Source: Obrimoposthia wandeli | Taxonomy: Eukaryota | Assembly (NCBI GenBank): GCA_977020255.1 | Contig: CDROCS010000122.1 | Span: forward strand, 186,001 to 250,000 | Reading direction: 5' to 3' | Length of the DNA stretch: 64,000 bases | Shown here: piece after piece, positions 1 through 64,000 of the stretch | Numbering within the stretch: the stretch's first letter is position 1 | Layout of the letters: each line of letters begins with the position of its first letter | Position numbers and translations under genes: made by a program | The notes under the pieces: generated by a model | The model's database searches: none | What the model was told of the DNA's origin: nothing | The model's input: the letters and a program-made list of their open reading frames with translations, nothing else

Positions 1-203
1 CGGATAGAGTTCCATTCAGGATCACCAGCTTGTGGATCTTCACGACGACGCAACATATCAATTAAGCCTGAATCTTGCTCTGTCGACCCTTCAACCGCGT
101 CTACTGTTGTGGTGGCTTTCTCTATATCGGATGGAACCAAGTCTGGATCCATTGCACAACCATTCAACAGAAGCATGACAATACCAGCAAGTACCTTTTT
201 CAT
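1..203 (-). CDS. flgH: Flagellar L-ring lipoprotein FlgH, N-terminal part (runs off window)
   Basis: Hand translation MKKVLAGIVMLLLNGCAMDPDLVP...; lipobox LNGC; directly downstream of flgG; absent from ORF track. Confidence 0.9.
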   Translation of the reverse strand, partial: MKKVLAGIVMLLLNGCAMDPDLVPSDIEKATTTVDAVEGSTEQDSGLIDMLRRREDPQAGDPEWNSI

Positions 204-220
204 TGTTAACTTACTTCCCG

Positions 221-1009
221 TTATAACTGTTGGTTTACGTAGCTCAACATCTGATCAACGGTTGAAATCACTTTAGAGTTCATTTCATACACACGCTGAG
301 CTTCGATCATGTTGACCAATTCTTCTGTTACGTTAACGTTCGATGTTTCTAGCATCGATTGACGAACAGCCCCTAGACCATCAAGACCCGGTACACCTTC
401 TTGGGCATCGCCACTCGCGCCCGTTGGTAAGAATAGGTTCTGACCAATAGGCTCTAAACCACCTGGATTAATAAAGCCAACCGTTGTTAACTGACCCAGC
501 ACTTGGTTTGCTTGCTGTCCACGAATACGTGCCGATACTTCGCCATCATTACCAACAGTAATACCAACGGCGTCTTCTGGAATAGCAATCTCGGGTTGCA
601 CTACATAGCCAGACCCCGTAGTTACCATTTGACCATCGCCATTAATGGTAAATTGACCATTACGGGTATAGCCGATATTGCCGTCGGGCAGTAAAATTTG
701 GAAGAAACCTTCACCCTCGATCATCATATCCATCGAGTTATTGGTGGTTTGCGTATTACCCTGTGTAAACACTTTTTGGGTTGCGACAACTTTAGAACCT
801 GCACCCAGCATTAAACCCGATGGTAATTCCGTATCTTGAGAAGATTGACCACCCGGTTGGTTAATATTTTGATAAAAAAGATCTTCAAATACAGCACGAC
901 TTTTCTTAAAACCAATGGTTGAGGCGTTAGCCAAGTTGTTTGAAATAGTTGATATATTTGTCTGTTGAGCGTCAAGACCGGTTTTACTTACCCATAAAGC
1001 TGGATGCAT
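221..1009 (-). CDS. flgG: Flagellar distal rod protein FlgG
   Basis: MHPALWVSKTGLDAQQ...NNLANAST rod motif; YTRNGQF; C-terminal LETSNVNVTEELVNMI. Confidence 0.97.
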   Translation of the reverse strand: MHPALWVSKTGLDAQQTNISTISNNLANASTIGFKKSRAVFEDLFYQNINQPGGQSSQDTELPSGLMLGAGSKVVATQKVFTQGNTQTTNNSMDMMIEGEGFFQILLPDGNIGYTRNGQFTINGDGQMVTTGSGYVVQPEIAIPEDAVGITVGNDGEVSARIRGQQANQVLGQLTTVGFINPGGLEPIGQNLFLPTGASGDAQEGVPGLDGLGAVRQSMLETSNVNVTEELVNMIEAQRVYEMNSKVISTVDQMLSYVNQQL

Positions 1010-1029
1010 GTGAATTACCTTTTATTGGA

Positions 1030-1779
1030 TTAGCCTAAACGCAACAATGAAGCAGAAGCTTGATCCATTTCTTCTGCTGTTTTCATGATTTTTACTTGCA
1101 TTTCAAAATGGCGCTGCAAATCAATCATACTTGTCATTTCACCAACAGCATTGACGTTACTGCCTTCTAACGCACCTTTTAACAAGGTGACGCCAGCATC
1201 AGCACCGTACGTTTCGCCTGGTGTTTTCGACTTAAATAAACCGTTAACATCTTTGAATAAATCACGGTTATCAGGGCGAACTAACTTTAATCGATCGACA
1301 ATTTCCATCGCTTCTGGCGGCGCACCCTGTGGTAATACAGAGATAGTACCGTCGTTGCCGACTTGGATTTTACTGATAGGAAGAGGGATAAAGATTGGAC
1401 CGCCATTTTCACCTAACATTAAATTACCGTTGCTGTTTTGCAGCATACCAGTTTCATCAATTTTTAGATGACCCGCACGGGTGTAAGCTTCTTGACCAGA
1501 GGCGTCAAGTACAGCAAGCCATCCATCACCTTCTACTGCAACATCAAGATCACGACCAGTAGTCATCACTGAACCTTGAGAAAAATCTTGTCCGGGCCGC
1601 TCTGTCATGGCAAAAACACGAGACGGCAAACCTTCACCATACGCTTGCATGCTACGCGCTTGTTCCAAGTCAGCTCGGAAACCGGTAGTTCTAACGTTAG
1701 CGAGGTTGTTGGCATGTGTTTGCATACCATACATGTCTTGCTTTGCACCACTCATTGCTAAATAAAGCGCACGATCCAT
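1030..1779 (-). CDS. flgF: Flagellar proximal rod protein FlgF
   Basis: MDRALYLAMSGA...ANNLANVRTTGF; LEGSNVNAV. Confidence 0.96.
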   Translation of the reverse strand: MDRALYLAMSGAKQDMYGMQTHANNLANVRTTGFRADLEQARSMQAYGEGLPSRVFAMTERPGQDFSQGSVMTTGRDLDVAVEGDGWLAVLDASGQEAYTRAGHLKIDETGMLQNSNGNLMLGENGGPIFIPLPISKIQVGNDGTISVLPQGAPPEAMEIVDRLKLVRPDNRDLFKDVNGLFKSKTPGETYGADAGVTLLKGALEGSNVNAVGEMTSMIDLQRHFEMQVKIMKTAEEMDQASASLLRLG

Positions 1780-1811
1780 TATTGCTCTCCCATCTTATCT
1801 GAATGGTTTAA

Positions 1812-1827
1812 AGCAATAAGCGTGCCA
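1812..1827 (-). promoter_or_regulatory. sigma54 promoter for flgF operon
   Basis: Minus strand TGGCAC-GCTTA-TTGCT, matches -24/-12 consensus, 33 bp upstream of flgF. Confidence 0.85.
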
Positions 1828-1927
1828 ATGCAATAAGTTACTTACAAATCAATACTTTGGATTGTTACAGCAAGAGTTTTTAGAATGAGACGGAAATGAA
1901 AAGACGTTTTTTTGGCAGGTTAAGACA

Positions 1928-1961
1928 AATATTGCCGCTTAAAAAGACAAGCGGCAATATT
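1928..1961 (-). terminator. Hairpin/terminator after flgE
   Basis: 13-bp perfect inverted repeat AATATTGCCGCTT/AAGCGGCAATATT; short U-tract. Confidence 0.7.
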
Positions 1962-1999
1962 GACAATAAAGCTGATACAGATTGGCTAAAGAAAGAATC

Positions 2000-3307
2000 T
2001 TATCGAATCTGTAGAATAGTTTGTTGTAGCTGATTATCGACTTCTAACGCTCGAGAGTTAGCTTGGAAGTTACGTTGCGCTGTAATTAAGTCAACCAGCT
2101 CTTGTGTCATATCGATATTTGATTGCTCAAGCGTACCGCTTTTCACTGAACCAAATGCGCCTTGGCTTGCTTCACCCCAAATAGCCGCACCAGAATCTTG
2201 ACCTGTTGCCCATTGAGTACCGCCTTTCGAGACTAATCCTTGTTCATTCGCAACACGTACCATACCAACACGGCCTAGAGTGACGTTTTCGCCATTACTG
2301 TACGTACCTACAATTGACCCTTTGGCATCAATATCAACTTTTGACAAATAACCGGTTGTCGCACCATTTTCACTGAACTTTCGAATTTCAAACGGTGCAG
2401 CATACTGCGTTGGCGAATCAAAATTCATGGTTAATGTTTGGGTATCATCTGCACCATTAAGATCAAGACCAGCTCCACCTTCTCCTAATGCTTCAGATAC
2501 AATTGGCTGCCCATTATTGATTTGAGCAACAGAGCCATCATTATTGAAATCAAGCGTACTACCTTGGTGCCCATTCGTAGCCGTTGTACCACCGTTAGTG
2601 ATATTAATCGGTTTTTCACCTGTTGCATCTGTGCCTGTATAATAAACAGACCAACGGTTCGGCGCTGAGTTATCTTTTACGTAATACGTCGATAACTTGT
2701 ATGGCTGCCCCAATGAATCGTACATACTGACAGATGTTGATTTATCGTAGCTATTACTGTCATTAAAGTCGAACAATGTCGCATCTTTTGCCTCAGCAGA
2801 GGCTGGTAGGTTCACCCCAATATCAATATTGGTTGATGCGCGAGGTTGACCGAACTGATCAGGTATTTTCATCGCTTGTGGTTCATAAGACGTTACTTGA
2901 TCAGTTTCTTGATCAACACCATAACCCAATAAATACTGGCCTTCTGAGTTAACGATTTGATTGTCTTTATTTAGATGGAACGCACCGTTACGACTCAGGG
3001 TATTATTCTGTGGTTGCAGCTTATCGTCAGTAATAGCAAAGAAGCCACTGCCTGAAATACGCAAATCCATCGGGTTATTGGTATAAATACTCGACCCTTC
3101 ATGGAATTGCTGAGCAACGACCGACGTTTGCACACCACCACCCGTTGTGGTTTTGGCATTAGAAAAGATCGAACTTGAATATACATCACCAAATTCAGCA
3201 CGAGATTCTTTAAATCCGTAGGTATTGGCGTTAGCAATGTTATTACTTGTGGTGTTTAGGTCTTTTTGAGACGCGCCGATACCACTAAGCGAAATATTGA
3301 ATCCCAT
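2000..3307 (-). CDS. flgE: Flagellar hook protein FlgE
   Basis: MGFNISLSGI...SNNIANANTYGFK; LEQSNIDMTQELVDLI. Confidence 0.97.
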   Translation of the reverse strand: MGFNISLSGIGASQKDLNTTSNNIANANTYGFKESRAEFGDVYSSSIFSNAKTTTGGGVQTSVVAQQFHEGSSIYTNNPMDLRISGSGFFAITDDKLQPQNNTLSRNGAFHLNKDNQIVNSEGQYLLGYGVDQETDQVTSYEPQAMKIPDQFGQPRASTNIDIGVNLPASAEAKDATLFDFNDSNSYDKSTSVSMYDSLGQPYKLSTYYVKDNSAPNRWSVYYTGTDATGEKPINITNGGTTATNGHQGSTLDFNNDGSVAQINNGQPIVSEALGEGGAGLDLNGADDTQTLTMNFDSPTQYAAPFEIRKFSENGATTGYLSKVDIDAKGSIVGTYSNGENVTLGRVGMVRVANEQGLVSKGGTQWATGQDSGAAIWGEASQGAFGSVKSGTLEQSNIDMTQELVDLITAQRNFQANSRALEVDNQLQQTILQIR

Positions 3308-3376
3308 ATTATGACTCTCCTAATACTTGTGCATTAATTTCGCATTAATTTGTTTATTCTGGGCGCTGTTAACAGC

Positions 3377-4093
3377 TCAGACCTTACCAACTTCAAGCAC
3401 TTCAGCCAGCTTGAATGGCGAATTGTGACCCGCTAGGTTCAACATAACATTACCGTCACCGTTACCCAGTAATACACTGTTAACGTTGGCATACGTAGAG
3501 ACTTCAAACTCACGGTTTTCACCGCCCACCATACCTGATGCCTTCACTTGGTAGCGGCCTTCTGGCAAGGGTTTTCCTTCTTCATCGGTACCATCCCAGT
3601 CTAGGCGATGTTCACCAGGAGGCTTAGCACCAAGATCGAAGGTTTTGATTAACTGCCCTTGCTCGTTTTCAATGCGTACCATCATGTTATCAAGAGCTTG
3701 TGGTAGCTTAACCATTCCAGCTATGCCGCCTTCTGCTTTTTTCACACCAGTCGCACCAGGGATTAACACATCACGCCCAACAAGCGATGAGGCTTGCAGT
3801 GCTTGGCTTGATGTCATCGCTGAATTCAAGCTACCAAACTGTTCATTCATTTGGTTGATGCCATCTACCGTTGCAAACGATGCCATCTGGGCAATCATCT
3901 GATCGTTGCCAACCGGTTTAAACGGGTCTTGCTGAGCAAGTTGTTTAGTCAGTAACGATAAAAAGTCATCTTGTTTTAATTCATTTTGACCCGTTACTTT
4001 TGATTGCGTTTCTTGTAGCTTTTTCTCTTGCATTCCCTTGAGTTGATCAAGATAAGACAAGTTGCTTTGACCTGCGCCTGTAATACCAGCCAT
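3377..4093 (-). CDS. flgD: Hook capping protein FlgD
   Basis: DDFLSLLTKQLAQQDPFKP motif. Confidence 0.96.
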   Translation of the reverse strand: MAGITGAGQSNLSYLDQLKGMQEKKLQETQSKVTGQNELKQDDFLSLLTKQLAQQDPFKPVGNDQMIAQMASFATVDGINQMNEQFGSLNSAMTSSQALQASSLVGRDVLIPGATGVKKAEGGIAGMVKLPQALDNMMVRIENEQGQLIKTFDLGAKPPGEHRLDWDGTDEEGKPLPEGRYQVKASGMVGGENREFEVSTYANVNSVLLGNGDGNVMLNLAGHNSPFKLAEVLEVGKV

Positions 4094-4110
4094 AACAGTG
4101 ACTCCTTACC

Positions 4111-4527
4111 TTATTTGCCCATCTGCAATGTGCTCATTAGCATCTGCTTACTGGCATCTGCTACTTGCACATTACTTTGATAAGAACGCGACGCTGAAAT
4201 CATGTTTGCCATTTCTTCCATAACGTTCACATTGGGCTTATAAATATAGCCTTCATCATTCGCTAATGGATGCTGCGGATTGTATTCCGCACGTAATGGC
4301 TTCTGGCTTTCAACAATACCTTTAACCTGAACAGGCACACTTTCAGCACGCTGATAGCTTGCACTGTTTAATGCCGCGGCAAAAATGGGATGACGCGCTC
4401 TATAGGTTTCTTCTGCAGAACTACTGACGCTATTGGCGTTAGCAAGGTTACTTGAGGTGGTATTCAAGCGGACTGATTCTGCGCTCATCGCAGATCCCGT
4501 TACATTAAATACATTAAATAAACTCAT
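4111..4527 (-). CDS. flgC: Rod protein FlgC
   Basis: TTSSNLANANS; PNVNVMEEMANMISASRSYQ. Confidence 0.96.
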   Translation of the reverse strand: MSLFNVFNVTGSAMSAESVRLNTTSSNLANANSVSSSAEETYRARHPIFAAALNSASYQRAESVPVQVKGIVESQKPLRAEYNPQHPLANDEGYIYKPNVNVMEEMANMISASRSYQSNVQVADASKQMLMSTLQMGK

Positions 4528-4530
4528 TTA

Positions 4531-4926
4531 TTAATCCCCTCTCAAGGCTTTGCTTAAATTCTTAAACTTAGCACCCAAGAAATCTAACGATGCTTGATAT
4601 TCCAGTGAATTCTGCATGAACAAGTTCTGCTCCAGTTGCGCATCTACTGTATTACCATCACCAGTGTCTGGCTGATTGGGAACACGGTACATTTGTTCAC
4701 CCATAACATTTGCAGAGGCAGATATATGCCGCCCATTAGTTTGGCTCAGACCAATGTTTGCCCCTGATGTTGCCGCTTTTAATGCACGACCAAAATCCAT
4801 ATCTTTGGCCTTATAACCAGGCGTATTAGCGTTAGCAATATTGCTAGCAAGGGTTTCAGCACGCTTACCACGCACACCAACCGAGTATTGATGTATACCC
4901 AACGCTTTATCAAAAGAAATAGACAT
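4531..4926 (-). CDS. flgB: Rod protein FlgB (start reassigned to MSISFDKALG)
   Basis: ASNIANANTPGYKAKD; the ORF-track start at 4974 overlaps the sigma54 promoter; GGAGG precedes ATG 4926. Confidence 0.95.
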   Translation of the reverse strand: MSISFDKALGIHQYSVGVRGKRAETLASNIANANTPGYKAKDMDFGRALKAATSGANIGLSQTNGRHISASANVMGEQMYRVPNQPDTGDGNTVDAQLEQNLFMQNSLEYQASLDFLGAKFKNLSKALRGD

Positions 4927-4957
4927 AGTTGCCTCCACAATAACTTGATATTTATAA

Positions 4958-4973
4958 AGCAAATAGGATGCCA
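4958..4973 (-). promoter_or_regulatory. sigma54 promoter for flgBCDE
   Basis: Minus strand TGGCAT-CCTAT-TTGCT. Confidence 0.85.
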
Positions 4974-5118
4974 AGTTTTAAATTGGCAAATAAACAGACC
5001 AATGAACAGATAAATAATACCAAGCTGGATTGGTAAATGGTCATAATTTTGCGCAGAACAATCGGTAAGAATGAATAGGTAGTTATTTAGGTTGGTGTCA
5101 CCTAATAGGCGAGGGATG

Positions 5119-5186
5119 AAAAAGTCGCTAAGTATCGACTTTTTTGTCTTTGGCAGATAAACAAAAAGCGACCAAAGCCGCTTTTT
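5119..5186 (-). terminator. Two tandem terminator hairpins between cheR and the flgB promoter
   Basis: AAAAAGTCG-N8-CGACTTTTT (5119-5144) and AAAAAGCG-N8-CGCTTTTT (5163-5186). Confidence 0.65.
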
Positions 5187-5211
5187 ATTTTTTAATGATT
5201 AGACTCTGCCA

Positions 5212-6042
5212 TCACTTCAATTTATAGATGATGCCAGGGTTACATCGAACCATCTCAAACTTATCGGTTAGCCCGGTCAAAGATTCTGACGCGCCTAACA
5301 ATAAATAACCGCCAGGGTTCAAGCTTGCCGCCATTTGATTCAAGACTTTTGCCTTCATATCTGGCGCAAAGTAAATCAAGACATTACGGCAAAAAATGAT
5401 GTCAAACTTTCCGAGTAATGCATAACTGTCTTTTAAGTTCTGCGGACGGAAATTCACCATACGCTTTACTTTGTCATTCACCTTCATTCGGCCATCGCCA
5501 TTGTTCTCAAAAAAGAAACGGCGACGCTCAGGCGATAGACCACGGCTTAACGCTAAATTGTCGTACGCACCGGCACGACACGTATCTAACATTGTTTGTG
5601 ATATATCTGTTGCTGTAATCTGAACACCCGATGCCAACATACCTGGTCGACGATTTTGCAGCTCCAATATCGTCATCGCAATAGAATAAGGTTCTTGACC
5701 TGATGAGCTTGCAGAAGACCAAATTTTAAGTGGTCGTTTACTGGTCGCCATTTCCGGTAGGATCTTATCAGCAAGTACTGTGTACGGATAAGTATCACGA
5801 AACCACAATGTCTCATTGGTTGTCATTGCATCAACGGCAGATACGCGTAATTCACGATTACGACCACTAATCACAACTTGGAGTAATTCAGATAGAGATG
5901 AAAGTGAAAATTTGCTGACTAATGGACTTAAGCGACTACGCACTAAGTACTGTTTACTATCGCCAAGTACTATCCCACATTGAGCTTCTAGAAAACGGCA
6001 GAAATCTCGATATTCTTGGTCTTTTATTGTTATAGCTGTCAT
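5212..6042 (-). CDS. cheR: Chemotaxis methyltransferase CheR
   Basis: TTNETLWFRD, SSGQEPYS, FDIIFCRNVLIYF. Confidence 0.97.
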   Translation of the reverse strand: MTAITIKDQEYRDFCRFLEAQCGIVLGDSKQYLVRSRLSPLVSKFSLSSLSELLQVVISGRNRELRVSAVDAMTTNETLWFRDTYPYTVLADKILPEMATSKRPLKIWSSASSSGQEPYSIAMTILELQNRRPGMLASGVQITATDISQTMLDTCRAGAYDNLALSRGLSPERRRFFFENNGDGRMKVNDKVKRMVNFRPQNLKDSYALLGKFDIIFCRNVLIYFAPDMKAKVLNQMAASLNPGGYLLLGASESLTGLTDKFEMVRCNPGIIYKLK

Positions 6043-6087
6043 CTACTACTCTTTATAATTATTACTTCTTGTTTGTTATTGTTATTG

Positions 6088-7014
6088 TTATTTTTGCTTC
6101 AAAGGCATTGCAGCCTTAACAGCAGTACCCAACTCATCTGGGTTAAATTTAGGTATAAATGCATTTGCACCGACACGCTCAACCATTGCCTGATTAAAAA
6201 CGCCACTCAGTGAAGTGTGTAGAATAACATGTAAATCTTTTAAATTTGGATTATTACGGATTTCGGCAGTCAACGTATAACCATCCATTTCTGGCATTTC
6301 AATATCTGAAATAACCAATGCCAATTGATCGTAAATACTGCCTTCTTTAGCCATTTCTTTTAGTTTATTAATGGCTTCTTTACCATCTTTAACTAAAATA
6401 CATTCACAGCCAATGGCTTCAATAGCACGTTGAACCTGCTTACGTGCCACACTTGAATCATCAGCTACTAATACACGGCGATTTTCAGGCAATGAATCAA
6501 TTAATTCTTCAAGCACTGAACCTGTAATATCCGTATTAACGGGCGAAATCTCATCAAGAATCTTTTCAACGTCTAAAATTTCAACAATTTCACCGTCAAT
6601 CTCGGTGACCGCTGTCAAATAGTTCGCTCGCCCAGCACCCTGTGGCGGTGGCAAAATTGACTCCCAATTCATATTAATGATTCGTTCAACAGAAGAAACC
6701 AAGAAACCTTGAATTGAGCGGTTAAATTCAGAAATGATCACAAAACAATTATCTAAATTTTCAATAGGTCGCCCACCCGTTGCTAGGCTCATATCGATAA
6801 CAGAAATAGTTTGACCACGAATATGTGCAATCCCTTTAACTAATGGGTGCAAGTTTGGCATAGTCGTCAGCTTTGGACACTGAAGTACCTCCTTCACCTT
6901 AAAAACGTTAATCCCGTAACGTTGGCGTCTATTCAGTCTAAATGTCAAAAGCTCTAATCGGTTTTGACCAACAAGTTGGGTGCGCTGGTTGACCGAATCA
7001 AGTATCCCCGTCAT
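6088..7014 (-). CDS. cheV: CheW-receiver hybrid CheV
   Basis: YGINVFKVKEV CheW domain plus receiver VADDS / SDIEMPEMDG. Confidence 0.97.
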   Translation of the reverse strand: MTGILDSVNQRTQLVGQNRLELLTFRLNRRQRYGINVFKVKEVLQCPKLTTMPNLHPLVKGIAHIRGQTISVIDMSLATGGRPIENLDNCFVIISEFNRSIQGFLVSSVERIINMNWESILPPPQGAGRANYLTAVTEIDGEIVEILDVEKILDEISPVNTDITGSVLEELIDSLPENRRVLVADDSSVARKQVQRAIEAIGCECILVKDGKEAINKLKEMAKEGSIYDQLALVISDIEMPEMDGYTLTAEIRNNPNLKDLHVILHTSLSGVFNQAMVERVGANAFIPKFNPDELGTAVKAAMPLKQK

Positions 7015-7144
7015 AAAGGTGACTCCATGTTATATATTTTTCTATTTGGAAAAGTGAATACGAGTAATCTCGCCTGTTATCGCATATTATGATCTTAAGA
7101 CTAACAAGCATAGCCTTCGTTACTATCACCAAAGAGCCAGAATC

Positions 7145-7852
7145 GTGACCCTAAGAACACATTTTAAACTCTTCGTAATCTTTATCGGCTTTATGTCGAT
7201 ATTCTTTAGTACTAATATTTGGGCTTCGAAGCAAACCACACTTGATACAGTGCAGCATACAGCCGAGAGACATGTCGAACAATTGATCAACGTGCCAGAG
7301 CGGGGTGAGCTTAAGCTTACAGCCGCCTCGTTAGATTCTCGATTAAGACTTTCAGAGTGCTCAGAACCTTTAAACAGTGCCATACCAGGTAAGCAATCAT
7401 TAACTGGAAATGTAACGGTACTTATTAGTTGTTCACCTGAAAATTGGCAAGTTTATGTGCCTGTACGCGTTCAATTGCTACTACCTCGTGTTGTGGCCGC
7501 AACACCTCTAGCCCGTGGGCTTGTGTTGAATGCATCACATCTTAGTGTAAAGCTCGTGGAAAGTCGTTTCCAGCGTGGCATTGTTTTTGAAAAACCTGCA
7601 GAAATTATTGGCTCTAAAGTAAAACGTACCGTTAATATGGGCGAAGCCGTGCAAGGCAACGACATTTGCTTAGTATGCCGTAATGATGCCGTAATGATAA
7701 AAGCAGGTAACGGTGGATTAAATATTATCACCAATGGAACAGCCTTATCTGACGGCGCTCTGGGTGAACAAATCCGAGTGCAGAATACTAAATCTAAACG
7801 AATTATTGATGGCATTGTAAGTGCGGTCGGCGAAGTAACCGTTAACTATTAA
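7145..7852 (+). CDS. flgA: P-ring assembly chaperone FlgA
   Basis: Signal peptide; GTALSDGALGEQIRVQNTKSKR; position between cheV and flgM. Confidence 0.93.
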   Translation: MTLRTHFKLFVIFIGFMSIFFSTNIWASKQTTLDTVQHTAERHVEQLINVPERGELKLTAASLDSRLRLSECSEPLNSAIPGKQSLTGNVTVLISCSPENWQVYVPVRVQLLLPRVVAATPLARGLVLNASHLSVKLVESRFQRGIVFEKPAEIIGSKVKRTVNMGEAVQGNDICLVCRNDAVMIKAGNGGLNIITNGTALSDGALGEQIRVQNTKSKRIIDGIVSAVGEVTVNY

Positions 7853-7948
7853 TCGCTTGAAACCTGAGTATTTCTATCTCTAGAAATTACTTTTTACACT
7901 AGGTAATATCTACGACGGTATAAACTGCATAGAATGTGTAAAAAGTGC

Positions 7949-7975
7949 TAAAGTTACTCTATATGCAGCCGATAG
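7949..7975 (+). promoter_or_regulatory. sigma28 (FliA) promoter for flgMN
   Basis: TAAA-N15-GCCGATAG. Confidence 0.85.
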
Positions 7976-8013
7976 TGTTAGCGTATTCAGTTTATTGTTC
8001 AAAGGCTTAATTT

Positions 8014-8328
8014 ATGGCAAGTATTGATCATCTGCGCAATAGTCAACCGATGACAACCGCTCGGAATAATCAGAGTAAAGTAACGACAACATCATCAGGC
8101 AGTCAACCCTCTGCGGCACCAAGCTTGGGGCGACAAGATGCTGTTTCGTTAAGTTCGCAAGGTAAAGCTGTTGGTCAAATCCACCAGCAATTAGCCACAG
8201 AACCTAGCTTTGATAGTGCAAAAGTCTCGGCAATTAAAGAAGCTATTTCAAGTGGTGCTTATGTCGTTGATGCCGATAAACTCGCATCTAATATGATGAA
8301 ATTTGAAGATGAGCTACGCGGGCTATAA
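8014..8328 (+). CDS. flgM: Anti-sigma28 factor FlgM
   Basis: FDSAKVSAIKEAISSGAYVVDADKLA. Confidence 0.94.
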   Translation: MASIDHLRNSQPMTTARNNQSKVTTTSSGSQPSAAPSLGRQDAVSLSSQGKAVGQIHQQLATEPSFDSAKVSAIKEAISSGAYVVDADKLASNMMKFEDELRGL

Positions 8329-8373
8329 TTTTGCCCTTAGCCTTGTTTTTGACATTAAGAATGATAAGACACT

Positions 8374-8802
8374 ATGCCTGATACTATTGAGCAACTTCTG
8401 GAGCTTCAACACGCTACATTGATATCCTTTTCTCGCCTATTAGAGCAAGAAAAAGGGGCAATTGTTAATCGTCAATCCATCGAAATCGATCGTATCGCCA
8501 AAGATAAACTCAGCTTACTCAATAAAATTCAGCAACAAGATCATCTTATAGCAAGTCATGCTCAACGCCAGTTACTGACTGACAACACCGAATGTATGCA
8601 GAAAGTAACGGAAATAAAAACGATAGTTGCACGCTGTAAAGCAGCCAATGACGTTAATGGTGAAGCATTACAACGCGCTCAACTTAGCTTTCACAAGCTA
8701 AACAATTTATTTCAGCAGAGCCGTGGTAAAAGCCAGATGACGTATAATAGTGAAGGTGTCGCGCAAAATATTCGCACACTAGGTACGAATATTAAGGCGT
8801 AA
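8374..8802 (+). CDS. flgN: Flagellar export chaperone FlgN
   Basis: Helical protein, NDVNG motif, follows flgM. Confidence 0.88.
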   Translation: MPDTIEQLLELQHATLISFSRLLEQEKGAIVNRQSIEIDRIAKDKLSLLNKIQQQDHLIASHAQRQLLTDNTECMQKVTEIKTIVARCKAANDVNGEALQRAQLSFHKLNNLFQQSRGKSQMTYNSEGVAQNIRTLGTNIKA

Positions 8803-8817
8803 TTGGAGAGCGAACAA

Positions 8818-9249
8818 TTAAAACATTGTCTCTTGGTTCGTTGGGACATGATAAACCTCACCATGTTTTTTCATTCGTTCCATAACACTTAAATCAAGTT
8901 CCATTTCAGTTACATAGCTATCACCCACCGGGTAGCTACTAATCACTTTTGCCCCTCGAATAATGCCATCAACAGCACCATCAGTGCTTTCAACACTCAA
9001 CTGCTGATCATCCATCTCAGCTCTGGCACTAATACGCATACCATACACTTGTTCGGTTAATTCACGGTAGGCATCAATCTTAGATGCACGCATCGCACGG
9101 ATGCGTTTTTCTTCGTCAGTGCGACCTCGTTGTTCACTGATCGTGGCATAACCAACAGCAGTAATTATGTCTTTATTATTTCTGCGCATTTCCGTTAATG
9201 GCTGACAACCGACTAACAGCAATAAGCTCAAAATAATCCAACGATGCAT
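8818..9249 (-). CDS. flgP: Lipoprotein FlgP (LPP20 family)
   Basis: Lipobox LVGC; AMRASKIDAYRELTEQVYG. Confidence 0.9.
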   Translation of the reverse strand: MHRWIILSLLLLVGCQPLTEMRRNNKDIITAVGYATISEQRGRTDEEKRIRAMRASKIDAYRELTEQVYGMRISARAEMDDQQLSVESTDGAVDGIIRGAKVISSYPVGDSYVTEMELDLSVMERMKKHGEVYHVPTNQETMF

Positions 9250-9257
9250 AACAACTC

Positions 9258-9893
9258 CTAAGGTTTTAATATTATTGTATTTCGATCAATGCTTGTCGCT
9301 TCAGAGCGGATGATCACGCCATTCTGAATACGCATTTTGTTTAAAGAATCTAAATCACGACCAATCCGATCGGCAGGTAAAAAACCTTGAGCAGAAGCAA
9401 TAACAACCCGTGAACGCATGCCTATAATACGTGCATTCACCAATAAACCTGCTCCTTGGCGCAACATAGTGCCAGTAAGCACATAATCGACAGGTTGCTG
9501 CCCTGCAAGTTCTTTCCAGTTTCGGCTTAGGGAGAAGTCTCCGTTAGGCGTTACTTTAATGGCCCCTGTCGATTTATAATCCACCACTGTAAAGCCGCGT
9601 TGCTGCATCTGATACATGAAGCTTTCACTGACCGTGTTACCCAACCAGTTGGTTTCATTCATCTCTTGTAAATCAACAAAAGAAGTCACTGCCAACGGGG
9701 TTTTTGCCGTCAAATACTGATTAGAAACAATAAGTTGCTCTGTTAACCCTTCGATAAAGTAATCCAAGGTATGGCGTGGTGTTTCCGACAAAAGTAAAGG
9801 ACTGCCCGTATAAAGCTCTTTTCCGTTATAAATCGGAGTTTGTGCACACGATGTGGTCAATACTGATAGTAGTATGACGATCCATTTATTCAT
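9258..9893 (-). CDS. flgO: Outer-membrane lipoprotein FlgO
   Basis: Lipobox TTSC; PLAVTSFVDL; flgO-flgP-flgT synteny of Vibrionaceae. Confidence 0.9.
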   Translation of the reverse strand: MNKWIVILLSVLTTSCAQTPIYNGKELYTGSPLLLSETPRHTLDYFIEGLTEQLIVSNQYLTAKTPLAVTSFVDLQEMNETNWLGNTVSESFMYQMQQRGFTVVDYKSTGAIKVTPNGDFSLSRNWKELAGQQPVDYVLTGTMLRQGAGLLVNARIIGMRSRVVIASAQGFLPADRIGRDLDSLNKMRIQNGVIIRSEATSIDRNTIILKP

Positions 9894-9992
9894 TCTAGCC
9901 AGCTCCGGATGAAAAGAAACTTGTAGCCTGTTATCGTTCGATTAAAGAAAAACTTTATCTATTATTTCCTAAATCTTATGAAAAATGCTTTT

Positions 9993-10008
9993 CGGAACAC
10001 TCTTTGCA
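9993..10008 (+). promoter_or_regulatory. Possible sigma54 promoter for flgT
   Basis: CGGAAC-ACTCT-TTGCA; GG and GC correctly spaced, -24 box imperfect. Confidence 0.55.
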
Positions 10009-10127
10009 TATCGTCCTAGCACAGGAAGCATATAAAAGAGTTGAGCATTAACTTGATATAAAAAACGGGAAGTTTTATCTTCAGTTAATCGCTAACAAGC
10101 AAATTTCATACCCAAGTTGAGTAAGAC

Positions 10128-11264
10128 ATGAAAAAAAATACAATTAGGTGCTTAAGTAGCTTGTGTTTACTAATGGCATTTCAAGCGAATGCCGCTTGGT
10201 TAGAAGTAACAGGGAAAGCCCCTATCCTAGAAAGCGACAGTACCGCGCGTATCAACGCATTGGAAGATGCTACCTATCAAGCCATGCTGTATTCCGGTGC
10301 CGACATTGCCAGCTTTAATCACATAAAACCTTATTTCGCGACTGAAAAAGAAGAATACCAATTCAGTGGTAATTCAATTCGCCATGTCATGGTATTAAAG
10401 CAGAAGAAAAAAAGCGGCAATATGTACGTTACGGCACGTATTGATGTGTATCCATCGGCAAATAGTTGCCACAAAAATCAATACAAGAAAGGAATACTGT
10501 TAGGTGAGTTTGACCTAATATCACCACAACATGCTTCTATGGGCAGTATTTATCAGATTGGTGATGATTTCACATCTTTATTACAACGCCAAATCCAAAG
10601 GAAATCACAAAGCTTTGTCGTATCAGGTATTACCCAAGTGCCCATACGCCCAGGGCAACCAACGGTAATGACGATGTTAGCGGAAGACAACGACGCACAA
10701 TATATAGTAAATGGACAAATTACCGATCTTACCTCGACACTCGATCAAAAATTCATTAAAGATGATCAAGTCAACCGGCAGTTTGCAGCGACGTTGCAGG
10801 TTATGGATGGTAAAACGGGGGATATTTTATTCCAAAATAACTATCGAGAGATTGCTGAATGGCCTTTTGCCAAAACCAGTCAGGTAGACACGAAAAGTGC
10901 TCGCTTTTGGCAATCAACTTATGGTAAAGCCGTACAACGTATAAGTCGTAACATGATGCTTGATCTTGAAACAGCACTGTCTTGTCGAACCAGCCTACCT
11001 GAAGTTGTTAATGTTCATAATAATACAGTGCAGATCAATGCTGGCCGTATTCATGGTGTTAACCGTGGTGACCAGCTTCAACTATGGCATAGTGCTGGGT
11101 TCATTGATCCAATGGGCATTGCTCGAAATCGTATGATACAAACTGACATCACATTAACGGTTGAACGTATCTACGAGAAATCAACAGAACTGTCTGTTGA
11201 CCAAGCAAATCTCGCAAACAGCATTCAACCTGGTGATTTACTGACCAAGCAAGTCGACCGATAA
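10128..11264 (+). CDS. flgT: H-ring/T-ring assembly protein FlgT
   Basis: Signal peptide; ARINALEDA; INAGRIHGVNRGD; divergent from flgO. Confidence 0.92.
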   Translation: MKKNTIRCLSSLCLLMAFQANAAWLEVTGKAPILESDSTARINALEDATYQAMLYSGADIASFNHIKPYFATEKEEYQFSGNSIRHVMVLKQKKKSGNMYVTARIDVYPSANSCHKNQYKKGILLGEFDLISPQHASMGSIYQIGDDFTSLLQRQIQRKSQSFVVSGITQVPIRPGQPTVMTMLAEDNDAQYIVNGQITDLTSTLDQKFIKDDQVNRQFAATLQVMDGKTGDILFQNNYREIAEWPFAKTSQVDTKSARFWQSTYGKAVQRISRNMMLDLETALSCRTSLPEVVNVHNNTVQINAGRIHGVNRGDQLQLWHSAGFIDPMGIARNRMIQTDITLTVERIYEKSTELSVDQANLANSIQPGDLLTKQVDR

Positions 11265-11313
11265 CACTAATTACTTAAAAAGTTGAAGAATATGAGTATA
11301 ATGGTGGCCAAGT

Positions 11314-11390
11314 GCCCCCTTAGCTCAGCTGGATAGAGCGTCCCCCTCCTAAGGGGAAGGCCACAAGTTCGACTCTTGTAGGGGGCACCA
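11314..11390 (+). tRNA. tRNA-Arg(CCU)
   Basis: 77-nt cloverleaf, acceptor GCCCCCT/AGGGGGC, anticodon loop CTCCTAA, TTCGA, encoded CCA. Confidence 0.96.
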
Positions 11391-11398
11391 CAAATTTT

Positions 11399-11432
11399 AA
11401 AGGCTTAGCAATTTACGTTGCTAAGCCTTTTT
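11399..11432 (+). terminator. Terminator after tRNA-Arg
   Basis: AAAGGCTTAGCAA-N6-TTGCTAAGCCTTT followed by TT. Confidence 0.85.
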
Positions 11433-11558
11433 CATTTAATCTTATGGTGAGTTAAAAGAATACTTTCAACTTATACCAATCTAAACAAGTTTCTGACCAT
11501 TTACTTACCACAATGGTATTCGTTGGCATTAATGCTTTATTTCTCAAAATGTAGATAC

Positions 11559-11597
11559 AAAAAAACCTCGTTGAAGTATTTATCTTCAACGAGGTTT
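11559..11597 (-). terminator. Terminator after tRNA-Ala
   Basis: AAACCTCGTTGAAG / CTTCAACGAGGTTT stem with T-run on minus strand. Confidence 0.8.
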
Positions 11598-11649
11598 ATT
11601 GTTTTCATGCTTATCTATTCTCTCAATTATAAAAAATAGATAATTAATT

Positions 11650-11725
11650 TGGTGGAGCTATGCGGGATCGAACCGCAGACCTCTTCGCTGCCAGCGAAGC
11701 GCTCTCCCAGCTGAGCTATAGCCCC
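11650..11725 (-). tRNA. tRNA-Ala(GGC)
   Basis: GGGGCTATAGCTCAGCTGGGAGAGCG-CTTCG-CTGGCAG-CGAAG...TTCGATCC...CCA, 76 nt. Confidence 0.97.
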
Positions 11726-11873
11726 AAATTGTTTACCAATCATAAAAACTTAATCATTTCATGTCAATATGATCAATCTAAGAACCAAATATAGAATCAA
11801 ATTTTGTGAATCTGATCAAAAAAAGGGAGAGGCTAACCCTCTTCCTTCAAATTAACGTTTAACAACACAATAA

Positions 11874-13298
11874 TTATGCGTTTGCTTCACGTTCCGCAAT
11901 GAATGCCAGTGCCATCGTAATACGATTAACAACACGATCTTTACCAATCAGCATCATGGTTGCATCAACCGAAGGCGATTGGCCTTGACCGGTAACTGCA
12001 ACACGTAAAGGCATACCGACTTTACCCATACCGACTTCAAGCTCAGTACATGTGTCTGCAATCACTGTATGCAAGCTTTCAGTATTCCACTCTTCAAGCG
12101 CTTCTACTTTCGATAACACTAAAGCTAAAGCATCTTTTGCAACTGGGCGTAAATGTTTCTTCGCAGCACCGGCTTCAAACTCGCTAAAGTCTTGGTAGAA
12201 GTAACGAGATTGCTCAGCAAGTTCGATTAACGTATTACACCGCTCGCCGACTAAGCCAATGACATCGGTAATTTTAGGGCCATTTGCTGTATCAATTTCT
12301 TTTTGATCAAGGTGCCATTGCAGGTATTTCGCAACATACTCAGGTTCGGCAGTCTTGATGTAGTGGTTATTCAACCACAGTAGCTTATCTGTATTGAATG
12401 CAGACGCTGATTTACTGATTGATTCAAGGCTGAATAAGTTAATCATCTCTTCCATAGAAAAGATCTCTTGATCACCATGAGACCAGCCTAAACGGATCAG
12501 GTAATTGAGTAATGCTTGAGGTAAATAACCTTCATCACGGTATTGCATCACGCTAACCGCACCATGGCGCTTAGACAATTTAGCGCCATCATCACCCAGA
12601 ATCATTGCACAGTGTGCGAATTCTGGTACTGGTGCACCTAATGCTTCATAAATATTGATCTGACGAGGGGTATTGTTAATGTGATCTTCACCACGAACAA
12701 CCTGAGTAATACCCATATCCCAATCATCAATTACAACACAGAAGTTATATGTTGGGCTGCCATCAGTACGACGAATAATCAGATCATCAAGCTCGCTATT
12801 CGCAATTTCGATGCGACCACGTACTTTATCTTCAAATACAACCGTCCCTTCTTTCGGGTTACGGAATCGAATACAGAATGCGCTATCTTCTGTTGCAGCT
12901 GCATTTACCGCTACAATTTTTGGATGGTTAGCATCGTAACGAGGCTTAACACCCGCAGCCATTTGCTCTTCACGCAGTTCGTCTAGTAGCTCTTTCGGGC
13001 AATAGCACTTATACGCTTTATCTTCAGCTAATAGTTGATCGACCAACTGGTTATAACGATCAAAACGCTTAGTCTGGTAGTAAGGACCTTCATCCCAATC
13101 CATTCCTAGCCATTCCATGCCTTCAAGAATGGCATCGATCGCTTCTTGTGTAGAGCGTTCAAGGTCAGTATCTTCGATACGAAGTACAAATTCGCCACCC
13201 ATGTGCTTAGCAAATAACCATGAATACAGCGCTGTACGAGCACCACCTACGTGCAGAAAGCCTGTTGGGCTTGGTGCAAAGCGAGTTTTAACCGTCAT
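11874..13298 (-). CDS. gltX: Glutamate--tRNA ligase
   Basis: [14 protein letters not shown] (HIGH motif) and KLSKR. Confidence 0.98.
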
Positions 13299-13432
13299 GT
13301 AAAATTACCTTATGAATAAAGGATCAGGCAGTGAGAGCCACTGCATTAAGATTATTGCGGGGTATTTTAACACTGTGAGGTAATTCTACAATCATCTGTA
13401 ATACGTTCAATGACTGTAATTCAAAATCCGTA

Positions 13433-13825
13433 TCAACCCGGTGGACCTTTAGGATACATGTAAGTATCAAATCCACGATTCCATTCATAACGAAATTGTG
13501 GTTCATCCCGTCGCCCTTTACATTGGTCTTGGTATCTTAACCCTTTAACGCCATAACCAAACGCCTTGTTCACATCGCAAAATGTGTTAATACCGTCTTC
13601 ATAGCCCGCTTGATATTGCTGGTAACTTTCTTGCTCTAGCTTATCAACCTGATACGCTTTGGTTAATTCCGCTTCGGTCTGCATTACTTGGCCTTGTATG
13701 GCATTTTTTTCACCGATCTCAGACCACCGAGGTGAAGATGTAGATGTGTACTGAGCAGCGCAGCCACTGATAATCAGCGAGAAAATGACAATAAACGCGT
13801 TAGTTACGATATAAAACTTCGTCAT
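13433..13825 (-). CDS. Lipoprotein, DUF2799/YfiL-like
   Basis: Lipobox ISGC; YQAGYEDGINTFC and AFGYGVKG...C pattern. Confidence 0.7.
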   Translation of the reverse strand: MTKFYIVTNAFIVIFSLIISGCAAQYTSTSSPRWSEIGEKNAIQGQVMQTEAELTKAYQVDKLEQESYQQYQAGYEDGINTFCDVNKAFGYGVKGLRYQDQCKGRRDEPQFRYEWNRGFDTYMYPKGPPG

Positions 13826-13863
13826 GGCAGCCTCTAATATGAATAAGCAGAAGCTGGAAGGTG

Positions 13864-13894
13864 TTAATTAGGAAGCCATCGACCTCCTAATTAA
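13864..13894 (-). terminator. Hairpin after small peptide gene 1
   Basis: TTAATTAGGA-N11-TCCTAATTAA. Confidence 0.55.
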
Positions 13895-13908
13895 AGTAAC
13901 AAACTGGT

Positions 13909-14097
13909 TCAATAATGTGTTTTACCACCCTTTTGAGCACAGATTGTTTGAGGAACCCAACTCTCAACCGTTTGACCACTTTCCGTAGTCACCACACATC
14001 GATAGATAGGCATTGCTCCAACACCGCCAGATTGCGCAGCGAAAACAGGCACCGAAGACACAATAAATAATGTTATTGCAGTAAGAATATGTTTCAT
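13909..14097 (-). CDS. Small secreted two-cysteine peptide (copy 1)
   Basis: AAGGT RBS, Sec signal ending VFA, paralogous to 16398-16598, flanked by hairpins. Confidence 0.75.
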   Translation of the reverse strand: MKHILTAITLFIVSSVPVFAAQSGGVGAMPIYRCVVTTESGQTVESWVPQTICAQKGGKTHY

Positions 14098-14109
14098 AAG
14101 CTACCTTTT

Positions 14110-14125
14110 TTTGATATTCATCACA
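14110..14125. promoter_or_regulatory. CRP/FNR-like site next to RBS of peptide 1
   Basis: TTTGA-TATTCA-TCACA, 12 bp from the ATG. Confidence 0.55.
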
Positions 14126-14210
14126 AAAATTCTAGCTTAGTTTTTTATAAACTCCATGCAAATAAACATATTTTAAATATTGAATCAGAAATACCAGCTT
14201 CCGTATAAAC

Positions 14211-14237
14211 AACAAAACCGGGTTACAAGAACCCGGC
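14211..14237 (-). terminator. Terminator after porin 1
   Basis: CCGGGTT-N5-AACCCGG followed by TTTTGTT on minus strand. Confidence 0.8.
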
Positions 14238-14256
14238 CATTATTATAAGACGCTGA

Positions 14257-15648
14257 TTATTTCACTGTGAATGGAATAGTCAATGTTACTTTCAAATCAG
14301 TCTCATCTTGGAATGCGTTCGAGTACGGTGCCCAGTTTCCAGCATTTGAGTCGTTAACATAGTATGTGTAGTACATACCAAAATTAGCCCCTTTCAGTGC
14401 ACCGCCTTGAATAGCATAATTTAAGAAAGCACTACCTGAGTATTCAACTAGTTCATCAATACCCGCTTGATCAGACTTAGCACCAAATGCATATACACCA
14501 TTCACACCAGCACTAAAGCCTTGTGCACCTAAGTCAGAGAAGTCACGCGCAACAGAACCGAAGACACCTAGCTCACCATCATGGTTAAAGTCAGAACGGT
14601 TATTCCACCAAATATCGTAAGCACCGTTTGAACCACCATAAACTTCAGTCAGGCGGTAAGCCATGTTACCCACGTTGCCACGAGTATCGCTTGAATCTGC
14701 CGCAGTATATGTCGCTTCAGCACGTACAGAGTACTGGCCGTAAGACTTAGCTGAAATGAATGCTAGCTGGTAAGCCGTTGAGTCGTATTGGTTATCATCA
14801 TCAACAACATAAACTTGTGGAGAAAGGTACCAACCATCAGCCGTTGTGTACTTCACTTTAATGTGAGCATTTTTACGATCGCCATCTGATAACGCTGCAT
14901 AAGCGGCATCTAACAGCAGTCCATTATCAAACGTATAACGACCACCTAATGAGTAAGCAGTGCCTGCATCTTCAGCATCTGAACCGCTTCCAGTACGGAA
15001 CTCATAGCTATCTTTGAACCAAGGTGCGCGATATTCATCAGCAACAACAAGACCTAATGCTAGGTTACCTACATTTGCGCCAATTTCACCACCAGTATAC
15101 GTACCAGCAGCGAAAGACCAGTTAACGCCCATCGCTGTCGGTACAGATGGTTGGAAGTAACCTAATTTAGCAGTTACTGCATCGCCAAATTTAAATTTGA
15201 ATGCAGCAGTCTGAAATGCTCCACCATTGTCGTTACAGCTTGTATCCCATGCACTATCACAACCACTTCTGCTGGTTGGTTCCATGTCATATGGGTTATT
15301 CACGCCCCAGAAGTTCATTTCATGATCAGGAGAAGCGTTTTGCCACAAATCAAACGTTGAATAAACGTTAAGATCTAAACCAACAGTATCAGCTACATAG
15401 CCCGAGTTAAAATCAACAGATAGATACATTGAACCGTGATCTAAATTCGGTGTTTTTGATGTGTCGTTACCATTCTCATCGACATCACCACGGGTACGAT
15501 CACGCATCCAAACATTGAGAGCGCCATTAATGGTTGAGTCTTCAATGAAGCCGCTTGCTTCAGCAGATGGCGCAACCGTTAGCGCCGAGCCAGCCACAAG
15601 ACCAACAACAAGTGTGCTAAGCATTGTACGTTTAAATATTTTTTCCAT
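14257..15648 (-). CDS. chiP: OprD-family outer-membrane porin, E. coli ChiP (YbfM)-like, copy 1
   Basis: GFIEDST start, DFNSGY, VNWSFAAGTYTG, YRAPW, SNGAYDIWWNNRSDFN, FQDETDLK; these match my recollection of E. coli ChiP motifs. Confidence 0.8.
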   Translation of the reverse strand: MEKIFKRTMLSTLVVGLVAGSALTVAPSAEASGFIEDSTINGALNVWMRDRTRGDVDENGNDTSKTPNLDHGSMYLSVDFNSGYVADTVGLDLNVYSTFDLWQNASPDHEMNFWGVNNPYDMEPTSRSGCDSAWDTSCNDNGGAFQTAAFKFKFGDAVTAKLGYFQPSVPTAMGVNWSFAAGTYTGGEIGANVGNLALGLVVADEYRAPWFKDSYEFRTGSGSDAEDAGTAYSLGGRYTFDNGLLLDAAYAALSDGDRKNAHIKVKYTTADGWYLSPQVYVVDDDNQYDSTAYQLAFISAKSYGQYSVRAEATYTAADSSDTRGNVGNMAYRLTEVYGGSNGAYDIWWNNRSDFNHDGELGVFGSVARDFSDLGAQGFSAGVNGVYAFGAKSDQAGIDELVEYSGSAFLNYAIQGGALKGANFGMYYTYYVNDSNAGNWAPYSNAFQDETDLKVTLTIPFTVK

Positions 15649-15669
15649 GGATAACTCCTAATAATAAAA

Positions 15670-15718
15670 TAGCTGTTTTTGTATACATCCTTAAGTTGGC
15701 CGCCGAAGGTCTGCATAC
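15670..15718 (-). promoter_or_regulatory. Conserved 5' leader RNA hairpin (copy 1)
   Basis: GUAUGCA-GA-CCUU[CGGCGGCCAACUU]AAGG-A-UGUAUAC then AAAAACAGCUA; same loop at 18243-18253. Confidence 0.75.
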
Positions 15719-15905
15719 AGGTTATTTATATAACGTTGTTTCAATAGGAGAAGAGGTTACAAGCTTTTTTCATTACAGAAAGTTAACGCAGAAGAATTTA
15801 TGACCGTGTTCAAATCGCATAAATACAAAAATACATTAAAAAAACAAAATCAACAACTTACAAGGAAAACATCAGAAAACATAAACGTTAAAACACTATA
15901 TTGAC

Positions 15906-15921
15906 TGTGAATCAACTCACA
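15906..15921. promoter_or_regulatory. CRP site upstream of porin 1
   Basis: Perfect TGTGA-ATCAAC-TCACA; weaker TATGA-N6-TCAAA at 15799-15814. Confidence 0.75.
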
Positions 15922-16362
15922 TAAAGCCAAATTTAGAAGGCCCAAAGTAGGCCCATCGCACGAGCACTTATAAATATACACTTTGTTTTATATTTATTGA
16001 GAGCGAAACAATGATCTACTTCGCAATTTGAAATAGACACATTGAACTAATTAGCCCGCACTTCTCTAAAATTGACGTTTTTACTTAACACATATTTAGC
16101 ATCAACAATTAAGCTGGATAAGCATTAAACATCGTCAAAAGGAATCCTGCGAATTCACATGCTTCTGATTTCCCTCAGATAACTATTATTGATAGATTGA
16201 ATAAACCATTTTGTTATCAATAGCATTAATAACCATAATTAATTTTATAGAAAGAAGTACGGAATTATAACGAACAAAAGATAGGGCTTAGATAGGAGTT
16301 ATTAAAATAAACATCTTAAGCATCAGGTTAGAACAAGTCATCGATTTAATTAAAGGCTTTAT

Positions 16363-16386
16363 AAAACCGGAGAGTCCGTTCTCCAG
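16363..16386 (-). terminator. Terminator after peptide 2
   Basis: Minus strand CTGGAGA-ACGGAC-TCTCCGG-TTTT. Confidence 0.75.
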
Positions 16387-16397
16387 CATTACACTAT

Positions 16398-16598
16398 TTA
16401 AAAATCAGCTGGATTTCCTTTCCCCCCCAGAGTTCGGCAATTAAACCAAGGTACAAAAATTGTTTCACCGGAAGGAAGTTTACAATATGTTTGGCCAAAC
16501 CCACCGCCATTACCGCCAGAAGAAGAAGCACTTGCAGGTGAAGATATTAGCAATACCATAAATAGACTTGAAGCTAGAAAAGTTAACTTGTTTTTCAT
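16398..16598 (-). CDS. Small secreted two-cysteine peptide (copy 2)
   Basis: GGGGG RBS, Sec signal ending ASA, paralogous to 13909-14097. Confidence 0.75.
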   Translation of the reverse strand: MKNKLTFLASSLFMVLLISSPASASSSGGNGGGFGQTYCKLPSGETIFVPWFNCRTLGGKGNPADF

Positions 16599-16614
16599 AT
16601 AACCCCCATAAGAA

Positions 16615-16630
16615 TGTGACTTTTGTCACG
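16615..16630. promoter_or_regulatory. CRP-like site next to RBS of peptide 2
   Basis: TGTGA-CTTTTG-TCACG, 16 bp from the ATG. Confidence 0.6.
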
Positions 16631-16731
16631 TTGAGTATAGGAGTTAATAATATACATGCCATTTTATAGAATTAATTTTCATCAAAAAATTATATACTTA
16701 ATTTACAGTTTCTTTTTTCAATACAAAATAA

Positions 16732-16757
16732 AAGTCAGCCTAAGATAAGGCTGACTT
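16732..16757 (-). terminator. Terminator after porin 2
   Basis: AAGTCAGCCT-N6-AGGCTGACTT then TTATTTT on minus strand. Confidence 0.8.
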
Positions 16758-16782
16758 AATTAAAATGCTGCTAACTAAATGA

Positions 16783-18198
16783 TTAGTTGAAGCTATAAGG
16801 AATAATTACCTGCAAGCGTAAATCAGTTTCATCTGCAGAGTTAGCCCCTGCATATTCATCACGCTCTAGCACTGTACCGTGTAAACGTACTGTTGAACCT
16901 TTTAATGCACCAGCCTGAAGAGAATATGCAACTGTTGCATTAAATGCATACTCGCTTTCATAATCCCAATCGCCCGTAGCTCCTTCAGCTGCAGATTTAC
17001 CACCCGTACCGTAACCAAAGCCTAGGTAGTAATTCCAACCATTACCTTGGTTGTAAGCAACACGGTTGTACCATGATAGTTGACCAGACTTGTTCCAATC
17101 AGATAGTGCATCCCACCATAGAGAGTAATTACCATTCGTCATACCGTAGGTATAAATCATACGAGGGTTAACATCAGCATCGTTATCACTTGATGCGTAA
17201 TTCACATCAGACATCCATGAAACTTTACCGAAGTTTGCATTAAATGACAGACCAGTTGTATAGCCAAGACCGTCATATTGATCATCATCATCTACACCGT
17301 AGAAATCATAAGCAATGGTCATAGTATCGTTAATGTTATAGCGTGCGTATACTTTATAGCCTGTCGTATCAACTTCTTCACGCTTGCCTGAAACAACGTT
17401 ATTATCCCAATCAACATTGGCATAACTAACATCAGTTGTTTGACCCAGACCAAACTGCAAGAATAAATCTTTCGTTGCATCAACCTGTAGACCTAGCGAG
17501 TGAGTGATACCCCAGCTTGTATCAGACCAAAGGGCTGGTGCGTAATCATCTTCACTTAATAACCATGGGGCTGTGTATTGATCAGCAATGAAATACGTCG
17601 CTTTCACTTTACCAAAGTTAGCATTCAATTCTGCACCACGGTATGTACCAGGAACAAAACTCCAAACATTACCAAGGGTACCGTTACCATTAGCCTGAAT
17701 CATACCGAAACGTGCATCAAAGTTTTCACCAGCTTTGAATTTTAACGCAGCCTTGTACAGCTTCAGCTGTTCACCTTCAGCTGAACCCCAATCAAGGTTA
17801 TTACAGGTTGAAATTTCATTACACAGGTACTCACCAGTATCACCATTTATCTGACTGTCGTTATATAGATCACCAGAGTAATAGCCGCCAATATCAGCAC
17901 CTAACCATCCGTCATGATAACCAGAAGTAAAGTCTAAAATGGCATTGTAAGAAGAGTAATTCAAACGGCTCCAAGTATCGCCATCCTCGCCACCAGGCTT
18001 ACCAGTAGTACGAGTACGAGCACGCGTATCAACAATAAAAGTACCATTCAAGGCTGAATCTGCCATGAACTCGTTGATAGCCTCAACGTATTGATCACCC
18101 GCTGCACTTTCTGTCGATGCCTGTACAGGCATCGCTACTACACCAAACATTGCAGCAGTTAAGGCTGAAACCTTAAATAAATTTGAACGATTTTCCAT
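16783..18198 (-). CDS. chiP: OprD-family outer-membrane porin, ChiP-like, copy 2 (divergent)
   Basis: DFTSGY, LYKAALKFK, NVWSFVPGTYRGAE, YTAPW, TNGNYSLWWDALSDWN, DETDLRL; C-terminal aromatic FN. Confidence 0.75.
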   Translation of the reverse strand: MENRSNLFKVSALTAAMFGVVAMPVQASTESAAGDQYVEAINEFMADSALNGTFIVDTRARTRTTGKPGGEDGDTWSRLNYSSYNAILDFTSGYHDGWLGADIGGYYSGDLYNDSQINGDTGEYLCNEISTCNNLDWGSAEGEQLKLYKAALKFKAGENFDARFGMIQANGNGTLGNVWSFVPGTYRGAELNANFGKVKATYFIADQYTAPWLLSEDDYAPALWSDTSWGITHSLGLQVDATKDLFLQFGLGQTTDVSYANVDWDNNVVSGKREEVDTTGYKVYARYNINDTMTIAYDFYGVDDDDQYDGLGYTTGLSFNANFGKVSWMSDVNYASSDNDADVNPRMIYTYGMTNGNYSLWWDALSDWNKSGQLSWYNRVAYNQGNGWNYYLGFGYGTGGKSAAEGATGDWDYESEYAFNATVAYSLQAGALKGSTVRLHGTVLERDEYAGANSADETDLRLQVIIPYSFN

Positions 18199-18218
18199 GG
18201 AATAACTCCTAAAAATAC

Positions 18219-18267
18219 TAGCTGTTTACTTGTGTCTTAAAGGTTGGCCGCCGAAGACATCAAGTAA
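18219..18267 (-). promoter_or_regulatory. Conserved 5' leader RNA hairpin (copy 2)
   Basis: UUACUUG-A-UGUCUU[CGGCGGCCAACCUUU]AAGACA-CAAGUAA then ACAGCUA. Confidence 0.75.
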
Positions 18268-18361
18268 CTCTCCTATATGTCAGCTCAATTATCTAAATCA
18301 AGCTAAATCATAATTTTTTAGTTCTTTATGAACTGCTGTGTTACTTCAGCTATAAGACTAC

Positions 18362-18374
18362 TTTCGCAGCGAAA
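18362..18374. promoter_or_regulatory. NagC/Mlc-like operator upstream of porin 2
   Basis: Palindrome TTTCGC-A-GCGAAA fits the TT-N9-AA pattern with a CG-rich centre. Confidence 0.4.
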
Positions 18375-18724
18375 AACATCAATAACAACTTAATTAATTG
18401 TGTGAAAAATATGACGCAGTGCAAATTTATTACACAACAGTGATCAAGTTCAAACTCTCTAGCAATAAGTTTATAAATAAATATTAAATCAAATAAAAAC
18501 AACACTTTAAATAAAAACAAAAAAGATTAAACGTGATGTAACACGAGAAAAAAAATGATTTTGTTTTTATTGGTATATGGATTTTTTAGATGTTTTAAAA
18601 ATAATTTTGAACTTTTTTAAGGAGAGAATAGTGAAAAAGAAGATAATTTGAATGGTATTAGGAAGTAAATATGAGGAAACACCTGCCTACCTTTCACAGA
18701 TAAGCAGGCTTTATCAAAACTTAA

Positions 18725-20785
<2,061 letters not shown>

Positions 20786-20839
20786 TTACCGTTTTTATAC
20801 CATTAAGACTTATCTTGATTGGTATTAATCAGTAAACAC

Positions 20840-20868
20840 AAAAAAATAAGGCCCCTCAAAAGGAGCCT
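20840..20868 (-). terminator. Terminator between zipA and ligA
   Basis: Minus strand AGGCTCCT-TTTG-AGGGGCCT-TATTTTTT. Confidence 0.7.
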
Positions 20869-20892
20869 CATTACATTGTTTTCGCTTGAGCA

Positions 20893-21320
20893 TTACGCTT
20901 GAGAATACAGCTTTGCTTTATCTCGATATTGGGCAATACGATTCGGTGTTACCATCGCACGTTCATGATCAAGCACATCTGCATTCAAATCATCCGCAAT
21001 ACGCTGTACGGTTTGTAACATCAAATTGAAGCTGCTCGATGCACTACCGTAACACGGCAACATCAAATAGAAAGACACACCAGGGGTCTCAAAATTATGT
21101 CCACCATCTTCAGGAAAATTACCCGGTTGAACCATGTTAGTTGCAGAGAACAATACAGGTTCTGTTCCGGCTAAATCAGCATGTCGGTGATATACAGCGT
21201 TTTCACCAAAAATAAGATTATGTTGTTCAAGGCATTGGAATAGTTTCGCCCCTTGTAACATACCACCATTACGAGCATGTACGCTAAGTGCTATGTAACT
21301 TGGCTCTAAAACGACCTCTG

Positions 21321-21351
<31 letters not shown>

Positions 21352-21942
21352 CTCTGACTCTGACACAACATTCGCTATAACAGATTCAGGCTGTACAACT
21401 TTATCCTGTTCAAAATTTACCTTTTTCTCTGATACTTCTTGAATATCAGAAATAGGGGTATTTAATACTTCAGTGTAATCAGACACCACCGCAACAGGTT
21501 CTGGCTGAACAGGCTGTTCAATTTCAGCCGTTGTTGCTTCAGGAGCAGATGCTACGATATCTCGACTAAACTTCGGTTCAATTTTTTCAGATGCGGCTGA
21601 CATTTTAGGTAAATCAGCCATATCGTCGTTTACTTGAACAGATGCGGGGCTATCCATCAAAGGATCTGCCTGAATCTTTTCACCAAAATGAAGTTCTGGT
21701 TCTTTTCTTTCTGAAGTCTGTGGTTTCACGTCCTTTTCAGACGCATTATTTATAATCCGAACAGACCCGACACCATTATGATCGAAACCTTCGGTATCAC
21801 GGTTAGAATCATCTAACTTACCGAGTGGCTTTTCACCAAATTTAGCGGGTTTTTCTTTTCTACTGGTCCACAATCCGTGCAAAAGAAGCGCAGAAATAGC
21901 TAGTGCACCAACAATAATAAGGACCAAACGCAATTCCTGCAT
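20893..21942 (-). CDS. zipA: Cell division protein ZipA
   Basis: MQELRLVLIIVGALAISALLLHGLWTSRKE anchor; C-terminal FtsZ-binding domain. Confidence 0.96.
21316..21363 (-). repeat. Hexamer tandem repeat encoding (EP)n in ZipA linker
   Basis: (CTCTGG)x6 + (CTCTGA)x2 on plus strand. Confidence 0.9.
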
Positions 21943-22290
21943 ATGAATACTCTAAATTAACTCGTTATCCCTGACGGGGTTAATGATAGTAAGATCTACC
22001 AGAGCTTACAAAATCAACATTGCTGATTTATAGCTGAATACTGACTAATGTACCAAAACTCAATTAATAATGAGAACACGAATGTCGCGATTCATGCAAG
22101 ATAGTGCGGCTGAGCACAGAATAGGGTAAAAAATAAGCTAAATATGCTTCGTTTACCTTCTCTTATTTTTCAGACAACGTGTTTGGTATTTGATTCCATA
22201 CCGTACTGCCAGTTAACATGTGACATTACCATTCCATCAAAACAACAATAATGTGGTGTTTTGAATGATGTATTTAGTAAGGAGAAATAA

Positions 22291-23052
22291 ATGCCACAAC
22301 CACAAATCACTCAGTCTCCAGCAAGTGGAGCTGGATATTTTTTCCGTGGAATGTCTTTAGCAATACAGCCGGGCACTCGACGCTTTGTTATTTTACCACT
22401 ATTTATCAATATACTCTTATTCGGTAGCGCATTTGGATTAGTTTTAAGCCAACTGGGTGATTGGATAAATGGCTGGATAGCAGCATTGCCTTCTTGGTTA
22501 GATTGGTTGTCGTACCTATTATGGCCATTGTTGGCAATTGCCACCTTAGTCATATTCTCTTATATCTTTAGTACAATCGCTAACTGGATAGCCGCCCCTT
22601 TTAATGGTTTATTGGCTGAACATCTAGAAGCCAAGTTAACCGGAGAACCCGCGCCAGATACCGGATTAAAAGATATTCTTAAAGATCTTCCCCGCATCAT
22701 GAACCGTGAATGGATAAAGCTAAAATATTACCTACCTAAAGCATTAGGGCTATTGATATTGCTTTGGATCCCAGCGATTGGTCAAACGGTTGGCCCTGTA
22801 TTATGGTTTTTATTCAGTGCATGGATGATGACGATTCAATATGCCGATTATCCATTCGATAACCACAAAGTCCCCTTTCCAACAATGCGCGATGCATTAA
22901 AAGTGAAACGTGGAAAATCATTAAGCTTTGGTAGCTTAGTGATGGTTTTTACCATGACACCGATTCTCAATTTGTTTGTTATGCCCATTGCCGTATGTGG
23001 TGCGACCGCAATGTGGGTTGATCATTACCGTGATCAATATAAGTTAAACTAA
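22291..23052 (+). CDS. cysZ: Sulfate transporter CysZ
   Basis: [14 protein letters not shown]; [11 protein letters not shown]. Confidence 0.96.
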
Positions 23053-23066
23053 GTAGCCATCATAAT

Positions 23067-23091
23067 GACGAGGAGCCCTATCCTCCTCGTC
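23067..23091 (+). terminator. Hairpin after cysZ
   Basis: GACGAGGAG-N7-CTCCTCGTC. Confidence 0.6.
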
Positions 23092-23279
23092 GTTCTTCTA
23101 ACGCAAAACCCCCAAGCTTCAACATCTCGCCGCTTTGTCGCTCACGTTATTCTCATTTTCAAACACTCATTCCTCTCTTTATAACAATAAGATATAACCA
23201 TTAATTACTTTCCAAAATGCGATTCGTGTATATGCTTAATTGGTCTTAGGTTATAACGCGTAGCGAAGGAACGAAAAGT

Positions 23280-24248
23280 ATGAGCAAGATTTACGAAGAT
23301 AATTCACTAACGATTGGTAACACCCCCCTAGTACGTCTTAACCGTGTTAGCAATGGTAATGTACTGGCAAAAATTGAAGCTCGTAACCCTAGCTTCAGCG
23401 TAAAATGCCGTATCGGTTCAAACATGATTTGGGATGCTGAAAAGAAAGGCACACTAAAAGAAGGCATTGAACTTGTAGAGCCAACCAGTGGTAATACTGG
23501 TATTGCTTTAGCCTTCGTTGCCGCAGCACGCGGATATAAATTAACGTTAACGATGCCTGAAAGCATGAGCTTAGAGCGCCGTAAACTACTTAAAGCCCTT
23601 GGTGCCAACTTGGTATTAACCGAAGCACCGAAAGGTATGAAAGGCGCAATAGAAAAAGCAGAAGAAATTGTTGCATCAGACCCGAGTAAATATCTGCTTC
23701 TTCAACAATTTAATAACCCAGCAAACCCTGAAATTCACGAAAAAACCACAGGTCCTGAAATTTGGGATGCGACAGATGGTGAAATCGATGTATTCGTTTC
23801 AGGCGTCGGTACAGGTGGCACACTAACGGGTGTAAGCCGATTCATTAAGCATCAGAAAGGCAAAGCCATTACAACGGTTGCTGTAGAACCCGCTGAATCA
23901 CCGGTTATCACTCAAACACTGAATGGCGATGACGTAAAACCAGCACCACACAAAATTCAAGGTATTGGCGCAGGCTTCATCCCAGGTAACCTAGACCTAA
24001 CATTGATTGATGAAGTAGAATTAGTCAGTTCAGAAGATGCTATCGCGATGACTCGTCGCTTAATGGAAGAAGAAGGTATTCTTGCTGGTATTTCCTCTGG
24101 TGCTGCTGTTGTCGCTGCAAATAATATTGCTGCACGCCCTGAGTTCGCAGGCAAAAAGATTGTTGTAGTGTTACCTAGCTCAGGTGAAAGGTACTTATCT
24201 ACAGCTCTTTTTGCAGGTATCTTCACAGAAAAAGAAAACCAACAGTGA
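23280..24248 (+). CDS. cysK: Cysteine synthase A
   Basis: [12 protein letters not shown] lysine; EPTSGNTG; HKIQGIGAG. Confidence 0.98.
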
Positions 24249-24285
24249 TCACATTTTAATGTGATCTATACCAAGTTGACGTTCG

Positions 24286-24311
24286 AAAAAGCCTCTTTAA
24301 GGGGCTTTTTT
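24286..24311 (+). terminator. Terminator after cysK
   Basis: AAAAAGCCTC-TTTAA-GGGGCTTTTTT. Confidence 0.8.
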
Positions 24312-24574
24312 GTTGCATTTTGTTCTCAGCTTTATTATAAATCCGAGATGCTTTATTTTAAGCGTCGAAATAAAAGGGTCTTTAGACCCATATTGATGCA
24401 ATTCAGCCAATATATTTCATGAAAAATTGACTTGGATTAAGCTAAGACAGCGAACTGTTGAGTAGTTTATACTCCTAGATTAGCAAGCTAATGCAGCTAA
24501 TGTAGCTCGCGTTAAACTTACTACCAGTTACAACGCTTTTAAATAATTATTATATCAATAATCGGGGTAAAAAA

Positions 24575-24832
24575 ATGTATCAGAAACAAGTTGAGATCAC
24601 TGCAGAAAACGGCCTACACACTCGTCCAGCAGCTCAGTTCGTAAAAGAAGCAAAAGCATTTGAAGCAGACATTACTGTTACTTCTAACGGTAAAAGCGCT
24701 AACGCAAAAAGTCTTTTTAAACTACAAACTCTAGGCCTTGTTAAAGGTACAGTAGTAACTATCTCTGCTGAAGGTGCTCAAGCTCAAACAGCTGTAGATC
24801 ACCTAGTTGCTCTAATGGACACTCTGCACTAA
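24575..24832 (+). CDS. ptsH: PTS phosphocarrier HPr
   Basis: GLHTRPAA; [12 protein letters not shown]. Confidence 0.98.
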
Positions 24833-24885
24833 TTAGCAGTTTGTTTATTACTTCCCCTAGTTTTTAGTTAATGTAAGGTAAGGCT

Positions 24886-26613
24886 ATGATTTCAGGTATC
24901 CTGGCATCTCCGGGTATTGCTTTTGGTAAAGCACTACTATTGCAAGAAGAAGAGATTGTTCTTAGCAAAACTCCAATCTCAGCAGATCAGATCGACAACG
25001 AAATTCAGTGTTTTTTCGATGCTCGAAAGAAATCTGCAGAGCAACTAGAAGTAATCAAAGAAAAAGCACGTATCACCTTCGGTGAAGAGAAGGAAGCGAT
25101 CTTTGAAGGTCACATCATGTTGCTTGAAGATGAAGAGCTTGAAGAGGAAATCATAGCTTTCATTAAAGATAATAAAGCGACTGCTGCTCTTGCTATTCAT
25201 TCAATTATTGAAGAACAAGCAATAACGCTAGAGTCATTGGATGACGAATACTTAAAAGAACGTGCCACTGATATCCGCGATATCTGCAACCGTTTCGTTA
25301 AAAATGCCCTTGGCATTAGTATCGTTAATCTTAGTGCTATCAACGAAGAAGTGATTTTGGTTGCTAACGACCTTACACCTTCTGAAACAGCACAAATCAA
25401 CCTAGATTACGTACTTGGCTTCATTACTGATATTGGTGGCCGTACCTCACACACCTCTATCATGGCTCGTTCTCTAGAGTTACCTGCTATCGTAGGTACA
25501 AATGATATTACAACTCGTGTTCAAAACGGTGACATGCTGGTTCTTGATGCTATCAATAACCAAGTCGTGATTAACCCAACTGAAGGCGAATTAGCTAAAT
25601 TCAAAGCTATCCGTGATCAGCACCAAGCTGAAGTTGATGAACTTGCTAAGCTGAAAGATCTTCCTGCTATTACCCTTGATGGTAAGCAAGTAGAAGTATG
25701 CGGTAACATTGGTACGGTTAAAGATTGTGACGGTATCAACCGTAACGGCGGTGAAGGTGTTGGTCTGTACCGTACAGAATTCCTGTTTATGGATCGTGAC
25801 TCACTGCCTACAGAAGAAGAACAGTACAAAGCTTACAAAGACGTTGCAGAAGCTATGCACGGCGAAACCGTTATTATCCGTACAATGGATATCGGTGGCG
25901 ACAAAGATCTTCCTTACTTAGATCTTCCTAAAGAAATGAACCCGTTCTTAGGCTGGCGTGCAATTCGCATCAGCCTAGATCGTCGTGAAATTCTTCGTGA
26001 TCAACTACGTGGTATTCTACGTGCTTCGGCGCATGGCAAGATTCGTATCATGTTCCCGATGATTATCTCTATTGAAGAGATTCGTGAACTGAAAGCGGCG
26101 ATTGAAGAATACAAAGCTGAATTGCGCACTGAAGGTTTAGCTTTTGACGAGCAAATCGAAATCGGCGTAATGGTTGAGACACCAGCTGCAGCAGCTATCG
26201 CACACCACCTTGCTAAAGAAGTATCATTCTTTAGCATTGGTACAAACGACTTAACCCAGTATACTCTTGCAGTTGACCGCGGAAATGAGCTTATTTCTCA
26301 TCTATATAACCCGCTATCTCCAGCAGTACTGCTAGTGATCAAGCAAGTAATCGATGCTTCTCACAAAGAAGGTAAGTGGACTGGTATGTGTGGCGAGTTA
26401 GCTGGTGATGAACGTGCTACCCTATTACTATTAGGTATGGGGCTGGACGAGTTCAGCATGAGCGGAATTTCAATTCCACGTATTAAAAAAGTTATCCGTA
26501 ACGCTAACTTTGCTGATGTTAAAGCTATGGCCGAGCAAGCACTTGCTATGCCAACAGCAGCTGAAATCGAAGCACACGTAGAAAAATTCATCGCAGAAAA
26601 AACTATCTGCTAA
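24886..26613 (+). CDS. ptsI: PTS enzyme I
   Basis: GGRTSHTSI phospho-His; GLYRTEFLF; MCGELAGD. Confidence 0.98.
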
Positions 26614-26653
26614 TATAGCTTCAGATAGAATAATAACGCTTAGGAGCAATGAC

Positions 26654-27163
26654 ATGGGTTTGTTTGACAAATTAAAGAAGCTGGTTTCTGACGATAGCAG
26701 CGAAGCTGGTGTTATCGAAATCATCGCACCAATTTCTGGCGAAATCGTAAACATCGAAGATGTGCCAGATGTTGTTTTTGCCGAGAAAATTGTTGGTGAC
26801 GGTATTGCTATCAAGCCTTCTGGCAACAAAATGGTTGCACCTGTAAACGGTACAATTGGCAAAATTTTCGAAACTAACCACGCTTTCTCTATCGAGTCTG
26901 ACGATGGTATTGAGCTTTTCGTTCACTTTGGTATCGACACTGTTGAGCTTAAAGGTGAAGGCTTTACTCGTATCGCAGAAGAAGGTCAAACTGTTAAAGT
27001 TGGCGACACTGTAATCGAATTCGATCTTGCACTTCTTGAAGAGAAAGCTAAGTCAACTCTGACTCCAGTTGTTATCTCTAACATGGACGAGATCAAAGAG
27101 CTAAACAAGCTTTCTGGCGCTGTAACTGTGGGTGAAACTCCAGTACTACGCATCAAAAAGTAA
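26654..27163 (+). CDS. crr: PTS EIIA(Glc)
   Basis: [10 protein letters not shown]; [10 protein letters not shown]. Confidence 0.98.
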
Positions 27164-27180
27164 GATTGTTTGAAGCTTTA

Positions 27181-27210
27181 AAAAAACGCTGCCTTCGGGT
27201 AGCGTTTTTT
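27181..27210 (+). terminator. Terminator after crr
   Basis: AAAAAACGCTGCC-TTCG-GGTAGCGTTTTTT. Confidence 0.9.
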
Positions 27211-27321
27211 ATTTGTAACGAAAAAAAGCGAGAAGTATTCACCTCTCGCCTATATCGATTCGTGTACTACTCTCATTGGAAAGTCATGAGGAATAACGCA
27301 TCGTTATCTTTTTCATTCACT

Positions 27322-28218
27322 TTATAAGCTATTTAACATCTCGACTGATGGTGCAAAGAAGTAGGCGCCTGTTACCGCTTTAGTAAACCGCAACATTTGA
27401 TCTGACTTACCGTCAGATTCACCGTACATACTCTCTAACATCACATTGAAGTTATGTTGACCAGAACAATAGGCAATGAAAAGTAAACCATGCTCACCCG
27501 TTACAGAGCCATATGGCAGGCTATGACGAACAATCTTTAATCCTTTACCTTCTTCTTTAATATCAACACGACCAACATGTGACGCTGCTGGTACATCATC
27601 AAGTTCGATCGAATCAGGTTTAGTACGACCAATAACTTTTTCTTGCGCTTGAATACTTAAGCGATTCCATGCAGGAAGGTTATGGATGAAACGTTGAACC
27701 ATAACAAAGCTACCACCTGCAAAGTCACCTTCTTTAATTAAGGCAACATCACTGCGCGCTTCAATTGTTTTTGGATTCTCAGTACCATCAACAAATTCCG
27801 TCATATCACGTGAATCTAGATATTTGAAACCATACGTTTCATCCAGTACTTCTATCTCTTTTGCCATAGGTTCAATAAAACGACGAAGCAGATAAAAATT
27901 CAAATCATGACGGCTAGAGTTAACATGTAAAAGAACATCACCCCCCGTTGCTGGTGCGGTAATATCTCCCTTGCCTAATTCACGAAAATCAGAAAATTCA
28001 GCAGGACAACCTTTTTCTAGCGACGACCAAAACGATTGGCCAAAAGCAATGCTCGCACGAAGATCGGCACCTGGTTGTTGTTCATTTAATACCGTTAGGG
28101 TTTGATGCAATGATTTACATTGATCAATAACCGTATCTTTATTTCCTACAACCTTCATAACAACATAAAGGGAAAAAGGGCCAGCGTCTGGCAAGATTGC
28201 AGGTTGAGAGGTAGCCAT
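27322..28218 (-). CDS. yfeX: Dyp-type peroxidase (YfeX-like)
   Basis: FVDGTENP; IGRTK; SHVGR; RHSLPYG. Confidence 0.92.
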   Translation of the reverse strand: MATSQPAILPDAGPFSLYVVMKVVGNKDTVIDQCKSLHQTLTVLNEQQPGADLRASIAFGQSFWSSLEKGCPAEFSDFRELGKGDITAPATGGDVLLHVNSSRHDLNFYLLRRFIEPMAKEIEVLDETYGFKYLDSRDMTEFVDGTENPKTIEARSDVALIKEGDFAGGSFVMVQRFIHNLPAWNRLSIQAQEKVIGRTKPDSIELDDVPAASHVGRVDIKEEGKGLKIVRHSLPYGSVTGEHGLLFIAYCSGQHNFNVMLESMYGESDGKSDQMLRFTKAVTGAYFFAPSVEMLNSL

Positions 28219-28497
28219 TAAGTTCTCCTAAATACAAAGTATGACGAATCTAATTAATCGACTAGCGATTATAACTCTATTTAACCATTCTACGTTGATC
28301 ATTGTCAGCCACATAGTTAAGCAAAGCTATTCTAAATGGAAAGAGAATATATCGATACTCAAGGTGTAGTCGAATAATTTTAACCAGAAGGATGAACAGC
28401 GACTTGTCTAAGTGGGTATAAGGTTATAGGGCAAATGATGGGTATAAAAAACGCCCCACTTATGGAGCGTTATATAGATAGTGAGCCGTGAATTACG

Positions 28498-28905
28498 TTA
28501 CACGGAGGTCACTTCAACTTGTAACTTTACTTGTTCTTTCGAAGCATCATTCGTACTCACAAACGATGTTGGTCCATTAAGACCCGTCGAAAGAACTGGC
28601 GAAATAATCGTCCGCCATGCACCATCATCTAAACGTTCTTTGATAGTAAATGCGATTTTTACTTCTTCCGCTGAATATTCTAGTAACTCTGCACTTCCGA
28701 CCAATTCACGGCTGCTATTACCTTCATCTAAAGACGTACCAAAAATAATGGTCTCTTCACCTGGAAGTAAAGACAGTGATGTATTGACACTTTGTTTCGT
28801 GTTTTCGCTCGTCAACTCAAAGTTAACATCCAACAGCCAATCAGCCATTGCTAGCGGGCTTAAAAGTGCACTAAACAGTACTAAACCTTTACTCCACTCA
28901 TTCAT
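28498..28905 (-). CDS. Secreted hypothetical protein
   Basis: GAGG RBS, signal peptide ending AMA, beta-rich mature part; follows DUF2919 gene by 5 bp. Confidence 0.7.
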   Translation of the reverse strand: MNEWSKGLVLFSALLSPLAMADWLLDVNFELTSENTKQSVNTSLSLLPGEETIIFGTSLDEGNSSRELVGSAELLEYSAEEVKIAFTIKERLDDGAWRTIISPVLSTGLNGPTSFVSTNDASKEQVKLQVEVTSV

Positions 28906-28910
28906 TTGGT

Positions 28911-29372
28911 TTACCTCTCTACAGGCTTATCTGCAAATGTATTCTGAACTCTTGTGCTTCTTATCAGGTATACGCTAAACCATAGCGTTAATAACATGAT
29001 AATTGCCTTCGTCCAGCTGAATGCACCCTGTGTGAGCGACAGGTGATACAGTTGCAATAAACAATCAGTTAAATAGGCAGCTAGTAATAATTTTTTGCCG
29101 TGCTGCCATAATATATTCATTATTTTTATATTTTTATATCGCTGGCCCGATAACCACATCAATAGTATTGCGGGTAAACCCATTGCCATTCCGATATATA
29201 AACTATCTCTATATGGATAGAATATTGTCAATATTTGTGCACCTTGCTCGCGACTGGCACCTGCCATCACAAAAACAAACCATGCTTTAGCACTAAACGT
29301 CAGTGCCAGCCATAACATTTTTGATGGCTTTAATGTACCGTGTTTGTCATAAGCATCTATTGGATAAAACAA
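28911..29372 (-). CDS. DUF2919-like membrane protein
   Basis: YDKHGTLKP start, AWFVFVMAGASREQG, four hydrophobic segments. Confidence 0.7.
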   Translation of the reverse strand: MFYPIDAYDKHGTLKPSKMLWLALTFSAKAWFVFVMAGASREQGAQILTIFYPYRDSLYIGMAMGLPAILLMWLSGQRYKNIKIMNILWQHGKKLLLAAYLTDCLLQLYHLSLTQGAFSWTKAIIMLLTLWFSVYLIRSTRVQNTFADKPVER

Positions 29373-29844
29373 AACAATTCCTCACACATTCTCTCTCTTA
29401 TGAGCAATGGTGCCGAATAGCCTTAAATTCAACCAAAGTGTGAAATGCACAATGTATTAATTACCCGCTCACAATAATCTATATTGCAGATTTAAGAACT
29501 TAACAGTGATTAATTCTGTGGCGCACCGCACTGTTCAATTTTTAATCTTGCTGTTTTGATCACGTTTTTGTAAGAAAAACTATAACTTTATCTTTTATTC
29601 AGGCAACAAACAGAATGTAATACGTATTTTACAAGCTAGAGAAACCCAATACAAAAACAATAAAAATCAAACAGTTAAATGTAAATATAAACATATTTAC
29701 AGTTATCACTGTATTTGTTGCTTGTTGAAAAATTACTACATATCTATTCATTCTGATCGTTAAGATACACTCACACACAAGATACAGACGAGGTACAATG
29801 TCGCTCAAGCAATCAAAGTACCAAACGATTGACCTTTAGGTGGA

Positions 29845-30195
29845 ATGAGAATGAATATTCAAAAAACAAGTAACGCTCCATCAGCAGAAACACAAGCCGA
29901 AGCAATGCAAATAGCTAAAGCCACTCAAAAACCCGGTCAAACTAAAGAGCAAACACGTGTAGTGGCACAAGGGATCCAAAAAGGGATTGAGTTATACAAA
30001 AAGCAGCAAAAAGTAAAATCTCGTGAACGTGATAAGTTACGGAAAAAAGACCTTAAAGGACAACAACAACAACAACAACCGGTAGAACCTTCTGAAACGC
30101 CTCCAGTGCAGATTATTGAACACAAGCAGCATTGGTTACCTTGGGTGTTACTTATTGCATCATGGGTAGGTTTTGTTGCGTATATTGCGCTATAA
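29845..30195 (+). CDS. DUF2956-like protein
   Basis: QKPGQTKEQTRVVAQGIQKGI; C-terminal TM WLPWVLLIASW; internal (CAA)6 poly-Q at 30061-30078. Confidence 0.75.
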   Translation: MRMNIQKTSNAPSAETQAEAMQIAKATQKPGQTKEQTRVVAQGIQKGIELYKKQQKVKSRERDKLRKKDLKGQQQQQQPVEPSETPPVQIIEHKQHWLPWVLLIASWVGFVAYIAL

Positions 30196-30244
30196 ATAGA
30201 TGACACTTCCACTCGCTGCTAATCCCATGAACAAAGGATTGAAC

Positions 30245-30694
30245 ATGACCCCTCGTTTATTACTACTCACCATAATTATTACCATAACTGGCTGTTCAAA
30301 TGCTGACGGTGTAAATGCCACTGTTGCCGACCGATCACTACACATTTGTGGTGACAAACCCAACTGTGTATCAACACGTGATAAACGTGAAGACTTTCAA
30401 CTGACTGAATTCATACTCAATGAAACCGGTCTCTCCCATTGGGCAGATATAGAGCAGCTCGCACTTTCTTTATCTGGTGCGAGCCTTGCTAAAAAAGCGC
30501 CTAATTACCTTCATATTGAATGCCGTAGTGCTGTCTTTGGTTTTGTGGATGATTTTGAATTACGCCTTCAAGGCAATGAAATCATTGTTCGTTCTGAATC
30601 ACGAACAGGCTATTCTGATTTTGGTGTAAACCGAGATAGAGCTGAAGAATTTCGAGAGATATTATTGCAACATCGCTACCTCGTATCAGAATAA
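30245..30694 (+). CDS. DUF1499-like lipoprotein (start reassigned to MTPRLL)
   Basis: Lipobox ITGC; CGDKPNCVS; FGFVDDFE; RSESRTGYSDFGVNRDR. Confidence 0.8.
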   Translation: MTPRLLLLTIIITITGCSNADGVNATVADRSLHICGDKPNCVSTRDKREDFQLTEFILNETGLSHWADIEQLALSLSGASLAKKAPNYLHIECRSAVFGFVDDFELRLQGNEIIVRSESRTGYSDFGVNRDRAEEFREILLQHRYLVSE

Positions 30695-30720
30695 AAATTG
30701 AAGTCTATCCAAAAACAACT

Positions 30721-30735
30721 TGATAATGATTATCA
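30721..30735. promoter_or_regulatory. Fur box
   Basis: Perfect 7-1-7 TGATAAT-G-ATTATCA, 40 bp upstream of ORF 30776. Confidence 0.8.
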
Positions 30736-30775
30736 TTTAGATTAAGTTATTCACTAGTGAATAAGGAGCAATCAG

Positions 30776-30979
30776 ATGGATAGACCTTCTTTTTTAGTCA
30801 TCAGTTTTATTGGCTTAATCAGTATTGCGGCACTCCACCTCGGTGAAGTGTGGCGAGATGACACAATACTAACAGGCGTCTCTTTCTTCGTTGAGTGGTT
30901 ACCACTCTATGTAGCCTGGACAGTGATGATGTTAATCGGCTTATTTCAACGCACTTCTTATTTAAACCATACCCATTAA
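30776..30979 (+). CDS. Small two-TM membrane protein, unknown
   Basis: AAGGAG RBS, two hydrophobic segments, own terminator. Confidence 0.7.
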   Translation: MDRPSFLVISFIGLISIAALHLGEVWRDDTILTGVSFFVEWLPLYVAWTVMMLIGLFQRTSYLNHTH

Positions 30980-30980
30980 A

Positions 30981-31007
30981 AAAGCCACGTCTTATCGACG
31001 TGGCTTT
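30981..31007. terminator. Bidirectional terminator (ORF 30776 / nap operon)
   Basis: AAAGCCACGTC-TTATC-GACGTGGCTTT. Confidence 0.8.
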
Positions 31008-31060
31008 GAGTTATGCACTTAATATTTGAATCTAAGCGTTATTGGACAACGATTGATCTG

Positions 31061-31195
31061 TTATACGTTTTTGTCTTTACCTAACGATAAAAGCCAAACT
31101 GAAACGACAGCTACAACAGCAAAGCCAGAAAAGATAATAACGGGCATTGCGGCATAACCTAATACATGCCAAATCACTGATTCTAATGTACTCAT
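31061..31195 (-). CDS. 44-aa membrane protein, TIGR02808-like (missing from ORF track)
   Basis: Hand translation MSTLESVIWHVLGYAAMPVIIFSGFAVVAVVSVWLLSLGKDKNV, directly after napC; family name from recollection. Confidence 0.8.
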   Translation of the reverse strand: MSTLESVIWHVLGYAAMPVIIFSGFAVVAVVSVWLLSLGKDKNV

Positions 31196-31214
31196 ACTCT
31201 ACTTACCTTTGTTA

Positions 31215-31790
31215 TTACCAGCCTTCTACACCTTGCATGTCAGGCAGTTTGTGGGCAATACCTTTATGACAATCTACACACGTTTTATCACCCGAGGCTA
31301 ACGCCGTTGAGTGCTGTTTCACACTACGAGGACCTTGCTCAGAGAAGTCCATGTAATCGAAATTATGACAATTACGACATTCTTGAGAGTTATTCTCTTT
31401 CATTCGATGCCATTCTCGTTCCGCTAAATGACCCCGACGCTCTTTGAACTTCTCTTCTGTATCAATCGTCTTCGTTACATAATGAGCAAATAATTCTTTT
31501 GATGCTTGAACTTTACGTACAATTTTATCGGTCCAATTATGAGGTACGTGACAGTCGGAACAAATAGCTCGTACACCAGAACGGTTAGAGAAGTGAACTG
31601 TTTCACGGATCTCTTTAACGATAGGTGCGTGACAACCAGAACAGAATTCCTCTGTATTGGTTGCTTCCATTCCGGTGTTAAATGCACCCCAGAATAATAA
31701 GCCACCCATGAAACCCATAAGTAAAACAACGCCAACCGCCACTTTACTCGGTGATCTCAATCTTTTCCAGAACGCTTTTATAATGTTCAT
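31215..31790 (-). CDS. napC: Tetraheme cytochrome c NapC
   Basis: N-terminal TM and four CxxCH motifs. Confidence 0.97.
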   Translation of the reverse strand: MNIIKAFWKRLRSPSKVAVGVVLLMGFMGGLLFWGAFNTGMEATNTEEFCSGCHAPIVKEIRETVHFSNRSGVRAICSDCHVPHNWTDKIVRKVQASKELFAHYVTKTIDTEEKFKERRGHLAEREWHRMKENNSQECRNCHNFDYMDFSEQGPRSVKQHSTALASGDKTCVDCHKGIAHKLPDMQGVEGW

Positions 31791-31820
31791 ATATAGCCTC
31801 TCTTATGATTGCGGCTATAA

Positions 31821-32330
31821 CTAGCGCAGCGCGTCAACACGTTGGAAATCATTACCCACTAATGGTTTAGCATCAGCTTGAGGTACGTGACATTGCTGAC
31901 AGAAGTAACGGCGTGGTGATACATCTGAAAGCACTTGGCCTTCACGTGTTTCATAGTGCGTTACACTTATTTTGGTTGCACCCATTTCTTTCGCATTTTT
32001 CCAGCTGTGACAAGCTAAACATTTATTGGCATTTAACGACACTTCGTAATTACGAATAGTGTGTGGAATCAAGGGTGGCTGATACACGTAATCGCTATCA
32101 ATTGTACCTTGATCGCGAGGGTAGCGTTTGAAGTCATCCGCAGGACGTGTCACTTCTAATTCGCTTGCACCGCGTAATGATTCAACGCCACCAATACCGC
32201 CTGGGTTCGTCGTGACTTGGTCTAAAACTTTGTGACTTCCTGTTGCTGGTGCGCTGGTTTCTTCCGCACTTTGCACCGCTCCAGCTAACAACATGCCAAC
32301 AGTCATAACTGCTAAAACTAATCGTTTCAT
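31821..32330 (-). CDS. napB: Diheme cytochrome NapB
   Basis: QPPLIPH; CLACH; CQQCH. Confidence 0.96.
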   Translation of the reverse strand: MKRLVLAVMTVGMLLAGAVQSAEETSAPATGSHKVLDQVTTNPGGIGGVESLRGASELEVTRPADDFKRYPRDQGTIDSDYVYQPPLIPHTIRNYEVSLNANKCLACHSWKNAKEMGATKISVTHYETREGQVLSDVSPRRYFCQQCHVPQADAKPLVGNDFQRVDALR

Positions 32331-32420
32331 TACTTTCTCCGCCTAATGGCTAAATTCGAGTCAAGCAGTTGATTACCTATCGGGATTACAGATAATCAAC
32401 TACTAATATCATCCGATTAT

Positions 32421-34907
32421 TTAAACTTTGGTGATTTTAATTGGGCACTTCTTGTAGTCTGTCTGTTTCGACAGTGGGTCAGTAGCATCCAAAATCAGTT
32501 TATTAACCAAAACACGCGCATCGAAGAACGGTACAAAGACCAATCCAACGGGTGGACGATTACGACCTCGCGTTTCTACTCGACAACGAACTTCACCACG
32601 GCGAGATTCCAGCAGCACTTCATCACCACGGCGCAAGCCGCGTTTTTGCGCATCATCTGGGTGGATAAAGCAAAGTGCATCAGGCACCGCTTTATACAAC
32701 TCAGGAACACGACGCGTCATTGTGCCGGTGTGCCAATGTTCAAGTACTCGACCTGTACATAGCCACATATCATATTCTTGATCAGGTTCTTCTGGTGCTG
32801 GTTCAAACGGTGCAAAAATGATGTTTGCTTTACCATCTGGCTTACCGTAAAAACGGAAACCTTCGCCTTCCGGTACATATGGGTCAGAACCTTCAACGAA
32901 GCGCCAAAGTGTTTCTTTACCATCAACTACTGGCCAACGTAAACCACGTACTTGGTGGTAAACATCGTACGGTGCCAAATCGTGACCATGGCCACGACCA
33001 AATTCTGCGTACTCTTCAAACAAACCTTTCTGTAAGTAGAAGCCTTGTGCTTTAGCATCATCGTTAAGCTCTTGTGCTTCTGAAAGCGGGAACTTATCAA
33101 CCTGACCATTGCGGAACAATACTTCGTACATGGTTTTGCCACGGTACTCTGGCATTTGTGCTAATAAGTCTTCACCCCACACTTCTTCAATCTTGAAGCG
33201 CTTAGAGAATTCCATTAACTGCCATAAATCAGACTTTGAATCACCTTGTGATTCGACTTGCTGATACCAAGCTTGAGTACGACGTTCTGCGTTACCGTAA
33301 GCACCTTCTTTTTCTACCCACATTGCTGTTGGTAAAATCAAATCAGAGGCTTGTGCCGTCACTGTTGGGTACGGGTCTGAACATACGATGAAGTTCTCTG
33401 GATTACGGTAACCCGGTAAACGTTCTTCGTTAATGTTTGGACCAGCCTGCATATTGTTATTACACATTACCCAGTAAGCATTTAGCTTGCCGTCTTTCAA
33501 CATGCGATCTTGCTGTACTGCGTGGTAACCAGGTTTTGGTGGAATCGTACCGTCAGGCAGTTTCCAAATTTTTTCTGCAATAGCACGGTGCTTAGGGTTT
33601 GCAACAACCATATCGGCAGGCAGACGGTGTGAGAATGTACCCACTTCACGTGCTGTACCACAAGCTGATGGCTGACCTGTTAATGAGAACGGGCTATTAC
33701 CAGGCTGAGAAATTTTACCGGTTAACAAGTGAATGTTATAAACCAGGCTGTTCATCCAAACGCCACGAGTATGTTGGTTCATACCCATTGTCCAAAGTGA
33801 CATTACTTTCACTTTTGGATCAGCGTATTGCTGCGCCATCTCTATTAGTTTTTCTTCAGGTACACCCGACATCTGCGATGCTTTTTCAACCGAGTACTCA
33901 GCAACAGATGCTTTGTACTGTTCGAAATCCATTGGGTGAAGCGCACCTGAGTTAGGGTGTTTTGCTTTCATCTGAAGAGGGTTATCGTCACGTAGACCAT
34001 AACCGATGTCTGTTTCAGCACGTTTAAAGTGCGTATGTTTTGTAACGAAATCCCAGTTTACTGCATCGTTTTGGATGATGTAGTTTGCGATAAAGTTAGC
34101 AATGGCTAGGTCGGTCTGCGGTTCGAAAATCATACCGTTATCAGCCAGTTCAAACGAACGGTGATAATACGTTGATAGCACGTTTACTTTAACATGAGGG
34201 TGACTTAAACGACGGTCAGTAATACGTGTCCACAGTACTGGATGCATTTCTGCCATGTTAGAGCCCCACAGCACGAATGAATCTGCGTGCTCGAAATCAT
34301 CGTAACAACCCATTGGCTCATCAATACCGAAAGTACGCATAAATCCACCTACAGCTGAAGCCATACAGTGACGCGCGTTAGGATCGATGTTGTTTGAACG
34401 GAAACCAGCCTTCATCATTTTTGATGCGGCATAGCCTTCCATAACAGTCCACTGACCAGAGCCGAACATACCAACACTTGTTGGTCCCTTCTCTTTCAGA
34501 GCTGTTTTGAATTTCTCGGCCATCACATCAAATGCGAGGTCCCAAGAAACAGGGGCAAAATCACCCTCTTTATCATACTCGCCGTTTTTCATACGCAACA
34601 TTGGCGTTTGTAAACGATCTTTGCCGTACATGATCTTAGAAAGGAAATAACCTTTAATACAGTTAAGACCTTTATTCACTGGTGCTTCAGGATCGCCCTG
34701 TGTTGCCACTACACGACCATTCTGTGTACCAACGAGCACTGAACAACCGGTACCACAAAAACGACAAGGCGCTTTGTCCCACTTAATTTTTGTTTCATCA
34801 GAGCTAACAATTAAGTTCGCCGCTGATGCTGGCAGGGTAATACCCGCAACAGCTGCCGCTGATGCTGCCGCGTTTGCTTTCACAAACGCACGTCTTGTCA
34901 TTTTCAT
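32421..34907 (-). CDS. napA: Periplasmic nitrate reductase NapA
   Basis: Tat signal TRRAFVK; CRFCGTGC; NARHCMASA. Confidence 0.98.
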
Positions 34908-35176
34908 GAATCATCCTCAGATTGCGAATCAAAGTGTTCAATTTGGTGATACACTAAAAAAGTTATTAAAACATGTTCTAAGTTATTTATTTTATCTATA
35001 GTATCAGTTACATAGCCTTGATTTGCTGTTTCCAAAACTACAATAACCTTTCCCTCAGGGCTTTCGCCAGGTATTTCCGTATTTGGCATTTCAAGTATCT
35101 GAGCTTTTACTTCTTCTAAATATTCAGGTTTTACATGAACAACTAGGCTTGATATATGTACTTCTTCTTGCGCCAT
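34904..35176 (-). CDS. napD: NapA chaperone NapD (start reassigned to MAQEEV)
   Basis: HISSLVV; GKVIVVLE; LVYHQ; 4-bp overlap with napA. Confidence 0.92.
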
Positions 35177-35190
35177 GAGCTCTTTCTCTT

Positions 35191-35670
35191 CTAATTTTTC
35201 GTGGTCATACTGATGGCTGATGCAGGGCAAACTGATAAGCAAGCACCACAGCCATTACACACGTCCGTATCTAACTCTGGTAATGCCACACCACCAGCTT
35301 GTAACTTGAAACGAATCGCCTGTACTTCACACATATCACCGCAGCTCCTGCATTCTATTTTGTGGTGAGCAAAACAGCTGGGGGTAATTTTTGCTTTTAA
35401 ATCCCAAGGCTGCTCCGTTGTAGGGCGGAACAATCTCTCAGGACAGACTTCAGCACATTGTGTACAAAACGTACACTCACCACGATTAAAGTCGATAATG
35501 GGGAACCCACCATCGCCCTTTACAATAATCTGTGTTTCACACGCATTAATACACTTGTTGCAGCGGGTACAGCTGTCTACAAATGTATCTTCATCAACAA
35601 CCCATGGCATTCGCGGTAATGCTGGTGTACGACGCCGAGAAAGTAAATTTCGGCGGGAACGATCGAACAT
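35191..35670 (-). CDS. napF: Ferredoxin-type NapF (start reassigned to MFDRSRR)
   Basis: Multiple CxxCxxCxxxC clusters; AAAGGT RBS before ATG 35670. Confidence 0.94.
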   Translation of the reverse strand: MFDRSRRNLLSRRRTPALPRMPWVVDEDTFVDSCTRCNKCINACETQIIVKGDGGFPIIDFNRGECTFCTQCAEVCPERLFRPTTEQPWDLKAKITPSCFAHHKIECRSCGDMCEVQAIRFKLQAGGVALPELDTDVCNGCGACLSVCPASAISMTTKN

Positions 35671-35817
35671 TTGCTTATACCTTTCGTAAAGTAATATGAA
35701 TAAAAAATATATATTACGGACTGTAATGTGTGTATCGACGGTAAACACCCTAAAGCGCTGTTCATAATCCGTCACTATTTTACACAGTAAGTGTAAATAC
35801 AGTCACAAATGCTTAAA

Positions 35818-35861
35818 TACCCACTTAGGGCTAATTTGCAGGGTTAGTTGTTTTGGATCAA
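35818..35861. promoter_or_regulatory. NarP 7-2-7 site and FNR-like site in napF/narQ divergent region
   Basis: TACCCAC-TT-AGGGCTA (35818-35833); TTGTT-TTGG-ATCAA (35848-35861). Confidence 0.55.
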
Positions 35862-35985
35862 AAAAATAAAACGTCAAACCCCACACTATTCAGTTTGGGG
35901 ATACAACAATAAGTATGGTGTAATAAAAAACGTTACCCAACTATTCTTAATGATTACATTGCCTTTTACTCAAAAAGGAAAGACT

Positions 35986-37683
35986 GTGCAAAACCGGCCA
36001 CTCAAACCAGTCACATCCACGATTGCCCGTGCGATGTTGGTTATACTGCTATTATCCGTCGCGACAACCAGCTTTGCGCTTTTAACATTAGCCTCGAGTT
36101 TAAACGATGCAGAAGCCATCAATGTTTCGGGTTCATTGCGTATGCAGAGCTACCGATTAGCTTATGATATAAATACGAACTCCCCCGAATTAACCCATCA
36201 TCTAGACCAATTTGAACAATCCCTCTTTTCTCCCTCTATGGCAGCGCTAGAGCATTGGACCGTTCCTACGAATATCAAAAAACATTACTACGGATTGATC
36301 GATCGCTGGGAAAATTTACACCCTTTGATGCATACCCCAGAACAGAGTCAATATTTGCAAGAAGTAGCAGAGTTTGTTCACCTCATCGATCGCTTTGTTT
36401 TTGAGTTGCAAGAATTCTCAGTGATCAAATTACAGCTGTTATCTGTCGCAGGCGGGATAGGCTTAAGCCTTATTTTAATTGTGGCGCTATTTACCATTCA
36501 CTTTACGCAACGAAAAATTGTGGCGCCATTAAACCAATTAGTTGCCGCCAGTGGCAAAGTACAAAGCGGTCATTTTGATATAACGATTGATATTAAAAGT
36601 GATAACGAGATTGGCCTTTTAGCCGAAAATTTCAGTAAAATGTCGTCTGAACTGGGCAAGTTATACCGTGGTTTAGAAAAAAGTGTTGATGAAAAAACCC
36701 GTCGATTACAGCATGCAAACGAATCATTACAGGTACTCTATAACTGCTCACAAGAATTATCGGTTAGTCGTCTCACATCTCAAAACTTTTCAACCATGCT
36801 TGAAACATTGGTTGCGATAGAAGGGCTTACGGCTGCTAAACTAGTAATAGATGAAACAACGGCTGGCAATACAGAGATCGTGGTCGGTACAGAAATAGAC
36901 CAGCGGTGGCATTATCAAGATCTCAATATTGATGGGAAGAATTTAGGTCAATTATGCTGGCAATATACGCTACCTTGTCCAGATCAAACCCTTATAGACA
37001 ATATTTCAAACATTTTGGCTCGGGGTATTTATTATAACCGCGCACAAAAGCAAAGTGAGCAGTTACTACTGTTAGAAGAGCGTGCAACAATTGCACGAGA
37101 GTTGCATGATTCACTAGCTCAATCATTGTCATACCTTAAAATTCAAATGACGCTATTGAAACGTCAATTAAAAGAAAAAGATAATGGCTGTAATAATACC
37201 AATAACATAGTAACGGATATAGATAGCGGCTTATCCGGTGCTTATACTCAATTACGTGAATTATTGAGCACATTCCGCTTAACCATTAAAGAGGCTGATT
37301 TTGGTGAGGCATTAGTCGAAATGCTAGAACCACTCGATAATCAAACCGATGCCATACTGGTTATTGATAACCATTTGTCATCGCTAAGCCTAGATGCACA
37401 TCATCAAATACATGTTCTTCAAGTCATTCGAGAAGCGGTGTTAAATGCGATAAAACATGCTCAAGCTGACGAGATAATTGTCACTTGTAGTCAAAAAGAT
37501 GAACAGGTTGATATCAAAATTTCTGATGATGGATTAGGGTTCGACCCTAAAAATGAAAAACTGAACCATTACGGCTTAGCCATAATGACTGAAAGGGCTT
37601 CGCGCTTAAATGGTAATATTAATATTACAACAATGCCAGGCGATGGTTGTGACGTTCACTTAACCTTTTCGCTTGAAATTTGA
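35986..37683 (+). CDS. narQ: Nitrate/nitrite sensor kinase NarQ (GTG start)
   Basis: P-box AEAINVSGSLRMQSYRL, HAMP, H-box ARELHDSLAQ; AAGGA RBS. Confidence 0.93.
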   Translation: MQNRPLKPVTSTIARAMLVILLLSVATTSFALLTLASSLNDAEAINVSGSLRMQSYRLAYDINTNSPELTHHLDQFEQSLFSPSMAALEHWTVPTNIKKHYYGLIDRWENLHPLMHTPEQSQYLQEVAEFVHLIDRFVFELQEFSVIKLQLLSVAGGIGLSLILIVALFTIHFTQRKIVAPLNQLVAASGKVQSGHFDITIDIKSDNEIGLLAENFSKMSSELGKLYRGLEKSVDEKTRRLQHANESLQVLYNCSQELSVSRLTSQNFSTMLETLVAIEGLTAAKLVIDETTAGNTEIVVGTEIDQRWHYQDLNIDGKNLGQLCWQYTLPCPDQTLIDNISNILARGIYYNRAQKQSEQLLLLEERATIARELHDSLAQSLSYLKIQMTLLKRQLKEKDNGCNNTNNIVTDIDSGLSGAYTQLRELLSTFRLTIKEADFGEALVEMLEPLDNQTDAILVIDNHLSSLSLDAHHQIHVLQVIREAVLNAIKHAQADEIIVTCSQKDEQVDIKISDDGLGFDPKNEKLNHYGLAIMTERASRLNGNINITTMPGDGCDVHLTFSLEI

Positions 37684-37692
37684 GGACAAAGT

Positions 37693-38319
37693 ATGACGTG
37701 TTGGAAAATAATGATAGTGGACGATCACCCACTGATGCGACGTGGTATTGGTCAACTATTAAGTTTTGAACCCGATTTTGAAATGATTGGTGAAGCAAGC
37801 AACGGGACTGATGCTGTCGCGATGGCACATGAGAAAAATCCCGATCTTATTTTGCTTGATTTGAATATGAAAGGCATGTCTGGTCTTGATACGTTAAATG
37901 TAATGCGTGCTGAAGGAATTTTTGCCAGTATCGTAGTACTAACCGTTTCAGATAGTCGTTCTGATGTGAAAGCGCTGGTCGCAGCAGGGGCTGATGGATA
38001 TTTATTGAAAGATACTGAACCCGATGAATTAATTAGCCTACTGAAACAAGCATTATGCGGTGGTAAAGCCTACAGTAATATCGTTCGAGAACTCCTAGAA
38101 AGTAATACCGAGCAGGACTGCCTATTAAGCTCATTGACTGATAGAGAGACTCAAATATTACAAGAAGTGGCTAAAGGCTACCGTAATAAACAAATTGCAG
38201 ATGCGCTGTTTATTTCAGAAGCGACCGTTAAAGTACATATGAAAAGTTTACTGAAAAAACTGCAAGTAAAATCACGTACAGCAGCCACTGTTTTGTATTT
38301 AGAAGCACAAGGGCAATAA
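37693..38319 (+). CDS. narP: NarL/NarP-family response regulator
   Basis: VDDHPLMRRG receiver; LuxR HTH SEATVKVH. Confidence 0.88.
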   Translation: MTCWKIMIVDDHPLMRRGIGQLLSFEPDFEMIGEASNGTDAVAMAHEKNPDLILLDLNMKGMSGLDTLNVMRAEGIFASIVVLTVSDSRSDVKALVAAGADGYLLKDTEPDELISLLKQALCGGKAYSNIVRELLESNTEQDCLLSSLTDRETQILQEVAKGYRNKQIADALFISEATVKVHMKSLLKKLQVKSRTAATVLYLEAQGQ

Positions 38320-38651
38320 TGAAAAAAATATACTTTATTGGCTTACTTTCTTTTTTATTAATGGGTTGTGAAACCACGGCCTTACACCGCGATGGTAAGC
38401 CAGTTCAGGTGACATGGAGTGACACTCAGCATATGAGTGAATGTGGGCTAAAAGGCACCATAGTGGCCTCTCAGGGTACATGGTATAACTACTGGTTATT
38501 GAACGATGGTGATTTAACAAAAGCCGTGTTGAATAATCTCAGAAATAAAGCAGGGAAACTGGGTGCAAATACTATCCATCTATACGCCCCACAAACCTTT
38601 GGCACATCCGTCACGATGACTGCAAATGCTTACTTATGCCCTAAAGCGTAA
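38319..38651 (+). CDS. DUF4156-like lipoprotein
   Basis: Lipobox LMGC; LRNKAGKLGANTI; TAATG overlap with narP. Confidence 0.7.
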   Translation: MKKIYFIGLLSFLLMGCETTALHRDGKPVQVTWSDTQHMSECGLKGTIVASQGTWYNYWLLNDGDLTKAVLNNLRNKAGKLGANTIHLYAPQTFGTSVTMTANAYLCPKA

Positions 38652-38683
38652 CGCTCAATTGTTTTATTAACACGTTATAAATA

Positions 38684-38706
38684 AAAACCGCAGTAACTGC
38701 GGTTTT
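38684..38706. terminator. Bidirectional terminator
   Basis: AAAACCGCAG-TAA-CTGCGGTTTT. Confidence 0.8.
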
Positions 38707-38709
38707 CTT

Positions 38710-38991
38710 TTAGCAAGCAACAGAGGTAATGAGATCCTTTTCTCGGTTTTCAACCCATTGCAGATCGAAAGGCCCCCAATCACTTAACTTATAATAGCCA
38801 TCATTGTGTCGTTTACCATCTTGAATAAACGTCAGTTCGATACCGATACCCGGCAAAGCTTTCAATACATCTTGAATCGTACGGCGTGGCCAACCAGTTT
38901 GTTCAATCAACCTTGGTACATTTGGGCGTTCGGTATGCTCAACAAGTAATGCCAAATAAAGACGGCGAGCAAAAACTGGATTCAATTCCAT
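38710..38991 (-). CDS. Small winged-helix protein, conserved hypothetical
   Basis: MELNPVFARRLYLALL; TGWPRRTIQDVLKAL HTH-like segment. Confidence 0.75.
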   Translation of the reverse strand: MELNPVFARRLYLALLVEHTERPNVPRLIEQTGWPRRTIQDVLKALPGIGIELTFIQDGKRHNDGYYKLSDWGPFDLQWVENREKDLITSVAC

Positions 38992-39424
38992 TGAGACCTC
39001 CATAATACAGAGGCTTCATTATTCCGATGATCCACAGCCAGCATGTTGAGTTTGATCAATTAGCTATTTAGTTTTCACCCTATACAAAGTCAAAAATGGG
39101 ACTTAGATCTCACTAATACATTAGTGGTAGTAAAAAAACGCCTCGCCAGACACGACACTCTTTTAATATCTAACCTGTTTAATGACGCTTAAAAGTTATA
39201 ATCACTAGGAATCATACATGCCCAAGAGCAATATCTGTTTTAATGGTCACGTAATCATTAATCATATAATCAAGCCCCACATTGACCGCTAACCCCGTTT
39301 CAAATCGCTCAAATCAATCTTCTTACCAGTAGAATTAGAATGGTCATTGCCTTTCGTTGATAAGTAGCAGCTAAACAGTATCAGTAGTAGTATCTGTGTT
39401 TTTTATACCTACAGATAAGGTCAT

Positions 39425-39883
39425 ATGATGGGCGGTGCACAAAAGTTACTTAAAGCCACACAAGATGCAATCAAACATAAGCCAGTATTACTTGATGTAT
39501 TAACTGAAAAAGAAAGACAAAGCATTCATCAAGCCTTTACGAATGGAACACCGCTTGAACTTAATGCCGCGGCGTTATTAGTCATTTTTCAAGCCCCGCA
39601 GCGTTTAATTGAAGATGAACTAACACTAAAAAACGGTGTGTTGTCTGTCTATTCATGGCAAAACGAAAATAATGAAATCAGTCTTTTTACCTATTTCGAT
39701 GAAACGCGTTGTCTCGTCACAATAGAACATGATGCCATCATCGCTCAGCCAGTCACTCTAGATTCTGTCATCAATGGGGATAGCTTTACGCCTTTTACAC
39801 TTGCTGAGGGTGAAGTGAAGAAAATGGAACATTTTTATCAAGAGTTTCGCCAAGACGCTAATGATGAATGGTTAAACGAATAA
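39425..39883 (+). CDS. Hypothetical protein
   Basis: 152-aa ORF with AAGGT RBS; no family recognised. Confidence 0.65.
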   Translation: MMGGAQKLLKATQDAIKHKPVLLDVLTEKERQSIHQAFTNGTPLELNAAALLVIFQAPQRLIEDELTLKNGVLSVYSWQNENNEISLFTYFDETRCLVTIEHDAIIAQPVTLDSVINGDSFTPFTLAEGEVKKMEHFYQEFRQDANDEWLNE

Positions 39884-39987
39884 AAATAAGTCTGTTTTAA
39901 AAAGTGACCGCCATCACCCATTGCGCAGGTTAGCTATTCTCGCTATAAAGGAAAGCTAACAAATAACAAAATAAAGTCAGCATCATT

Positions 39988-40335
39988 ATGAGCACAATCG
40001 CCTACGGCATTAAAAACTGCGACACCATTAAAAAAATGAAAAAATGGCTAGAAGCAGAAAGTATTGATTACACCTTCCATGACTACCGCGTTGATGGTCT
40101 AGATCAAGCGATGTTAGAAAAGTTTGAATCTCAATTAGGTTGGGAAGCAATGGTCAATAAACGTGGTACAACTTTCCGCCAGTTAACTGACGAGCAAAAA
40201 GCCAACCTAAACCAAGAAACTGCGATTAGCTTTATGTTGGAATCACCCGCAATGATCAAACGCCCATTGCTTGTTCATAACGATAGCTACCACCTCGGTT
40301 TCAAACCAGCGCAATATCAAGAAATTTTCCAGTAA
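39988..40335 (+). CDS. ArsC/Spx-family protein (YffB-like)
   Basis: YGIKNCDTIKK; VNKRGTT; MIKRPLL; upstream of dapE. Confidence 0.9.
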   Translation: MSTIAYGIKNCDTIKKMKKWLEAESIDYTFHDYRVDGLDQAMLEKFESQLGWEAMVNKRGTTFRQLTDEQKANLNQETAISFMLESPAMIKRPLLVHNDSYHLGFKPAQYQEIFQ

Positions 40336-40346
40336 CCACTCTCTAA

Positions 40347-41497
<1,151 letters not shown>

Positions 41498-41498
<1 letters not shown>

Positions 41499-42184
41499 TA
41501 ACACTCGCCCAGCAGCTAACTGCTGGGCAACTCACAGGTCAAAATACTGATCACTTAGTGAGCCATCAACAACACCTTCTGCATAAAGATATGCAGCCAG
41601 CTTTTGCTGCCTTGCAGCAGGCTGCACAGATCGCTGGATTTGATTTACAACTTGCCAGTGCTTTTCGCCCTTTCGAACGCCAATTACTCATATGGAATAA
41701 TAAATTTAACGGTTTAAGGCCTTTGCTTGATAGCAACAGTCAGCCATTAGATGCGAGCTCGTTATCTGAATTAGAAAAGATTGAAGCTATTTTACGCTGG
41801 TCTGCATTACCAGGTGCGAGCCGACACCATTGGGGAACCGATGTCGATGTCTATGCTAAAAATTGTTTACCTGTAAACACCTCACTACAGCTAGAACCAT
41901 GGGAATACCAAGCCAACGGACATCAAGCCGAATTTAATCAATGGCTAAGTGCACATATGAGTGAGTATGGGTTTTACTTACCTTATGCTGAAGATAAAGG
42001 TGGCGTTGCCCTAGAGCCTTGGCACATCAGTTACCACCCAATAAGCCAAATTTTACAGCAACAACTTACGCTTGATCTGCTTTACCACACACTTAGTGAA
42101 AATGAGATAGCAGGAAAGTCGCAGATCCTTAAAAACCTTGATAGTCTTTATACAAGGTTCATCACTAATATTTGTGAGGTCTAA
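41498..42184 (+). CDS. M15-family D,D-carboxypeptidase (start uncertain)
   Basis: SAFRPFERQ; SRHHWGTDVD; EPWHIS; in-frame ATA at 41498, upstream GTG at 41426 lies inside dapE. Confidence 0.85.
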
Positions 42185-42385
42185 ATGGAATGGTTACTCA
42201 ACCCTTGGGTGATTAGTGTTGTCATACTGAGTGTCGTTGTTAGCAACATTATGGCGTTGAAATACACAGCCAACATGAAGTTTGGTGATCGTGACAAGAT
42301 TAAATACCTCAAAGAAAAACACGACAAAGAACAAGCATTGAAAAATGAAGACAATAAAACAAGCAGTAACGATACTAGCAACTAG
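42185..42385 (+). CDS. DUF2897-like small membrane protein
   Basis: WLLNPWVI; SNIMALKYTANMKF. Confidence 0.75.
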   Translation: MEWLLNPWVISVVILSVVVSNIMALKYTANMKFGDRDKIKYLKEKHDKEQALKNEDNKTSSNDTSN

Positions 42386-42402
42386 CAAAAGACAACCCAC
42401 AC

Positions 42403-42437
42403 AAAAAAGGCTTTGGTGTACTTCCCAAAGCCTTTTT
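42403..42437. terminator. Bidirectional terminator
   Basis: AAAAAGGCTTTGG-N8-CCAAAGCCTTTTT. Confidence 0.85.
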
Positions 42438-42455
42438 ATATCTGCGGTTTAGTAT

Positions 42456-43352
42456 TTACTCTTTTTCAATTGCGGTTATTGTGGCTATTTCTTCATTGAT
42501 TTGAATTTGTTCCACTTTTTGTAGCTCAATTTGCTCAATAAGACCCAGGCTCGGGTTAAACCAACGCTCAGCAGACGTTGCAAACTCCATAGAATCCATA
42601 TCTTCGCAGTTCACATAGTAAATGTTGTCTTCTTTCAGGTAAGCCGCTTCGATGGTTTTACCTGATACCGTGAAAGTTTTGCGCGCACCAGTTTCATTTA
42701 CTTGCTGTTGCCAAGTCACATTGCAAGAAGCCATGTCCGGCAAGGCTTGAACCCAATCGTGCTCTTCGAAATTATCAAGTATGTTCTTTACGGATGTACC
42801 TTTTAACACTAGTTGTAACGAAACGGTTTCCATGCTGATATCAATGTTCAGGCTCTTTTCTTTAACCTCTGCACCATTCAAGTAGAAAACTGGGCTGCTA
42901 CGCATCAGAGCCAGAGTAAAAGTACTATCTATTAAGTAAGCATCCGTAATCTCATGTAGGGCACCGTCTGTACCTGCAAAGTAGAGTGTGTTGTCTACTT
43001 CGCCATCGTCTTGTACTTCATCTGAGTAGTAGAACTGCTGAACACCATAATTGACCAAATCATTGACAATGTTGATAACTTCTTCGCTGCCAGGTTCTTG
43101 TTCTAATGCTGCCAACATTTGTTCACTGTCGAGCGATTGGAAACTCAACTTCATCTCACCTTCATGCTGACCGTCAATGCTAAACGTGTAGTTCAGTTTA
43201 GTTGCGGAGCTTGGCGTAAACACAGAATTTTTAATCGGGTAACTAAAAGTACTACCAGTATCTTTACCAGCGCCAGAGCCAGATGAAGAGCCACCACCAC
43301 AGCCATAAAGTGCGAGCGTTGCTGCGGCAATAAGTGTCATTTTTTTTAGCAT
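42456..43352 (-). CDS. Lipoprotein of unknown function
   Basis: Lipobox LYGC followed by GGGSSSGSG tether; acidic; C-terminal RWFNPSLGLI. Confidence 0.8.
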   Translation of the reverse strand: MLKKMTLIAAATLALYGCGGGSSSGSGAGKDTGSTFSYPIKNSVFTPSSATKLNYTFSIDGQHEGEMKLSFQSLDSEQMLAALEQEPGSEEVINIVNDLVNYGVQQFYYSDEVQDDGEVDNTLYFAGTDGALHEITDAYLIDSTFTLALMRSSPVFYLNGAEVKEKSLNIDISMETVSLQLVLKGTSVKNILDNFEEHDWVQALPDMASCNVTWQQQVNETGARKTFTVSGKTIEAAYLKEDNIYYVNCEDMDSMEFATSAERWFNPSLGLIEQIELQKVEQIQINEEIATITAIEKE

Positions 43353-43482
43353 AGCTTTACATACCTAATCAAGGAGGCCCAGAAAGTCGGGCTGTTGTTC
43401 GAATGTCGGCATGCTAATTTTTGTGACAAAAAAGGGCAAAAAACAAAAGTTAACAAAAGTTAATAAAAGCTTAATTTTATAT

Positions 43483-45063
43483 TTATACCGTTGTTTTAAT
43501 TGGTTTTATATCTCTACCTACGTTAGTGCAGTATTCTTCGATAAGCGCTTTCCAGCGCATGACAATATCTTTATCTTTCATACTCACACGCAATGTTTTC
43601 CACGGTTGTAAACAGGTTTCTTTAGATTCAGGCTGAGACAAACGATTGAACAGCGCTTCCGAAGGCATCACGCGTAGCAGCGCGACTAAAGATTCCATGT
43701 AGTTGAGTCGAAATTGATCGAGTTTGTTTTGCTTATAGGCGATATGAGAAACGAACGTGTAGATCAGCGCATTTTGAATGAGTGAATCGCCAGCTGGTGT
43801 CGTCAGCAGAGTTTTCGCTTTATCGATATTTCCGACTTTGTAATACAAGATACCTAACCACAAACTCAATTCATCTGGCAGCACATCGAATACAGACTGA
43901 GCTTGATTAAGGAAGCTCTCCAGTTTGATGTTGTCTTGTTCATACAGCACAAGATGTCTGGCAATAGTGATTGCCGAAAATTCGTCCGCTTGCTGTAGAG
44001 GCTCGCTAGGGAAATCGTCATCAATCAACATCTTTTTATGCGTATCTGACAGTACCCAAACGTTTTTAGATAATTCGGGCAGATTGAAGTATTGCGTAAC
44101 ATCAGTATGAATTTGTAACAGGTCACTTTGTAGGTGGGATAGACGTAACACATATTGATTACGGAAGGCCAATTTACCCGTTGCTGGGTAAATCAGATTT
44201 ATCTGCGCTTTAAGGATGTTTTTCTCAGGGCCATCTTTCAGCTCAATATTGAGTTCGTAGTCACTCGTCTGCATATTGCGCGCACCCGGGAAGTAAGGTG
44301 TATCATCAATTGGGTCGAGGAAATAACTCGGAGCATCTTGGTTGGCAATGTCGGTATAAGGGTATTCAATTTGTTGTTGAAGCAGTACCGCTTTGATTAC
44401 TTTGCGATAGTATCTTGCTTGCGAGCCTATAGCATCGATACGATTGAGCAGCAGTTCAACTTTAGGAATCAAAAGCTGATTACGAGTTTGTTGCGTTGAG
44501 ATTTCTTGTTGTTGCCAAACAATGAATCCCAAAGTGATGCTACAAAGTGCTAATAGCGTACATAGTCCATAGGCGAGACGAACTCGCAAACTATTTGGCA
44601 GAGCCATGTCTGATTGTACTATTCCCGCTTTGTGCTTCTTTGTTTTTATTGGTGGCAATAAACAAATATGAGCAGGGTTAAGGAAATAACCTTTACGTGG
44701 ATAAGTGACAAGTAATTTAGAAGCATCGTGCTCAGGTGAATGTAGCTGTAATAGAGAGCGTAACGTGCTGATGCGATTAGTCAGAACATTCTTCGAAATG
44801 AATTTGCTTTGCCACACTGTTTCGATGATCGTGTTAACGGAAAGAGGCAGACCAACACTGGTTAGCAGCAATTCCAATAATTCGATGGTGCGAGGCTCAA
44901 GATCTATTGCTATCGACGCCTTATGAAGAGTTTGAGTCTCAGGGTTATAGATAAGATCGCCAATAGCAATGCAGCTATTTGTTTGTTTTGCTTGTAACAG
45001 AAAGTCGCGCATACCATAACAATCATTTGGAAATGGTGAAATATTATATATTTGTTGAAGCAT
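43483..45063 (-). CDS. ToxR/CadC-type transmembrane transcription regulator (start may be 45012)
   Basis: OmpR-type wHTH (LEPRTIELL...ISTLRSLL...TYPRKGYFL), one TM, about 340-aa extracytoplasmic domain. Confidence 0.85.
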   Translation of the reverse strand: MLQQIYNISPFPNDCYGMRDFLLQAKQTNSCIAIGDLIYNPETQTLHKASIAIDLEPRTIELLELLLTSVGLPLSVNTIIETVWQSKFISKNVLTNRISTLRSLLQLHSPEHDASKLLVTYPRKGYFLNPAHICLLPPIKTKKHKAGIVQSDMALPNSLRVRLAYGLCTLLALCSITLGFIVWQQQEISTQQTRNQLLIPKVELLLNRIDAIGSQARYYRKVIKAVLLQQQIEYPYTDIANQDAPSYFLDPIDDTPYFPGARNMQTSDYELNIELKDGPEKNILKAQINLIYPATGKLAFRNQYVLRLSHLQSDLLQIHTDVTQYFNLPELSKNVWVLSDTHKKMLIDDDFPSEPLQQADEFSAITIARHLVLYEQDNIKLESFLNQAQSVFDVLPDELSLWLGILYYKVGNIDKAKTLLTTPAGDSLIQNALIYTFVSHIAYKQNKLDQFRLNYMESLVALLRVMPSEALFNRLSQPESKETCLQPWKTLRVSMKDKDIVMRWKALIEEYCTNVGRDIKPIKTTV

Positions 45064-45257
45064 AAAATCTTATAAATTACGCTCCAATCATTACGGTTAG
45101 ATTGTAAACCATAAGTCATATGATAGCTGAGTCATCTAAATTAGCCGGGCCAAAAAGAGAAAGCGACAAATTTTAAAGGGTCAGAATATACATAATGCCC
45201 CCTTGTGTGACAACAAAGGCTCAAAGCATAATATTGAAATGAAGTAAAAAAAAACCC

Positions 45258-45269
45258 AGCTTTTAAACT
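45258..45269. repeat. Left target-site duplication
   Basis: AGCTTTTAAACT, identical to 46689-46700. Confidence 0.95.
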
Positions 45270-46688
45270 TAATACTGATCGTTTAAGGGGACTTGAACGA
45301 TCCTGTAGCTGATTCATAATCGGTCTCAACTTTTGTTTGAGGCCGATTTTTTATGTCTGAGTTTTCTCGTGAACTACAAGTTACTGCTGAACTTAACTAC
45401 CCTGAAGCAATTGATGCTTTTCGTAAAAATATACCAAGTGAATGGATAGAAGAAGCGGTACAGCAGACTGGCAGAGCTGCCATTCGAAAACGTCGATTCC
45501 CTGCAGAGCAAGCAGTATGGCTTGTACTTGGAATTGGGCTTATGAGAGATCGTTCAATTAGTGACGTATGTGATAAGTTGGAGCTAGCATTTCCTGACTC
45601 TAAAGGCGAACTCCCACCGCTTGCGACAAGTAGCATCGTTAAAGCCAGACAACGTATAGGAGTGGAACCGTTACGTCATCTATTCCGTACGACAGCGGCA
45701 GAATGGGAAAAAGAAGATACCTCAGATACAGCATGCGGCTTAAAGTTATTGAGTGTTGATGGTACGCAGTTTAAAGCCCCCGAAACGTCAAGTAATCAAC
45801 AACTTGGTTATGCACAAAAAACGGCGTCATTCCCTTCCGTTCTCGCGGTTACTTTAATGTCTACAAAAACACATTTAATTTCTGATGCCGCTTTTGGTCC
45901 CATTTCAAATAGTGAAATTTCTTATGCGCAACAACTGGTTGGCTCAGCCCAAGATAATACACTAACGTTATTTGACCGTGGTTTTATGTCAGCAGAACTA
46001 TTTACTGCCTGGCGTGGTGCTGGAAAAAACACTCATTGGTTAATCCCAATAAAAGCCAAACTCAGGTATGAAGTTGTTGAGGAATACACGCCGCATGACA
46101 AACTAATTAAAATGCCAGTATCCCCACAGGCCAAGAAAAAACACCCTTATCTGGATGATTTCTGGAATGCTAGATTGGTCTTAATTCCAGATCCAAAAGG
46201 TGAAATAAAGGGCTTCATTACTTCTCTTGAAGATCCTCAGAAGTATCCCCTAAAGGATATTGTTGATGTGTACTGGGATCGCTGGGAAATAGAGCAAAGC
46301 TACGGTGAATTAAAGCAAGGTCAACTCAATAACAAAGCAATATTACGTAGCCAAAAGGTTGAAGGAGTCTATCAAGAGTTATGGGGCATACTAACTTCAT
46401 ACAACTTAGTCCGCCTTGAGATGAGTCGTATGGCACAATATCATAAAGTTGAGCCACTAAGAATCAGCTTTATCAATGCGTTAAGGTTAATACAGGACGA
46501 GTTTTTATGGTGCTCAGGAAGAACGCCAGGGACGGTACCGAAAAAGCTTCAAAATTTAAGAGAAAATGGAAAGCGATTAATACTGCCAAAGAAACGAAAA
46601 CGAACATCTCCACCAAGGTGTGTGATTTATAAACCATCTCGTTATCCGTATAAAAAAAGAGCCGCTCGCTGTTAAGCGAGCGGCATTA
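45270..46688 (+). mobile_element. IS4-family insertion sequence, 1419 bp, intact
   Basis: IRL TAATACTGATCGTTTAAG; IRR (rc) TAATGCCGCTCGCTTAAC; 12-bp TSD; single transposase. Confidence 0.95.
45353..46675 (+). CDS. IS4-family DDE transposase
   Basis: SVDGT, LFDRGF, YWDRWEIEQSYGELK (YREK-type signature). Confidence 0.95.
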   Translation: MSEFSRELQVTAELNYPEAIDAFRKNIPSEWIEEAVQQTGRAAIRKRRFPAEQAVWLVLGIGLMRDRSISDVCDKLELAFPDSKGELPPLATSSIVKARQRIGVEPLRHLFRTTAAEWEKEDTSDTACGLKLLSVDGTQFKAPETSSNQQLGYAQKTASFPSVLAVTLMSTKTHLISDAAFGPISNSEISYAQQLVGSAQDNTLTLFDRGFMSAELFTAWRGAGKNTHWLIPIKAKLRYEVVEEYTPHDKLIKMPVSPQAKKKHPYLDDFWNARLVLIPDPKGEIKGFITSLEDPQKYPLKDIVDVYWDRWEIEQSYGELKQGQLNNKAILRSQKVEGVYQELWGILTSYNLVRLEMSRMAQYHKVEPLRISFINALRLIQDEFLWCSGRTPGTVPKKLQNLRENGKRLILPKKRKRTSPPRCVIYKPSRYPYKKRAARC

Positions 46689-46700
46689 AGCTTTTAAACT
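46689..46700. repeat. Right target-site duplication
   Basis: AGCTTTTAAACT. Confidence 0.95.
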
Positions 46701-46781
46701 GAGGTTTTCTGTAAAAGAGTCAGACCAATGGCAACCTTTTTATATGAGTCATACCATTCTAGCTTGGTATCAGCATTGCGA

Positions 46782-48038
46782 TTATGGCCGTATTAAGTAA
46801 TCAGCCTGACCTACCCACTTGTAACTTGTTAGCTCTTCTAAGCCCATAGGGCCACGTGCATGCAGCTTCTGAGTAGATACTGCAACCTCGGCACCTAAAC
46901 CAAACTGCGCACCGTCAGTAAAGCGTGTAGATGCATTCACATACACTGCAGCAGAGCCTGCCGCGTTGACGAAACGTTCTGCTGATTGAATATCGTTGGT
47001 AAGAATCGCATCAGAGTGGCTCGCGTTATGTTTACGCATGTGGGCAATCGCTTCTGCAACATCAGCAACCACTTTTACGCCTAACGTGAAACTTAACCAT
47101 TCAGTATCAAAATCACCGCTTGCAACATGACGCAATGTCGCCGCTTTTCCTTCAAGGAAAGAATATGCCGCATCATCAGCAACAAATTCAATGTTACTTC
47201 TATTTAAACGCTCTGCTAAACGAGGTAAAAAAGTCTCTGCCACTTTTTCGCTTACCAATAACGTATCCAATGCATTACACGCTGACGGGCGCTGTGCTTT
47301 GGCATTTTCAACCACATCAATTGAACGAGATATATCCGCAGAGTGATCAACATAAACATGGCTAATACCAAAGCCACCGATAATCACCGGAATCGTGCTG
47401 TTTTCTTTACACATTTTATGCAAACCAGCACCACCACGTGGAATAATCATATCAACGTACTGATCAAGGCGTAATAACTGTGATACTAACTCACGGTCCG
47501 GTTTGTCGATGTACTGAACCGATGCCGCGGGTAAATCTGCTTTTTTCAGTGCTACTTGAATCACTTTCACTAATTCCACATTGGAGTGAAAAGTTTCGCG
47601 TCCACCACGTAAAATACTGGCATTACCCGTTTTCAAACACAATGCAGCAATATCAATCGTTACATTTGGCCGAGCTTCATAGATAACACCAACAACGCCC
47701 AATGGCACACGACGACGGCTTAAACGCATGCCGTTTTCCAATACTCGACTATCGAGCTCTGCACCCACGGGATCATTTAAGCTGATCACGTTACGTACAT
47801 CATTGGCAATGCCGGTTAGCCTGTCTTCATTCAGTAAAAGACGATCAATCAATGCCTCTGTCATTCCTGATTCACGTGCGGCATTAATATCTTTAGCATT
47901 GGCCGCCAAAATCGCGTCTTTGTTTGCTTCTAGCTCATCGGCAATGATCGCTAATGCTTGGTTCTTTTGTGCTGTAGCTACTGTCGCTAATTCGAAAGCC
48001 GCTTCTTGAGCCGCTTTACCCATATGTTCAAGATTCAC
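46782..48038 (-). CDS. proA: Gamma-glutamyl phosphate reductase (GTG start)
   Basis: IYEARPNV; SACNALDT; [14 protein letters not shown]; AGAGGA RBS. Confidence 0.97.
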
Positions 48039-48132
48039 AATATTTCCTCTTTCATACCAAGTCATCAATATACGGTAAGTTACATTGGTTTAAGTACATT
48101 GCTAATGTAAACAATCACTTTAAATGACTACT

Positions 48133-49269
48133 TTAAATAACCACTAGGTCATCACGGTGAATAGCAACAGGACCATATTCATAACCCAGCACTTTATAAA
48201 TATCTTGGCTGTGCTTACCTACAATCATTGCCATATCATGACTAGAATAACGACAAATACCGCGGGCTAAGAAAACACCATTGGTATCGAAAATTCTTGC
48301 CACTTCGCCACGTTCAAATATCCCTTTTACTTCGGTAATACCTTTTGATAGTAAGCTACTACCTCTTTCCAGTATGGCCTTAGCGGCACCAGCATCAATC
48401 ACAATATCACCAGCAGGAGGGGGGCCCGCTAAAATCCAACGCTTACGGCTTTCTAGTGGTGTATCTAACGGAAGAAAGCGTGTTCCTACCGACTCACCGC
48501 TGGCTAAATCAGAAATCACATCGGGGCGACTACCCGCTGCAATAATTACTTCAATACCCGCACGACGAGCAACATCTGCTGCTTGCAATTTAGTCGCCAT
48601 ACCGCCAGTACCTAAACCACCTGCACTGCCACCTGCTAATTTGCGCAGTGTTTCATCAATGGTATGTACTTCGCGAATAAGCTCTGCATCTGGGTTATTA
48701 CGTGGATCAGCCGTAAATAAACCGGGTTGATCGGTTAATAGCAGTAGCTTATCTGCACCGCCTAAAATACCCACCAAAGCAGATAAATTATCATTATCAC
48801 CCACTTTTATTTCAGTGGTCGCAACCGCATCATTTTCATTTACAACAGGAATAATGCCGTTATCTAATAACGCAATGAGCATGTCTCGAGCATTCAAGTA
48901 ACGTTCACGATCGTCAAGATCAGCACGCGTTAGCAGCATCTGACCTACATGAAGACCATAAATACCAAACAGGCTTTCCCATTCTTGAATCAAACGACTT
49001 TGACCCACAGCGGCAAGTAACTGTTTACTCGCCATTGTTTTAGGCAATTCAGGGTAATCTAAATGCTCTCGACCAGCCGCAATCGCACCTGATGTAACAA
49101 TAATCACTTTATGACCATAGCGTCGAAGATGAGCACATTGGCGAACCAGCTCAACCATATGAGCACGATCTAGCTTCAAAGTACCACCGGTTAATACACT
49201 GGTGCCAAGCTTTACAACAATGGTTTGCTTGATGGGGGGCGTTTGTTTATCCGATAAAGGCGGTGTCAT
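48133..49269 (-). CDS. proB: Glutamate 5-kinase (start uncertain; alternatives 49350, 49362)
   Basis: VVKLGTS; NENDAV; GDNDNLSA; PUA domain. Confidence 0.96.
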
Positions 49270-49568
49270 TGACCCTGCGTGTTTTTCAACATTCGAAAGA
49301 TCGCCTTCAAGCTTTAGTGCATTAACATTTAGGTGTTTAGTATCAGCCATGGGAATAAACAAAAAAGTAGATAATAAGTGTGCATTTGTTTTATCAATCC
49401 CATTGCAAGATCACAAGAGAAATGCAGCAATCATAGGAAGAATTACTGAAATAAAATGGGATTCAGCTAAAAATAGGACGAAACGGTCTAAAGTACCGTT
49501 AAAATGACAAAGACCTCTTTACAGCTAATCGCTAACAAAGAAGTCTTTTAAGGTCGGTTTGTTATTGA

Positions 49569-49970
49569 TTATGCAGAACCAAGTACCGCTTCTTCTAATT
49601 CAGCACTCGCTTGTAAACCCAAGTCACAATCTTCTTTGACAAATTTAGTCAATTTAACATAAAAATCATCTAACGTTTTAAGCACGGCTTCAGTATGTTT
49701 TGCTGGTAACACACCTTTAATCCAGTTACCTTTTGAATCATAGCGACCAAAATTATAACGGTATTCAAAGCCGATATCAGTTGCCGTTAACACTAACCAC
49801 CATCCCCAAAACTCACGCTCTTCAGGAGACTTATTTGCACTAATACAACTCGCTAAGCAGTCAAAGAAAAACTCACCTTCTTTAGATTGCTGTTTACGTA
49901 AATAAGGTCCAAGCGCCGTCAGTTTCGTCATTAAACGACCATGTGGCGGAAAAATAGTCTCAGTAGTCAT
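49569..49970 (-). CDS. crl: Sigma-S activator Crl (start reassigned)
   Basis: LGPYLR; FFFDCLASC; REFWGWW. Confidence 0.93.
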   Translation of the reverse strand: MTTETIFPPHGRLMTKLTALGPYLRKQQSKEGEFFFDCLASCISANKSPEEREFWGWWLVLTATDIGFEYRYNFGRYDSKGNWIKGVLPAKHTEAVLKTLDDFYVKLTKFVKEDCDLGLQASAELEEAVLGSA

Positions 49971-50126
49971 CGCATATCCCCATCCATAGTATATGTATGT
50001 AACGTCATACATAAAATACTCAACCACTCAAGTATGGTCTAACTCAGTTATAAAACCATTAAAGCCACATTAGATACGGATTAGCAACATTTTATTTACA
50101 TTGTCAGGCCAGACCTTGTCTTATTC

Positions 50127-51386
50127 TTATGCTAGTTTTTCTTTAAGCCATTCAATAACCGTGACCATTGAGCGATGATAACCATCATGTAGCGGTGTGT
50201 CAGGCAATGTTATCGCTTTACCACCACGACTCGACATTTCGATTAATTGATTGTCTATTTCACGGCAGACAGGATCATTTTTTAAGCTAATTCCTAACAT
50301 TGGAATATCTACTTTTCGGCGTCCTAATAAGCCCTGATTTTTCAACGACCATGCAGGTAAATGCGAGGTCAAACTCGATTTTGATATACCGTGTTTCCCC
50401 ATACGAGAGGCAATCACATCCAAATACATACGTGGCATAGCATCCAGCATTTGAGGCTGAGTAAGCATGCTATGAATCGCACCACCTAGGCTGATACACG
50501 TTTTTAATCGTGTCGGTTCCATAAAGCCCAGTCGTATCGCGGCATTGGCACCAAAACGTAAGCCCAGCATCGCCACTTTTGTATTATCAACCCAAGGCAC
50601 ATCACGAATTTGTTGTACCAATGCCTGATGAAGGCGACTGGTATCTTCAGTTAATGCCCAACGAGAACTGTGACCAACAGAAGGCATATCCAAGGTCACC
50701 ATTGCAAAGCCAGCCGGACCAAAATAATCGCGGTATAAGCGCCACAGATCCGATTGCAGTGAATCTAATCCACCACTCACAATAACGGTAGGCAGTAACT
50801 TATCAGTACGCGGTAAATGAATAAAAGCTTGAAATGTTTTACCTTCATACTTCACATCAATAGTACGTATTTGATGTGGCGTTAACGCCATCGATTCACG
50901 ATAAGATTGATTTGCTTGGATCTCAGCTTGAGCCGCTAGCGTATCACCCTTAAGGTGTGGATACGCTGCAACGCTGTAATACATACTGGCTTTTAATAAA
51001 GTCTCAGCTGCTTTTTCTTTCTGACCCGTCTCAACGTAAGCACGGGCTTTTTTTTGCAGTTTTGCCCCTACTTGCGTCCATTCATAGGTCCAGTTACCTG
51101 GTTTATATCCAATAACTGTATCCAACAATTCATCGCTAGTACGTGTTGCTGTTGAACTCGCCATCCGCGATAGAATCGCTTCCATTTCAATAGGGTCAAT
51201 ACCTTGCCAAATCCACTGAGGTCGACGTAAAACACGATACCATCCACTCTCACTATCTCCATCTAATGCATTATGCACCGAGGCCGATTTTAAGTGCGCT
51301 ATTTTCACCAAATTTGATGTTTCTTTGGTATTCATTCGTGGTGCAAATAACTGTTCGGATAAATTTGTTTTTGATGTATCAGACAC
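50127..51386 (-). CDS. frsA: Esterase FrsA
   Basis: KETSNLV; WYRVLRR; GLRFGAN. Confidence 0.94.
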   Translation of the reverse strand: MSDTSKTNLSEQLFAPRMNTKETSNLVKIAHLKSASVHNALDGDSESGWYRVLRRPQWIWQGIDPIEMEAILSRMASSTATRTSDELLDTVIGYKPGNWTYEWTQVGAKLQKKARAYVETGQKEKAAETLLKASMYYSVAAYPHLKGDTLAAQAEIQANQSYRESMALTPHQIRTIDVKYEGKTFQAFIHLPRTDKLLPTVIVSGGLDSLQSDLWRLYRDYFGPAGFAMVTLDMPSVGHSSRWALTEDTSRLHQALVQQIRDVPWVDNTKVAMLGLRFGANAAIRLGFMEPTRLKTCISLGGAIHSMLTQPQMLDAMPRMYLDVIASRMGKHGISKSSLTSHLPAWSLKNQGLLGRRKVDIPMLGISLKNDPVCREIDNQLIEMSSRGGKAITLPDTPLHDGYHRSMVTVIEWLKEKLA

Positions 51387-51649
51387 AATGAACTCCGATA
51401 TTTAAAATCAAACTACGCATTAAAGCCGGCAAAAAAACAAGACACTATCGTCATGATAGGCTCAATACTGCCGATGAAAACACGTAGGATCAGCATATAA
51501 TTAATAGTATATCACTCAATACATTATTACTTTGAAAGCAATCTTTAATACCAAACTAGACTAATATTGCAAAAAAAAACAGATAAAAAAAAAGGCACCA
51601 TCACTGGTGTCTTTTTTAGCGAAACTAACTGTAATCAGTTAATCATTAA

Positions 51650-52114
51650 TTATTTTTTTGAGATAGGCTCAACAAACGTAACCGCCATATCCCAAGGTTG
51701 CTCAATCCATGTGTCCTGTGCAATATCAACAACGTAGTCATCGATAAGGTGCTTACCAGCAGGCTTAGCACATACAGTTACAAACTTTGCTTTAGGGTAC
51801 ATTGCACGGATCAGTTCAGCAGTACCACCAGTATCAACAAGATCGTCGATTACGATGAAACCTTCACCATCACCGTCTGCTTGCTTAAGTACTTTCATTT
51901 CACGCTGATGATCGTGGTCGTAGCTTGAAATACACACTGTATCAACATGACGAATGTTAAGCTCACGTGCAAGAATCGCTGCAGGTACAAGCCCACCGCG
52001 ACTAACAGCAATGATACCTTTCCACTGATCAGCAGGTAGCAATTTTTCAGCTAGCTGACGTGTATACATTTGCATGTTATCCCATGTGATAACGAACTTA
52101 TTACTCATATCCAA
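51650..52114 (-). CDS. gpt: Xanthine-guanine phosphoribosyltransferase
   Basis: AVSRGGL; [10 protein letters not shown]; WIEQPWD. Confidence 0.97.
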
Positions 52115-52162
52115 TGAACCTCTAAATTCAGCGAGTTTATCGCCAAAAACGTTTATAAACTG

Positions 52163-53452
52163 TTATAAGAAAATAATTTTAGCAAGGAACAGAGCAGAAA
52201 TCACCCATACACTGATATTCACATCACGTCCCTTGCCACTCATTACTTTTACTGCAGCATAAGTGATAAAACCTAAGCCGATGCCTTCTGCAATTGAATA
52301 TGTTAGCGGCATAAGCAAACAAACAACAACCACTGGCGCAGCTTCTGTTAAGTCACGCCAATCAATGCTAACTAAACCCGACATCATCAGAATAGCAACA
52401 TAGAACAATGCACCCGCTGTCGCATACGGTGGAACCATACCCGCTAACGGCGCAAAGAATAATGCCAATAAAAATAGTACGCCGACAGTAACAGCCGTTA
52501 AACCAGTACGCCCACCAACCGCTACACCAGACACACTTTCAACAAAAGAAGTGGTATTTGATGTACCTAGTAATGCACCAATCGATGTTGCTGTACTATC
52601 TGCTAAAAGTGCGCGATTGAGGCGAGGTAGCTTTCCATCTTTATCGATTAAGTTAGCTTTCGTTGCCACACCGACTAGCGTTCCTGCCGTATCAAAAAGA
52701 TCGACAAACAAGAAAGCAAAAACAATTGAAATAAGCCCAACTTCCATTGCACCAGAAAAATCCAGTTGCAAGAAAGTAGGTGCAATGCTTGGTGGCATCG
52801 ACATAATACCATTGTATGACACTTCACCAAATAACACGCTCAATGCCGTTACCGCGATAATCGCCATTAAGACCGCCGCTTTATAACCACGGTGAACCAG
52901 TGCAATCGTTAAGAAGAAACCCAAGGCTGCCATTGCTGCAGGGAAACTGGTTAAATCGCCGATATGTACAAGTGTTGCGGGATTATCAACGACAATGCCA
53001 GAACTTTGTAATGCGATAAATGCTAAAAATAAACCAATACCCGCAGAAATACCGGTACGTAACGCTAAAGGAATCGCATTAATGATCCATTCACGTACTT
53101 TCAATAAACTAAGCACAATGAAACATAGACCAGAAATAAAGACTGCCGCTAAAGCAACTTGCCACGTATGCCCCATACCTAACACAACGGTATAGGTAAA
53201 GAATGCGTTCAATCCCATTCCTGGCGCTTGAGCAACAGGGTAGTTAGCAAAAAAACCCATGATGAAACAGCCAACCATTGCCGCTAAACAAGTCGCAACA
53301 AAGACAGCACCATGATCCATACCCGCGTTGGATAACATCGTTGGATTAACAAAGATAATGTATGCCATGGTTAGAAAAGTCGTTAGACCTGCTAACAATT
53401 CAGTACGAACATCCGTACCGTGCTCTTTCAGTTTGAATAGTTTTTCAAGCAT
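52163..53452 (-). CDS. NCS2/AzgA-family purine permease
   Basis: AGLTTFLTMAYI; APGMGLNAFF; FDTAGT; ESVSGVAVGGRTG. Confidence 0.93.
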   Translation of the reverse strand: MLEKLFKLKEHGTDVRTELLAGLTTFLTMAYIIFVNPTMLSNAGMDHGAVFVATCLAAMVGCFIMGFFANYPVAQAPGMGLNAFFTYTVVLGMGHTWQVALAAVFISGLCFIVLSLLKVREWIINAIPLALRTGISAGIGLFLAFIALQSSGIVVDNPATLVHIGDLTSFPAAMAALGFFLTIALVHRGYKAAVLMAIIAVTALSVLFGEVSYNGIMSMPPSIAPTFLQLDFSGAMEVGLISIVFAFLFVDLFDTAGTLVGVATKANLIDKDGKLPRLNRALLADSTATSIGALLGTSNTTSFVESVSGVAVGGRTGLTAVTVGVLFLLALFFAPLAGMVPPYATAGALFYVAILMMSGLVSIDWRDLTEAAPVVVVCLLMPLTYSIAEGIGLGFITYAAVKVMSGKGRDVNISVWVISALFLAKIIFL

Positions 53453-53503
53453 TGATCTCAATTCCTTGGAGATAGTACGCAGCAGTTAAAAAAAGGGTTA
53501 AAA

Positions 53504-53519
53504 TAGAAAACGTTTGCGT
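53504..53519. promoter_or_regulatory. PurR box
   Basis: Reverse complement ACGCAAACGTTTTCTA; weaker AAGCAAACGTTAACAT at 53715-53730. Confidence 0.85.
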
Positions 53520-53873
53520 GTCCGATTTTGGGGGCGATTATAAGCTTCTCAAAACACAATTTCCAGAAAATAACCAAATCATCAATAAATAAACTCATCA
53601 AACGAGTAAAAAAGCACCCAACAGATCTACGTAAAAAATTAAGTCGTATAAAATCAATGTCTTATGTAGCAACGTCAACGTGTATTTTTTAAGCAATATG
53701 AAATTATCCCCTATAAGCAAACGTTAACATCCCTAACATATTTGTTAAAATAACGCTTCAAGACAATATGTAATCGAATACATCCGAATCTATATATTTT
53801 CATCATATTAACAACAATAAATACGGTCATTACATACGGGGGATATTGAATGGGTAACCACTAAACGCGAGGC

Positions 53874-54266
53874 AAAAAAAACGCCACCTCAAAAAGAGAC
53901 GGCGGCAGAATTTGGCAAATAACCAGATTTGGTTATTAAATATTCTTAATATTTGGGGTGAACAATATGTTCGGCTAAGCAGTGTCGGCAACACTACTCG
54001 GCAAAATTAATAACCGAAAGAGCTCGGGTAGCTGAAATTACTCGTGTAAAAAGAACGGTTATTCCAGAAGTATGCAATAGAGTCAAAAGCTTTCATTTTA
54101 ATTACCTTAATCATAAGTTAGTCCAAACACATGCAACAGTTAGCATGGCTCAATTCCTTGGAGCATTTAGACCGTCGCTGGTCTCACTTAATCTCGGTTC
54201 CTTGGAGGCAATATATCGGGCTCATCCTGAGCAGTTAGTGTGTTTTATTTGTCTTCTCTAGAAGAT
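53874..54266 (-). ncRNA. vcdRP: VcdRP-like dual-function RNA (5' end estimated)
   Basis: Promoter, 29-codon ORF, CACCCC seed (53955-53960), terminator GCCGTCTC-TTTTT-GAGGTGGC-GTTTTTTTT; same NCS2/pepD position I recall for V. cholerae. Confidence 0.8.
54007..54096 (-). CDS. vcdP: VcdP-like 29-aa peptide (missing from ORF track)
   Basis: MKAFDSIAYFWNNRSFYTSNFSYPSSFGY with TAAGGT RBS; resembles V. cholerae VcdP (29 aa, FWN...SFGY) from recollection. Confidence 0.82.
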   Translation of the reverse strand: MKAFDSIAYFWNNRSFYTSNFSYPSSFGY

Positions 54267-54272
54267 GAACAG

Positions 54273-54326
54273 ACTATAAACTAACGGTAATTTAATTACA
54301 ATCTTTTTCTTTAACTCTGTCACACT
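54273..54326 (-). promoter_or_regulatory. sigma70 promoter for vcdRP with adjacent CRP half-site
   Basis: TTGTAA-N17-TATAGT (54301-54273); TGTGA-CAGAGT-TAAAG just upstream. Confidence 0.7.
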
Positions 54327-54373
54327 TTTCGACAAAATCTCTTATGGATCACTTTATTCTGAAAGTTTATTAC

Positions 54374-54396
54374 AAAAAAAGACCTCTAAAGGTTAC
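54374..54396 (-). terminator. Minus-strand terminator upstream of the vcdRP promoter
   Basis: ACCT-TTAG-AGGT-C-TTTTTTT. Confidence 0.5.
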
Positions 54397-54731
54397 TGAT
54401 ACGCGACTAAAGTGTAATGCTAACGCTATTGCTTTGTTACCACTCACACGCACAATCCATACGCTCGGCACTCGATATCATTCTTGGTCTTACCGGATTA
54501 GCACTCAATGCTGCCATTAAAGCCGCTCGCGCTAAAGAACAAGGACGGAGGGGCCGTGGTCACAGTCTGAATACCTACACTTCACCTTTTAAGATTTAGC
54601 TACCTCACCCAATTGCACAATGATATGCTTGGGCCAACCATGATAGTTAATTCTGCTGTCATTTTGGCTATTTATCCATCAATAATACTGGATAATAACC
54701 TTAGCCCAAGATTGTATAAAGGGAGTCTGCT

Positions 54732-56192
54732 GTGTCTGAGATTAGTCAACTATCACCACAACCTGTGTGGCAATTTTTCGATCAAATCTGTTCTATTCCT
54801 CACCCATCAAAGCACGAAGAGCCATTGGCTCAACACATCATAAAATTCGCTGAAAGCGAAGGATTAGACGTTCGTCGTGATGATGTTGGCAATGTATTTA
54901 TCAAAAAGCCAGCAACACCTGGAATGGAAGACCGTAAAGGCGTTGTTCTGCAAGCACACATTGATATGGTGCCGCAGAAAAATGAAGATACTGACCATGA
55001 CTTCACGAAAGATCCCATTCAACCGTTTATTGATGGCGAATGGGTTACAGCAAAAGGAACAACCCTAGGTGCCGATAACGGTATGGGTATGGCTGTATGT
55101 CTTGCTGTTTTAGCAGCAAAAGACGTAGAACATGGTCCACTTGAAGTCTTACTGACTATCGACGAAGAAGCAGGCATGACGGGTGCTTTCGGTCTTCAAG
55201 AAGGCTGGCTTGAAGGCGACATCCTACTAAACACCGATTCTGAACAAGAAGGTGAAGTGTACATGGGTTGTGCTGGCGGCGTAGATACCGCAATCACGCT
55301 AGAACTTGAGCGCGAAGCTGTTCCAGCAGAACACGCTGCCGTTAAGCTAGTAGTGAAAGGCTTAAAAGGCGGTCACTCTGGATGTGATATTCACACAGGT
55401 CGTGGTAATGCCAACAAGCTATTGGGTCGCTTCTTGTTTGCTCATGCTCAAGAATTAGGCCTTCGCCTAACAACATTTACTGGTGGTAGCCTTCGTAATG
55501 CAATTCCTCGCGAAGCATTTGCTATCGCAACATTACCTGCAGCCAACGTTGACAAACTTAACGCGCTATTCTCTGATTACCACTCAATTTTGGTGGCGGA
55601 ACTCGGTAAAGTTGAAACAGATATCAACCTGTTCATTGAGCCTGCAGAGCAGCCTGCCGATGTACTAACAGTAGCAACACAGACCCGTTTTAATGCCGTT
55701 CTGAATGCTTGTCCTAATGGTGTTATCCGCATGAGTGATGACATCGAAGGTGTGGTTGAAACCTCATTAAACGTAGGTGTAATCACAACAGAATCTAGCA
55801 GTGTTACTATTCTGTGTCTGATACGTTCGTTGATGGATTCAGGTCGTAGCAACGTTGAAGGCATGTTGAAAGCCATTGCTGATCTAGCGGGCGCACAATG
55901 TGAATTCTCTGGTACATACCCAGGCTGGAAGCCTGATGCGGATTCTGAAGTGATGCATCTATTTCGTGAAACCTATAAGAATATCTACGGTAACACACCT
56001 AATATCATGGTTATTCACGCAGGTCTTGAGTGTGGTCTATTCAAAGAACCATACCCAACGATGGATATGATTTCTTTTGGACCAACCATTAAATTCCCTC
56101 ACTCACCTGATGAGAAAGTACAGATCGCAACTGTTGATCTATTCTGGGAGCAAATGGTTGCTATCTTGAAAAACATTCCAGTTAAGAAGTAA
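54732..56192 (+). CDS. pepD: Aminoacyl-histidine dipeptidase (GTG start)
   Basis: LQAHIDMV; TTLGADNG; TIDEEAG; IHAGLECG. Confidence 0.97.
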   Translation: MSEISQLSPQPVWQFFDQICSIPHPSKHEEPLAQHIIKFAESEGLDVRRDDVGNVFIKKPATPGMEDRKGVVLQAHIDMVPQKNEDTDHDFTKDPIQPFIDGEWVTAKGTTLGADNGMGMAVCLAVLAAKDVEHGPLEVLLTIDEEAGMTGAFGLQEGWLEGDILLNTDSEQEGEVYMGCAGGVDTAITLELEREAVPAEHAAVKLVVKGLKGGHSGCDIHTGRGNANKLLGRFLFAHAQELGLRLTTFTGGSLRNAIPREAFAIATLPAANVDKLNALFSDYHSILVAELGKVETDINLFIEPAEQPADVLTVATQTRFNAVLNACPNGVIRMSDDIEGVVETSLNVGVITTESSSVTILCLIRSLMDSGRSNVEGMLKAIADLAGAQCEFSGTYPGWKPDADSEVMHLFRETYKNIYGNTPNIMVIHAGLECGLFKEPYPTMDMISFGPTIKFPHSPDEKVQIATVDLFWEQMVAILKNIPVKK

Positions 56193-56245
56193 TACTATTC
56201 TGGATAAGGTGATTATCTAGATTGGAATAAAATAGTGGTATTCCA

Positions 56246-56275
56246 AAGACGAGATTTCACGATCTCGTCTTTTCT
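56246..56275. terminator. Bidirectional terminator pepD/dinB
   Basis: AAAGACGAGAT-TTCACG-ATCTCGTCTTT. Confidence 0.85.
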
Positions 56276-56333
56276 CTTTCTGCACACCGACAAATAAATA
56301 TTCTACTTTGTGCGTATAATGTTTATTTGCGAC

Positions 56334-57428
56334 TTACCATTCAAACGCTAATTGCTGCGCTTTCATCCCATGATCAAGCCCTACACTGATCCCTATCAAA
56401 CGAATTTCTCTCCCCTTTTGACGAGTCAGTGCTTCTTTGAGTAATCCGACAAACTGTGTTTTATCTAATACGCCTAAGGTATGTTCAACCGTTGTTTGTT
56501 GAAAATCGGCAAACTTAACTTTAACGCCCTGTTTCGATATATTCAGTGCCGGACGCTCTTTCTTCAATCTTCGTTCAAGTTCAGGATATAGCTTTTCAAT
56601 AACTTGCCAGCATTCTTCATATTCACGAATATTATGTGAAAACGTTCTTTCTACTCCCACAGATTTACGTAAACGTTCAACAACGACTTCTCGATTATCG
56701 ATACCCTGTGCTCGCGACCACAAAGATTGCCCTAATTTTCCGAACTGCTGCAATAGTAAATGTTGATCATAAGCCTGTACGTCACGCCCGACGAATAATC
56801 CTTTTTCGTGCAGCTTTTGAATGGTGACCTTCCCTACCCCAGGGATTTTTTCTAACTTTAGGTTAGCGACAAAATCGGCCACTTCATTAGGTGTTACAAC
56901 ATATTGACCGTTGGGCTTGTTTAAATCTGACGCCACTTTAGCAATAAATTTTACTGGTGCAATCCCCGCAGATGCCGTCAAATTCAGTTCATCTTGAATC
57001 GCGCGCCGAATATCTTGCGCAATGAGTGTTGCTGAGCCGTAAAACATCTCGCATTCGGTCACGTCTAAATAGGCTTCATCTAATGATAATGGCTCAATTT
57101 TATCGGTATAACGTTGAAAGATAGCGCGAATATGCTGCGATACTTCCTTATATACCGACATACGCCCCGGAACGAGAGTAAGGTGAGGACAGAGCTTCAT
57201 GGCTTGTCCCGAAGGCATAGCAGAGTGTACACCGTATTTACGCGCCAAGTAATTACATGTACTGATCACACCGCGTTGTTCTGAGCGACCACCAATCGCA
57301 ATAGGAATATTTTGTAACTCAGGGTTGTCTCGCATCTCAACAGCCGCGTAAAAACAATCCATATCAACGTGGATTATTTTTCTATTGGATAACGCTGTAC
57401 CCCGAGGGTCGGGCTGATGATCTGACAC
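56334..57428 (-). CDS. dinB: DNA polymerase IV
   Basis: [12 protein letters not shown]; [12 protein letters not shown]; SLDEAYLD. Confidence 0.97.
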
Positions 57429-57461
57429 GCTGAATAATTTCCTTGCTAGCCTGTTACTTAA

Positions 57462-57507
57462 CTGTATACATACACACTGTTTTTATAAATACTGTTTTTA
57501 TAAACAC
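57462..57507. promoter_or_regulatory. Three overlapping LexA (SOS)-like boxes
   Basis: CTGT-N8-ACAC, CTGT-N8-ATAC, CTGT-N8-ACAC at 15-bp period. Confidence 0.6.
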
Positions 57508-57581
57508 TATAATTATAGCCTGTAATCAAAACGGATAGAATTCATTATTGGCAATAAACAAAACGCTTGCCGAATAAATGC

Positions 57582-57614
57582 AAAAAAGCCAGTTAGGTTG
57601 GCTAACTGGCTTTT
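57582..57614. terminator. Terminator after nqrM
   Basis: AAAAGCCAGTTAG-GTTGG-CTAACTGGCTTTT. Confidence 0.85.
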
Positions 57615-57643
57615 CAAATATCACTGATTAATACAAAAGCAGA

Positions 57644-57865
57644 TTAAATTATCTGATTTTTCTTCCAATCAGCATGACGCTCTTCTCGTGCTTCACGCTT
57701 TTTACGCGCATCACAAGGTTCAGGACAATCACACTCTTTTGCAATACCGATACCATCAAGCCCACCACAACTACCGCTAACGCTTTTACGCTGAAAGATG
57801 TAACCAACAGCCATCGCTGCGATAACCAGTAAAAACACTGCGAAGGTTGTTAAAAATACAGTCAT
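57644..57865 (-). CDS. nqrM: Na+-NQR maturation factor NqrM
   Basis: MAVGYIF; GSCGG; CDCPEPC. Confidence 0.92.
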   Translation of the reverse strand: MTVFLTTFAVFLLVIAAMAVGYIFQRKSVSGSCGGLDGIGIAKECDCPEPCDARKKREAREERHADWKKNQII

Positions 57866-57874
57866 AATTACTCT

Positions 57875-58897
57875 CTACTTTTTCTTCAAATAAGGAACAA
57901 AATCATCAGATAGATACTCTTTGAAGCCATTTTCCGTCTTTATTACTAATAAAACCGGTAAATTTTCTTCGTTAGCGAGTTTTATCGACTCTTCTTCACC
58001 CATAACAGAAAATGCAGTCGCATAAGCATCGGCTGTCATACTTGATGGGTGAAGCACTGTAACGGATACCACATGGTTAGCAATCGGTTTGCCTGTTTTC
58101 GGGTTAATCAGGTGCGAATAACGAATGCCACCTTCTTCAAAATAGTTACGATAATCGCCTGATGTCGCCACGGCCATATCACCTGGTTCAATAATTTCTT
58201 GTACTGAACGGCTACCATCTTCCGTTGGTTTTTCTACTGCAATACGCCAAGGTATACCTTCAAGGTTGTTACCTTTAAGGCTAAGTTCACCACCGACTTC
58301 AACCAAGTAATCGTGCACACCTAACTCATCAAAATAGTCAGCAACAACATCTACACCAAAGCCTTTTGCGATCGAAGACAGATCAACATACAGATCTGGA
58401 ATATCTTTTATTAGCTTATTACCATCAACCTTTAGGTGGTGATAACCAATAATTTCACGACGCTTATTTAACTCTTCATCTGTTGGTGTTGCTTCTGGGC
58501 GAGCTTCAGGACCAAAGCTCCACAAGTTAACAATCGGACCAACAGTAACATCATAAGCACCGTTCGTTAATTCAGATAAACGTAATGATTCTTTCACAAC
58601 TTTTGCCGTATCAGCAGATACCGCAAAAGGTTCATTCGTTGTGTGTTGGTTAAATTGGCTGAGCTCGGAATGCTTACGATAAGTCGACATCTGATCGTTC
58701 ACTAATTCTAGACGGCGATCAATTTCTGCTTGAATATCCGTTGCCGCGGGTAAGCCTTCCTGCTTAATCAACTTAATTGAATAGTAAGTACCCATCGTTG
58801 AGCCGTTTAAATGAATCAACTCACGCTGATCGCCACAACCCACCAGTGTTATTGTCATAACAAGCAGCATTACTGCTCGAGTAAAGAACGTCTTCAT
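57875..58897 (-). CDS. apbE: FAD:protein FMN transferase ApbE
   Basis: Lipobox LVGC; DLSSIAKG; ATSGDYRN; ADAYATA. Confidence 0.95.
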   Translation of the reverse strand: MKTFFTRAVMLLVMTITLVGCGDQRELIHLNGSTMGTYYSIKLIKQEGLPAATDIQAEIDRRLELVNDQMSTYRKHSELSQFNQHTTNEPFAVSADTAKVVKESLRLSELTNGAYDVTVGPIVNLWSFGPEARPEATPTDEELNKRREIIGYHHLKVDGNKLIKDIPDLYVDLSSIAKGFGVDVVADYFDELGVHDYLVEVGGELSLKGNNLEGIPWRIAVEKPTEDGSRSVQEIIEPGDMAVATSGDYRNYFEEGGIRYSHLINPKTGKPIANHVVSVTVLHPSSMTADAYATAFSVMGEEESIKLANEENLPVLLVIKTENGFKEYLSDDFVPYLKKK

Positions 58898-59035
58898 TCA
58901 ACAACTCCAAAAATGAAGGGATTACTTATGCTTACCAATATTAACAACGCTTACTCTTACAACATATGCGAAGGCGAGATCGTTAATATGAATAACCATA
59001 GTAAAAATATGCTTATTTTAAATGCTTATATTACG

Positions 59036-59069
59036 AAAATGGCTGACCCTTAACGGATCAGCCATTTTA
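59036..59069 (-). terminator. Terminator after nqrF
   Basis: AAAATGGCTGA ... TCAGCCATTTT. Confidence 0.75.
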
Positions 59070-59088
59070 ACTATGTGTTCATGGCTAA

Positions 59089-60312
59089 TTAGCCACCGAA
59101 GTCATCCAGTAGGATGTTTTCATCTTCAACACCTAGATCTTTCAGCATGCCGATAACAGCTGCGTTCATCATAGGTGGACCACACATGTAGTACTCACAA
59201 TCTTCTGGTGCATCGTGATCTTTCAAGTAGTTATCGTAAATCACGTTGTGGATGAAGCCTGTGTAACCATCCCAGTTTTCTTCTGGAGATGGATCAGACA
59301 ATGCAACATGCCAATCAAAGTTTTCGTTCTCAGCAGCTAGCTTATCGAAATCTTCTACGTAGAACATTTCGCGCTTAGAACGTGCACCGTACCAGTAAGT
59401 CATCTTACGAGTAGACTGAAGACGGTGTAACTGATCGAAGATATGTGAACGCATTGGCGCCATACCAGCACCACCACCGATGAAGACCATTTCATTATCA
59501 GTCTCTTTAGCGAAGAACTCACCAAATGGACCAGAAATAGTACAGCTATCACCTTCTTTAAGTGACCAAATATACGATGACATAATACCAGGTGCTACGT
59601 CAGGGTTATTGGGTGGCGGTGTTGCGATACGTACATTCAACTTAATCAAACCTTTCTCTTCTGGGTATGAAGCCATAGAGTAAGCTCGGATTGAATGCTC
59701 TTTCACGATAGATTCGTAGCGGAATAAGTTAAACTTATCCCAGTCGCCACGGTATTCTTCCGGCACATCGAAATCAGCGTATTTAATGTGATGCGGTTCA
59801 GCTTCAATCTGAATGTAACCACCCGCACGGAAAGGAACTTCCTCGCCATCAGGGATTTTAAGCACAAGTTCTTTGATGAACGTAGCTTCGTTGTCATTCG
59901 AAAGAACTTCACATTCCCACTTCTTCACACCGAAGATTTCTTCAGGAAGCTCAATGTTCATGTCAGATTTAACGTTAACCTGACAAGCAAGACGCTCGCC
60001 TTCACGTGCTTCGCCTTTTGTGATGTGATCAAGTTCGGTCGGTAGAATATCACCACCACCCGATTTGATTTTTACACGACACTGACCACAAGAGCCACCG
60101 CCGCCACATGCAGACGAAACGAAGATACCGCTAGAAGAAAGAGCAGTTAGCAGTTTACCACCGGCAGCGGTTGTAATCGCTTTTTCCGGATCGTTGTTTA
60201 CAGAGATAGTAATATCACCTGATGGTACCAGCTTAGATTTAGCGAAAAGAATCACTAAAACTAGAGCCAGGATAATCAAGGTAAACATCACTACGCCAAG
60301 AATAATATCCAT
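59089..60312 (-). CDS. nqrF: Na+-NQR subunit F
   Basis: [10 protein letters not shown] 2Fe-2S; RAYSMAS; GGGAGMAP; CGPP. Confidence 0.98.
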
Positions 60313-60335
60313 TGACTATTTTCCTTTTATCCTGA

Positions 60336-60932
60336 TTACAGCTGTACGCCGGAGAAAGACATAAAGCCTAACGCCATTAGACCAACGGTGATGAATGTAA
60401 TACCTAGGCCACGTAGACCAGGAGGTACATCTGAATACTTCATCTTCTCACGGATACCCGCAAGAGCAACGATAGCGAGCATCCAACCCACACCAGAACC
60501 GAAACCGTAAACAACCGATTCAGCAAAGCTGTAGTCACGCTGTACCATGAAAGATACACCACCGAAGATTGCACAGTTAACTGTGATCAGCGGAAGGAAG
60601 ATACCCAATGCGTTATATAGCGGCGGGAAGAAGCGGTCCAGAATCATTTCCAGAATCTGTACTAACGCTGCAATTACACCGATAAACGTGATGAAGTTAA
60701 GGAACGTTAAATCCACTCCATCAACAATCGCACCATCTTTCAGTAATAGGTTGTAAACTAAGTTGTTCACAGGTACTGCAATAGTCAATACGACGATTAC
60801 CGCAACACCTAGACCAAAAGAAGTCTTAACTTTCTTCGATACAGCCAGGAATGTACACATACCCAAGAAGAACGAAAGTGCCATGTTCTCGATAAAAATC
60901 GAACGAACTAAAAGGCTTAGATAATGTTCCAT
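60336..60932 (-). CDS. nqrE: Na+-NQR subunit E
   Basis: FFLGMCTF; ITVNCAI. Confidence 0.98.
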
Positions 60933-60939
60933 GTTGCCC

Positions 60940-61572
60940 TTACTCCTTCGCTTCTACTTGTGCTGGACGAATAATACGAATTGCCCAGATCATGAAACCA
61001 ATTAGGAAGAAAGCAGACGGTGCAAGCAACATCAGGCCGTTTGGTTGATACCAACCGCCATCAGAAACTAGAGGTAAAACCTCAACACCAAACAACTTGC
61101 CTGAACCTAATAATTCACGGAAGAAAGCAACAGTGATAAGTACGAAACCGTAGCCTAAGCCATTACCAATACCATCGATAAAAGACGGTAATGGTGCCGA
61201 TTTCATTGCGTATGCTTCAGCACGACCCATTACGATACAGTTCGTAATGATCAGGCCAACAAATACAGAAAGCTGCTTAGAAATATCGTAAACAAACGCT
61301 TTAAGTACTTGGTCAACCACGATGACCAATGACGCGATAATCGCCATCTGAACAATGATACGCACACTGTTAGGAATATGGTTACGTATTAGCGACACAA
61401 ATAAGTTAGAAAATGCAGTAACAAACATTACCGCTAGCGTCATAACAAACGCTGTTTCTAATTTAGTTGTTACTGCCAATGCAGAACATACACCAAGAAC
61501 CTGAAGCGCAATCGGGTTGTTATCCAGAAACGGCGCAAACAGAATCTTTTTCATTTCTTTAGTATCAGCCAT
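60940..61572 (-). CDS. nqrD: Na+-NQR subunit D
   Basis: [11 protein letters not shown]; [11 protein letters not shown]. Confidence 0.98.
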
Positions 61573-62359
61573 TGTTTAGGCCTCCCTCACGAACCTTAGT
61601 TAGAAACGGACCAAAGCCCATGTCACCTAACCAGAAGTCGAAGGTGTGTTGTACACCATTACCAGTTAAAGTTGCACCAGAGAGACCATCTACACCGTAT
61701 AGATCGCCAGCAGGAGCGCCGCCTTTAACAATACGAATTGCTGGTTTGTTATCGTCGTTAAACAACTTCTTACCAACAAACTGAGCACGCCAGTTAGGGT
61801 TCTCAACTTCACCACCTAGCCCAGGAGTTTCACCCTGATCGTAGTAAGTGATACCCGCAACCGTGTTGCCATCAGTTTCAACAGCAATAAATGCGTACAT
61901 CATTGACCAAAGACCAGTACCGTGAACCGGCAGAATCAATTTTTCAATGTTGTTGTTAGCATCTTTAACCAAGTAAACCGTTGCGAGATCGGCACGACGA
62001 ATAATTTTCGCCAAGTCTTGACCGCCAGACAGCTTAATTGATTGTGCTGGATCTTTTGCAGCAGTACGTTGCTTATACTGAGCAGGCGTTTGCCCTGCTT
62101 CAGATTGCTCAACGAAGCTACCAGTTTTAAGATCAACAAGCTTAGGCTCGATAAACTGAGCGTAAGACTCTTTGATGTTCGTCGAATCATCCAGTAGGCC
62201 AGCTACTGAAAGGATATTTCGCTGAACGTCAAGCACTGCATTTTCTTGTTGAAGAGGACGCAGAACAACCGCAGCAGTTGATACTACGATTGAGCAAACA
62301 AGGCTCAATGCAACAACAACAATCAGCGTTTTTTTAATGCTATCATTATTACTTGACAT
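61565..62359 (-). CDS. nqrC: Na+-NQR subunit C
   Basis: GETPGLGGE; [12 protein letters not shown] motif. Confidence 0.98.
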
Positions 62360-63593
62360 GACGTGCTAGCCTCCGTTTGATATTGCCCTGAACTACTAGG
62401 TTGTCAAATAGAGGTGCGAATAGGTTAGCGAATAGAATCGCTAGCATCATACCTTCTGGGTACGCTGGGTTAACCACACGAACCATCACAGCCATAGCAC
62501 CGATCAATGCGCCGTACCACCACTTACCTTTATTGGTAAATGCCGCAGACACAGGATCTGTCGCCATGAACATCATACCGAATGCAAAACCACCTAGAAC
62601 TAGGTGCCAGTGCCAAGGCATGCTGAACAGTGCATTAGTATCAGAACCAATGATGTTAAACAGAGTTGCTGTCGCAATCATACCAATCATAGTACCTGCG
62701 ATGATGCGCCATGAAGCAATGCCCATGTACACAATCATTGCACCACCAAGGATGATAGCTAGCGTAGAAACTTCACCGATTGAACCAGGAATACGACCAA
62801 TGAAAGCGTCCATCCACGTAATCGCGTCGCCAGTAACAACGTTGATTAGTTTTGCGTCACCACCTTGAGCCCACTGGCTTAGTGCCGTAGCACCAGTAAA
62901 GCCGTCAGCTGCTGTCCATACTGCATCACCAGAAATTTGCGCTGGGTATGCGAAGAATAGGAAAGCACGACCTGCAAGTGCAGGGTTAAGGAAGTTACGA
63001 CCAGTTCCACCAAAGATTTCTTTAGCAACAACAACACCGAAGGTAATACCTAGAGCTGCTTGCCAAAGTGGTAGCGTAGCTGGAACGATAAGGGCGAAAA
63101 GAATAGAAGTAACAAAGAAACCTTCGTTAACTTCATGCTTACGCACCATACAGAAAAGTACTTCCCAGAAACCACCCACAGCAAATACTACTGCATAGAT
63201 AGGTAAGAAATACGTCGCACCCAGTAGCATTTTACTGCCCCAGCCAGCATCTGCTGACATGGCGCCACCAAGCATATCTGTTAACCAGTAATGCCAATCA
63301 CCAGCGATGATCGAAACTAGCTGATCGCCTGCATACATGTGGTTCAGTGCAACGATAGCTTGATCACCAACGTTGTACATACCCCAGAACATAGCTGGGA
63401 AAACCGCAAACCACACCATGATCATGATACGTTTTAGATCAACGCTATCACGCACATGTGAACCAGAGCGAGTCACTGTACCTGGTGTATACATAAGAGT
63501 TGCAAACGCTTCATACAGCGCAAACCATCTCTCGTGTTTACCACCTGGTTCAAAGTGATGTTCAACTTGCTCGAGTAAATTCTTGAGACCCAT
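62349..63593 (-). CDS. nqrB: Na+-NQR subunit B
   Basis: KEIFGGTG; DGFTGAT FMN motif; FMATDPVS. Confidence 0.98.
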
Positions 63594-63596
63594 GAA

Positions 63597-64000
63597 TTAC
63601 CCTTCCTTCTCAATTTTGTCCAGGCACTCACGTAACAGTGGACCAAACTCATACTTACCTGGGCATACAAATGTACATAGAGCTAGATCTTCTTCATCCA
63701 GTTCTAACGCACCCAGTAATTGTGCACTATCGCTATCACCAGCACACAAATCACGAAGAAGTAGTGTTGGTTCAACATCCAGAGGCATGACTTTTTCATA
63801 GCTGCCAATTGGCACCATGGCGCGATCACTACCATTGGTCGACGTTGTCATATTAAACAACTGACCAGGGAAGAATTGGCTTAGGAAAGAACGTGTAACA
63901 GAAAACTTGTTTTTACCTGGAACAATCCAGCCTAAGAATTCTTTTTCATAGCCTTCACGCAGCGCAGATACCTGTAAATGGTAACGACCAAGGTACCCAT
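63597..64000 (-). CDS. nqrA: Na+-NQR subunit A, C-terminal part (runs off window)
   Basis: Frame open to window edge ([16 protein letters not shown]...); [20 protein letters not shown]. Confidence 0.96.

Follow-up and report, generated by a model that had tools for sequence, protein, structure and literature searches.

Two OprD-type porin genes with vc0972-type leaders and predicted exported mini-proteins at the ligA-gltX chitoporin locus of a Photobacterium

In the sea, much carbon and nitrogen passes through the chitin that Vibrionaceae turn over, and entry across the outer membrane is one of the controlling steps of this major flux. In Vibrio cholerae, the chitoporin gene vc0972, which adjoins ligA, encodes a trimeric OmpC-type porin and is repressed by the small RNA MicX. 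This regulation is established and has been known since 2007; chimeras of MicX with the VC0972 5′ UTR are the most abundant among those listed in V. cholerae RIL-seq data (104,380 reads), MicX action is reported to be Hfq independent, and MicX also targets a chitooligosaccharide-binding protein. Vibrio parahaemolyticus has an OprD-like porin, VP0802, whose function as a chitoporin has been demonstrated (PMC11906056). In the chiPQ genes of Escherichia coli and Salmonella, the gene for the monomeric porin ChiP is followed by one for a small exported protein, the cotranscribed lipoprotein ChiQ, and the porin is under posttranscriptional small RNA control via its 5′ UTR; the RNAs of this system are ChiX, which has been reported absent from Vibrio, and ChiZ.

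The stretch of 64,000 nucleotides analyzed here (the window; positions 186,001 to 250,000 of contig CDROCS010000122.1) contains, in its ligA-gltX interval, the chitoporin locus of Vibrionaceae in the form that it takes in Photobacterium. The initial annotation described a six-part unit occurring twice on the minus strand, and every part it listed could be located: there are two porin genes, each with a leader and a neighboring mini-protein gene, all on the minus strand, as are all features given below. The locus shares with V. cholerae vc0972 the chromosomal site next to ligA and a 5′ UTR with the CGGCGGCCAAC loop hairpin, the ACAGCTA box, and the start region; MicX carries exact complements. 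In contrast, the V. cholerae porin gene is followed by a gene for a DUF2057 protein and has no mini-protein gene, whereas both porins encoded here are OprD type and each is accompanied by a mini-protein. The whole is likely (probability of about 0.65) to represent two chitoporins with MicX-docking leaders, accompanied by separately transcribed exported mini-proteins that act as accessories of uptake. The parallel with E. coli ChiP/ChiQ that had been drawn earlier holds for the gene arrangement but not for the second gene, as ChiQ resembles neither the mini-proteins nor the DUF2799 lipoprotein encoded nearby (E value of 0.12 for the latter comparison), and the small RNA involved is ChiX rather than MicX. 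A chiPQ-type operon was rejected because there is no ChiQ homolog, both peptides lack a lipobox, and both porin genes are followed by terminators. The DUF2799 gene (positions 13433 to 13825; Pfam PF10973, E value of 5e-17) is found 3′ of copy 1 only; in the locus maps of Vibrio and Aliivibrio, it is the usual direct 3′ neighbor of OprD-type porins.

The new part of the locus is the peptide family. Peptide 1 (62 aa; positions 13909 to 14097) and peptide 2 (66 aa; 16398 to 16598; a Sec signal, a Gly-rich linker, and a two-Cys core), originally noted as exported two-Cys peptides, show weak pairwise similarity (E value of 0.007) but can be placed in one alignment with a conserved family of 61 distinct sequences with predicted Sec export, in which two Cys residues, the Pro between them, and a Gly are invariant. 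The dN/dS values of the two open reading frames (0.08 to 0.55 overall; 0.13 to 0.54 listed for peptide 1 and 0.13 to 0.55 for peptide 2) indicate that they are real genes. AlphaFold2 models of the two cores (pLDDT of 92 for peptide 1 and 92 to 94 for peptide 2) have the same fold, with one disulfide predicted per mini-protein, so that the mature peptide of ∼40 residues is probably a disulfide-clamped β-hairpin with a short helix. No Pfam model was significant for any of the 49 members searched, the best matches being to DUF333/DUF1496 in 2 of the 49 (E value of 0.13). These two families, whose names are attached to a few members in UniRef, likewise comprise short Sec-exported proteins with cysteines, and the mini-proteins weakly recall DUF333 in feature-based and Foldseek comparisons. 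Identity with DUF1496 was discarded, given that hhalign comparison with the DUF1496 protein of pOXA-48 aligned the signal peptide only. A search of the literature and family databases returned no description, named family, or characterized member, so the earlier view of an undescribed arrangement holds for the peptide family. The exported mini-proteins thus make up a defined and conserved family, previously without annotation and tied to chitoporin loci, that may supply a component so far missing from the uptake of chitooligosaccharides or from the control of this uptake.

In Photobacterium, Enterovibrio, and many Vibrio spp., the chitoporin locus between ligA and gltX encodes members of this family, next to porins of either class (OprD-type or OmpC-type ChiP), codirectionally with the porin gene in Photobacterium and convergently in Vibrio. 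The family is almost confined to this locus across several genera; one member (L151) has an unrelated genomic context. Among 30 distinct, well-covered leader-bearing chitoporin loci, 21 have a family member and 9, including those of V. cholerae and Aliivibrio, do not; the gltX-adjacent OprD-type loci that lack the MicX leader also lack the mini-protein gene, and peptide number does not always equal porin number. These absences, together with the association with OmpC-type ChiP, indicate that the peptides are not required by every such porin. The peptide subtype follows the porin clade: all 11 “FGQTYC-type” peptides are encoded after genes of the porin-2 clade, and the 12 “PIYRC-type” peptides are all encoded after genes of the porin-1 clade. 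The proposed co-occurrence of peptides and porins was thus borne out in one direction, the peptides being found almost only at chitoporin loci, but only in part in the other. The idea of a selected pair fared similarly: the linkage looks to be under selection, as the subtype tracks the clade, but the pair is not present in every such locus. By their distribution, the mini-proteins are facultative residents of chitoporin loci throughout Vibrionaceae.

Judging from this linkage alone, the mini-proteins are most likely periplasmic or outer membrane-associated accessories of chitooligosaccharide uptake that act on or next to the neighboring porin. A more specific version, in which they are dedicated clade-matched partners that bind the periplasmic mouth or lumen of the adjacent channel and gate it or hand on chitooligosaccharides, is tentative; were it true, small proteins that associate with porins would gain a new class, one serving two unrelated porin folds. 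Alternatively, the peptides might be unrelated passengers of a hypervariable ligA-gltX islet, such as antimicrobial or competition peptides or proteins affecting phage use of the porin, so that their closeness to porins would reflect islet position and not a common function in sugar uptake. The locus is indeed very plastic, with nonhomologous porins swapping, copy numbers varying, and accessory genes differing, and the peptide genes have their own promoter, occur in either orientation, do not match the porin genes one to one in number, and are missing in the 9 loci mentioned above; one member, and possibly another between malG and MicX, is encoded elsewhere. However, near confinement to the chitoporin locus in several genera and with both porin classes, the match of peptide subtype to porin clade, and the lack of bacteriocin-typical immunity or export genes nearby make the passenger explanation rather unlikely. 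Even if the mini-proteins were unrelated to uptake, the locus would still be an unusually plastic porin islet.

Porin 1 (463 aa; positions 14257 to 15648) and porin 2 (471 aa; 16783 to 18198) are only 28% identical (E value of 9e-42) and fall into two deep clades of the porin tree, B and A, respectively. This agrees with the earlier description of strongly diverged porins and an old duplication and rules out tandem duplication in any recent sense. Their assignment as OprD/ChiP-type porins was also upheld, both being homologous to the solved E. coli and Serratia ChiP structures, with full-length matches to the monomeric ChiP 7vu2 (E value of 1e-57 over residues 32 to 462 for porin 1 and 3e-36 for porin 2). 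Neither reaches the 750-bit cutoff of the NCBIfam equivalog model for enterobacterial ChiP (260 and 146 bits for porins 1 and 2, respectively), and by these scores they are relatives, not equivalogs, of that protein. Porin 1 matches the Pfam OprD model, which porin 2 does not, and is 71 to 77% identical to its orthologs in Vibrio and Psychromonas. VP0802 is of the same family and size as both porins (PMC11906056), and gltX-adjacent Vibrio porins, which are probably of the VP0802 type, are 64 to 74% identical to porin 1. An “AGF” motif at the mature N terminus marks monomeric chitoporins (PMC13578368); in porin 1, the signal peptide is followed by A-S-G-F, and an AGF-like motif is absent from porin 2. 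Both proteins are therefore predicted to be OprD-type (monomeric, 18-strand) chitoporins that diverged in the distant past, with substrate specificity least secure for porin 2. It is unlikely that chitooligosaccharides are not the substrate of one or both of them and that this is a chitin locus only historically. The low identity of the two porins and, for porin 2, the missing Pfam match and motif and the low equivalog score would fit such a history, but vc0972, which encodes a proven chitoporin, has the same leader, MicX has a second target in the chitooligosaccharide-binding protein, and the closest structural relatives of both porins are ChiPs.

The CRP-like sites recognized in the initial annotation are enriched and positionally conserved: boxes matching at least 8 of 10 consensus positions were found in 49 of 75 regions upstream of leaders, compared with 10.2 in shuffled sequences. 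The porin-1 leader is preceded by a perfect consensus, TGTGA-N6-TCACA (positions 15906 to 15921; 10/10, with 8 to 9 of 10 at orthologous positions in relatives), and by a second box (15799 to 15814; 8/10) whose position is conserved in porin-1-type loci. Upstream of the porin-2 leader lies TTTGA-N6-TCACT (18439 to 18454; 8/10), which in many lineages has a counterpart ∼200 nt 5′ of the leader loop. Each porin would thus most likely be transcribed from a CRP-dependent promoter. The predicted terminators are likewise present as intrinsic terminators directly 3′ of both porin stop codons, at positions 14216 to 14238 for porin 1 and, with a 10-bp stem followed by a T run, at 16732 to 16757 for porin 2. 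Since terminator-like sites across the region are no more numerous than in shuffled sequences, the case for them rests on position, not number. A terminator-like hairpin with a T run (16363 to 16386) follows peptide 2, and a 10-bp hairpin without a T run (13864 to 13894) follows peptide 1.

The CRP-like box reported beside the peptide ribosome-binding site is positionally conserved in most relatives, where it comes immediately 3′ of the −10-like CCTATACT. For peptide 2, a promoter scan revealed (positions 16615 to 16662) a −35-like ATGGCA, a −10 TATACT (16639 to 16634), and the CRP-like box (16630 to 16615), an architecture common to most relatives; for peptide 1, the sequence shows a −10-like TAGAAT (14134 to 14129) and a CRP-like box (14125 to 14110) within positions 14110 to 14134. 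Such promoters would combine a σ70-like −10 element with a CRP-like box that overlaps the likely transcription start. With this organization, each peptide gene would form a transcription unit of its own behind the porin terminator, and its product would be exported through Sec. The suggested joint control of porin and peptide by the leader had to be abandoned: the peptide genes lie behind terminators, have their own promoter, and in Vibrio are convergent to the porin gene, so that the leader controls the porins only. Independent catabolite-type control of small exported proteins, tied to the chitin locus whatever the porin fold, would also suit periplasmic signals or regulators that modulate ChiS sensing, at the sensor itself or at its binding protein, or inform the envelope stress machinery of the porin load. 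This option appears quite improbable, as a physical partner would explain the matching of subtype to clade better than a common sensor would and no sensor gene is linked.

In both leaders, a hairpin (positions 18226 to 18267 for porin 2 and 15680 to 15719 for porin 1) carries the identical loop CGGCGGCCAAC (18253 to 18243 and 15705 to 15695, respectively) on stems that differ in sequence but still pair. It is followed by the ACAGCTA box (18219 to 18225, near-invariant in 48 leaders, and 15670 to 15676) and the TTAGGAGTTAT(T)CCATGGA start region, as initially described. In porin 2, the Shine-Dalgarno and start region spans positions 18194 to 18212, with AGGAG and CCATGGA that are invariant ahead of nonhomologous porins. 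Constrained folds of native hairpins average −10.75 kcal/mol, versus −3.62 kcal/mol with arms mixed across lineages, which indicates stem covariation. The leader shares its loop, boxes, and spacing with two loci (L119 and L140) that match the published vc0972 primer. It is found ahead of OprD-type and also of unrelated OmpC-type ChiP porins, and all true matches in an unbiased metagenome pattern scan were 5′ of porins; Rfam has no family for it. On these matches, it is the Vibrionaceae chiP (vc0972-type) 5′ UTR, already known to be MicX regulated, and not part of an undescribed system as had been thought. One regulatory leader, with what appears to be a precise MicX docking loop, thus serves two unrelated chitoporin folds.

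The leaders were compared with MicX as read from four replicons of other genomes, two of Vibrio and two of Photobacterium. The MicX segment UUGGCCGCCGA is an exact complement of 10 to 11 nt to the leader loop in all 24 leader-MicX pairs; complementary runs of at least 10 nt occurred in 2.4% of shuffles. A second segment, AUAGCUG, complements the CAGCUA(U) box of the leader in nearly all pairs, with a contact of 7 nt in most of them and, for the porin-2 leader, of 6 nt or missing among the top matches. The two segments of MicX that are most conserved thereby have their exact complements in the loop and the ACAGCTA box, an agreement between invariant elements of both RNAs that extends across genera and suggests loop-to-loop pairing, for which Hfq-independent action is expected. 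In the accessible vc0972/MicX literature, no description of this loop pairing was found, and it offers a directly testable pairing model for the known regulation. In this model, the hairpin with its covarying stem would display the invariant loop, the loop and the downstream CAGCUA box would dock on the two conserved segments of MicX, which derives from the malG 3′ UTR, and docked MicX would repress translation and destabilize the mRNA, as in V. cholerae vc0972. Loop contact alone is insufficient for repression, as a V. cholerae fusion covering −402 to −26, hairpin included, showed no MicX regulation. Recognition of the loop by a protein or small ligand, with the MicX match secondary, would account for that fusion and for a leader without an Rfam family but is very improbable, given complementarity that falls, across genera, exactly on the element that is invariant in either RNA family, the abundant RIL-seq chimeras on the vc0972 5′ UTR, and the reported Hfq independence. 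The interval between malG and MicX also contains a possible member of the mini-protein family.

In the window, the interval from ligA (18725-20755) to gltX (11874-13298) is transcribed from the minus strand throughout and encodes, in this order, porin 2 (16783-18198), peptide 2 (16398-16598), porin 1 (14257-15648), peptide 1 (13909-14097), and a DUF2799 lipoprotein (13433-13825). The identical seven-gene order is found in close relatives, and the six-part porin/peptide cassette in two copies that was described in the initial annotation is indeed there. The gap between flgT and gltX (11264-11874) is filled by two tRNA genes, at 11314-11387 on the plus strand and 11653-11725 on the minus strand. 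A close relative (comparison locus L001) instead carries in this interval a gene for a 404-aa Porin_4/Porin_1 protein and a 164-aa ORF, so that the gltX-side flank of the locus is also variable.

The porins and the leader that precedes them belong to known kinds. Porins 1 and 2 share 28% identity (E value of 9e-42) and match the solved monomeric chitoporin 7vu2 over their full length (E values of 1e-57 and 3e-36, respectively). Both match the NCBIfam ChiP model, although far under its cutoff, and only porin 1 is reached by the Pfam OprD model. Recent work distinguishes monomeric OprD-type ChiPs, found mostly in enterobacteria, from the trimeric OmpC type that is characteristic of Vibrio (PMC13578368); in Vibrio parahaemolyticus, the OprD-like protein VP0802 has been demonstrated to act as a main chitoporin (PMC11906056). 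In a maximum-likelihood tree of 70 OprD-type porins taken from the fetched loci, porin 2 and porin 1 fall into two deep, fully supported clades (A and B, respectively), which bears out the earlier proposal that the duplication is old.

Each porin gene is preceded by a hairpin with the loop CGGCGGCCAAC, after which come the box ACAGCTA and a Shine-Dalgarno/start region that is conserved. In most of the Vibrionaceae loci from a species-level genome scan, the exact loop motif is located 56 to 74 nt 5' of the start of the porin gene. In a metagenome pattern scan that did not presuppose a porin and returned 102 stretches, every AT-rich, true match precedes a porin gene; the GC-rich matches lie inside unrelated genes and are due to chance. 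The published reverse primer for vc0972 is present in two of the comparison loci (L119 and L140), which identifies this element as the leader of V. cholerae chiP; Rfam has no family for it. Folding of single sequences under constraints, with swapped arms as the control, took the place of RNAalifold, which had missed the stem in a MAFFT alignment with misaligned 3' arms. In all 58 distinct leaders, which have 35 different 5' arms, the loop is enclosed by a hairpin stem of 7 or more pairs, and the mean fold energy is -10.75 kcal/mol for the native sequences versus -3.62 kcal/mol when the 5' and 3' arms come from different lineages, indicating clear covariation in the stem. In many lineages, an AGGAG/AGGAA box (18268-18276 in the window), a second Shine-Dalgarno-like or GGA motif, is conserved just 5' of the hairpin.

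The same leader precedes porins of two unrelated classes, the OprD type (about 450 to 470 aa) and the OmpC type (about 340 to 385 aa), which are encoded side by side in Photobacterium profundum 3TCK and P. sagamiensis. Some Photobacterium species contain, within the ligA-gltX interval (L043:8555-10362 and L035:3355-5264), an OprD-type unit with its peptide gene alongside an OmpC-type ChiP unit that includes a DUF2057 gene, both having the common leader; in effect, non-homologous porins have been swapped or gained at a single regulatory position.

The small RNA MicX, derived from the 3' untranslated region (UTR) of malG, is known to repress vc0972 as well as vc0620, which encodes the chitooligosaccharide-binding protein (PMC1976385), and its chimeras with the VC0972 5' UTR are the most abundant ones listed in V. 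cholerae RIL-seq data, with 104,380 reads (supplement of PMC9732341). Rfam recognized MicX in all four malG 3' regions compared, two from Vibrio and two from Photobacterium, each lying on a second replicon that is filed as a plasmid; a search for homologs of E. coli MalG listed no Vibrio protein. Whole-length duplexfold energies proved uninformative, so six leaders were scanned against the four MicX sequences for exact complements. The best-conserved MicX stretch, UUGGCCGCCGA, is an exact complement of (U)CGGCGGCCAA in the leader in 24 of 24 combinations, and the leader box CAGCUA(U) is complementary to (A)UAGCUG of MicX in nearly all of them; in shuffled controls, complementary runs of 10 or more were seen in 2.4%. 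The loop match pairs an invariant element of the leader family with an invariant element of the MicX family, so that the hairpin can be read as a putative platform presenting a docking loop for MicX. MicX reportedly acts without Hfq (PMC1976385), in keeping with pairing between two loops. A V. cholerae fusion that included the hairpin but ended at position -26 was not regulated by MicX (PMC1976385); the docking contact alone is therefore insufficient, and regulation also needs sequences near the start site. While the regulation of vc0972 by MicX is established knowledge, the loop pairing model is what we infer from the complementarity. No description of it was found in the texts searched, and a literature search with the loop sequence returned nothing relevant. 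What the model would add is that a single MicX-docking leader serves two porin folds.

A functional parallel exists in E. coli, where ChiX and the 5' UTR-derived ChiZ act at chiP; ChiX is absent from Vibrio, according to a recent preprint. In E. coli K-12, the MalH sRNA at the 3' end of malG and the ChiZ sRNA in the chiP 5' UTR (L157:2532-2634 and L154:1737-1834, respectively) parallel MicX and the leader in their positions. In Vibrio sp. THAF191c (L160:2091-2907), malG is followed at once by a partial MicX and, some 600 nt later, by a complete one; the inserted stretch between the two contains an ORF, as if the MicX gene region had been interrupted by an insertion. Within the window, no complement of the loop was found besides the leaders themselves; a 9-nt exact complement of the loop core (TTGGCCGCC) is seen at 47898-47908 on the plus strand, and a window this long should contain one such match by chance.

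The exported mini-proteins encoded next to the porins form a genuine, hitherto undescribed family with the chitoporin locus as its home. Peptides 1 and 2 show weak pairwise similarity; in the family alignment, a typical Sec signal and a linker rich in Gly lead into a region with invariant Cys, Pro, Cys, and Gly residues. Word-index protein searches returned only near-identical peptides, under the names of P. profundum and P. frigidiphilum, which places the window in that clade. The other members required an exhaustive profile search. In 1.84 billion representative proteins, it revealed about 20 clusters of small proteins, along with large Ig/fn3 proteins that matched spuriously through a "YxC" β-hairpin motif. 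The family HMM gave 77 hits, with 61 distinct sequences, over all fetched loci, and the dN/dS ratio is 0.08 to 0.55 in every measurable pair of the peptide genes. AlphaFold2, supplied with the family alignment, predicted the same confident core of two strands and a short helix in both peptides (pLDDT of 92 to 94), with a predicted disulfide, Cys34-Cys53 in peptide 1 and Cys39-Cys54 in peptide 2, bridging it. Members are labelled hypothetical in their sources, no Pfam or NCBIfam model fits them, and neither Foldseek searches against PDB and AFDB nor Atlas searches by features and shape identified a characterized analogue. Tests supported neither the DUF333 and DUF1496 labels of isolated members nor a relationship to ChiQ.

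Locus maps follow a common order: ligA, the leader, a porin gene of either class, an accessory gene (DUF2799 with the OprD type and DUF2057 with the OmpC type), and one or two peptide genes, which in Photobacterium and Enterovibrio are co-directional and directly 3' of the porin gene and in Vibrio are convergent. Of the 30 distinct loci that have the leader and are covered for 3.5 kb or more downstream, 21 contain a peptide gene; seven of the eight divergent cluster representatives looked up (the exception being L151) map to the chitoporin locus. Even with a relaxed motif scan, no peptide was detected beside the leaderless gltX-adjacent OprD-type porins or in non-Vibrionaceae relatives, Aliivibrio, or V. 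cholerae. On the porin tree, co-directional "FGQTYC-type" peptides follow clade A porins (11 of 11) and "PIYRC-type" peptides follow clade B porins (12 of 12), the rows in both counts being mutually related and representing few independent events. It is this linkage that makes a function at the porin or close to it the best-supported reading; that the peptides are passengers of a plastic islet appears less probable.

Each porin gene is followed by a terminator, and most peptide genes have upstream a conserved AT-rich box and then a -10-like element, CCTATACT. Immediately 3' of the latter is a TGTGA-N6-TCACA-like box, with its first half-site better kept, followed by a G-rich ribosome-binding site. 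Judging from its position, this CRP-like box would overlap the transcription start, so that repression would be the simplest reading if CRP binds there. CRP-like boxes are also enriched, at conserved positions, 5' of the porin leaders. A small ORF that lies between malG and MicX in Photobacterium sp. DA100 (L158:2304-2531, plus strand) encodes a signal peptide and a C...IP...C pattern and matches the peptide-family HMM with an E value of 5e-7 (23.9 bits); it may be a member of the family that adjoins the chitoporin-controlling sRNA.

Follow-up and report, generated by a model that had tools for sequence, protein, structure and literature searches.

The window analysed here, a stretch of 64,000 nucleotides, belongs to a contig of Photobacterium and harbours on its minus strand two short but real genes, pep1 and pep2, each of which is situated directly downstream of a gene for an OprD-type porin. 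The features of the region are as follows:

13433-13825, minus strand: gene for a ChiQ-like lipoprotein of 130 aa (DUF2799), located 3' of pep1
13864-13894, minus strand: hairpin of 14 bp without a U-run, directly 3' of the pep1 stop codon and before the ChiQ-like gene
13909-14097, minus strand: pep1 gene, open reading frame of 62 aa
13912-14037, minus strand: mature pep1 product, 42 aa
14038-14097, minus strand: pep1 signal peptide, codons 1-20
14216-14238, minus strand: intrinsic-terminator-like hairpin in the porin 1/pep1 spacer, 9-bp stem with 5 GC pairs and a T-rich tail
14257-15648, minus strand: porin 1 (463 aa), OprD-family EcChiP-like chitoporin homologue, immediately 5' of pep1
16360-16393, minus strand: hairpin directly 3' of the pep2 stop codon, followed by UUUUAU
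16398-16598, minus strand: pep2 gene, open reading frame of 66 aa
16401-16526, minus strand: mature pep2 product, 42 aa
16527-16598, minus strand: pep2 signal peptide, codons 1-24
16732-16757, minus strand: intrinsic-terminator-like hairpin in the porin 2/pep2 spacer, 10-bp stem with 5 GC pairs and a T-rich tail
16783-18198, minus strand: porin 2, OprD-type, 471 aa, directly upstream of pep2

An earlier note on this DNA had described both reading frames, each equipped with a ribosome-binding site and a downstream hairpin, and all of these features were reproduced. The ribosome-binding sites are purine-rich and read AGGTAG (14101-14106) for pep1 and GGGGG (16603-16607) for pep2. The hairpin behind pep1 has a folding energy of -16.3 kcal/mol (z -3.9), and that behind pep2 (-14.6 kcal/mol, z -3.2) looks like a terminator. 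Likewise, the previously proposed alignment of the mature regions and their shared motif were recovered, both in a BLASTP comparison of pep1 with pep2, in which SGQTVESWVPQTICAQKGGK aligned to SGETI--FVPWFNCRTLGGK (pair E 0.007), and in an alignment of 30 family members. Orthologues of pep1 are located 3' of porin1-type porins in Photobacterium and Enterovibrio, and those of pep2 3' of porin2-type porins; P. profundum and P. frigidiphilum possess pep2 homologues that are 86-97% identical. A third PEP-like open reading frame is present in the same assembly.

Porin 1 matches the Pfam model OprD (1.6e-12), the NCBIfam model ChiP at 4.3e-77, which lies under the curated cut-off, and the chitoporins 7vu2, 7vu1 and 7vtz of the PDB (E 1e-57 to 2e-52). 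Porin 2 shares 28% identity with porin 1 and matches NCBIfam ChiP at 1.1e-42; compared by eye, it is identical over long stretches to the sequence of Vp0802 given in supplement S4 of PMC11906056 and thus looks like the orthologue of Vp0802 of V. parahaemolyticus, a chitoporin by experiment. The product of the gene following pep1 is recognised by Pfam DUF2799 (5.2e-17) and, under the curated cut-off, by the NCBIfam lipoprotein model PRK11443 (4.4e-13), which yields a complete chiP-pep-chiQ arrangement. In the window, each porin gene is separated from its peptide gene by a terminator, and in most Vibrio the two are convergent, so that the peptide genes probably constitute transcription units separate from the porins. 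Marine-sediment metatranscriptome contigs cover the regions of pep1 (13901-14134) and pep2 (16357-16507), and none covers the spacer 15638-16138; as these contigs stem from environmental RNA libraries, in which DNA may be present, and reveal neither the strand nor the ends of a transcript, they point only weakly to transcription of the two genes.

The encoded proteins share a common architecture, consisting of a signal peptide of 20-24 residues with an invariant terminal Ala, some 10 residues rich in Gly, Ser and Asn that form a flexible tail, and a core of about 30 residues with the motif G-P-x-V-x-C-x-L-[PS]-[DNS]-G-x3-[YF]-[IV]-P-x3-C-x3-G-G-K. Invariant positions of the 30-member alignment are the Ala at -1 of the signal peptide, the two Cys, the Pro and one Gly; in addition, conserved aromatic residues precede the first Cys and the invariant Pro. 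Both Cys occur in all 84 cluster representatives inspected, 69 of which feature a Cys-Cys spacing of 15 residues. Hence, the Sec-type signal peptides and the two Cys assumed in the earlier note were borne out. As in substrates of Sec and signal peptidase I, Ala is found at -1 in 30 of 30 members and a basic N-terminal region followed by a hydrophobic stretch in 77 of 79 representatives, the latter according to a heuristic, and a lipobox-like string appears in only 2 of 84.

An AF2 model of mature pep1 (mean pLDDT 83.5, core 93) comprises strands at residues 11-17 and 23-29, a helix at 30-35 and a third strand at 39-41. Of the disulfide-closed beta-hairpin suggested earlier, the hairpin itself is therefore retained in the predicted fold, whereas its simplicity is not, given that a short helix follows and then a third strand. 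Strand 1 contains one Cys and the helix the other, and a single disulfide between the two would tie the helix to strand 1. Fold searches of the PDB with this model gave no match (Foldseek best E 1.0; VIA-align best Z 2.5), the peptide profile, run against the sequences of the PDB, returned only signal-peptide-like noise, and the ESM Atlas contributed only clusters without names at scores below 0.9. Designed EEHE disulfide mini-proteins such as PDB 5ji4 have the same order of elements and the same size as the peptide; the corresponding VIA-align match (rmsd 1.9 over 28 residues) has a Z of 2.1, which is noise level, and these designs, being artificial, carry no evolutionary or functional meaning for the family.

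In contrast to the earlier view of just two paralogs, which understated its extent, the family is distributed throughout the Vibrionaceae. A profile search (E <= 1e-3) yielded 89 clusters at 50% identity, comprising proteins of mostly 52-88 aa. Matches were found in 136 of 201 sampled Vibrionaceae genomes, the remaining 65 being devoid of one, and a single weak partial match was obtained among 300 other Gammaproteobacteria; among the genomes sampled, the family is thus nearly confined to Vibrionaceae. With respect to selection, a dN/dS of about 1 had been named as an argument against genuine peptides, and the values obtained, 0.22, 0.11 and 0.07, refer to the three pairs that are unsaturated, synonymous sites being mostly saturated between species.

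The statement that no recognised family accommodates these peptides still stands with regard to curated models: scans of Pfam and NCBIfam with the two peptides, 30 members and 14 further small members gave only noise of the TrbC, MerP and RXLR type, far under the cut-offs. The source names of the family entries checked are nearly all "hypothetical" or "uncharacterized". Two UniRef entries bear the automatic name "DUF333 domain-containing", and another is auto-named after DUF2282, the model of which had no match in any Pfam scan. Full-text literature searches on DUF333, VC0972-VC0974, chitoporin/DUF2057 and Vibrio small proteins yielded no description of these genes. Moreover, a Tn-seq paper on V. 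parahaemolyticus leaves the small genes unmentioned, its supplements holding no entry for the genes that flank vp0802 or vp0760. The family is an overlooked one without a curated Pfam or NCBIfam model, and a clean example of small genes missed by curated family libraries.

The main result on the family is its genetic linkage to chitoporin genes. Related loci were recovered by porin synteny, a first scan with the peptide alignment having given nothing useful, and wider gene contexts were taken from genome-search loci with 1.5-kb flanks. A chitoporin-type porin was encountered within 1.5 kb in 54 of 60 family loci, namely OprD-type in 22, Porin_4/DUF2057 in 30 and both in 2, with gltX or NfeD as the outer flank. 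The Porin_4 neighbour is a homologue of VhChiP (PDB 5mdq, E 6e-174), and the OprD neighbour, according to its PDB chitoporin matches, one of EcChiP/SmChiP. These two families, a 16-stranded trimer and an 18-stranded monomer, are structurally unrelated and have only their substrate in common. In most Vibrio, the peptide gene is convergent with the porin operon, and many members reside within the ligA-gltX interval, a site of cassette swapping. Mapping the porin type onto the peptide tree required 5 label changes (shuffled mean 28.4; none of 200 shuffles as low), with all 15 members of the pep1 clade next to porin1-type and all 10 of the pep2 clade next to porin2-type porins. Judged from this tree, each porin clade is accompanied by its own peptide subfamily, a match that can also come from simple co-inheritance of linked genes. 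On the other hand, only 15 of 36 OprD-type porin loci carry a peptide gene, and together with the genomes lacking a match this gene content indicates that many chitoporins can do without the peptide.

Two known genes occupy comparable positions, and adjacency to chitoporin genes across species, as seen in these 54 loci, is the operational hallmark of both. ChiQ (YbfN, DUF2799), the lipoprotein of enterobacterial chiPQ, is likewise a small exported protein encoded directly after an OprD-type chitoporin. It belongs, however, to an unrelated family and, as a lipoprotein, has a length of about 110-130 aa, whereas the mini-proteins are half its size and lack a lipobox; unlike in chiPQ, pep1 of Photobacterium is inserted between chiP and chiQ. 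DUF2057 (PF09829), encoded after the trimeric Vibrio chitoporin, resembles the mini-proteins in being uncharacterised and fixed beside a chitoporin gene. Its product is of unrelated sequence, measures about 220-250 aa and is co-directional with the porin, whereas the mini-protein gene is usually convergent on that pair.

Among the options raised in the earlier note, that of a porin accessory factor fits best owing to the genetic tie to chitoporin genes, the role itself being deduced from this tie. The best explanation, to which we assign slightly less than an even chance, is that the mature mini-protein acts as a cell-envelope accessory of chito-oligosaccharide uptake. It would most likely dock on its cognate chitoporin from the periplasm and, once docked, either modulate channel activity or receive the sugar chain as it emerges. 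A more specific version, in which the mini-proteins would be porin-specific soluble partners that gate or rectify chito-oligosaccharide flux at the periplasmic mouth, possibly with the Gly-rich tail in the pore, appears unlikely. To our knowledge, no small protein dedicated to regulating a sugar-specific porin has been described. A precedent for the proposed mechanism is nevertheless offered by the N-plug of VhChiP, a short chitoporin-controlling element on the periplasmic side, which PMC10406626 describes as an N-terminal segment acting as the plug of a neighbouring pore. The N-plug belongs to the porin polypeptide itself, and no sequence similarity to the mini-proteins was seen; if gating at the periplasmic mouth were true, the mini-proteins would represent its trans-acting counterpart.

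Several other roles have to be weighed against that of an uptake accessory. The ligand could be the sugar rather than the porin, the mini-protein then serving as a chito-oligosaccharide-binding mini-lectin, acting in the periplasm as a sink or shuttle, or binding chitin after secretion. The linkage to two porin families that share nothing but the substrate speaks for such a function, as do the conserved aromatic residues and a size close to that of small disulfide-stabilised chitin-binding domains. Yet the residues conserved across subfamilies (Cys, turn Gly, Pro, GG) look structural, the surface varies by porin clade, which is unexpected for a single shared ligand, and neither Pfam nor fold searches revealed similarity to a carbohydrate-binding module; we therefore consider a lectin rather improbable. 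Equally, the envelope role might be unrelated to chitin, for instance a general DUF333-like periplasmic function, with porin adjacency reflecting only linkage in a variable island. Separate and often convergent transcription units, the position of many members within the ligA-gltX interval with its swapped cassettes and the absence of the peptide from many chitoporin loci would all conform to this. It is opposed by the persistence of chitoporin adjacency in 54 of 60 loci through changes of orientation, porin family and flank (gltX or NfeD), which is not easily explained by neutral linkage and renders a role apart from chitin doubtful.

The remaining readings fare considerably worse. Small envelope proteins by which phages block porin receptors are known, and porin-clade-specific subfamilies with variable surfaces would suit a mini-protein that occupies the chitoporin and thereby shields it from phages or bacteriocins using it as receptor. 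Such a shield is nonetheless very unlikely for genes that are chromosomal, conserved, under purifying selection and not prophage-borne, and of which a search of a plasmid collection retrieved no copies. A microcin-like or signalling peptide, another option of the earlier note, would agree with a small, exported, Cys-containing product. This option is very unlikely, since the leader is of the Sec type with a conserved Ala at -1 instead of a double-glycine leader, the neighbours (porin, ChiQ-like lipoprotein, gltX, ligA) include no exporter, immunity or modification genes, the plasmid collection yielded no copies, and the chromosomal position is conserved with dN/dS well below 1. The double-glycine leader, dedicated ABC exporter and nearby immunity gene that define class II microcins and double-glycine bacteriocins were not found. 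Finally, short frames in AT-rich spacers downstream of terminators could be spurious and merely overlie non-coding terminator or leader sequence. The earlier judgement that this is improbable was upheld, as the frame is open in dozens of species at mostly saturated synonymous sites. Its probability is negligible, the reading being already refuted by the conservation pattern, in which frame, signal peptide, both Cys and core motif are maintained across 89 clusters at saturated synonymous divergence; the confident AF2 model likewise argues against it.

The proposed accessory function is of interest because chitin turnover by Vibrionaceae constitutes a major marine flux of carbon and nitrogen, the uptake pathway of which, encompassing chitoporins, CBP and ChiS, is regarded as well mapped. 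Being conserved beside both kinds of chitoporin in roughly two of every three Vibrionaceae genomes sampled, with no informative database name and no description retrieved by the literature searches, the mini-protein is therefore a candidate missing component of chitin uptake, and a cheaply testable one.

A possible origin of the core emerges from comparison with DUF333 (PF03891), which comprises small exported or lipoprotein domains. Both families feature an exported mini-domain of about 45 residues with two conserved Cys, one in a helix followed by GG and the other in a beta-strand, and both contain the elements Y-C-x-L-x-D-G-x-x-V-x-x-W and P-x-x-x-x-C-x-x-x-G-G-K. In the mini-proteins, however, the two halves have exchanged places and the spacing from P to C is reduced by one residue; moreover, the DUF333 examples examined are either lipoproteins or proteins with multiple repeats, and their genes lie elsewhere in the genome. 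The PF03891 model did not match the window peptides, the 30 aligned members or the 14 further small members, including two with DUF333-named cluster-mates, even at E <= 10. Structurally, the DUF333 model contains helices at 5-12 and 41-46 and strands at 16-21, 27-32 and 38-40, that is, the order helix(Cys)-GG-strand-strand(Cys)-strand-helix, from which the peptide departs by presenting the same elements circularly permuted. Searched against the PDB, this model reached only Z 3.3 by fold and no match by sequence, and a full-text literature search retrieved nothing on DUF333 function.

In hhalign comparisons, the core aligned to DUF333 in native order over 10-12 columns (probability 63-64, P 6.5e-5 to 7.1e-5), and to an explicitly permuted DUF333, the cut points of which were chosen after the hypothesis had been formed, over 24 columns including both Cys (probability 86.5, P 4.6e-6). 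The corresponding scores of 25.5 for the permuted and 20.9 for the native order amount to a modest gain, the best of 300 column shuffles reaching 18.3. A doubled DUF333 alignment scored the same as the single domain, extension across the junction bringing no gain. The core thus apparently looks like a distant circular permutant of the DUF333 domain; if this link holds, the chitoporin loci would provide the first genomic context for this orphan domain family.

The window carries bacterial genes (gltX, flgT/flgO, ligA, zipA, cysZ, cysK and ptsI), and the nearest relatives of its proteins are those of Photobacterium profundum and P. frigidiphilum. Because its contig is Photobacterium DNA within an assembly of 1.35 Gb and 6912 contigs, the source is probably a bacterium associated with a eukaryotic host or contaminating it. 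The minus strand reads ligA, porin 2, pep2, a 750-nt spacer, porin 1, pep1, a ChiQ-like gene and gltX, where pep1 (62 aa) and pep2 (66 aa) are two small ORFs with predicted export signals, each directly downstream of its porin gene:

16783-18198, minus strand: porin 2, after ligA and before pep2
16398-16598, minus strand: pep2, after porin 2
750 nt, minus strand: spacer between pep2 and porin 1
14257-15648, minus strand: porin 1, after the spacer and before pep1
13909-14097, minus strand: pep1, after porin 1
13433-13825, minus strand: gene of a ChiQ-like DUF2799 lipoprotein, between pep1 and gltX

An earlier note had described both ORFs, their alignment and a shared motif, all of which were reproduced; the RBS and the downstream hairpin that it had ascribed to each were likewise found at both, the RBS being purine-rich and the hairpin stable.

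Word-based protein searches with the peptides returned close Photobacterium homologues only, and wider homologues were reached by fetching loci through the porins. The same small ORF follows the porin in P. obscurum, P. ganghwense, P. sagamiensis, P. sp. Ph5, P. sp. BZF1, P. profundum and Enterovibrio, and in several Vibrio related small ORFs are convergent on a porin-chiQ pair. Five positions never vary across a 30-member alignment: Ala(-1), the two Cys, one Pro and one Gly. Most peptide-gene pairs are saturated at synonymous sites; in unsaturated pairs dN/dS was 0.22 (window versus L039, a P. profundum locus), 0.11 and 0.07, well below the value of about 1 that the earlier note had named as counting against the family. 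When 1.84 billion cluster representatives were searched with a profile, 89 clusters matched (E <= 1e-3); almost all are 52-88 aa long, and the consensus core is G-P-x-V-x-C-x-L-[PS]-[DNS]-G-x3-[YF]-[IV]-P-x3-C-x3-G-G-K. Exactly two core Cys, usually spaced by 15 residues, occur in 84/84 short representatives, a basic N-terminal region plus hydrophobic stretch in 77/79, and a lipobox-like string in just 2 short representatives. As read from these sequences, the family genes are genuine and encode a conserved small protein that starts with a Sec-type signal peptide and whose two Cys never vary.

The family is present in 136 of the 201 sampled Vibrionaceae genomes and, with a narrower model, in 32 of 67 Photobacterium species genomes; 300 evenly drawn genomes of other Gammaproteobacteria gave one weak partial match only. 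In agreement with the earlier note, which had recognised no family, no curated Pfam or NCBIfam model matches, and the source names in 20 clusters looked up are nearly all "hypothetical" or "uncharacterized", apart from one "Secreted protein", two automatic "DUF333 domain-containing" and one "DUF2282". Individual members deviate: a pep1-like gene of a Photobacterium genome (L069:1483-1740, G029) is frameshifted after its YTDR motif and appears to be a pseudogene, and in three pep1-like members (L023:6536-6754, L059:1495-1722 and L061:1495-1713) the Gly-rich tail has an additional, third Cys immediately behind the predicted cleavage site (ESCAGG, QACAGG and ESCGG). A third ORF that resembles the family, though divergent, occurs in the window's own assembly (C1101:222188-222346, E 4e-8); some 4 kb away lies a Porin_4-type porin (226445-227080) with 40% identity to the VhChiP homologue described below.

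The peptide gene is fixed beside chitoporin genes of two unrelated architectures. In a survey of 60 family loci with 1.5-kb flanks each, a porin gene adjoins the peptide gene in 54, in one of three arrangements: the peptide gene downstream of an OprD-type porin and co-directional with it (mostly Photobacterium), an OprD-type porin plus ChiQ with a convergent peptide gene, and a Porin_4-type porin plus DUF2057, again with a convergent peptide gene. What lies on the far flank differs between genomes, being either gltX or NfeD/SPFH genes; the constant feature is porin adjacency, not gltX adjacency. The Porin_4 neighbour is closely homologous to VhChiP, a trimeric chitoporin of solved structure (PDB 5mdq, E 6e-174), and the OprD-type porins match the solved monomeric chitoporins 7vu2, 7vu1 and 7vtz (E 1e-57 to 2e-52), of the EcChiP/SmChiP type. 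A comparison by eye shows long stretches of identity between porin 2 and Vp0802 of V. parahaemolyticus, a functional OprD-like chitoporin according to Tn-seq, knock-outs and mass spectrometry, which is redundant with the trimeric ChiP and required for growing efficiently on chitin (PMC11906056); that study makes no mention of the small peptide genes. The peptide is not obligatory for chitoporin loci, lying within 5 kb of the OprD-type porin in just 15/36 such loci. In P. profundum ATCC BAA-1252 (L039:7555-9362) a VhChiP-type trimeric chitoporin plus DUF2057 occupies the place of porin 1, pep1 and chiQ of the window; the ligA-gltX interval is one in which chitoporin cassettes are swapped. Another Vibrionaceae genome (L109:1199-1674, G174) has a tandem pair of peptide genes, each of a different subtype, convergent on a Vp0802-like porin.

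When 65 peptides are placed on a maximum-likelihood tree and labelled by the type of the neighbouring porin, the label needs only 5 changes (shuffled mean 28.4; 0/200 shuffles as low), and the pep1 and pep2 clades are uniformly of porin1 type (15/15) and porin2 type (10/10), respectively. Because related sequences share labels, this pattern demonstrates that porin-peptide cassettes are inherited together; co-evolution does not follow from it. The AlphaFold2 model of mature pep1, computed with the family alignment (mean pLDDT 83.5, the core reaching 93), has five disordered residues at its start, strands at 11-17 and 23-29, a helix at 30-35 and a strand at 39-41; Cys14 lies in the first strand and Cys33 in the helix, and a disulfide between them would staple the helix to the hairpin. 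Foldseek and VIA-align searches with this model gave no match above noise.

We infer that the peptide, closed by this disulfide, would act as an envelope accessory of chito-oligosaccharide uptake. A porin-specific partner is the favoured form of this role, since the residues common to the subfamilies look structural and the rest varies with the porin clade. Its main rival is a sugar-binding peptide, given that the two porin families have only their substrate in common. A microcin-like or signalling peptide, which the earlier note had also entertained, is unlikely in view of the Sec-type leader, the purifying selection, family loci devoid of exporter, immunity or modification genes, and a plasmid collection that held no copies.

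DUF333 domains were gathered from Vibrionaceae, prompted by the UniRef labels. They present N-P-A-x-x-[YF]-C-x-x-x-G-G-K, a strand and then Y-C-x-L-x-D-G-x-x-V-E-x-W, whereas in the peptides the order of these two motifs is reversed; correspondingly, the predicted elements run helix(Cys)-GG-strand-strand(Cys)-strand-helix in DUF333 and strand(Cys)-strand-helix(Cys)-GG-strand in the peptide. With hhalign, native-order DUF333 aligned over 10-12 columns, the C-x-L-x-D-G hairpin only (P about 7e-5), whereas explicitly permuted DUF333 aligned over 24 columns, among them the Pro, the GG and both Cys (probability 86.5, P 4.6e-6, score 25.5; best of 300 column shuffles 18.3). Since the cut was set with the hypothesis already in mind and a doubled DUF333 domain brought no score gain, a relation of the family core to DUF333 by circular permutation is probable, not proven. 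Literature and structure searches found neither a known function nor a solved structure for DUF333. At two Vibrionaceae loci (L072, G025:C33, and L073, G026:C48) the encoded protein strings together four DUF333 repeats in tandem. Wherever one repeat meets the next, the permuted unit is present, and such proteins offer a plausible route to the permuted mini-protein.

In both pairs an intrinsic-terminator-like hairpin lies between porin and peptide gene, and therefore the peptide genes are probably not simply co-transcribed with the porins. Marine-sediment metatranscriptome contigs cover pep1 (13901-14134 and 13863-14045), pep2 (16357-16507, zero mismatches) and also the porins, and none covers the spacer at 15638-16138; as such libraries can hold DNA and the contigs lack strand and ends, this is weakly consistent with transcription of pep1 and pep2. 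Furthermore, the 11-mer GTTGGCCGCCG (gene strand: CGGCGGCCAAC) occurs exactly twice in the window, at 15695-15705 and 18243-18253, once for each of the two OprD-type porins, 45-47 nt ahead of the start codon; it resembles a 5' leader element common to both porins and is possibly an sRNA or regulatory target.

What the first reader, a model, noticed from the sequence alone, without database searches (positions are those of the whole stretch)
15670..18267. Covarying 5' leader RNA motif with invariant CGGCGGCCAAC loop in front of both porins
Seen: copy 1 (15681-15718) GUAUGCA/UGUAUAC + CCUU/AAGG; copy 2 (18226-18267) UUACUUG/CAAGUAA + UGUCUU/AAGACA. The stem sequences differ almost completely but both pair, with a bulge or small internal loop 4-6 bp below the apical loop. 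The 11-nt loop CGGCGGCCAAC and the following AACAGCUA are identical, and the hairpin sits about 20 nt before a UAGGAG RBS. Conserved single strands on compensatory stems are the signature of a functional RNA. Inference: an sRNA landing site (partner would contain GUUGGCCGCC), a protein-binding loop, or a ligand-sensing leader. It does not match any riboswitch class I know.
Basis: partly seen in the sequence, partly recalled or inferred. Interest (0 to 1): 0.8.

Follow-up and report, generated by a model that had tools for sequence, protein, structure and literature searches.

The report
MicX docking hairpin in chitoporin leaders
Each of the two chitin-porin genes has a small hairpin in its untranslated leader whose unchanging loop exactly complements the seed of MicX, a known Vibrio small RNA that represses the cholera bacterium's chitoporin, so it is a conserved docking site for a known regulator and not a new riboswitch.

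Summary
Both minus-strand ChiP-like porin genes (28% identical proteins) carry a leader hairpin with the identical block CUUCGGCGGCCAAC, then AAACAGCUA and the RBS.

A pattern scan found the same leader in 63 Vibrio and Photobacterium loci, including V. cholerae vc0972. The stems differ almost completely yet pair: 10 of 12 pairs show compensatory changes, above both controls. No Rfam family matches.

It is MicX (Rfam RF01808). Its second hairpin carries UUGGCCGCCGA, the perfect complement of loop UCGGCGGCCAA (11 bp, 8 G-C). MicX's single-stranded CAUAGCUG complements the second leader block, CAGCUAU.

Published data agree:
- MicX directly represses vc0972.
- The inactive micX deletion 196-263 removes exactly this seed hairpin.
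- MicX with the vc0972 5' UTR is the most abundant Hfq RIL-seq chimera.

New points here:
- The site is mapped to nucleotides, with a loop-loop geometry.
- The same leader fronts two unrelated porin folds (Porin_4 and OprD) and several paralogs.
- One Photobacterium relative has an identical promoter and leader with a swapped coding sequence.

MicX could not be checked in this window's own genome. It is present in related Photobacterium. Moderate interest; a new member of a known kind.

The parts
15680..15719 (-). Leader hairpin of porin A. It has an 8-bp outer stem, an internal loop and a 4-bp inner stem.
   Evidence: RNAfold minimum-energy fold, -12.5 kcal/mol, z = -2.5. Matched by covariance model R1.
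15696..15706 (-). UCGGCGGCCAA, the 11-nt complement of MicX seed UUGGCCGCCGA. It lies in and next to the apical loop of hairpin A (loop CGGCGGCCAAC = 15695-15705), at -58..-48 from the ATG.
   Evidence: Exact complementarity to five MicX sequences. Pattern location.
15669..15675 (-). CAGCUAU, within the conserved AAACAGCUAU block of leader A, at -27..-21. It complements the single-stranded MicX segment AUAGCUG.
   Evidence: The Rfam MicX consensus structure shows CAUAGCU unpaired.
15655..15659 (-). Shine-Dalgarno AGGAG of porin A.
   Evidence: Sequence. Conserved in all 60 aligned leaders.
14257..15648 (-). Porin A, 463 aa, OprD family and ChiP-like.
   Evidence: Pfam PF03573 at 1.6e-12. NCBIfam ChiP model scores 259.8 bits, below its 750-bit cutoff.
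18226..18267 (-). Leader hairpin of porin B. It has a 7-bp outer stem, a one-base bulge and a 6-bp inner stem.
   Evidence: RNAfold, -13.6 kcal/mol, z = -2.0. R1 match of 30.8 bits, E = 5.6e-8.
18244..18254 (-). UCGGCGGCCAA, the complement of the MicX seed, in the apical loop of hairpin B (loop CGGCGGCCAAC = 18243-18253), at -56..-46 from the ATG.
18219..18224 (-). CAGCUA in the AAACAGCUAG block of leader B, at -26..-21. It complements MicX UAGCUG.
18206..18210 (-). Shine-Dalgarno AGGAG of porin B.
   Evidence: Sequence.
16783..18198 (-). Porin B, 471 aa, ChiP-like and 28% identical to porin A.
   Evidence: BLASTP 28% identity, E = 9e-42. NCBIfam ChiP model scores 146.4 bits, below its cutoff.
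18199..18475 (-). Promoter-plus-leader cassette of porin B. It is nearly identical in P. indicum and P. profundum ATCC BAA-1252. The TSS has not been mapped.
   Evidence: Three-way alignment. Near identity runs from about 275 nt upstream to ATGGA. After that the P. indicum coding sequence is unrelated.

Best explanation
Each hairpin is the docking site on a chitoporin mRNA for the trans-acting small RNA MicX. In Vibrio, MicX is made from the 3' end of malG.

The stem only has to hold the loop open, so its sequence drifts and covaries. The loop must stay complementary to the invariant MicX seed, so it is frozen.

The proposed sequence of events is as follows.
1. The 6-nt apical loop of MicX hairpin 2 (UUGGCC) kisses GGCCAA in the leader loop.
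2. Pairing spreads to 11 bp (UUGGCCGCCGA with UCGGCGGCCAA) by opening the weak 5-bp inner helix of MicX.
3. A second single-stranded MicX segment (CAUAGCUG) pairs with CAGCUAU, just upstream of the Shine-Dalgarno.
4. Translation is blocked and the mRNA is destabilised. This keeps the porins low until chitin-induced transcription outruns MicX.

Shown here: the conservation, the covariation and the complementarity.

Shown in the literature for V. cholerae: direct repression, loss of activity when the seed region is deleted, and in vivo chimeras.

Inferred: that pairing occurs at the loop, the kissing order of events, the role of the second block, and that the same holds in this Photobacterium.
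For: 1. The leader is conserved in 63 Vibrio and Photobacterium loci, always just upstream of a porin start codon. All 60 distinct leaders fold with the block in the apical loop.

2. Covariation is strong. Ten of 12 pairs have compensatory changes, and no shuffle or slid control reaches the observed values.

3. In diverged extra copies the invariant core shrinks to CGGCGGCCAAC. The 10 nt CGGCGGCCAA within it pair with MicX; the final C faces a MicX U.

4. The Rfam MicX consensus and 11 retrieved MicX sequences all carry UUGG(C/U)CGCCGA and CAUAGCUG. The only seed change seen, C to U in the P. lipolyticum clade, keeps a G.U pair.

5. An 11-nt exact complement is the longest match in every MicX-leader pair tested. 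Local duplexes score -25 to -31 kcal/mol.

6. From PMC1976385:
- MicX represses vc0972 7- to 20-fold in E. coli.
- The vc0972 TSS is at -137, so the hairpin is transcribed.
- micX with nt 196-263 deleted is inactive. On a V. cholerae-type locus the seed maps to nt 218-228, and the deleted 68 nt comprise the seed hairpin plus most of CAUAGCUG.
- Regulation does not need Hfq, as expected for a structured, long, G+C-rich loop contact.

7. In RIL-seq (PMC9732341 supplement), MicX with the vc0972 5' UTR is the top chimera, with 104,380 and 20,332 reads. The MicX reads start at about nt 196. The vc0972 reads run from about the base of the hairpin to the start codon. That position rests on my estimate of the ATG coordinate.

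8. The same leader fronts unrelated porin folds. That is what a trans-acting regulator's module would look like.
Against: - A vc0972 transcriptional fusion ending at -26 did not respond to MicX, while -402..+55 did. This fusion contains the whole hairpin but only CAGC of the second block. So the loop contact alone does not give repression, and the effector step needs sequence from -25 onward.
- Half of the MicX seed is base-paired inside MicX's own hairpin.
- No experiment has mutated the loop.
- MicX could not be looked for in the window's own genome.
- In P. jeanii, in a second Photobacterium group and in one Vibrio group, no MicX lies within 0.9-1.5 kb of malG, although P. jeanii has the canonical leader.
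- The invariant C that ends CAAC faces a U in MicX, so pairing does not explain it.
- The longest-match shuffle control is weak, because A/U runs inflate it.
Confidence: 0.8

Rival explanations
1. The leader, or a stable 5' fragment of it, acts mainly as a decoy that soaks up MicX. When chitin induces chiP transcription, MicX is titrated and its other targets are released, for example the chitobiose-binding protein gene vc0620. This adds to the docking-site reading more than it competes with it.
For: - MicX with the vc0972 5' UTR is by far the most abundant chimera.
- Short transcripts from the VC0972 5' UTR were recovered in an sRNA-size cDNA screen and listed as a candidate regulatory 5' UTR (PMC2836559).
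- E. coli does exactly this with ChiZ, a chiP 5' UTR fragment that sponges ChiX (PMC7815308).
- Photobacterium carries up to three or four leader copies per genome.
Against: - Deleting vc0972 together with its 5' UTR did not raise MicX levels (PMC1976385).
- No terminator-like 3' end follows the hairpin.
- Nothing here measures a stable fragment.
Confidence: 0.2
2. The loop is recognised by a protein, such as a translational repressor, ProQ, Hfq or an RNase, instead of or in addition to MicX.
For: - The invariant positions extend one base beyond the MicX complement (the final C of CAAC).
- A purine-rich RGGAR motif lies upstream of the hairpin in 41 of 60 leaders.
Against: - The exact complement in an independently invariant sRNA seed explains the loop without a protein.
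- MicX acts on vc0972 in E. coli and without Hfq.
- The loop contains no GGA.
Confidence: 0.08
3. It is a small ligand-sensing riboswitch, for example for chitobiose.
For: It is a conserved structured leader in front of chitin-uptake genes, and it matches no known class.
Against: - It is only one simple hairpin with an 11-15 nt loop.
- There is no conserved alternative pairing with the SD or with a terminator. The CUCC in Vibrio 5' arms is absent from Photobacterium arms.
- Conservation is fully accounted for by MicX.
Confidence: 0.02
4. The conserved block is a DNA operator for a transcription factor such as ChiS, or it is part of a short leader peptide.
For: - It sits between the promoter region and the gene.
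- Leader B contains a 7-codon uORF (MSSAANL) with an AGGAG 9 nt upstream.
Against: - The flanking arms covary to keep RNA pairing, which an operator would not require.
- Only 25 of 60 leaders have an upstream ATG, and these read the block in all three frames (14, 7 and 5).
Confidence: 0.03

Closest known systems
MicX sRNA with the vc0972 (chiP) mRNA of Vibrio cholerae (Davis and Waldor 2007, PMC1976385; Rfam RF01808; RIL-seq of Huber et al. 2022, PMC9732341)
   Same: It is the same leader. The V. cholerae locus L090 has the identical loop and second block. The same sRNA family supplies the complementary seed. The target is a chitin-uptake porin.
   Different: - In the papers I could search, the pairing site on vc0972 was only narrowed to 'near or overlapping the start site'. 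No paper in the library holds the loop sequence in this context.
- The window's targets are OprD-type porins, not the Porin_4-type VC0972, and there are two of them in tandem.
- Photobacterium MicX scores below Rfam's gathering score (39.6-62.8 against 75 bits). One clade has a C-to-U seed variant.
ChiX sRNA, the chiP 5' UTR and the ChiZ sponge of E. coli and Salmonella (PMC7815308; PMC13578368)
   Same: A constitutive sRNA silences a chitoporin by pairing in its 5' UTR. The E. coli porin is the OprD-type relative of the window's porins. The 5' UTR can feed back on the sRNA.
   Different: - The sRNA and the target sequence are unrelated.
- Model R1 finds nothing in the E. coli chiP leader (best hit 11.4 bits, and that lies inside glnS).
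- The window has no ChiX hit.
- ChiX pairs at the RBS region, not at a covarying apical loop.
- Vibrio is said to lack ChiX (bioRxiv 10.64898/2026.08.28.747715).
Loop-loop (kissing) initiation in antisense RNA control, such as CopA/CopT, RNA I/RNA II and OxyS-fhlA (from my own knowledge, not tested here)
   Same: Complementary sequences are presented in the apical loops of two hairpins. Pairing is G+C-rich and there is little need for Hfq.
   Different: Here the two genes are unlinked. Kissing is inferred from predicted structures only.
MalH, the malG 3' UTR sRNA of E. coli (annotated b4807)
   Same: It has the same genomic origin as Vibrio MicX (the malG 3' end) and also regulates porins.
   Different: The E. 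coli malG-malH region contains no TGGCCGCC, so MalH does not share this seed.

Membership tests
MicX target site on chitoporin mRNA (MicX-vc0972 type) | Sequence complementary to the MicX seed region, meaning the region whose deletion inactivates MicX | tested here: met
   Both window leaders carry an 11-nt exact complement (UCGGCGGCCAA against UUGGCCGCCGA). The seed maps to MicX nt 218-228, inside the 196-263 deletion.
MicX target site on chitoporin mRNA (MicX-vc0972 type) | The leader is homologous to that of V. cholerae vc0972 | tested here: met
   The V. cholerae locus L090 shares the 14-nt block, AAACAGCUA and the RBS. Model R1 scores 57.2 bits on L090, 30.8 on window leader B and 31.8 on window leader A.
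MicX target site on chitoporin mRNA (MicX-vc0972 type) | The site lies within the transcribed 5' UTR | not testable with these tools
   The V. cholerae TSS is at -137 by primer extension (data not shown in PMC1976385), and RIL-seq reads cover the region. There is no TSS data for this genome. No sigma-70-like promoter was found between the hairpin and the ATG.
MicX target site on chitoporin mRNA (MicX-vc0972 type) | A MicX gene with the seed is present in the same genome | not testable with these tools
   It is not in the 64-kb window, and the rest of the genome is not readable. It is present in Photobacterium sp. GJ3, sp. DA100, P. lipolyticum and a metagenomic relative. It was not found near malG in P. 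jeanii.
MicX target site on chitoporin mRNA (MicX-vc0972 type) | MicX-dependent repression of the downstream porin | not testable with these tools
   This is shown only for V. cholerae vc0972.
Any described Rfam cis-regulatory family or riboswitch | A match to a curated covariance model | tested here: not met
   There is no hit at the gathering score in the window. At E up to 1 over 15600-18800 the only hit is a chance mir-1010 match inside porin B.
ChiX-chiP system of Enterobacteria | A ChiX sRNA, and a ChiX-complementary chiP leader homologous to ChiZ | tested here: not met
   There is no ChiX hit in the window. The hairpin model does not match the E. coli chiP/ChiZ leader. The proteins are only distant ChiP relatives.
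Rfam RF01808 (MicX), for the Photobacterium partner RNAs | A score at or above the 75-bit gathering threshold | tested here: inconclusive
   Vibrio copies score 111-189 bits. Photobacterium copies score 39.6-62.8 bits with E from 8e-6 to 6e-12. They match full length, share the seed and the terminator, and lie in the same position after malG.

The most novel reading that the evidence does not exclude
The hairpin is a portable regulatory module, and the relationship with MicX runs both ways.

A promoter-plus-leader cassette carrying the MicX dock is kept in place while the porin coding sequence behind it is exchanged between unrelated folds (OprD-type and Porin_4-type).

The several leader copies, or stable 5' fragments of them, together act as a chitin-induced sponge. 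The sponge titrates MicX and so times the rest of the chitin regulon. This would be a Vibrionaceae counterpart of ChiZ/ChiX, reached with unrelated RNAs.
Probability: 0.2. Interest if true: 0.6.

Novelty: new member of a known kind. Interest (0 to 1): 0.4.

Why it matters
Chitin uptake is central to how Vibrionaceae live in the sea. In V. cholerae it is tied to competence and surface colonisation.

MicX with chiP is the most abundant Hfq-bound RNA pair in V. cholerae. Even so, the papers available to me do not give its pairing site on the mRNA.

This analysis places the site on a covarying hairpin loop and supplies a second contact next to the RBS. That accounts for two older results: why the 196-263 deletion kills MicX, and why a fusion cut at -26 is blind to it.

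It also shows that the same dock controls porins of two unrelated folds, and several paralogs per genome, across two genera.

That gives a precise design for compensatory-mutation tests. It also gives a clean natural example of a structured target site evolving under constraint from a trans-acting RNA.

Tried and rejected
- **MAFFT plus RNAalifold on whole leaders.** The 3' arms were out of register, and only a trivial invariant 3-bp pairing was returned. I replaced this with a covariance model built from 11 equal-length seeds.
- **RNAduplex and cofold on full-length RNAs.** Energies were dominated by long, loose pairings, and shuffles scored as well. Cofold cannot represent kissing. I used exact-match listing and short-segment duplexes instead.
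- **First dinucleotide-shuffle script.** It timed out.
- **Protein search with E. coli MalG to reach Vibrio malG loci.** The best 120 hits held no Vibrionaceae, so the search was wasted. The plasmid collection, which holds some second chromosomes, gave the first MicX loci.
- **MalG cluster P0170.** I hoped it was V. cholerae. It was not, and it has no MicX after malG.
- **V. cholerae-type MicX.** I finally obtained it by scanning metagenomes with a primer-derived 22-mer.
- **Leader peptide idea.** Rejected.
- **Anti-SD switch idea.** The CUCC in Vibrio 5' arms is not conserved in Photobacterium, so I rejected it.
- **Antisense terminator reading of the hairpin on the plus strand.** No U-run follows it in the window.
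- **Earlier-findings look-ups.** Searches by words and by sequence gave nothing on a partner RNA.
- **Full-text search for the loop sequence.** It returned only unrelated papers.
Full report
**What is in the window.**
Two genes lie on the minus strand between ligA (18725-20755) and gltX (11874-13298). They are 14257-15648 (463 aa) and 16783-18198 (471 aa). Porin A matches the OprD porin family. Both match NCBI's enterobacterial ChiP model, but far below its cutoff. The two proteins are only 28% identical.

Hairpin A is at 15680-19, that is 15680-15719, and hairpin B is at 18226-18267. RNAfold gives each as the minimum-energy fold. CGGCGGCCAAC occurs nowhere else in the 64 kb, even allowing one mismatch.

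Aligning the two upstream regions shows three shared blocks in otherwise unalignable DNA: CUUCGGCGGCCAAC, AAACAGCUA and UUAGGAGUUAU. Blocks this well kept in front of such diverged paralogs already argue for constraint on the leader.

**How widespread it is.**
I scanned one genome per species for TTCGGCGGCCAAC, a gap of 8-30 nt, then AACAGCT.
- 63 loci are Vibrio or Photobacterium. The other 57 are chance matches inside genes of G+C-rich organisms.
- In every Vibrionaceae locus the match sits just upstream of an RBS and a porin-like start.
- L090 is V. cholerae, and its gene is vc0972.
- L104, P. profundum ATCC BAA-1252, is almost identical to leader B. So the window comes from that species or a close relative.
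- The C before UUCGG was not part of the search pattern, yet it is invariant in all 60 distinct leaders.

**The downstream genes fall into three classes.**
BLASTP finds no similarity (E up to 1e-3) between the first class and the other two.
- About 350-aa VC0972-like porins, Pfam Porin_4.
- Relatives of window porin B.
- Relatives of window porin A (OprD family).

A 2026 structural survey treats the Vibrio and enterobacterial chitoporins as convergent, OmpC-like trimers against OprD-like monomers (PMC13578368). One leader therefore serves two unrelated folds.

**Structure and covariation.**
All 60 distinct leaders fold with the conserved block in the apical loop, although the stems share almost no sequence.

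I built a covariance model from 11 equal-length seeds. It recovered 61 leaders at E up to 5e-4, including both window copies. On that alignment:
- 85.5% of cells pair, against 69.1 +/- 1.2 in shuffles.
- 10 of 12 pairs show changes on both sides.
- 108 cells have changes on both sides, against 38 +/- 7 in shuffles (0 of 500 reach it) and 10-22 when the partner column is slid.
- The covariation score is 0.469, against 0.19 for shuffles and at most 0.16 for slid partners.

The alignment was fitted to the model, which favours the structure. The margin over both controls is large all the same.

The model also found weaker copies beside other porin paralogs. In those, the U before CGG can be A or C, and the second block can read UACAGCUA or CCAGCUA. 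CGGCGGCCAAC never changes.

A coding explanation fails. Only 25 of 60 leaders have an upstream ATG, and they read the block in all three frames. No Rfam family matches.

**The partner.**
Vc0972 is the classic target of MicX (PMC1976385). I reached malG 3' regions through second chromosomes filed in the plasmid collection.

Rfam then identified MicX in Vibrio sp. THAF190c at 188.7 bits. The printed family consensus shows a second hairpin whose apex reads UuGGu-UUGGCC-gCCgA. UUGGCCGCCGA is the exact reverse complement of UCGGCGGCCAA in the leader: 11 Watson-Crick pairs, 8 of them G-C.

Six of those pairs (UUGGCC with GGCCAA) lie loop against loop. The other five need the weak inner helix of MicX to open, and that helix contains two G.U pairs.

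The same consensus shows CAUAGCU as a single-stranded internal loop. AUAGCUG complements CAGCUAU in the second leader block, at -27..-21 in leader A.

Both MicX segments are invariant in the five Vibrio and two Photobacterium copies first retrieved. They are also invariant in V. cholerae-type loci found by scanning metagenomes with a primer-derived 22-mer.

P. lipolyticum, which has canonical leaders (L038, L067), and a related metagenomic Photobacterium carry UUGGUCGCCGA. This single transition turns one G-C pair into G.U and keeps the duplex.

Short-segment duplexes score -25 to -31 kcal/mol.

**Agreement with published experiments.**
From Davis and Waldor (PMC1976385):
- MicX lowers vc0972 reporter activity 7- to 20-fold in E. 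coli, so the effect is direct.
- Transcription starts at -137, which is upstream of the hairpin.
- micX with nt 196-263 deleted is inactive.

On locus L151, which matches four of their primers exactly, +1 falls at 5191. The seed is then nt 218-228. The 68 deleted bases run from UCUCUUC to GCAUA, which is the whole seed hairpin plus most of CAUAGCUG.

Their fusion ending at -26 keeps the hairpin but cuts the second block after CAGC (primer vc0972R3). It does not respond to MicX, while -402..+55 does. I read this as follows: the loop is the docking contact, and repression needs the RBS-proximal part. It is also the main caveat to the model.

Their finding that Hfq is dispensable for regulation fits a structured, long, G+C-rich contact.

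In Hfq RIL-seq, MicX with the vc0972 5' UTR is the most abundant pair, with 104,380 and 20,332 chimeras. MicX reads begin at about nt 196-237. The vc0972 reads span 1037792-1037864. With the ATG near 1037851-1037860, that span runs from the hairpin to the start codon. I inferred the ATG position from the -137 TSS and the leftmost reads, so this mapping is approximate.

An sRNA-size cDNA screen had already listed the VC0972 5' UTR as a candidate regulatory leader (PMC2836559).

**What remains open.**
- MicX is not in this window, and I could not read the rest of the genome. Its presence here is inferred from relatives.
- MicX is not always next to malG. It lies 0.4-0.8 kb downstream in three of the genomes examined.
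- MicX was not found within 0.9-1.5 kb of malG in P. jeanii, another Photobacterium group and one Vibrio group.
- The final C of CAAC and an upstream RGGAR motif (41 of 60 leaders) are not explained by the pairing.
- The TSS in Photobacterium is unknown.

**Comparison with known systems.**
The closest system is MicX-vc0972 itself. The window adds OprD-type, tandem targets in another genus.

Functionally it parallels ChiX-chiP-ChiZ in E. coli, where a constitutive sRNA silences an OprD-type chitoporin through its 5' UTR and a 5' UTR fragment sponges the sRNA (PMC7815308). The RNAs are unrelated, though. The hairpin model finds nothing in the E. coli leader, and a recent preprint states that Vibrio lacks ChiX.

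**Verdict.**
I found no description of the site's structure or its spread in the papers available to me. This is a useful refinement and not a new kind of element.

Noticed in passing
window 18199-18475 (-) compared with L015:2214-2490 (-) and L104: P. indicum has the same ligA-adjacent promoter and leader, about 275 nt nearly identical and the leader 100% identical. Identity stops right after ATGGA. Its coding sequence is a 377-aa Porin_4-type chitoporin, not the window's 471-aa OprD-type porin B. The porin gene has been swapped behind a retained regulatory cassette.
   Followed up: partly
window 16398-16598 (-) and 13909-14097 (-); L139:3275-3478 (-): Each porin is followed by a small ORF (66 and 62 aa) with a signal peptide, an SGG stretch and two cysteines. 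Photobacterium sp. DA100 has a similar-looking 67-aa ORF between malG and micX. The three-way alignment is weak (about 40% identity, mostly in the signal peptide), so kinship is not established.
   Followed up: partly
L132:2831-3026 (+); L140:2391-2590 (+): MicX of P. lipolyticum and of a related metagenomic Photobacterium has the seed variant UUGGUCGCCGA. Against the unchanged leader loop this makes a G.U wobble in place of a G-C pair.
   Followed up: yes
L137 (P. jeanii), L133-L136, L144-L149: No MicX-like sequence lies within 0.9-1.5 kb downstream of malG in these Vibrionaceae, although P. jeanii has canonical leader hairpins (L062). Either MicX is elsewhere in those genomes or another RNA uses the loop.
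   Followed up: partly
window about 18268-18285 (-) and the equivalent position in 41 of 60 leaders: A purine-rich RGGAR motif (AUAGGAGAG in leader B, AAGGAAAU in many Vibrio) lies a few bases upstream of the hairpin. In Vibrio it is complementary to the conserved UUCCUU in the MicX third hairpin loop (6 bp). It could be a third contact, an Hfq or CsrA site, or chance.
   Followed up: no
window 18240-18263 (-): Leader B holds a 7-codon uORF (MSSAANL, then stop) that reads through the loop, with AGGAG 9 nt upstream. The same uORF recurs in a few Photobacterium leaders (MPSAANL, MSSAANQ, MPSAANH), but it is absent or in another frame in most leaders.
   Followed up: yes
L121:2532-2634 (-), E. 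coli K-12: E. coli also makes an sRNA from the malG 3' end (MalH), but that region has no TGGCCGCC. The malG 3' UTR sRNAs of the two lineages do not share this seed.
   Followed up: partly
L044:5231-5270, L020:4001-4036, L022:6863-6900, L068:7587-7622, L062:3360-3379: Photobacterium genomes carry additional, slightly diverged leader copies in front of further porin paralogs within a few kb. A single MicX could therefore control three or four porin genes per genome.
   Followed up: partly
L151:978-1027 (-): The V. cholerae-type metagenomic contig that carries MicX also has a malK-II RNA motif (Rfam RF03008, 72.7 bits) upstream in the maltose locus.
   Followed up: no
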